This document shows, in pieces, positions 1 to 14,627 of a DNA stretch of 14,627 bases. Both the position numbers and the translations under genes were made by a program. The notes under the pieces are model-generated. The model ran no database searches. It had not been told where the DNA came from and worked only from the letters and a program-made list of their open reading frames with translations. Each line of letters opens with the position of its first letter. The first letter of the stretch is position 1. The DNA is from a bacterium. Lineage in GTDB: Bacteria; Sysuimicrobiota; Sysuimicrobiia; Sysuimicrobiales; Humicultoraceae. Location: contig JBGQGY010000097.1 in assembly GCA_041497675.1 (NCBI GenBank), forward strand, positions 1 through 14,627, given 5' to 3'.

Positions 1-141
1 ACCGGCAACCTCCTGATCGGATTGAGCGGCGTATTCTATCTCCTTTGCGGAAGTGACGTCGTGCGCTCGCTGCTGAGCGGGACGGCGCCACAGAGCGCGA
101 TCGATGTGGTGTTTCCCGTCAACTTCCAGGGATGGCGTTGA
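1..141 (+). CDS. 3' end of an unidentified CDS running in from the left edge (TGNLLIGLSGVFYLLCGSDVVRSLLSGTAPQSAIDVVFPVNFQGWR*)
   Basis: Frame 1 is open from base 1 to TGA at 139-141, with GC-rich third positions and a hydrophobic stretch. It converges on the hairpin at 191-228. Function not recognisable. Confidence 0.5.
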   Translation, partial: TGNLLIGLSGVFYLLCGSDVVRSLLSGTAPQSAIDVVFPVNFQGWR

Positions 142-190
142 CGGGTAGTTCTTCGCCGTCCTTCGTTTCCTCCGGTAACAAGCCACGCAA

Positions 191-228
191 AACAGAAGGG
201 GCCGGCTTCCGCACCGGCTCCTTCTGTT
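191..228. terminator. Intrinsic terminator hairpin, probably bidirectional
   Basis: AACAGAAGGGGCCGG (191-205), loop CTTCCGCA, CCGGCTCCTTCTGTT (214-228): 15-bp stem with one G/T position. On the - strand the 3' arm ends in TTCTGTT and continues TTG, 26 nt past the fasciclin stop. It lies between convergent genes. Confidence 0.8.
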
Positions 229-254
229 CGTTCCACGTACACCCCAGGCGACGT

Positions 255-740
255 CTACGGTTTCGGCAGGAACACCGTGTCGATCGCGTGGATGACCCCA
301 TTGCTCGCCAACACGTCGGCCCTGATGATCTTGGCGTTGTTGACCATTGGGGCGCCGTCCTTGACGGTAAACGTGACTTCCTGACCATTCACGGTCTTCG
401 CGGACTGCATCTTCGCCACGTCCGCGGCCAGCAGCCGCCCGGACACCACGTGAGAGGCCAGCAGTGCGGAGAGTTTCTGCTTGTCCTGCATCAGGGTATC
501 GAGCGTGCCTGCGGGCAGTTTCGCGAACGCCTCATCGGTCGGCGCGAACACGGTGAACGGTCCTTGACCTTTCAGCGTTGCCACCATCCCCGATTCCTGG
601 GCGGCTTTGATCAGCGTCTTGAACGTCCCGGCATCAGCGGCCGTATCGATCACATCTTTTGCCGGTTGTTGGGCCAGACTCTGGGCGGCACCGGCGGTGA
701 GCAGCAATGCCGCGATGGCAAACAGGCTCGTCATGCGCAT
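255..740 (-). CDS. Secreted fasciclin (FAS1) domain protein, MPT70/Nex18-like
   Basis: Sec signal peptide (MRMTSLFAIAALLLTAGAAQSLA), FAS1 H1 motif GPFTVFAPTDEAF and H2 motif ASNGVIHAIDTV. SD AAGGAGGG (748-755) is 7 nt before the ATG. Confidence 0.95.
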   Translation of the reverse strand: MRMTSLFAIAALLLTAGAAQSLAQQPAKDVIDTAADAGTFKTLIKAAQESGMVATLKGQGPFTVFAPTDEAFAKLPAGTLDTLMQDKQKLSALLASHVVSGRLLAADVAKMQSAKTVNGQEVTFTVKDGAPMVNNAKIIRADVLASNGVIHAIDTVFLPKP

Positions 741-955
741 GTCATATCCCTCCTTCAGCGTGGTAGTAACGCATCCATCAGCTGCGTGCTGACGCGGATC
801 GTCTGAATAGAGCCTCCTTTCCCGCAGCCTGGAGCCAAGGTCCAGTCAGGAGTCCGATGTGCAGGACCACGCGTGAGAGGATCAGGCGCCCATATTGTGC
901 GCCTTAGTGCCGTCCAAATTCCATTCATGCTCAGTGGAAATTCGGGGGAAGGGGA

Positions 956-984
956 TTGTTGAGTGATGCCGCCGTTGCTAGCAT
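956..984 (+). promoter_or_regulatory. Putative sigma70 promoter of the ABC transporter operon
   Basis: TTGTTG (956-961), 17-nt spacer, TAGCAT (979-984), with an extended -10 TG at 976-977. It lies 36 nt upstream of the likely TTG start at 1021. Confidence 0.5.
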
Positions 985-1020
985 GGCAGGTGTGTGCACG
1001 ACCATGAGGGGGTGAGCGCG

Positions 1021-2232
1021 TTGAGGCGTCTGGCGATCGTGTGTCTCGTGTTCGCCGTGGCGTGGGCGATGGCGCCCGCGATGCCCGCGGCGTCCGCTGA
1101 GACGTTCAAGATCGGCGTCGTCAGCAGTTTCACCGGCCGGTTCGCCGAGTTCGGCGAGCAGCACAAGGCCGGCCTTCAGGTCGCCGTAGAGGAAATCAAC
1201 AGGCTGGGTGCGGCCAAAGGCGAGAAGGTCGAACTTGTCCTCGAAGATGACACCTCCAACGTCAACAGCGCGCTTTCAGCCTCGGAGAAACTGATCAACC
1301 AAAAACTACCGCTGATCCTGTGCTGCTATTCGTCCGGGATCACGAAAGCCGCGGTCCAGTACATCGCGCGCGAGCGCCGTCCGGTGCTCGTGTTCACGAG
1401 TTCCGACGACACGATCACCCGTCCCGGTTCCGAGTGGATCTTCAGGTTGAATCAACCCGCGTCCACGTTCGCCGAAGTGCTCTTCGACGTCTTCGACACC
1501 ATCAACGAGTCTGCCAACCAGCGCCCCATCGAGACCATCGCGATGGTCCACGGGACCGGCGCTTTTGAAGACTCCGTATCCCAGGCCGCCGAAGGACTCG
1601 CGAAGGGTCGTGGCTACAAGCTGCTCGACAACCAGGCCTATGATGAGGGTCTGACTGACTTCCGGCCGATCCTGAACCGCATCAGACCCAAGAACCCCGA
1701 TGCCCTGCTGATGGTCTCGTACGCGGCCGACTCGGTGGCCGTGATGCGACAGGCCAAAGAAGTCGGGCTGAACGCCAAGATCTTCGCCGGTGGGGCCGCG
1801 GGGTTTGCGATCCCGGGCTTCATCACCGGGGCCAGGGAAGCCTCGGACTTCGTGATTACGGCGACGGCCTGGACGAAGGACGTCAAGTTTCCAGGCGCAG
1901 GCACGCTCAACGAGCGGCTCAAGCAGGTCCTTGGGGGCAGAGAACCCTCCTATCACGCGGCGCAGGCATACGTGGGCGTGCTCACAGCCGTCGACGTGCT
2001 GAGGCGTGCGCGCGACGTGAGTCCCGAGGGCATCCAGAAGGCGCTACGTGACACGAGCATGACGACGGCCTATGGCCCGATCCGCTTCATGGACTTCAGG
2101 GGCTACAAGAATCAAAACCCGGTGAAGATGGTGGCCCAACAGATCCAGCAGGGCAAGTTCATCACCGTCTTTCCCAAAGAGGCTGCTGCCGGCAAGATTC
2201 TGTTTCCCACCCCACCCTGGACCAGACGGTAA
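1021..2232 (+). CDS. livK: HAAT/Liv-family ABC transporter substrate-binding protein (type I PBP); substrate unknown
   Basis: Signal peptide (LRRLAIVCLVFAVAWAMAPAMPAASA) followed by FKIGVVSSFTGRFAEFG, AVEEIN, EDD, WIFR and TDFRPILNRI..NPDA motifs. Start placed at TTG 1021 because SD GAGGGGGTGA lies just upstream; the ORF is open from 994. Symbol is family-level. Confidence 0.92.
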   Translation: MRRLAIVCLVFAVAWAMAPAMPAASAETFKIGVVSSFTGRFAEFGEQHKAGLQVAVEEINRLGAAKGEKVELVLEDDTSNVNSALSASEKLINQKLPLILCCYSSGITKAAVQYIARERRPVLVFTSSDDTITRPGSEWIFRLNQPASTFAEVLFDVFDTINESANQRPIETIAMVHGTGAFEDSVSQAAEGLAKGRGYKLLDNQAYDEGLTDFRPILNRIRPKNPDALLMVSYAADSVAVMRQAKEVGLNAKIFAGGAAGFAIPGFITGAREASDFVITATAWTKDVKFPGAGTLNERLKQVLGGREPSYHAAQAYVGVLTAVDVLRRARDVSPEGIQKALRDTSMTTAYGPIRFMDFRGYKNQNPVKMVAQQIQQGKFITVFPKEAAAGKILFPTPPWTRR

Positions 2233-2253
2233 GACGTCGGGGGGAGTGAGCTC

Positions 2254-3135
2254 GTGGCCGCGCTCACCGCCTTCGTCCAGAACCTGCTGGGCGGCCTGCT
2301 CATCGGCGGTGTGTACGCGCTCATCGGCAGCGGCCTCTCGCTGATCTTCGGCGTCATGCGCGTCATCAACTTCAGCCACGGCGAGTTCGTGGCCATCGGG
2401 ATGTATTTTGCGCTCGCGCTCAACCAATGGATCGGTCTTGATCCCTATCTCTCACTGCTGATCGCCCTGCCGGGCGGTTATCTGCTCGGGCTTGTCGTCG
2501 AGCGTCTGATGCTCAATCGTCTGGTCGACGCGCCGGAAGGCAGCACGCTGCTCGCCACGCTGGGGTTAGGCCTGGTGTTGTCAAACACGCTCCATCTGGC
2601 CTTCGGGGCCGAACCCAAGTCCGTGTACACGTCCTACGCCACAAAGACGATCGGTCTGGGCAGCATCACGCTGTCGGTTCCCTTGATGCTCGCGGGCGCC
2701 GCGGCCCTGCTGATCATCGGTGTGCTCTCCTTCTTCTTGACGCGCACGGAACTGGGGCGCGCGGTGCGCGCGACCGCCCAGAACCGCCTGGGCGCCGAGT
2801 TGGTGGGCATCGATACCCGGAGCATCCACGGGTTCGTCTTCGGCGTCGGGGCGATGCTCGTCGTGGCCGTCGGCGTGATCTTGATCCCTCTGCTGTTCGT
2901 CACGCCGACAATCGGCAGCACCTATACGGTGAAGGCGTTTGTGGTGACGGTGCTGGGCGGTCTGGGCAACACCACCGGCGCGATCGCCGGCGGTCTCGTC
3001 CTGGGCGTGGTCGAGGTCCTGGGGGCCTCGTACCTTTCGACCGCGTACCGCGACGCGTACGGGCTGCTGGCGTTTCTCCTCCTGCTGCTCTTCAGACCGC
3101 ACGGACTCCTCGGCCGGCGCACGAGACGGGTCTAG
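2254..3135 (+). CDS. livH: HAAT ABC transporter permease (LivH-type)
   Basis: GGVYALIGSGLSLIFGVMRVINFSHGE, RTELGRAVRATAQN..GAELVGID and KAFVVTVLGGLG motifs; multiple TM helices; GGGGAG before the GTG. Confidence 0.95.
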   Translation: MAALTAFVQNLLGGLLIGGVYALIGSGLSLIFGVMRVINFSHGEFVAIGMYFALALNQWIGLDPYLSLLIALPGGYLLGLVVERLMLNRLVDAPEGSTLLATLGLGLVLSNTLHLAFGAEPKSVYTSYATKTIGLGSITLSVPLMLAGAAALLIIGVLSFFLTRTELGRAVRATAQNRLGAELVGIDTRSIHGFVFGVGAMLVVAVGVILIPLLFVTPTIGSTYTVKAFVVTVLGGLGNTTGAIAGGLVLGVVEVLGASYLSTAYRDAYGLLAFLLLLLFRPHGLLGRRTRRV

Positions 3136-3138
3136 CAC

Positions 3139-4074
3139 ATGGCAGCGCTGGTCTTGCTGATCGCGGCGGCGTGGCCCCTGGTCTTCCCCCACTATCTGAA
3201 TCTGGGGATCGGCCTGCTCATCCTGGCCGGATGGGCCGCCTCCTGGGACATCGTCGGCGGGTGGGCGGGACAGCTCAGCCTGGGACACGCGGCCTTCGTG
3301 GGCCTCGGCGCCTACACCGTCGCGCTCACCGCCAAACATCTTCAACTCGCCCCCTGGTGGAGTCTTGGTCTGGCCATGGCGCTCGCCGCCGGTCTTGCCT
3401 GGGCGTGGGGCGCGATCACGTTTCGGCTGAGGGGCCCGTACTTTACCCTCTCGACGCTGGCGATCGCCGAGGTGCTCCGCTTGATCGCGATCAACGAACG
3501 CTGGTTGACCGGCGGCGCGGGGGGGATCTTCATCTCGGCGCTTGCCCGCCCGTTCGGTTTGGATCTCTTCAATCGGCGCGTCGAGTACTACGCGGCGTTG
3601 GGCTATGTCGCCGTGGTCGTCGGGCTGGTCATCTGGCTCAGCCGGAGGCGGTTTGGGTTCGAGCTGCGCGCGGTGCGTGAGGACGAAGAGGCGGCCATGG
3701 CCGCCGGCATCAATCCCACGGCGGTCAAGCTCAAAGCCTTCATCCTGTCCGGATCGCTGACGACCGCGGGCGGGCTGCTCTATGGCATTTTCCTGTCGGC
3801 CCTCGAGCCGCACGGGCTCTTTGACATCCCCCTGTCGGTGCGGATCGCGCTGACCGCCATCATCGGCGGCCGCGGCACCGTGTGGGGGCCGCTCGTCGGC
3901 GCCGTATTGCTGACGCTGTCGGCGGAGATCTTTCGCAACCTTTTCGCCGGAGCCAACCTCTTGATCTACGGAGTGCTCATCATCATCGTCGTCCTGTTCG
4001 TCCCCCGCGGCCTCGTCGGGGAGTGGCAACGGGTCCAGGTGCGGAGGCGCTATGAGCGCGCTGCTCGCGGCTGA
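3139..4074 (+). CDS. livM: HAAT ABC transporter permease (LivM-type)
   Basis: GWAGQLSLGHAAFVGLGAY, RLRGPYFTLSTLA, LTGGAGG, LRAVREDEEAA and IIGGRGTVWGP motifs. Confidence 0.95.
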   Translation: MAALVLLIAAAWPLVFPHYLNLGIGLLILAGWAASWDIVGGWAGQLSLGHAAFVGLGAYTVALTAKHLQLAPWWSLGLAMALAAGLAWAWGAITFRLRGPYFTLSTLAIAEVLRLIAINERWLTGGAGGIFISALARPFGLDLFNRRVEYYAALGYVAVVVGLVIWLSRRRFGFELRAVREDEEAAMAAGINPTAVKLKAFILSGSLTTAGGLLYGIFLSALEPHGLFDIPLSVRIALTAIIGGRGTVWGPLVGAVLLTLSAEIFRNLFAGANLLIYGVLIIIVVLFVPRGLVGEWQRVQVRRRYERAARG

Positions 4075-4774
4075 AGCCGTCACCGTTCGCTTCGGAGGTC
4101 TGGTCGCCGTCCGAAACGTGTCCCTGTCGGTCGATGAGGGAGAAATCATGGGACTGATCGGACCCAACGGCGCGGGCAAATCCACACTGTTCAACGCGCT
4201 CTGCGGGTTCGTCCGTGCCGAGCAAGGACGCGTCGAACTCCTCGGTCAGAACGTGACAGACTGGCCCGCCCACCGCCGGGCCCGGGCCGGTGTCGGCCGC
4301 ACGTTTCAGATCGAGCGGCCTTTCGGCAACCTCACAGTGATGGAGAACGTGTTGATCCCGGCGATGGTCACGTGCCGGGCGCGCCGTGACGCCGAACGGC
4401 TCGCGCACGACGTCCTGGCGCAGGTCGGTCTCGCCGATCGCGCCCTGCAGCCCGCCAGCGATTTGAACCTGGCCCGCCGGCGCCGGCTCGAGCTGGCCAG
4501 AGCGCTCGCGATGCGACCACGGGTGCTCTTTCTTGATGAAGTGATGGCCGGGCTGAATCCCCCCGCGATGCAGGAGATGATCGGCTTCATCAGGGGCCTG
4601 GCGGCAACGGGTACGGCCGTCATCATGGTGGAGCACATCATGCGGGTGATCATGGAGCTTACGCACCGCGTGGTGGCGCTGTCGCTGGGCGAGAAGATCG
4701 CAGAGGGACGGCCCGAAGACGTCGCCAGCCATCCTGACGTCATTGAGGCGTATCTGGGGACCGCCGATGTCTAG
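4052..4774 (+). CDS. livG: HAAT ABC transporter ATP-binding subunit (LivG-type)
   Basis: FGGLVAV, Walker A GPNGAGKST, RTFQ, Walker B LFLDE, VEH and C-terminal VIEAYLG. Overlaps the livM stop. Confidence 0.95.
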   Translation: MSALLAAEAVTVRFGGLVAVRNVSLSVDEGEIMGLIGPNGAGKSTLFNALCGFVRAEQGRVELLGQNVTDWPAHRRARAGVGRTFQIERPFGNLTVMENVLIPAMVTCRARRDAERLAHDVLAQVGLADRALQPASDLNLARRRRLELARALAMRPRVLFLDEVMAGLNPPAMQEMIGFIRGLAATGTAVIMVEHIMRVIMELTHRVVALSLGEKIAEGRPEDVASHPDVIEAYLGTADV

Positions 4775-5486
4775 TCCGGCGGTCCTGACGGTCGATCAGG
4801 TCGATCTCGCCTACGGCGAGGTCCAGGTCGTCTTCGGCGTCAGCCTCGAAGTGGGCGAGGGCGAACTGGTCGGGCTGGTGGGCGGCAACGGCAGCGGCAA
4901 ATCCACCGTCCTGCGCGCGATCTCGGGCATGCTGACCCCGAGAGCGGGCCGGATCATCTTTCACGGCCGGCAGATCAGCGGCCTCACCCCCCACCAGACG
5001 GCGGCGCTGGGCATCGCGCACGTCCCCATGGGACGCCAGCTCTTTACGGCGATGACCGTCGAAGAAAATCTGCTCGCCGGCTCGTTCCTGCCCAGGGCGC
5101 GAGCGCGCCGCGAGGCGAATCTCGAGAAGGTCTACATGCTCTTTCCGCGGCTCCACGAGCGGCGTGTGGAGGCGGTCGCCGCACTGAGCGGCGGCGAACA
5201 GCAAATGGTGGCCGTCGGCCGCGGCATGATGCTCGAACCGTCACTCTTTCTCATGGATGAGCCGACGATGGGCCTGTCACCCAAGCTGGTGGGCGAGGTG
5301 GCGCGGGTCATTCGGACGGTGGCGGATACGGGGGTCCCGATCTTGCTCGTGGAGCAGAATATCCGTCTGGCGTTGCGGTTGACCGATCGCGCCTACGTGC
5401 TGGAAAACGGCCGGCTCGTGCTGCACGGGCCCTCGAGCGAACTGTCCGGACATCCGGAGATCAGACGAGCCTATCTGGGGCTATAG
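4767..5486 (+). CDS. livF: HAAT ABC transporter ATP-binding subunit (LivF-type)
   Basis: Walker A GGNGSGKST, signature LSGGEQQM, MDEP, LVEQN and IRRAYLG. ATG 4767 overlaps the end of livG. Confidence 0.95.
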   Translation: MSSPAVLTVDQVDLAYGEVQVVFGVSLEVGEGELVGLVGGNGSGKSTVLRAISGMLTPRAGRIIFHGRQISGLTPHQTAALGIAHVPMGRQLFTAMTVEENLLAGSFLPRARARREANLEKVYMLFPRLHERRVEAVAALSGGEQQMVAVGRGMMLEPSLFLMDEPTMGLSPKLVGEVARVIRTVADTGVPILLVEQNIRLALRLTDRAYVLENGRLVLHGPSSELSGHPEIRRAYLGL

Positions 5487-5494
5487 GCAGAGGC

Positions 5495-6271
5495 CTACCG
5501 GGCGCTGGATGGGCGGCAGACCCGGCAGGGGCGGTAACCCGCCGCGGCCGCCTGACGCTCACCCCTGAACTCCACGCGGTGCCGACGCGCGATCCGGCGG
5601 GCGCGATGGCATGTCGGGAAGCAATAGATCTTCGTCGTGTCGCTTCCCACATAGCGCACGCCTTCGCGCGCAGAAGCCTCGATCGCACTGGGCCGCAGTC
5701 CCTCGGCCGCAAGCACGGCGCGCTTCATCCCAAGCCCGAAGATGTAACCCCCGAGCCCGCCGTCGGTTCGCACCACGCGATGGCATGGAAGCAACAGCGG
5801 GACAGGATTGGCCGCGAGGGCGGCGCCAACGGCCCGCGCCGATCCCGGCCGCCCGATCTCTGCCGCGATCCACGTGTAGGGCCGCACCTCTCCCCGCGGG
5901 ATCTCTCGGGTCTTCAGCAGGACCGCCCGCGCGAAAGACGACAGCCCGCGCAGGTCGCACCGCAGCGGTCGCCGCCGGCCGCCTTTCACCACGTCCTCGA
6001 TCCTCGCGGCCAACTGGGTGGGGAGGACCGTCGCCTGAAACGCCGGCCGGCCGAAGCGACGGCGAAAGCGGCGTTCGAACGCCGCCGTGCTTGCCGCCTG
6101 ATCCACCGCGGAGACGCCGTGGTGGTTCCACGCGACGAACAAACCCACGCCCGCCACGCGCACGCGAGCGTACCTGTCGGCGAGTCGCGCCCGCAGCAGC
6201 ACCGCGGGCAGCACGGTCCGCGGAGCCCGCACGTCGCCGAGCCGTGCCAGCCTGCGCCTGAGTCCCTCCAT
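5495..6271 (-). CDS. ogt: Methylated-DNA--protein-cysteine methyltransferase (Ogt-type) fused to a C-terminal Ada metal-binding domain
   Basis: IPRGEVRPY..IA...G....ARAVG.A...NPVPLLLPCHRVV...G.LGGY alkyltransferase signature, with the active Cys codon at 5783-5785. The last 52 aa (TTKIYCFPTC...AAAAGYRPCRVCRP) match the four-Cys Ada Zn domain. SD AGGAGG lies 7 nt before ATG 6271, which overlaps the sigma stop (TGATG). Confidence 0.93.
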   Translation of the reverse strand: MEGLRRRLARLGDVRAPRTVLPAVLLRARLADRYARVRVAGVGLFVAWNHHGVSAVDQAASTAAFERRFRRRFGRPAFQATVLPTQLAARIEDVVKGGRRRPLRCDLRGLSSFARAVLLKTREIPRGEVRPYTWIAAEIGRPGSARAVGAALAANPVPLLLPCHRVVRTDGGLGGYIFGLGMKRAVLAAEGLRPSAIEASAREGVRYVGSDTTKIYCFPTCHRARRIARRHRVEFRGERQAAAAGYRPCRVCRPSSAR

Positions 6272-6831
6272 CAACGTTCCTCCTGTATGTGCTTCTCCAG
6301 CAGCCGTCGCAGCCGGGCAAGACCTCGAGACGCGTTGGACTTCACCGTGCCGACGGGCTGACCGAGCGCGAGTGCGGCGTCGGTGTATCCCAGTCCGTTG
6401 ACGTGGCGCAGGATGACCGCGGCGCGGTACCGCACGGGTAGGGCGGCGACCAACGACGCCAGCTCTCGCCGCTGTTCATTTCCCTCATGCACCCGGTCGG
6501 GCGGCATGGCGCTCGCGTCCACCATGAGATCGCCGGCGTCATCGGCCAGGGGCACCGTCTCGAGCCGGCGGCCCCGGCGCCGGTTACGGCTCACGTTCAA
6601 TGTGATGCGGTAGAGCCACGGCTTGAGTCTCAGCGTTCGCACTCGCTCCGATCCGTATCCCGACAGCGCCCGGTAGGCGCGCACCAGCGCATCCTGGACG
6701 ACCTCCTCCGCATCTTGCCTGCTCCCCGTCAGGCGGAAGGCAAACGCAAACAGTCGGTCCTGATACACGCGCACCAGGTCCTCAAAGGCGCCTGCGGGGT
6801 CGTCCGCCAGCCGTTGCTCGAGCCTCCGCAT
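6271..6831 (-). CDS. ECF (group 4 sigma70) RNA polymerase sigma factor
   Basis: Region 2: AFEDLVRVYQDRLFAFAFRLTGSRQDAEEVVQDA...WLYRITLN. Region 4: LPVRYRAAVILR...LGQPVGTVKSNASRGLARL. 186 aa with no region 1 or 3. Confidence 0.95.
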   Translation of the reverse strand: MRRLEQRLADDPAGAFEDLVRVYQDRLFAFAFRLTGSRQDAEEVVQDALVRAYRALSGYGSERVRTLRLKPWLYRITLNVSRNRRRGRRLETVPLADDAGDLMVDASAMPPDRVHEGNEQRRELASLVAALPVRYRAAVILRHVNGLGYTDAALALGQPVGTVKSNASRGLARLRRLLEKHIQEER

Positions 6832-6838
6832 GACCCTT

Positions 6839-6866
6839 AGAACACCAGGCCGCGGTCCGCGGTTGC
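6839..6866 (-). promoter_or_regulatory. Putative ECF-dependent (autoregulatory, leaderless) promoter of the sigma-ogt operon
   Basis: The minus strand reads GCAACC-N15-GTGTTCT-aagggtc-ATG. AAC-type -35 and GTT-type -10 are typical of ECF promoters. The ATG is 7 nt past the -10 motif with no convincing SD. Confidence 0.65.
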
Positions 6867-6892
6867 AACTGTTTCGGCCGGGCGCGTGTTCT
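6865..6892 (+). promoter_or_regulatory. Putative second ECF-dependent promoter, divergent, toward the ParB-like gene
   Basis: The plus strand reads GCAACT-N15-GTGTTCT, with the same -10 and spacing as the minus-strand copy. It shares the palindrome GTTGCAAC (6862-6869). Confidence 0.55.
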
Positions 6893-7030
6893 TGGGGACG
6901 GCAATCGTCATGACATCACGTGCTCGACAGTAGGTCTCGCGTGCGCCGTCACGGATTTTGGGGCCTGGAAGACCGCCGGCGCTGCGCTCACACTAGCAGG
7001 ACTCGTTGCCGCCAGACAAAACAGTACCGT

Positions 7031-7936
7031 GTGACGTCGACCTGGACTACGTTTCCCAGCAAGGAACCGTCCCGAGAGGCCCGCGCGCTGGCAGCGCAGG
7101 TGGAGCGCGACGGAGGCCGTGTCCTGGCGATCTTTCAGGATCCCATCGGCGATCACTGGCACCTGTTCTGCATGTTGCTGTTGGACCAGGTCGAGCCGAC
7201 GCCTTTCCAGCGCGACCTCTCCCCGGCGCACATGAAGCGGCTTCATGACGTGATGCGCAAACTCGACCGCTTCGTGGACCCGATCGTCGTCACGTCGCCG
7301 GGTCCGGGCCGATATTGGACGCCCAACGGGAACCACCGCCGGGCGGCGCTGGAGAAACTCAAAGGCAAGCACATCCCGGCGATCGTGATCCCCGACACTG
7401 CCGTCGCGTATCAGATCCTGGCGCTCAATACGGAAAAGGCCCATAATCTGAAGGAAAAGTCGCTCGAAGTCATCAGGATGTATCGGGCGTTGGCCGAGGA
7501 GCGGGAACGCGCAACGGAGGATGACTACGCCTTCCAGTTTGAGTCGGCCCACTTTGTCACGCTCGGGCTCCTCTACGAAAAGAATCGCCGCTTTGCGGGT
7601 GGGGCGTTCGCGCCTATCCTGCGCCGCGTCGACAAATTTCTCACAACCAAACTACCCAAAGCGCTGGAAGAACGTGAGGCGCGTGCGGAACTGGTGCGCG
7701 CGGCGGATGAGGCGCTGTCCGCGGTCGTCGCCGGTCTCAAGAAACGGGGCATCCGACACCCGTACGTGAAAAACTTCGTCCTGGCGCGGGCGACGCCCCT
7801 GACGCGCGCGCGCAAGACGCTCCCCTCATTCGACGTCACGTTCAGGAAACTTGCCGAGAATGTCCGTGCGCTCGACGTGGCGAAGATCCGCTACGAGGAC
7901 GTGGCGCGGTCGGCGATCATGGGTGCGCCGGTATGA
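7031..7936 (+). CDS. Orphan ParB/Srx N-terminal-domain protein
   Basis: LDQVEPTPFQRDLS..HMKRL, DPIVV and YWTPNGNHRRAAL (GxxR arginine patch) fit the ParB/sulfiredoxin fold, followed by a helical C-terminal region. The start is uncertain: the ORF is open from GTG 6920, but its first 37 codons look non-coding, so GTG 7031 was chosen. Confidence 0.8.
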   Translation: MTSTWTTFPSKEPSREARALAAQVERDGGRVLAIFQDPIGDHWHLFCMLLLDQVEPTPFQRDLSPAHMKRLHDVMRKLDRFVDPIVVTSPGPGRYWTPNGNHRRAALEKLKGKHIPAIVIPDTAVAYQILALNTEKAHNLKEKSLEVIRMYRALAEERERATEDDYAFQFESAHFVTLGLLYEKNRRFAGGAFAPILRRVDKFLTTKLPKALEEREARAELVRAADEALSAVVAGLKKRGIRHPYVKNFVLARATPLTRARKTLPSFDVTFRKLAENVRALDVAKIRYEDVARSAIMGAPV

Positions 7937-7942
7937 TATCAT
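7934..7942 (+). promoter_or_regulatory. Extended -10 element (TGaTATCAT) for a likely leaderless histidine kinase mRNA
   Basis: TG (7934-7935), A, TATCAT (7937-7942), then 7 nt to ATG 7950 with no SD. Overlaps the TGA stop of the ParB-like gene. Confidence 0.5.
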
Positions 7943-7949
7943 TTCGCGC

Positions 7950-9059
7950 ATGAAGGCCGTCAAGACGCGGAGCAAACCCAAGACCAAGATCACACCTGCA
8001 AAGGAACTGCAAACTCTGCGACGACGAGTCGCCCGGTTGCAGACAGTCGCCGTCGAGTACCAGAACGCGCGGGCCAGCCACGACCGGCTGGCAACGTTTC
8101 CTGAACAGAACCCCAACATGGTGATTGAAACCGACCTCACGGGTCGCGTCACGTATCTCAATCCCGTCGCCCAGGTCCGGTTTCCGGATCTGTGGCGGCG
8201 GGGATTTTCTCATCCCCTGCTCGCGGACATGCCCTCGATCGTCAAGACCTTTCAGGACGGCAACGAGGCGTACGTGGCGCGCGAGGTCGACGTTGAGCAC
8301 GAGGCCTTCGAGCAGAAGATCTGTTACGCAAAGGGCACCGGCGCCGTTCGGATACTCGTGTATGTCCACGACATCACGCGGCGCAAGCGCGCGGAAGAAG
8401 CCATCCAGAAACTCGCGAAACAGGTCGTGTACGCTCAGGAAGAAGAACGCCACCGGTTGTCGCGTGAGCTCCACGACGAGGCGGGTCAGGCGCTGATGGC
8501 GCTCAAGCTCAGCCTGGAGCTGATCGCCGCCGAGCTCGGGCCCGGCGCAAACGAGCTGCGCCAGAATCTGTCGGAAGCGATTGCACTCACCGAATCGACC
8601 AAGGAACGCATCCGCGTGCTCGCCCAGGGCCTCCGCCCGCCGGCGCTCGACACCGTCGGCCTCAACCTCACGCTCGAGGCACTTTGCCGCGACTTCTCGC
8701 GGCGGACGCAGCTGCCGATCCGCTATGAAGGCTCAGAGGTGCCGGGTCTGTCCGACGCGATGAACATTTGCCTCTACCGCGTCTTGCAAGAGGCGCTCAC
8801 CAACGTGGCCAAGCACGCGAAGGCGACCCGTGTCGACGTGCGGCTGTCTCGTGAGGGGCACATCGTGCGCCTGTCCGTTGGCGACAACGGTCGGGGGTTC
8901 AGTCACGATGCCACTAAGATGTTGCAGCGGTGGACCGGGATCGGACTGCTGGGCATGCGCGAGCGTGTGGAATTGCTGGGTGGATGGCTCGAGATCGAGA
9001 CCGAACTCGGGCGCGGGCTTCGCACCGTCGCGAACCTACCGGTGAACCAAGAACCATGA
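7950..9059 (+). CDS. Cytoplasmic PAS-domain sensor histidine kinase (HisKA_3, NarX/UhpB-type)
   Basis: Coiled coil, then a PAS domain (FPEQNPNMVIETDLTGRVTYLN...HDITRRK), H-box ERHRLSRELHDEAGQ, N-box QEALTNVAKHA, G1 DNGRGF and G2 GIGLLGMRER. No TM segment. Start set at ATG 7950 to avoid overlap with the upstream gene. Confidence 0.93.
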   Translation: MKAVKTRSKPKTKITPAKELQTLRRRVARLQTVAVEYQNARASHDRLATFPEQNPNMVIETDLTGRVTYLNPVAQVRFPDLWRRGFSHPLLADMPSIVKTFQDGNEAYVAREVDVEHEAFEQKICYAKGTGAVRILVYVHDITRRKRAEEAIQKLAKQVVYAQEEERHRLSRELHDEAGQALMALKLSLELIAAELGPGANELRQNLSEAIALTESTKERIRVLAQGLRPPALDTVGLNLTLEALCRDFSRRTQLPIRYEGSEVPGLSDAMNICLYRVLQEALTNVAKHAKATRVDVRLSREGHIVRLSVGDNGRGFSHDATKMLQRWTGIGLLGMRERVELLGGWLEIETELGRGLRTVANLPVNQEP

Positions 9060-9703
9060 TCCGGGTGGTCGTGGCGGACGACCACAACCTGGTGCGCGAG
9101 GGCATCCGGGCGCTGCTCGAGAAGGCCGGCGACATCCAGGTCGTGGGCGAAGCCGTCGACGGACAAGAGGCCGTCGAACTGGTGAGGCGCGAAGCCCCTG
9201 ACGTCCTCGTCATGGATATCGCGATGCCCCGGCTCAACGGCATCCAGGCTGTCGAGCAGCTCAAGGCGGCAGGCGCCGAAACCCGCATCGTGATCCTCTC
9301 GATGTATTCCGAGGAGATCCTGGTCCGCCAGGCGCTGCAGCACGGCGCCAAGGGCTTCTTGCTAAAGGGTTCGGTGTCGGAGGAACTCCTACTCGCGATT
9401 CGCGCGGCCAACCGGGGCGCGGTCTATCTCAGCCCGGCGATCTCCCAAGTGGTCCTGACCGAACCTGCGGCCGGACAGCCGAACCTGCCGGGACCGGGGG
9501 CGCAACTGACCCCCCGCGAGCGCCAGATGCTGCAGTTGATCGGCGAAGGATACACCAACAGCCGGATCGCGGAAGCGCTTGGAATCAGCGTCAAGACGGT
9601 CGAACGCCATCGGACCAACTTGATGGCGAAGCTCAACGTCCATAACCTGGTCGAGTTGATCCGTGTGGCGATAAAGCACGGCCTGATCCGGCTGCAGGAC
9701 TGA
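9056..9703 (+). CDS. NarL/LuxR-family DNA-binding response regulator
   Basis: Receiver motifs VADDH, DIAMP, ILS and FLLK; LuxR HTH LTPRERQMLQLIGEGYTNSRIAEALGISVKTVERHR. ATGA overlap with the kinase stop. Confidence 0.96.
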   Translation: MIRVVVADDHNLVREGIRALLEKAGDIQVVGEAVDGQEAVELVRREAPDVLVMDIAMPRLNGIQAVEQLKAAGAETRIVILSMYSEEILVRQALQHGAKGFLLKGSVSEELLLAIRAANRGAVYLSPAISQVVLTEPAAGQPNLPGPGAQLTPRERQMLQLIGEGYTNSRIAEALGISVKTVERHRTNLMAKLNVHNLVELIRVAIKHGLIRLQD

Positions 9704-9743
9704 TCTTCCGTCAATCTTGCCGTTATCTCACACCGGCGCCCGG

Positions 9744-9759
9744 TGAGGGTAGACCCTCA
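9744..9759. promoter_or_regulatory. Perfect 7-2-7 inverted repeat; candidate NarL-family operator
   Basis: TGAGGGT-AG-ACCCTCA lies in the intergenic region between the response regulator and the halogenase-like gene. It has no U-tract. Confidence 0.45.
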
Positions 9760-9789
9760 ACGCGTAGACGGCCAGAGTGTAGTGACGCG

Positions 9790-9833
9790 GTCGGCAGAGC
9801 CCGATTGACCCAAACCCGGACCCATGCGACATT
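9790..9833 (+). promoter_or_regulatory. Putative activated sigma70 promoter of the halogenase-like gene
   Basis: TCGG-N6-CCGA dyad (9791-9804) abutting TTGACC (9805-9810), 17-nt spacer, GACATT (9828-9833) with TG at 9825-9826. An alternative extended -10, TGaTACTCT, lies at 9905-9913. Confidence 0.35.
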
Positions 9834-9951
9834 CAGTCTACCCGAGCGAATGACTTACCTCCGTCATGTCTGGTGTGGTCCGTTCGCGGGTACTGATTCA
9901 ATCGTGATACTCTGAACATGCGTGTCACTTCTTGTCGCGAGGAGCCCTGAT

Positions 9952-11328
9952 TTGAAGACTGACGTCGTCATCATCGGTGGCGGCCCTGGTGGGGCCGCCA
10001 TGGCCATGTTTCTGGTCCAAGAAGGCATCAAACCGTTGATCGTCGAGATGGAGACCTTCCCTCGCTACCACATCGGAGAATCCCTGACCGGCGCCGGCGG
10101 CAAGGTGCTGCGGGACCTCGGGCTGGAGCCGGAGATGCGCCGGCGCAAGCATCCGACCAAGCAGGGCGTCAGAGTCTTCGGCACGAGCGGCAAGAACAGC
10201 TGGTGGGTCCCAGTGACCGGGCGCGACGAAAACTGGCAACTGTTTGCCTGGGACACCTGGCAGGTCCGCCGCAGCGATTTTGACACGATGATGCTCAACG
10301 AAGCGGTCGCCCGAGGCGCCACGGTGCTCCGCGGGAAAGCGATCAAACCGATCACGGGCGACGACGGTTCGGTGCGTGGCGTCATCGTCGCGACGGCCGA
10401 CGGCGGTACCCTGGAGATTCAATCAGAGGTGCTGCTCGACTGCTCGGGCCAGGCGACCTGGCTGGCCAACCTGGGCGGGGTCACCGGACCTAAGTATCTT
10501 GGGGCCTACGACAGACAGATCGCGTTCTTCTCTCAAGTCGCCGGCGCGATCCGCGAGAATGGCGGTACCCGCGACACCCACCCGGACAACACACTCATCT
10601 TTTATCAACAAAAGTACCACTGGTCCTGGTTTATCCCGCTGGACCAGGAAATCGTGAGCGTGGGGATCGTCGTGCCGGCCGCCTACTTCCTGGAGAAGAA
10701 GGAGAGCAAGAAGGATTTCCTCACACGCGAGCTGCACGAACTCAACCCGGGAATCAAGCAACGGATCCCCGAGGTCAACCTCGTGCATGACGTTCACGTG
10801 ATTCCCAACTACTCGTATCAGGTGAAGGAATTCACGGGGAAGGGATTCATCTGCATCGGCGATGCCCACCGTTTCATCGACCCGATCTTCTCGTTCGGCC
10901 TCACGGTCACCATGCGGGAGGCGCAGTTCGCGGCGCCACTCATCAGGAAGTATCTCGAGGGATACAACCGCGATAAGACCAATCCGTTCGAAGAGTATCA
11001 GCTCTTCTGTGAGAAGGGGATCGACGTCCTCGAGGATACCCTCGACATGTTCTGGGAGCAGCCGTTCGCCTTCGCGGCGTGCGTCCACCACCGCTACACC
11101 GACTTCATGACCGACATGTTCGCGGGGCGGATCTACGAGCGCCAGCCGACGACGCCCATCCTGAGTTTTCGCAAGATCCTCAACCGGCTGGAAGAGCGCG
11201 ACCGGTCCTACGTCGCGCGGGATATCTATTCGGTCCCGATCGGGTCTCGCTTCCACCCGGAGCGGGCGGCGATCTGGGAGATCAATGCCACAGTAGAGAC
11301 GACCGAGGAATGGATGGGGCCTCGCTAG
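9952..11328 (+). CDS. Flavin-dependent halogenase-like FAD oxidoreductase (non-tryptophan; phenol/carrier-protein class)
   Basis: GGGPGG FAD-binding motif, FPRYHIGES, PTKQG (position of the catalytic Lys), WQVRRSDFD, WSWFIP (WxWxIP) and GDAHRFIDPIFSFG (FxxPxxSxG). SD GAGGAG (9939-9944) is 7 nt before TTG 9952; the ORF is open from 9922. Confidence 0.85.
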   Translation: MKTDVVIIGGGPGGAAMAMFLVQEGIKPLIVEMETFPRYHIGESLTGAGGKVLRDLGLEPEMRRRKHPTKQGVRVFGTSGKNSWWVPVTGRDENWQLFAWDTWQVRRSDFDTMMLNEAVARGATVLRGKAIKPITGDDGSVRGVIVATADGGTLEIQSEVLLDCSGQATWLANLGGVTGPKYLGAYDRQIAFFSQVAGAIRENGGTRDTHPDNTLIFYQQKYHWSWFIPLDQEIVSVGIVVPAAYFLEKKESKKDFLTRELHELNPGIKQRIPEVNLVHDVHVIPNYSYQVKEFTGKGFICIGDAHRFIDPIFSFGLTVTMREAQFAAPLIRKYLEGYNRDKTNPFEEYQLFCEKGIDVLEDTLDMFWEQPFAFAACVHHRYTDFMTDMFAGRIYERQPTTPILSFRKILNRLEERDRSYVARDIYSVPIGSRFHPERAAIWEINATVETTEEWMGPR

Positions 11329-11338
11329 TCGGAATCGC

Positions 11339-11929
11339 TTAGCCGCGGCACTTCTTGGGGGGCCGAGCGGCCTCCTCTTCACAGCGCCCGGGGCAGTTGT
11401 CCCAGGAAATCTTCAGCGTCTCGCTGTCGTAGACCGCGGTCCCATACCACCGCTTGTCGGAGAAGGCTTCGACCTGCGCGGGAATCGCCAAGCCGTTCTT
11501 TCGCAGCGTCGATCCCGCAGTCTTGGCCCCGGCCAGCGCCAGCCGTCTGGCCGTCTCCTTCGGGACGTCGCGCGCGAGGTCCATCGTCACCTTGACCTGG
11601 AGCCGGGGCCGGTCGAGCGCCACCACGCAGACGTTCCCTTCGACGTCAGGCTTCAACCCAGCGGTGATATCGTCCAACACCTGGTCGCTCACCTGAAGGG
11701 GCGCGGTCTGGATGGGCAAACCGATCTGCGGAACCGACTGCGAGTCCCTCAGGTAGTGATCTGATACGTAGTACCCGACCGAGAAGAACACGATAACCAT
11801 GACCACCCTGATGGCCAGGGCGACCCGCTGCTCACGCAGACGGATTTCCTCGCGAAACCGGGTCTGCGCTTCGACCCGGATCCGCTCCTCTTCGTACAGC
11901 CGCAGCCGGAACTCTGGTGAAAGACTCAC
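11339..11929 (-). CDS. Hypothetical single-pass membrane protein
   Basis: GGAGG (11937-11941) is 7 nt before GTG 11929. Charged helical N-terminus (SLSPEFRLRLYEEERIRVEAQ), one TM helix (VALAIRVVMVIVFFSVGYYV) and an alpha/beta-like C-terminal region with four Cys. Fills the gap without overlapping neighbours. Confidence 0.75.
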   Translation of the reverse strand: MSLSPEFRLRLYEEERIRVEAQTRFREEIRLREQRVALAIRVVMVIVFFSVGYYVSDHYLRDSQSVPQIGLPIQTAPLQVSDQVLDDITAGLKPDVEGNVCVVALDRPRLQVKVTMDLARDVPKETARRLALAGAKTAGSTLRKNGLAIPAQVEAFSDKRWYGTAVYDSETLKISWDNCPGRCEEEAARPPKKCRG

Positions 11930-12029
11930 AACCGGTCCTCCCGCCTCGCCGTGCGCGTCCCCGGCCACGTCGCATGGGGAGTTGGACTGCGTAGGGTGTC
12001 TCTAGTGATCTTCCCAAGTGGCGAGGGGT

Positions 12030-12377
12030 TCAGGCCCCGAGCGACCGGGCCGCGGTACAGCGCGGCGGCCGGCCATCGGTCTTCAGGGCTTCAATCCGGC
12101 TGCGCACGTTTCCGAGCCCCACGGTCATCTCCTGCATGGAATCGCGGAGATACACCATGCCCACCTCATCGCTGCTCGCCCGACCCAACACGATCTCATT
12201 GATGATCTGCACCGCCGCGCTGCCGACCTTTTCGGCGTCCTCCAAATCCTCGACGATGTTCGCGACGCAGGCGACGCGCGCAATCGGGGCCGGGGGCAGG
12301 ACGGCCCGCCCGACCCGCACGCCGGCTCCAAATGCGATGGCGATCCCCACAAGCGCAGGAACGAGTCGACGGACCAT
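12030..12377 (-). CDS. Hypothetical exported or membrane-anchored small protein
   Basis: SD GGGGGGTGA upstream, the same style as for the SBP gene. Signal/anchor MVRRLVPALVGIAIAFGAGV, then two amphipathic helices flanked by two Cys. Confidence 0.7.
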   Translation of the reverse strand: MVRRLVPALVGIAIAFGAGVRVGRAVLPPAPIARVACVANIVEDLEDAEKVGSAAVQIINEIVLGRASSDEVGMVYLRDSMQEMTVGLGNVRSRIEALKTDGRPPRCTAARSLGA

Positions 12378-12483
12378 GGATGGTCACCCCCCTGGCAAGT
12401 CGTTCCGTCTCGCCACGGAAGTCCCCTTCATGACGTGAGCCTCGGCCAGGAACCCCTCGAGAACCTCTCGAACTGAGCAGTTC

Positions 12484-13308
12484 ATGCGGGTCATGATCTG
12501 GGCGGACATCGAGGGCATTGCCGGCATCTCGCGGTGGGAGCAGGTGGCGGGCCGGTTGCCCCTCTATGACGAGGGGCGGCAGCTCTACACCGAGGAGATC
12601 AACGCTGCCGTCCGTGCGTGCAGGCGCGCCGGCGCGACCGAGATCGTGGTCGTAGACGGCCACGGCGGCGGGTACGAGCGCGGCCTGGGATTCTTGAGCC
12701 TGATCCCCGAACGGCTGGAGCGCGGCGCGGAGTATGTGCTCGGGTTCGCGTGGGCGCGCCACGTCGACCCGTTCGAGCAGGGCTGTGATGCGGTGCTGTT
12801 CGTCGGCGCGCATGCGATGGCGGGGACCACGAACGGCGTGCTCTCGCACACGGTCTCGTCGGAATCATGGTACAACGCCACGATCAACGGCACGCTGGTC
12901 GGCGAGTCCGGCATCATCGCCGCCATCGCCGGGTGCTGGGGGACGCCGGCGATCTTCGTGGCCGGTGATGAGGTGACGTGCCGCGAAGTGCAGGCGCTGG
13001 TCGGTGCGACGGCCGTCGCGGTGCCGGTCAAGAAGGGGCTCGGCCGCTTTGGTGCGCGGCACCTCGCGCCGGCGGACGCCCGGGCGTTGATCGAACAACA
13101 GGCCGAGGCCGCGCTTCGCAACCGAGCGAACTGGCCGAAGCCGCTGACGTTCGCCGCTCCCGTCACGTTCCAGGTCGAACTGGCGACGCCCGATCACACG
13201 ACGTTTTACCACGGCCGCAAGAACGTCGAGATCGTCGGCCCGCGGACCGTGCGGGCCACGGGCGACAACTTTTGGAAGGCGTGGGACGCCTTCTGGTATC
13301 GGAGTTAG
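12484..13308 (+). CDS. dppA: M55-family metallopeptidase (DppA-type D-aminopeptidase)
   Basis: ADIEG (Zn ligands), EINAAV, VVDGH, GAHAMAG..GVLSHT, GESG and AGD motifs match the Bacillus DppA/M55 pattern; 274 aa. Confidence 0.93.
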   Translation: MRVMIWADIEGIAGISRWEQVAGRLPLYDEGRQLYTEEINAAVRACRRAGATEIVVVDGHGGGYERGLGFLSLIPERLERGAEYVLGFAWARHVDPFEQGCDAVLFVGAHAMAGTTNGVLSHTVSSESWYNATINGTLVGESGIIAAIAGCWGTPAIFVAGDEVTCREVQALVGATAVAVPVKKGLGRFGARHLAPADARALIEQQAEAALRNRANWPKPLTFAAPVTFQVELATPDHTTFYHGRKNVEIVGPRTVRATGDNFWKAWDAFWYRS

Positions 13309-13320
13309 CACCGAGGGCGA

Positions 13321-14625
13321 TCAGAGCGGGGGCGCGGCTCCAAACGCCAGGCGTCCCTCGCACCATCGGGCGACGTCCAGCAGCCGGCTCTCGGCGCCGG
13401 CACCGGCGGTCAACTGGATGGCCATCGGCAATCGATCCTGCGCCAGCCCGCTGGGCAACGAGACCGAAGGGAACCCGCCGTAACTCCACGGCGCGCAGAG
13501 CGCCGGGTCGCCGGTCGTCTCGAATCCTCTGGGCGCCGGGCCCGGTGCCACGGGCATGAGCAGCGCGTCAAAGAGGCCGAAGACCGGCTGCATCTCTCGC
13601 TTGAATTGGGCGAGCACCCGCTGGGCGTTGACGTAGTCGACGGCGGGCGTCTTCAGACCGGCCTCGACCAGCGCGCGGATCTTGGGCCGGTAGTCCTGCG
13701 CGTGCGCGGCGAACTGCGCGGCGTGATACGCGGCCGCGTCCGCACGCAGGACGACCTGCCCGGCGTCGTGCAGGACGGATGCGATCGGCGGCAGGGAAAC
13801 GTCTTCCACGGTGGCGCCCGAGCGCGAGAACATCGCCGCTACTGCGTCGAGGTGTGCCTTCACGTCGGGACTCGCCTTGTCGGCGAACAACGCTCGCGGA
13901 ATTCCCAGCCGCGGCGGTCGACCCTCCATGAGTGCGCCCCCGGCGGCCGCCGGCCCCGCCAGCACCGACAGCACGAGGGCCGCATCATCAACACTTCGGG
14001 TGAAGATGCCCACGTGATCGAGGCTCCACGCCAGTGGGGTGACACCCTCCGCGCTGATCAGGCCGTGCGTCGCCTTCAGCCCGACGATCCCGCAGTAGGC
14101 GGCCGGACGGAGCGTCGAGCCAATCGTCTGCGATCCCAGGGCCAACGGGATCATCCGCGCGGCCACGGCGGCGGCTGATCCACTGGACGAGCCGCCCGGC
14201 GTGTGGTCGAGGTTCCACGGGTTGCGGGTCACCGTCGAATCGGCGTAGGCGAATTCGGTCGTCGTGGTCTTACCGATGATCACGGCACCGGCGGCACGCA
14301 GCCTGGCCACGGCGTGCGCGTCGGCCGGGGCACGTCTGTGGGCGAACGCCTGCGCGCCGGACGTCGTGACCAGACCCACGACATCGAAGATGTCCTTGAG
14401 ACCGACCGGAACTCCATGCAGCGGCCCGCGAAACACCCCCCGGACTGCCTCCGCGTCCATCGCCCGCGCAGCATCGAGCGCGCCAGTCCTGTCCACGTGT
14501 ACCCACGCGCGGACGGCTGCCTCGACCTGATCGATGCGCGTGAGACAGGCTTCCACCGCGGCGACCGCAGACACAGCACCCGAGCGGATGCCACGCGCCA
14601 GTTCACGGATCGTCAGGGTATCCAA
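13321..14625 (-). CDS. Amidase-signature family amidase
   Basis: GPLHGVPVGLKD (catalytic Lys), GKTTTTEFA, TRNPWNLDHTPGGSSSGSAAAVA and GSQTIGSTLRPAAYCG (Ser-cisSer-Lys triad). The TTG start is at the window edge, so the gene may extend further. Confidence 0.93.
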   Translation of the reverse strand: MDTLTIRELARGIRSGAVSAVAAVEACLTRIDQVEAAVRAWVHVDRTGALDAARAMDAEAVRGVFRGPLHGVPVGLKDIFDVVGLVTTSGAQAFAHRRAPADAHAVARLRAAGAVIIGKTTTTEFAYADSTVTRNPWNLDHTPGGSSSGSAAAVAARMIPLALGSQTIGSTLRPAAYCGIVGLKATHGLISAEGVTPLAWSLDHVGIFTRSVDDAALVLSVLAGPAAAGGALMEGRPPRLGIPRALFADKASPDVKAHLDAVAAMFSRSGATVEDVSLPPIASVLHDAGQVVLRADAAAYHAAQFAAHAQDYRPKIRALVEAGLKTPAVDYVNAQRVLAQFKREMQPVFGLFDALLMPVAPGPAPRGFETTGDPALCAPWSYGGFPSVSLPSGLAQDRLPMAIQLTAGAGAESRLLDVARWCEGRLAFGAAPPL

Positions 14626-14627
14626 TG

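What the first reader, a model, noticed from the sequence alone, without database searches (positions are those of the whole stretch)
5495..6831. ECF sigma factor coupled to an Ada-like sensor that lacks its own DNA-binding domain: candidate sigma-based adaptive response to alkylation
Seen: the sigma stop overlaps the start of the alkyltransferase (TGATG, with an AGGAGG SD). The alkyltransferase keeps the PCHRV cysteine and all four Ada Zn cysteines (YCFPTC...RPCRVC) but shows no AraC HTH. Established: E. coli Ada and B. subtilis AdaA convert methylation of the Zn-domain Cys into transcription activation via an AraC HTH, and the gene coupled downstream of an ECF sigma is usually its regulator. 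Inference: the ECF replaces the AraC output, and the repair protein acts as a methylation-sensing anti-sigma (or co-activator), so suicide methylation switches on the regulon. No conventional anti-sigma gene is nearby. The pairing may already be catalogued as genomic context, but I know of no characterised mechanism.
Basis: partly seen in the sequence, partly recalled or inferred. Interest (0 to 1): 0.85.

Follow-up and report, generated by a model that had tools for sequence, protein, structure and literature searches.

The report
Sigma factor paired with suicide alkyltransferase
A small alternative sigma factor is made together with a DNA-repair enzyme that permanently alkylates itself, and the enzyme carries the leftover of an anti-sigma domain, so it probably acts as the sigma factor's damage-sensing brake, although nobody has tested this.

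Summary
An ECF sigma gene (6271-6831, minus strand) overlaps by one base (TGATG, AGGAGG Shine-Dalgarno) a 258-aa gene (5495-6271). That gene encodes an O6-alkylguanine alkyltransferase (PCHRV) plus an Ada-type Cys4 zinc domain, with no AraC HTH.

The pair is a strictly conserved module:
- 77 of 77 judgeable relatives, mostly labelled Chloroflexota, have the sigma directly upstream; 55 have a 4-nt overlap.
- A conserved ECF-type promoter, TGCAAC-N16-GTGTTC, sits about 10 nt before the sigma start.
- The partner's first ~30 residues are homologous to the last helices of a zinc anti-sigma domain (ZAS).
- A sister family carries the full ZAS domain on the alkyltransferase. It is sigma-linked in 70 of 70 loci and is naturally fused to the sigma in two proteins.

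My best reading (0.55) is that the alkyltransferase is the cognate anti-sigma and is inactivated by its own alkylation. Binding and signal are inferred; the complex predictor was unavailable.

Predicted targets are not classical repair genes. They are an F420-dependent oxidoreductase and a ParB-like gene here, and an EamA exporter elsewhere.

The gene pairing is already catalogued (ECF122/ECF203, Casas-Pastor 2021) without a mechanism. This scan has flagged the same module three times before on other DNA.

The parts
6271..6831 (-). ECF sigma factor gene (186 aa; stop TGA at 6273-6271)
   Evidence: Pfam Sigma70_r2 and Sigma70_r4_2. NCBIfam TIGR02937 sigma70-ECF scores 77 bits against a cut-off of 42.9.
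5495..6271 (-). Alkyltransferase / Ada-zinc partner gene (258 aa from the ATG at 6271-6269). Its start overlaps the sigma stop by 1 nt.
   Evidence: An identical 258-aa protein, P0003, is in the protein collection. AlphaFold2 gives pLDDT 91.9. Foldseek matches Ada-C 1sfe (E 1.1e-11) and N-Ada 1u8b.
6279..6284 (-). Shine-Dalgarno AGGAGG, 7 nt before the partner's ATG and inside the end of the sigma gene
   Evidence: Read directly from the sequence.
6182..6271 (-). N-terminal ~30 residues of the partner: two short helices outside the alkyltransferase fold, homologous to the last helices of a ZAS anti-sigma domain
   Evidence: The conserved pattern L..L....AP..L.P.VL appears. MAFFT places it next to the segment after HxxxCxxC in P0250 and P0254. 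hhalign of A3 against A8 covers residues 4-30 (probability 100, E 4.9e-47 for the whole match). AlphaFold2 predicts helices 2-11 and 20-27 with block pLDDT of 78 and 67.
5699..5935 (-). O6-alkylguanine alkyltransferase C-terminal (DNA-binding) domain, with the acceptor Cys of PCHRV at 5783-5785
   Evidence: PF01035, E 1.2e-27. One search gives the same coordinates. P, C, H and R are invariant.
5510..5665 (-). Ada-type Cys4 zinc domain (methyl-phosphotriester acceptor type)
   Evidence: PF02805, E 4.9e-11. It is the only copy in the genome. All four Cys are invariant. It matches the methylated N-Ada/DNA complex 1u8b_A over 51 columns at rmsd 1.8.
6835..6869 (-). Predicted autoregulatory ECF-type promoter of the sigma operon. 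-35 TGCAAC at 6867-6862; -10 GTGTTC at 6845-6840, ending about 9 nt before the ATG, which suggests a leaderless or nearly leaderless transcript.
   Evidence: The motif G[CA]AAC-N18-GTT occurs in 65 of 77 upstream regions. A PWM trained without the window scores this site 23.5, third best in the 3.97-Mb genome, against a reversed-sequence control maximum of 22.2.
6862..6896 (+). Predicted divergent promoter of the same type. It shares the palindrome GTTGCAAC (6862-6869) as its -35; the -10 GTGTTC is at 6886-6891.
   Evidence: PWM score 24.2, second best in the genome. Similar divergent sites occur in L002, L003 and G075.
7100..7936 (+). Divergent ORF downstream of the second promoter, encoding a ParB_N-like protein of unknown role. 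The start is uncertain: the frame is open from 6920 and the coding signal begins at about 7040-7070.
   Evidence: GC-frame plot. No Pfam hit. Weak NCBIfam SerK/ParB hits below cut-off. In the protein atlas the nearest clusters are ParB_N-bearing, with scores of 0.98-0.99.

Best explanation
This is a self-contained, autoregulated sigma/anti-sigma switch in which the anti-sigma factor is a suicide DNA-alkylation repair protein.

The ECF sigma and the alkyltransferase are made in fixed proportion from one transcript, which is leaderless or has a very short leader. At rest, the alkyltransferase holds the sigma through its N-terminal remnant of a zinc anti-sigma domain, possibly helped by other surfaces.

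When alkylated DNA appears, the protein irreversibly takes an alkyl group. The acceptor is Cys163 (PCHRV; O6-alkylguanine or O4-alkylthymine lesions), the first zinc-domain cysteine (methyl-phosphotriesters), or both. The alkylated protein is then altered, tied up on DNA or degraded, and it lets the sigma go.

The free sigma transcribes its own operon from TGCAAC-N16-GTGTTC. This replaces the spent repair protein and resets the switch. It also transcribes a small lineage-specific set of other genes. Here these are a divergent ParB_N-like gene and an F420-dependent LLM oxidoreductase on another contig. In many relatives the extra gene is an EamA-family exporter.

Shown: the domain make-up, the conserved catalytic and zinc residues, the strict linkage, the translational coupling, the conserved promoter, the homology to an anti-sigma domain, and sister forms with a full ZAS domain or fused to the sigma.

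Inferred: physical binding, which surface binds, and alkylation as the releasing signal.
For: 1. Linkage. 77 of 77 relatives with upstream DNA have a P0001-like sigma (40-57% identical) directly upstream on the same strand. Three further loci have too little upstream DNA to judge. In the reverse test within the window's own phylum, 3 of 3 sigma hits at 50% identity or more have the partner downstream. 6 of 6 hits at 41% or less do not.

2. Coupling. 55 of 77 pairs have a 4-nt start/stop overlap by my start-codon choice. The window has TGATG plus AGGAGG.

3. Anti-sigma ancestry.
- P0250 and P0254 have zf-HC2 + PF01035 + PF02805 and are 47% and 40% identical to the window's protein. The window's N-terminus aligns to the segment just after their HxxxCxxC.
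- The profile-profile alignment with the ZAS-alkyltransferase family includes residues 4-30.
- That sister family has invariant C-x24-H-x3-C-x2-C and PCHR. 6 of 28 members hit zf-HC2 at E of 0.01 or less.
- It is sigma-linked in 70 of 70 loci that have at least 600 nt upstream.
- It occurs as in-frame sigma-ZAS-alkyltransferase fusions in two proteins, P0123 and P0146, which are 79% identical.

4. Autoregulation. The promoter motif is present in 65 of 77 upstream regions. 63 have the exact N18 spacing, and in 52 the GTT lies 12-15 nt before the start.

5. No other candidate regulator. No Pfam anti-sigma family was found nearby, and the genome has no AraC-type Ada.

6. The protein looks catalytically competent. 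The Tyr, Arg, Asn, Cys-His and Glu positions and all four zinc cysteines are invariant, and the fold matches Ada-C and N-Ada.
Against:
- The window's protein keeps only about 30 residues of the anti-sigma domain and lacks the HxxxCxxC zinc site. It may have lost sigma binding.
- The AlphaFold2 model of the natural sigma-ZAS-alkyltransferase fusion gave pTM 0.43. It therefore says nothing about how the domains pack.
- The predicted targets are not DNA-repair genes. Only the top three PWM hits exceed the reversed-sequence control, and by 1.3-2.5 bits.
- The 80 loci are the best 80 of 588 relatives, so more distant members were not examined. They are also kin and not independent.
- The published catalogue regards ECF203 as lacking a regulator and as not autoregulated, and it proposes a TetR repressor instead.
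Confidence: 0.55

Rival explanations
1. Plain co-transcription. The sigma factor simply drives its own operon, and the alkyltransferase is only a regulon member, that is, an inducible repair enzyme. Sigma activity would be set by something else, such as transcription from another regulator, proteolysis, or the neighbouring two-component system. The anti-sigma remnant would then be an evolutionary leftover without function.
For: Only about 30 residues of the anti-sigma domain remain, and the zinc motif is gone. The published view of ECF203 is 'no obvious regulator', with TetR control proposed. A histidine kinase and a LuxR-type response regulator lie 1 kb away at 7851-9703. The genome has a second full alkyltransferase on contig C171, so this copy need not be the housekeeping enzyme or a sensor.
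Against: The N-terminal segment lies outside the alkyltransferase fold yet is conserved across sequences only 50-60% identical. 55 of 77 pairs overlap by 4 nt, as is usual for sigma/anti-sigma pairs. No other regulator is conserved across the loci: the recurrent neighbours are an EamA transporter, a GNAT and oxidoreductases. The kinase/regulator pair is not among the recurrent neighbours. The sister family has a bona fide ZAS domain on the same enzyme.
Confidence: 0.25
2. Positive co-factor, working like Ada. The methylated protein binds DNA through its neutralised zinc site and contacts sigma region 4, stimulating transcription by the ECF holoenzyme instead of inhibiting the free sigma.
For: From general knowledge, not tested here: methylated E. 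coli Ada activates by contacting RNA polymerase, including sigma-70 region 4. The zinc domain is fully conserved and matches the methylated N-Ada/DNA complex.
Against: The homology is to an anti-sigma (inhibitory) domain. The sister family works without any Ada zinc domain. There is no sequence-specific HTH to position the protein at a promoter. I noticed no conserved motif resembling an 'Ada box' upstream of the -35 across all loci in the printed upstream regions (by eye only).
Confidence: 0.08
3. Direct chemical sensor. The reactive zinc-thiolate site, or Cys163, is alkylated directly by small electrophiles such as methyl halides, sulfonate esters or a natural product, and not through damaged DNA. 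The module would then control detoxification and export, not DNA repair. This is a variant of the best explanation with a different signal.
For: The predicted or linked targets are an F420-dependent LLM oxidoreductase (best PWM hit in the genome), which in L007, L032 and L052 sits between the promoter and the sigma. An EamA exporter is present in 53 of 80 loci: in 51 as a third gene on the same strand, and in 2 divergent behind the same motif. No classical repair gene is among the top 16 PWM hits.
Against: The full set of DNA-lesion-recognition residues of the alkyltransferase is invariant, which argues that DNA lesions are the substrate. No chemistry was tested.
Confidence: 0.1

Closest known systems
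ECF203 group of the ECF sigma classification (Casas-Pastor et al. 2021, NAR; supplementary text and main text seen as passages)
   Same: An ECF sigma whose +1 gene is an O6-methylguanine methyltransferase carrying the Pfam Ada_Zn_binding domain. No recognised anti-sigma factor, and no characterised member.
   Different: ECF203 is described as 100% Actinobacteria with few members, with conserved TetR and MFS neighbours and no conserved promoter, hence 'not autoregulated'. Here most relatives are labelled Chloroflexota, Entotheonella and others. No TetR or MFS is in the window, and a strongly conserved promoter is present. Group membership could not be tested because the group HMMs are not available.
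ECF122 group (same source)
   Same: [quoted passage not shown]
   Different: The ECF122 partner is described with ribonuclease-like and DNA-binding domains and no Ada zinc domain. It is Actinobacteria only, with predicted promoter CTCAC / CGTCTAC. Here the promoter is TGCAAC / GTGTTC.
ZAS (zinc-binding) class I anti-sigma factors such as RsrA, RslA and ChrR (recalled from general knowledge)
   Same: A cytoplasmic, co-transcribed partner of an autoregulated ECF sigma. The N-terminus here is homologous to the last helices of a ZAS domain. A reactive zinc-thiolate site is the presumed sensor.
   Different: The HxxxCxxC zinc site and the first helices are missing. The zinc site is instead an Ada-type Cys4 domain at the other end of the protein. 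The presumed signal is irreversible alkyl transfer, not reversible oxidation.
E. coli Ada and B. subtilis AdaA/AdaB adaptive response (recalled; NCBIfam PRK15435 Ada matched below cut-off)
   Same: The same two acceptor modules, an Ada zinc domain and an O6-alkylguanine alkyltransferase, in one protein that controls its own synthesis.
   Different: The domain order is reversed: alkyltransferase first, zinc domain last. There is no AraC HTH. The output is presumed to go through a separate ECF sigma, and the predicted regulon lacks alkA-, alkB- or aidB-type genes among the top hits.

Membership tests
ECF (group 4) sigma-70 family | Only regions sigma-2 and sigma-4, about 170-220 aa | tested here: met
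   PF04542 and PF08281 with no region 3 or 1.2. TIGR02937 scores 77 bits against a cut-off of 42.9.
ECF203 | +1 gene is an O6-methylguanine methyltransferase with Ada_Zn_binding | tested here: met
   PF01035 and PF02805 in the +1 protein.
ECF203 | Match to the group's own HMM or tree position | not testable with these tools
   No ECF-group HMMs or reference sequences are held.
ECF203 | Actinobacteria only; TetR and MFS neighbours; no conserved promoter | tested here: not met
   Record titles are mostly Chloroflexota. No TetR or MFS is in the window. The promoter is conserved in 65 of 77.
ECF122 | Predicted promoter CTCAC (-35) / CGTCTAC (-10) | tested here: not met
   The promoter found is TGCAAC-N16-GTGTTC.
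O6-alkylguanine-DNA alkyltransferase (Ogt / Ada-C / MGMT) | PCHR(V) acceptor cysteine with the conserved Tyr, Arg, Asn and Glu, and the two-domain fold | tested here: met
   PF01035 E 1.2e-27. Y132, R146, N155, C163, H164 and E190 are invariant in 40 of 40. Foldseek 1sfe: E 1.1e-11, TM 0.80 on the target.
Ada N-terminal zinc domain | Four cysteine zinc ligands (C-x3-C ... C-x2-C) | tested here: met
   PF02805 E 4.9e-11. The four Cys are invariant. Match to 1u8b_A.
Ada / AdaA transcription activators | AraC-type helix-turn-helix output domain | tested here: not met
   No HTH_18 or AraC hit. NCBIfam Ada scores 98 bits against a cut-off of 345.
ZAS class I anti-sigma domain | HxxxCxxC zinc motif and a four-helix anti-sigma domain | tested here: not met
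   The motif is absent from the 258-aa protein. Only the last ~30 residues of the domain are alignable. The full motif is present in relatives P0250 and P0254 and in family A8.
Anti-sigma factor (functional class) | Binds its sigma and blocks core binding | not tested
   The complex predictor was unavailable. This needs a bench test.

The most novel reading that the evidence does not exclude
A stoichiometric 'damage counter'. Each irreversible alkyl transfer consumes one anti-sigma molecule and frees one sigma molecule, so transcription is proportional to the lesions repaired. This would be a sigma/anti-sigma switch run by covalent self-alkylation of a repair enzyme. It appears to have replaced the AraC-type Ada circuit in Chloroflexota and other soil phyla. 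In this lineage the ancestral ZAS zinc sensor was cut away, and an Ada-type zinc-thiolate methyl acceptor sits at the other end of the protein.
Probability: 0.4. Interest if true: 0.8.

Novelty: new variant of a known kind. Interest (0 to 1): 0.6.

Why it matters
The Ada response is the textbook case of a repair protein turning its own chemical modification into gene activation. If this module works as proposed, the same chemistry is wired to a different output, release of an ECF sigma factor. That would give a mechanism to two catalogued but unexplained ECF groups.

The module is widespread. There are more than 3,200 partner-like proteins in the protein search and 588 relatives in one-genome-per-species contigs, mostly in uncultured soil lineages.

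The study also yields a defined promoter and a compact two-gene sensor for DNA alkylation that could be tested directly in a heterologous host.

Tried and rejected
- Complex prediction of sigma with partner: the tool answered that it is not available, nothing was folded and the job was not counted.
- As another look at the same question, I folded a naturally fused sigma-ZAS-alkyltransferase protein (P0146, alignment A7). Mean pLDDT was 79.8 but pTM 0.43, and the linker and part of the anti-sigma region were below 50. It says nothing about inter-domain contacts.
- A first alignment for that job (A6) put the sigma rows onto the wrong half. It was discarded and replaced by A7.
- hhalign of the family against the single sequence P0123 did not reach the N-terminal segment. 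The profile-profile comparison did.
- The search for longer proteins with the sigma found no fusion of the sigma with the alkyltransferase-Ada_Zn type, only with the ZAS type. P0248, P0259 and P0260 look frame-shifted over part of their length.
- PWM hits scoring between 16 and 23 in the genome are not clearly above the reversed-sequence control (13 versus 3 at 16 or more; 6 versus 2 at 19 or more). I did not treat them as targets. The C216 hit lies inside an ABC substrate-binding gene.
- Pfam gave nothing for the divergent ORF.
- Literature searches found no paper with an experimental mechanism. Huang et al. 2015, the original ECF122 description, is not held.
- I did not attempt co-evolution (mirror-tree or DCA) on 77 kin pairs, because it would have too little power.
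Full report
**What is there**

On the minus strand, a 186-aa ORF (6831 to 6271) is followed by a 258-aa ORF (ATG 6271-6269, ending at 5495). The sigma stop TGA and the next ATG share one base (TGATG). AGGAGG lies 7 nt before that ATG.

- Pfam calls the first protein Sigma70_r2 plus Sigma70_r4_2.
- Pfam calls the second PF01035 (residues 114-192, PCHRV) plus PF02805 Ada_Zn_binding (residues 204-255). No AraC HTH is reported.
- NCBIfam places the first protein in sigma70-ECF (77 bits, cut-off 42.9). It matches the second to Ogt/Ada-C far below the Ada equivalog cut-off.
- The operon has two genes. It is bounded by a convergent branched-chain amino-acid ABC transporter (ending at 5486) and by a divergent region. 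No Pfam anti-sigma family is nearby.

One wording needs adjusting: the protein retains non-specific DNA-binding parts and lacks only the AraC output.

**The partner protein**

It belongs to a large, uniform family. More than 3,210 hits were found, and the best 120 are all about 255-290 aa with PF01035 plus PF02805.

- In 34 and 40 aligned members, the acceptor PCHR, the Tyr/Arg/Asn/Glu of the alkyltransferase site and all four zinc cysteines are invariant.
- AlphaFold2 gives a confident model: pLDDT 91.9, pTM 0.84.
- Foldseek matches it to E. coli Ada-C (1sfe, E 1.1e-11). Its C-terminal part matches the methylated N-Ada/DNA complex (1u8b_A, 51 columns, rmsd 1.8).
- By sequence and fold it is therefore a competent double alkyl acceptor, with the Ada domains in reversed order.

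**Linkage**

A scan of one genome per species found 588 relatives, of which the best 80 were kept. By record title they are mostly Chloroflexota (Limnocylindrales, Anaerolineae, Ktedonobacterales, Thermomicrobiales), with Entotheonella and some Actinomycetota.

- 77 of the 80 have upstream DNA. All 77 carry a homologue of the window's sigma (40-57% identical) directly upstream on the same strand. The other three have fewer than 140 nt upstream.
- In two loci (L036, L056) the sigma looks truncated.
- By my start-codon choice, 55 of 77 pairs overlap by 4 nt.
- The reverse test covered the window's own phylum (94 genomes, 8 with a hit at E of 1e-25 or less, including the window's genome). The three sigma hits at 50% identity or more all have the partner downstream. 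The six hits at 41% or less do not.
- One of those six, L095, is from the unpublished genome G024. Without it the count is five of five.
- The module is patchy: 4 of 94 genomes in the phylum have it.

**Promoter and regulon**

Upstream of the sigma starts, 65 of 77 regions (76 loci plus the window) contain G[CA]AAC-N17-20-GTT.

- 63 have exactly N18.
- In 52 the GTT lies 12-15 nt before the start codon. This implies a leaderless or very short-leader transcript.
- In ten of the remaining twelve loci the motif lies further upstream, found in a 3-kb search where chance hits are not negligible.
- In the window the site is TGCAAC (6867-6862) and GTGTTC (6845-6840).

A weight matrix trained without the window gives three hits of 23 or more in the 3.97-Mb genome. 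The reversed-sequence control gives none, with a maximum of 22.2. The three hits are:
- the sigma promoter itself;
- a divergent promoter sharing the palindromic -35 (GTTGCAAC, 6862-6869), which points at a ParB_N-like ORF;
- a site 35 nt upstream of an F420-dependent LLM oxidoreductase on contig C53 (TIGR03621, 320 bits against a cut-off of 213).

The oxidoreductase link is corroborated independently. In L007, L032 and L052 its homologue (55-59% identical) sits between the motif and the sigma gene.

In three related genomes the strict pattern gave 5 hits against 0 for the control. Two precede the sigma, one (duplicated) precedes an unknown ORF, and one is a divergent promoter of an EamA transporter.

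An EamA homologue occurs in 53 of 80 loci. In 51 it is a third gene on the same strand, and in 2 it is divergent behind the motif. No classical alkylation-repair gene is among the top 16 matrix hits.

**Anti-sigma ancestry**

A search for longer relatives of the sigma found P0123. It is an in-frame fusion of an ECF sigma, a segment with HxxxCxxC (weak zf-HC2 hit, E 0.0034) and an alkyltransferase without the Ada zinc domain.

Searching with its C-terminal 250 residues found:
- a second fusion, P0146, 79% identical overall, on a 1.36-Mb contig;
- about a hundred clusters of 253-270-aa proteins with the same ZAS-like N-terminus;
- two proteins (P0250, P0254) with zf-HC2 + PF01035 + PF02805.

In that sister family:
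- C-x24-H-x3-C-x2-C and PCHR are invariant in 28 of 28;
- 6 of 28 reach zf-HC2 at E of 0.01 or less;
- 70 of 70 metagenome loci with at least 600 nt upstream have a sigma directly upstream;
- 57 of 62 upstream regions contain TGAAACC, read by eye as the -35 of a related TGAAACC...GTGGTC promoter close to the start.

The window's N-terminal 30 residues align to the segment just after the zinc motif of P0250 and P0254. They are also included in the profile-profile alignment with the sister family (probability 100). They are therefore a remnant of the last helices of a zinc anti-sigma domain. They are conserved although they lie outside the alkyltransferase fold. They are predicted as two short helices of lower confidence.

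**Interpretation**

The simplest account of all this is that the alkyltransferase is the cognate anti-sigma factor of an autoregulated ECF sigma, and that its own irreversible alkylation is the releasing signal. I put this at 0.55. Binding and signal are inferences: the complex predictor was unavailable, and the fold of the natural fusion was uninformative about domain packing (pTM 0.43).

The rivals are:
- plain co-transcription of an inducible repair enzyme (0.25);
- a direct small-electrophile sensor controlling detoxification and export, which fits the regulon (0.10);
- an Ada-like positive co-factor (0.08).

The genome has no other Ada zinc domain. It does have two other PF01035 proteins: one with a Phd-antitoxin-like N-terminus, and one alkyltransferase-like protein with PWWRV in place of PCHRV.

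**What is known**

The pairing is catalogued. In Casas-Pastor et al. 2021 I saw passages of the supplementary text and of the main text.
- ECF122 is described as having a +1 methylguanine methyltransferase, no anti-sigma factor, and promoter CTCAC/CGTCTAC.
- ECF203 is described as having a +1 methyltransferase with Ada_Zn_binding, TetR and MFS neighbours, and no conserved promoter. It 'lacks any obvious regulator'.
- Both groups are described as 100% Actinobacteria.

A 2022 review (passages seen) lists ECF122 under 'unknown mechanism' and ECF203 under proposed transcriptional control. My searches found no experimental study. Huang et al. 2015 could not be read.

By partner architecture the window resembles ECF203. 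By taxonomy, neighbours and promoter it does not fit the description. Group HMMs were not available.

Three earlier notes of this scan describe the same module on other genomes and reach the same reading. They are not independent evidence, and I tested their main claims myself.

**Verdict**

This is a real, conserved and widespread module. The genomic pairing is already known, the mechanism is untested, and the comparative support for 'alkyltransferase as anti-sigma' is good. The window's form is a derived variant: a truncated anti-sigma domain with an Ada zinc domain at the C-terminus.

Noticed in passing
G000 contig C171, locus L087:1045-1770 (+): A second full alkyltransferase (PCHRV) in the same genome. 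It carries an N-terminal Phd/YefM antitoxin-like domain (TIGR01552, 31.9 bits against a cut-off of 20.8) fused to the Ogt fold. This is another case of the repair enzyme attached to a regulator-type domain.
   Followed up: partly
G000 contig C27, locus L089:1453-1755 (-): A 100-aa alkyltransferase-like protein with PWWRV in place of PCHRV, so it has no acceptor cysteine. It appears to be an ATL-type damage-binding protein.
   Followed up: partly
window 6862-6896 (+) and 7100-7936 (+): A divergent promoter of the same ECF type shares the palindrome GTTGCAAC with the sigma promoter. It points at a ParB_N-like ORF with no Pfam hit, whose start is uncertain (possible leader of about 200 nt).
   Followed up: partly
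G000 contig C53:16101-17142 (+), locus L082:3166-4143: The best genome-wide match to the sigma's promoter lies 35 nt upstream of a TIGR03621 F420-dependent LLM oxidoreductase. Homologues sit between promoter and sigma in L007, L032 and L052.
   Followed up: yes
loci L001-L080, downstream of the partner gene: An EamA-family transporter is the commonest third gene (51 of 80 on the same strand, 2 divergent behind the motif). The window's genome has only 30-34% identical EamA proteins, elsewhere in the genome.
   Followed up: partly
Limnocylindrales-type loci such as L029, L041, L063 and L075, 25-90 nt upstream of the sigma -35: Two further conserved words, GGGTACCGT and ATTGTCGCA, recur upstream of the promoter. 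They may belong to a divergent leaderless gene or to a second regulator site. This is unexplained.
   Followed up: no
loci L105-L184, upstream of the sigma: The sister (ZAS-alkyltransferase) family has its own conserved word TGAAACC (57 of 62), read by eye as part of a TGAAACC...GTGGTC promoter close to the start codon. It resembles the window's motif in layout and differs by one base in each element.
   Followed up: partly
window 7851-9703 (+): A HisKA_3 histidine kinase and a LuxR-type response regulator lie next to the module. They are not among the recurrent neighbours in related loci.
   Followed up: no
window 132-806 (+), 11339-11968 (-), 12030-12377 (-): Three ORFs of 115-224 aa without any Pfam family.
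   Followed up: no
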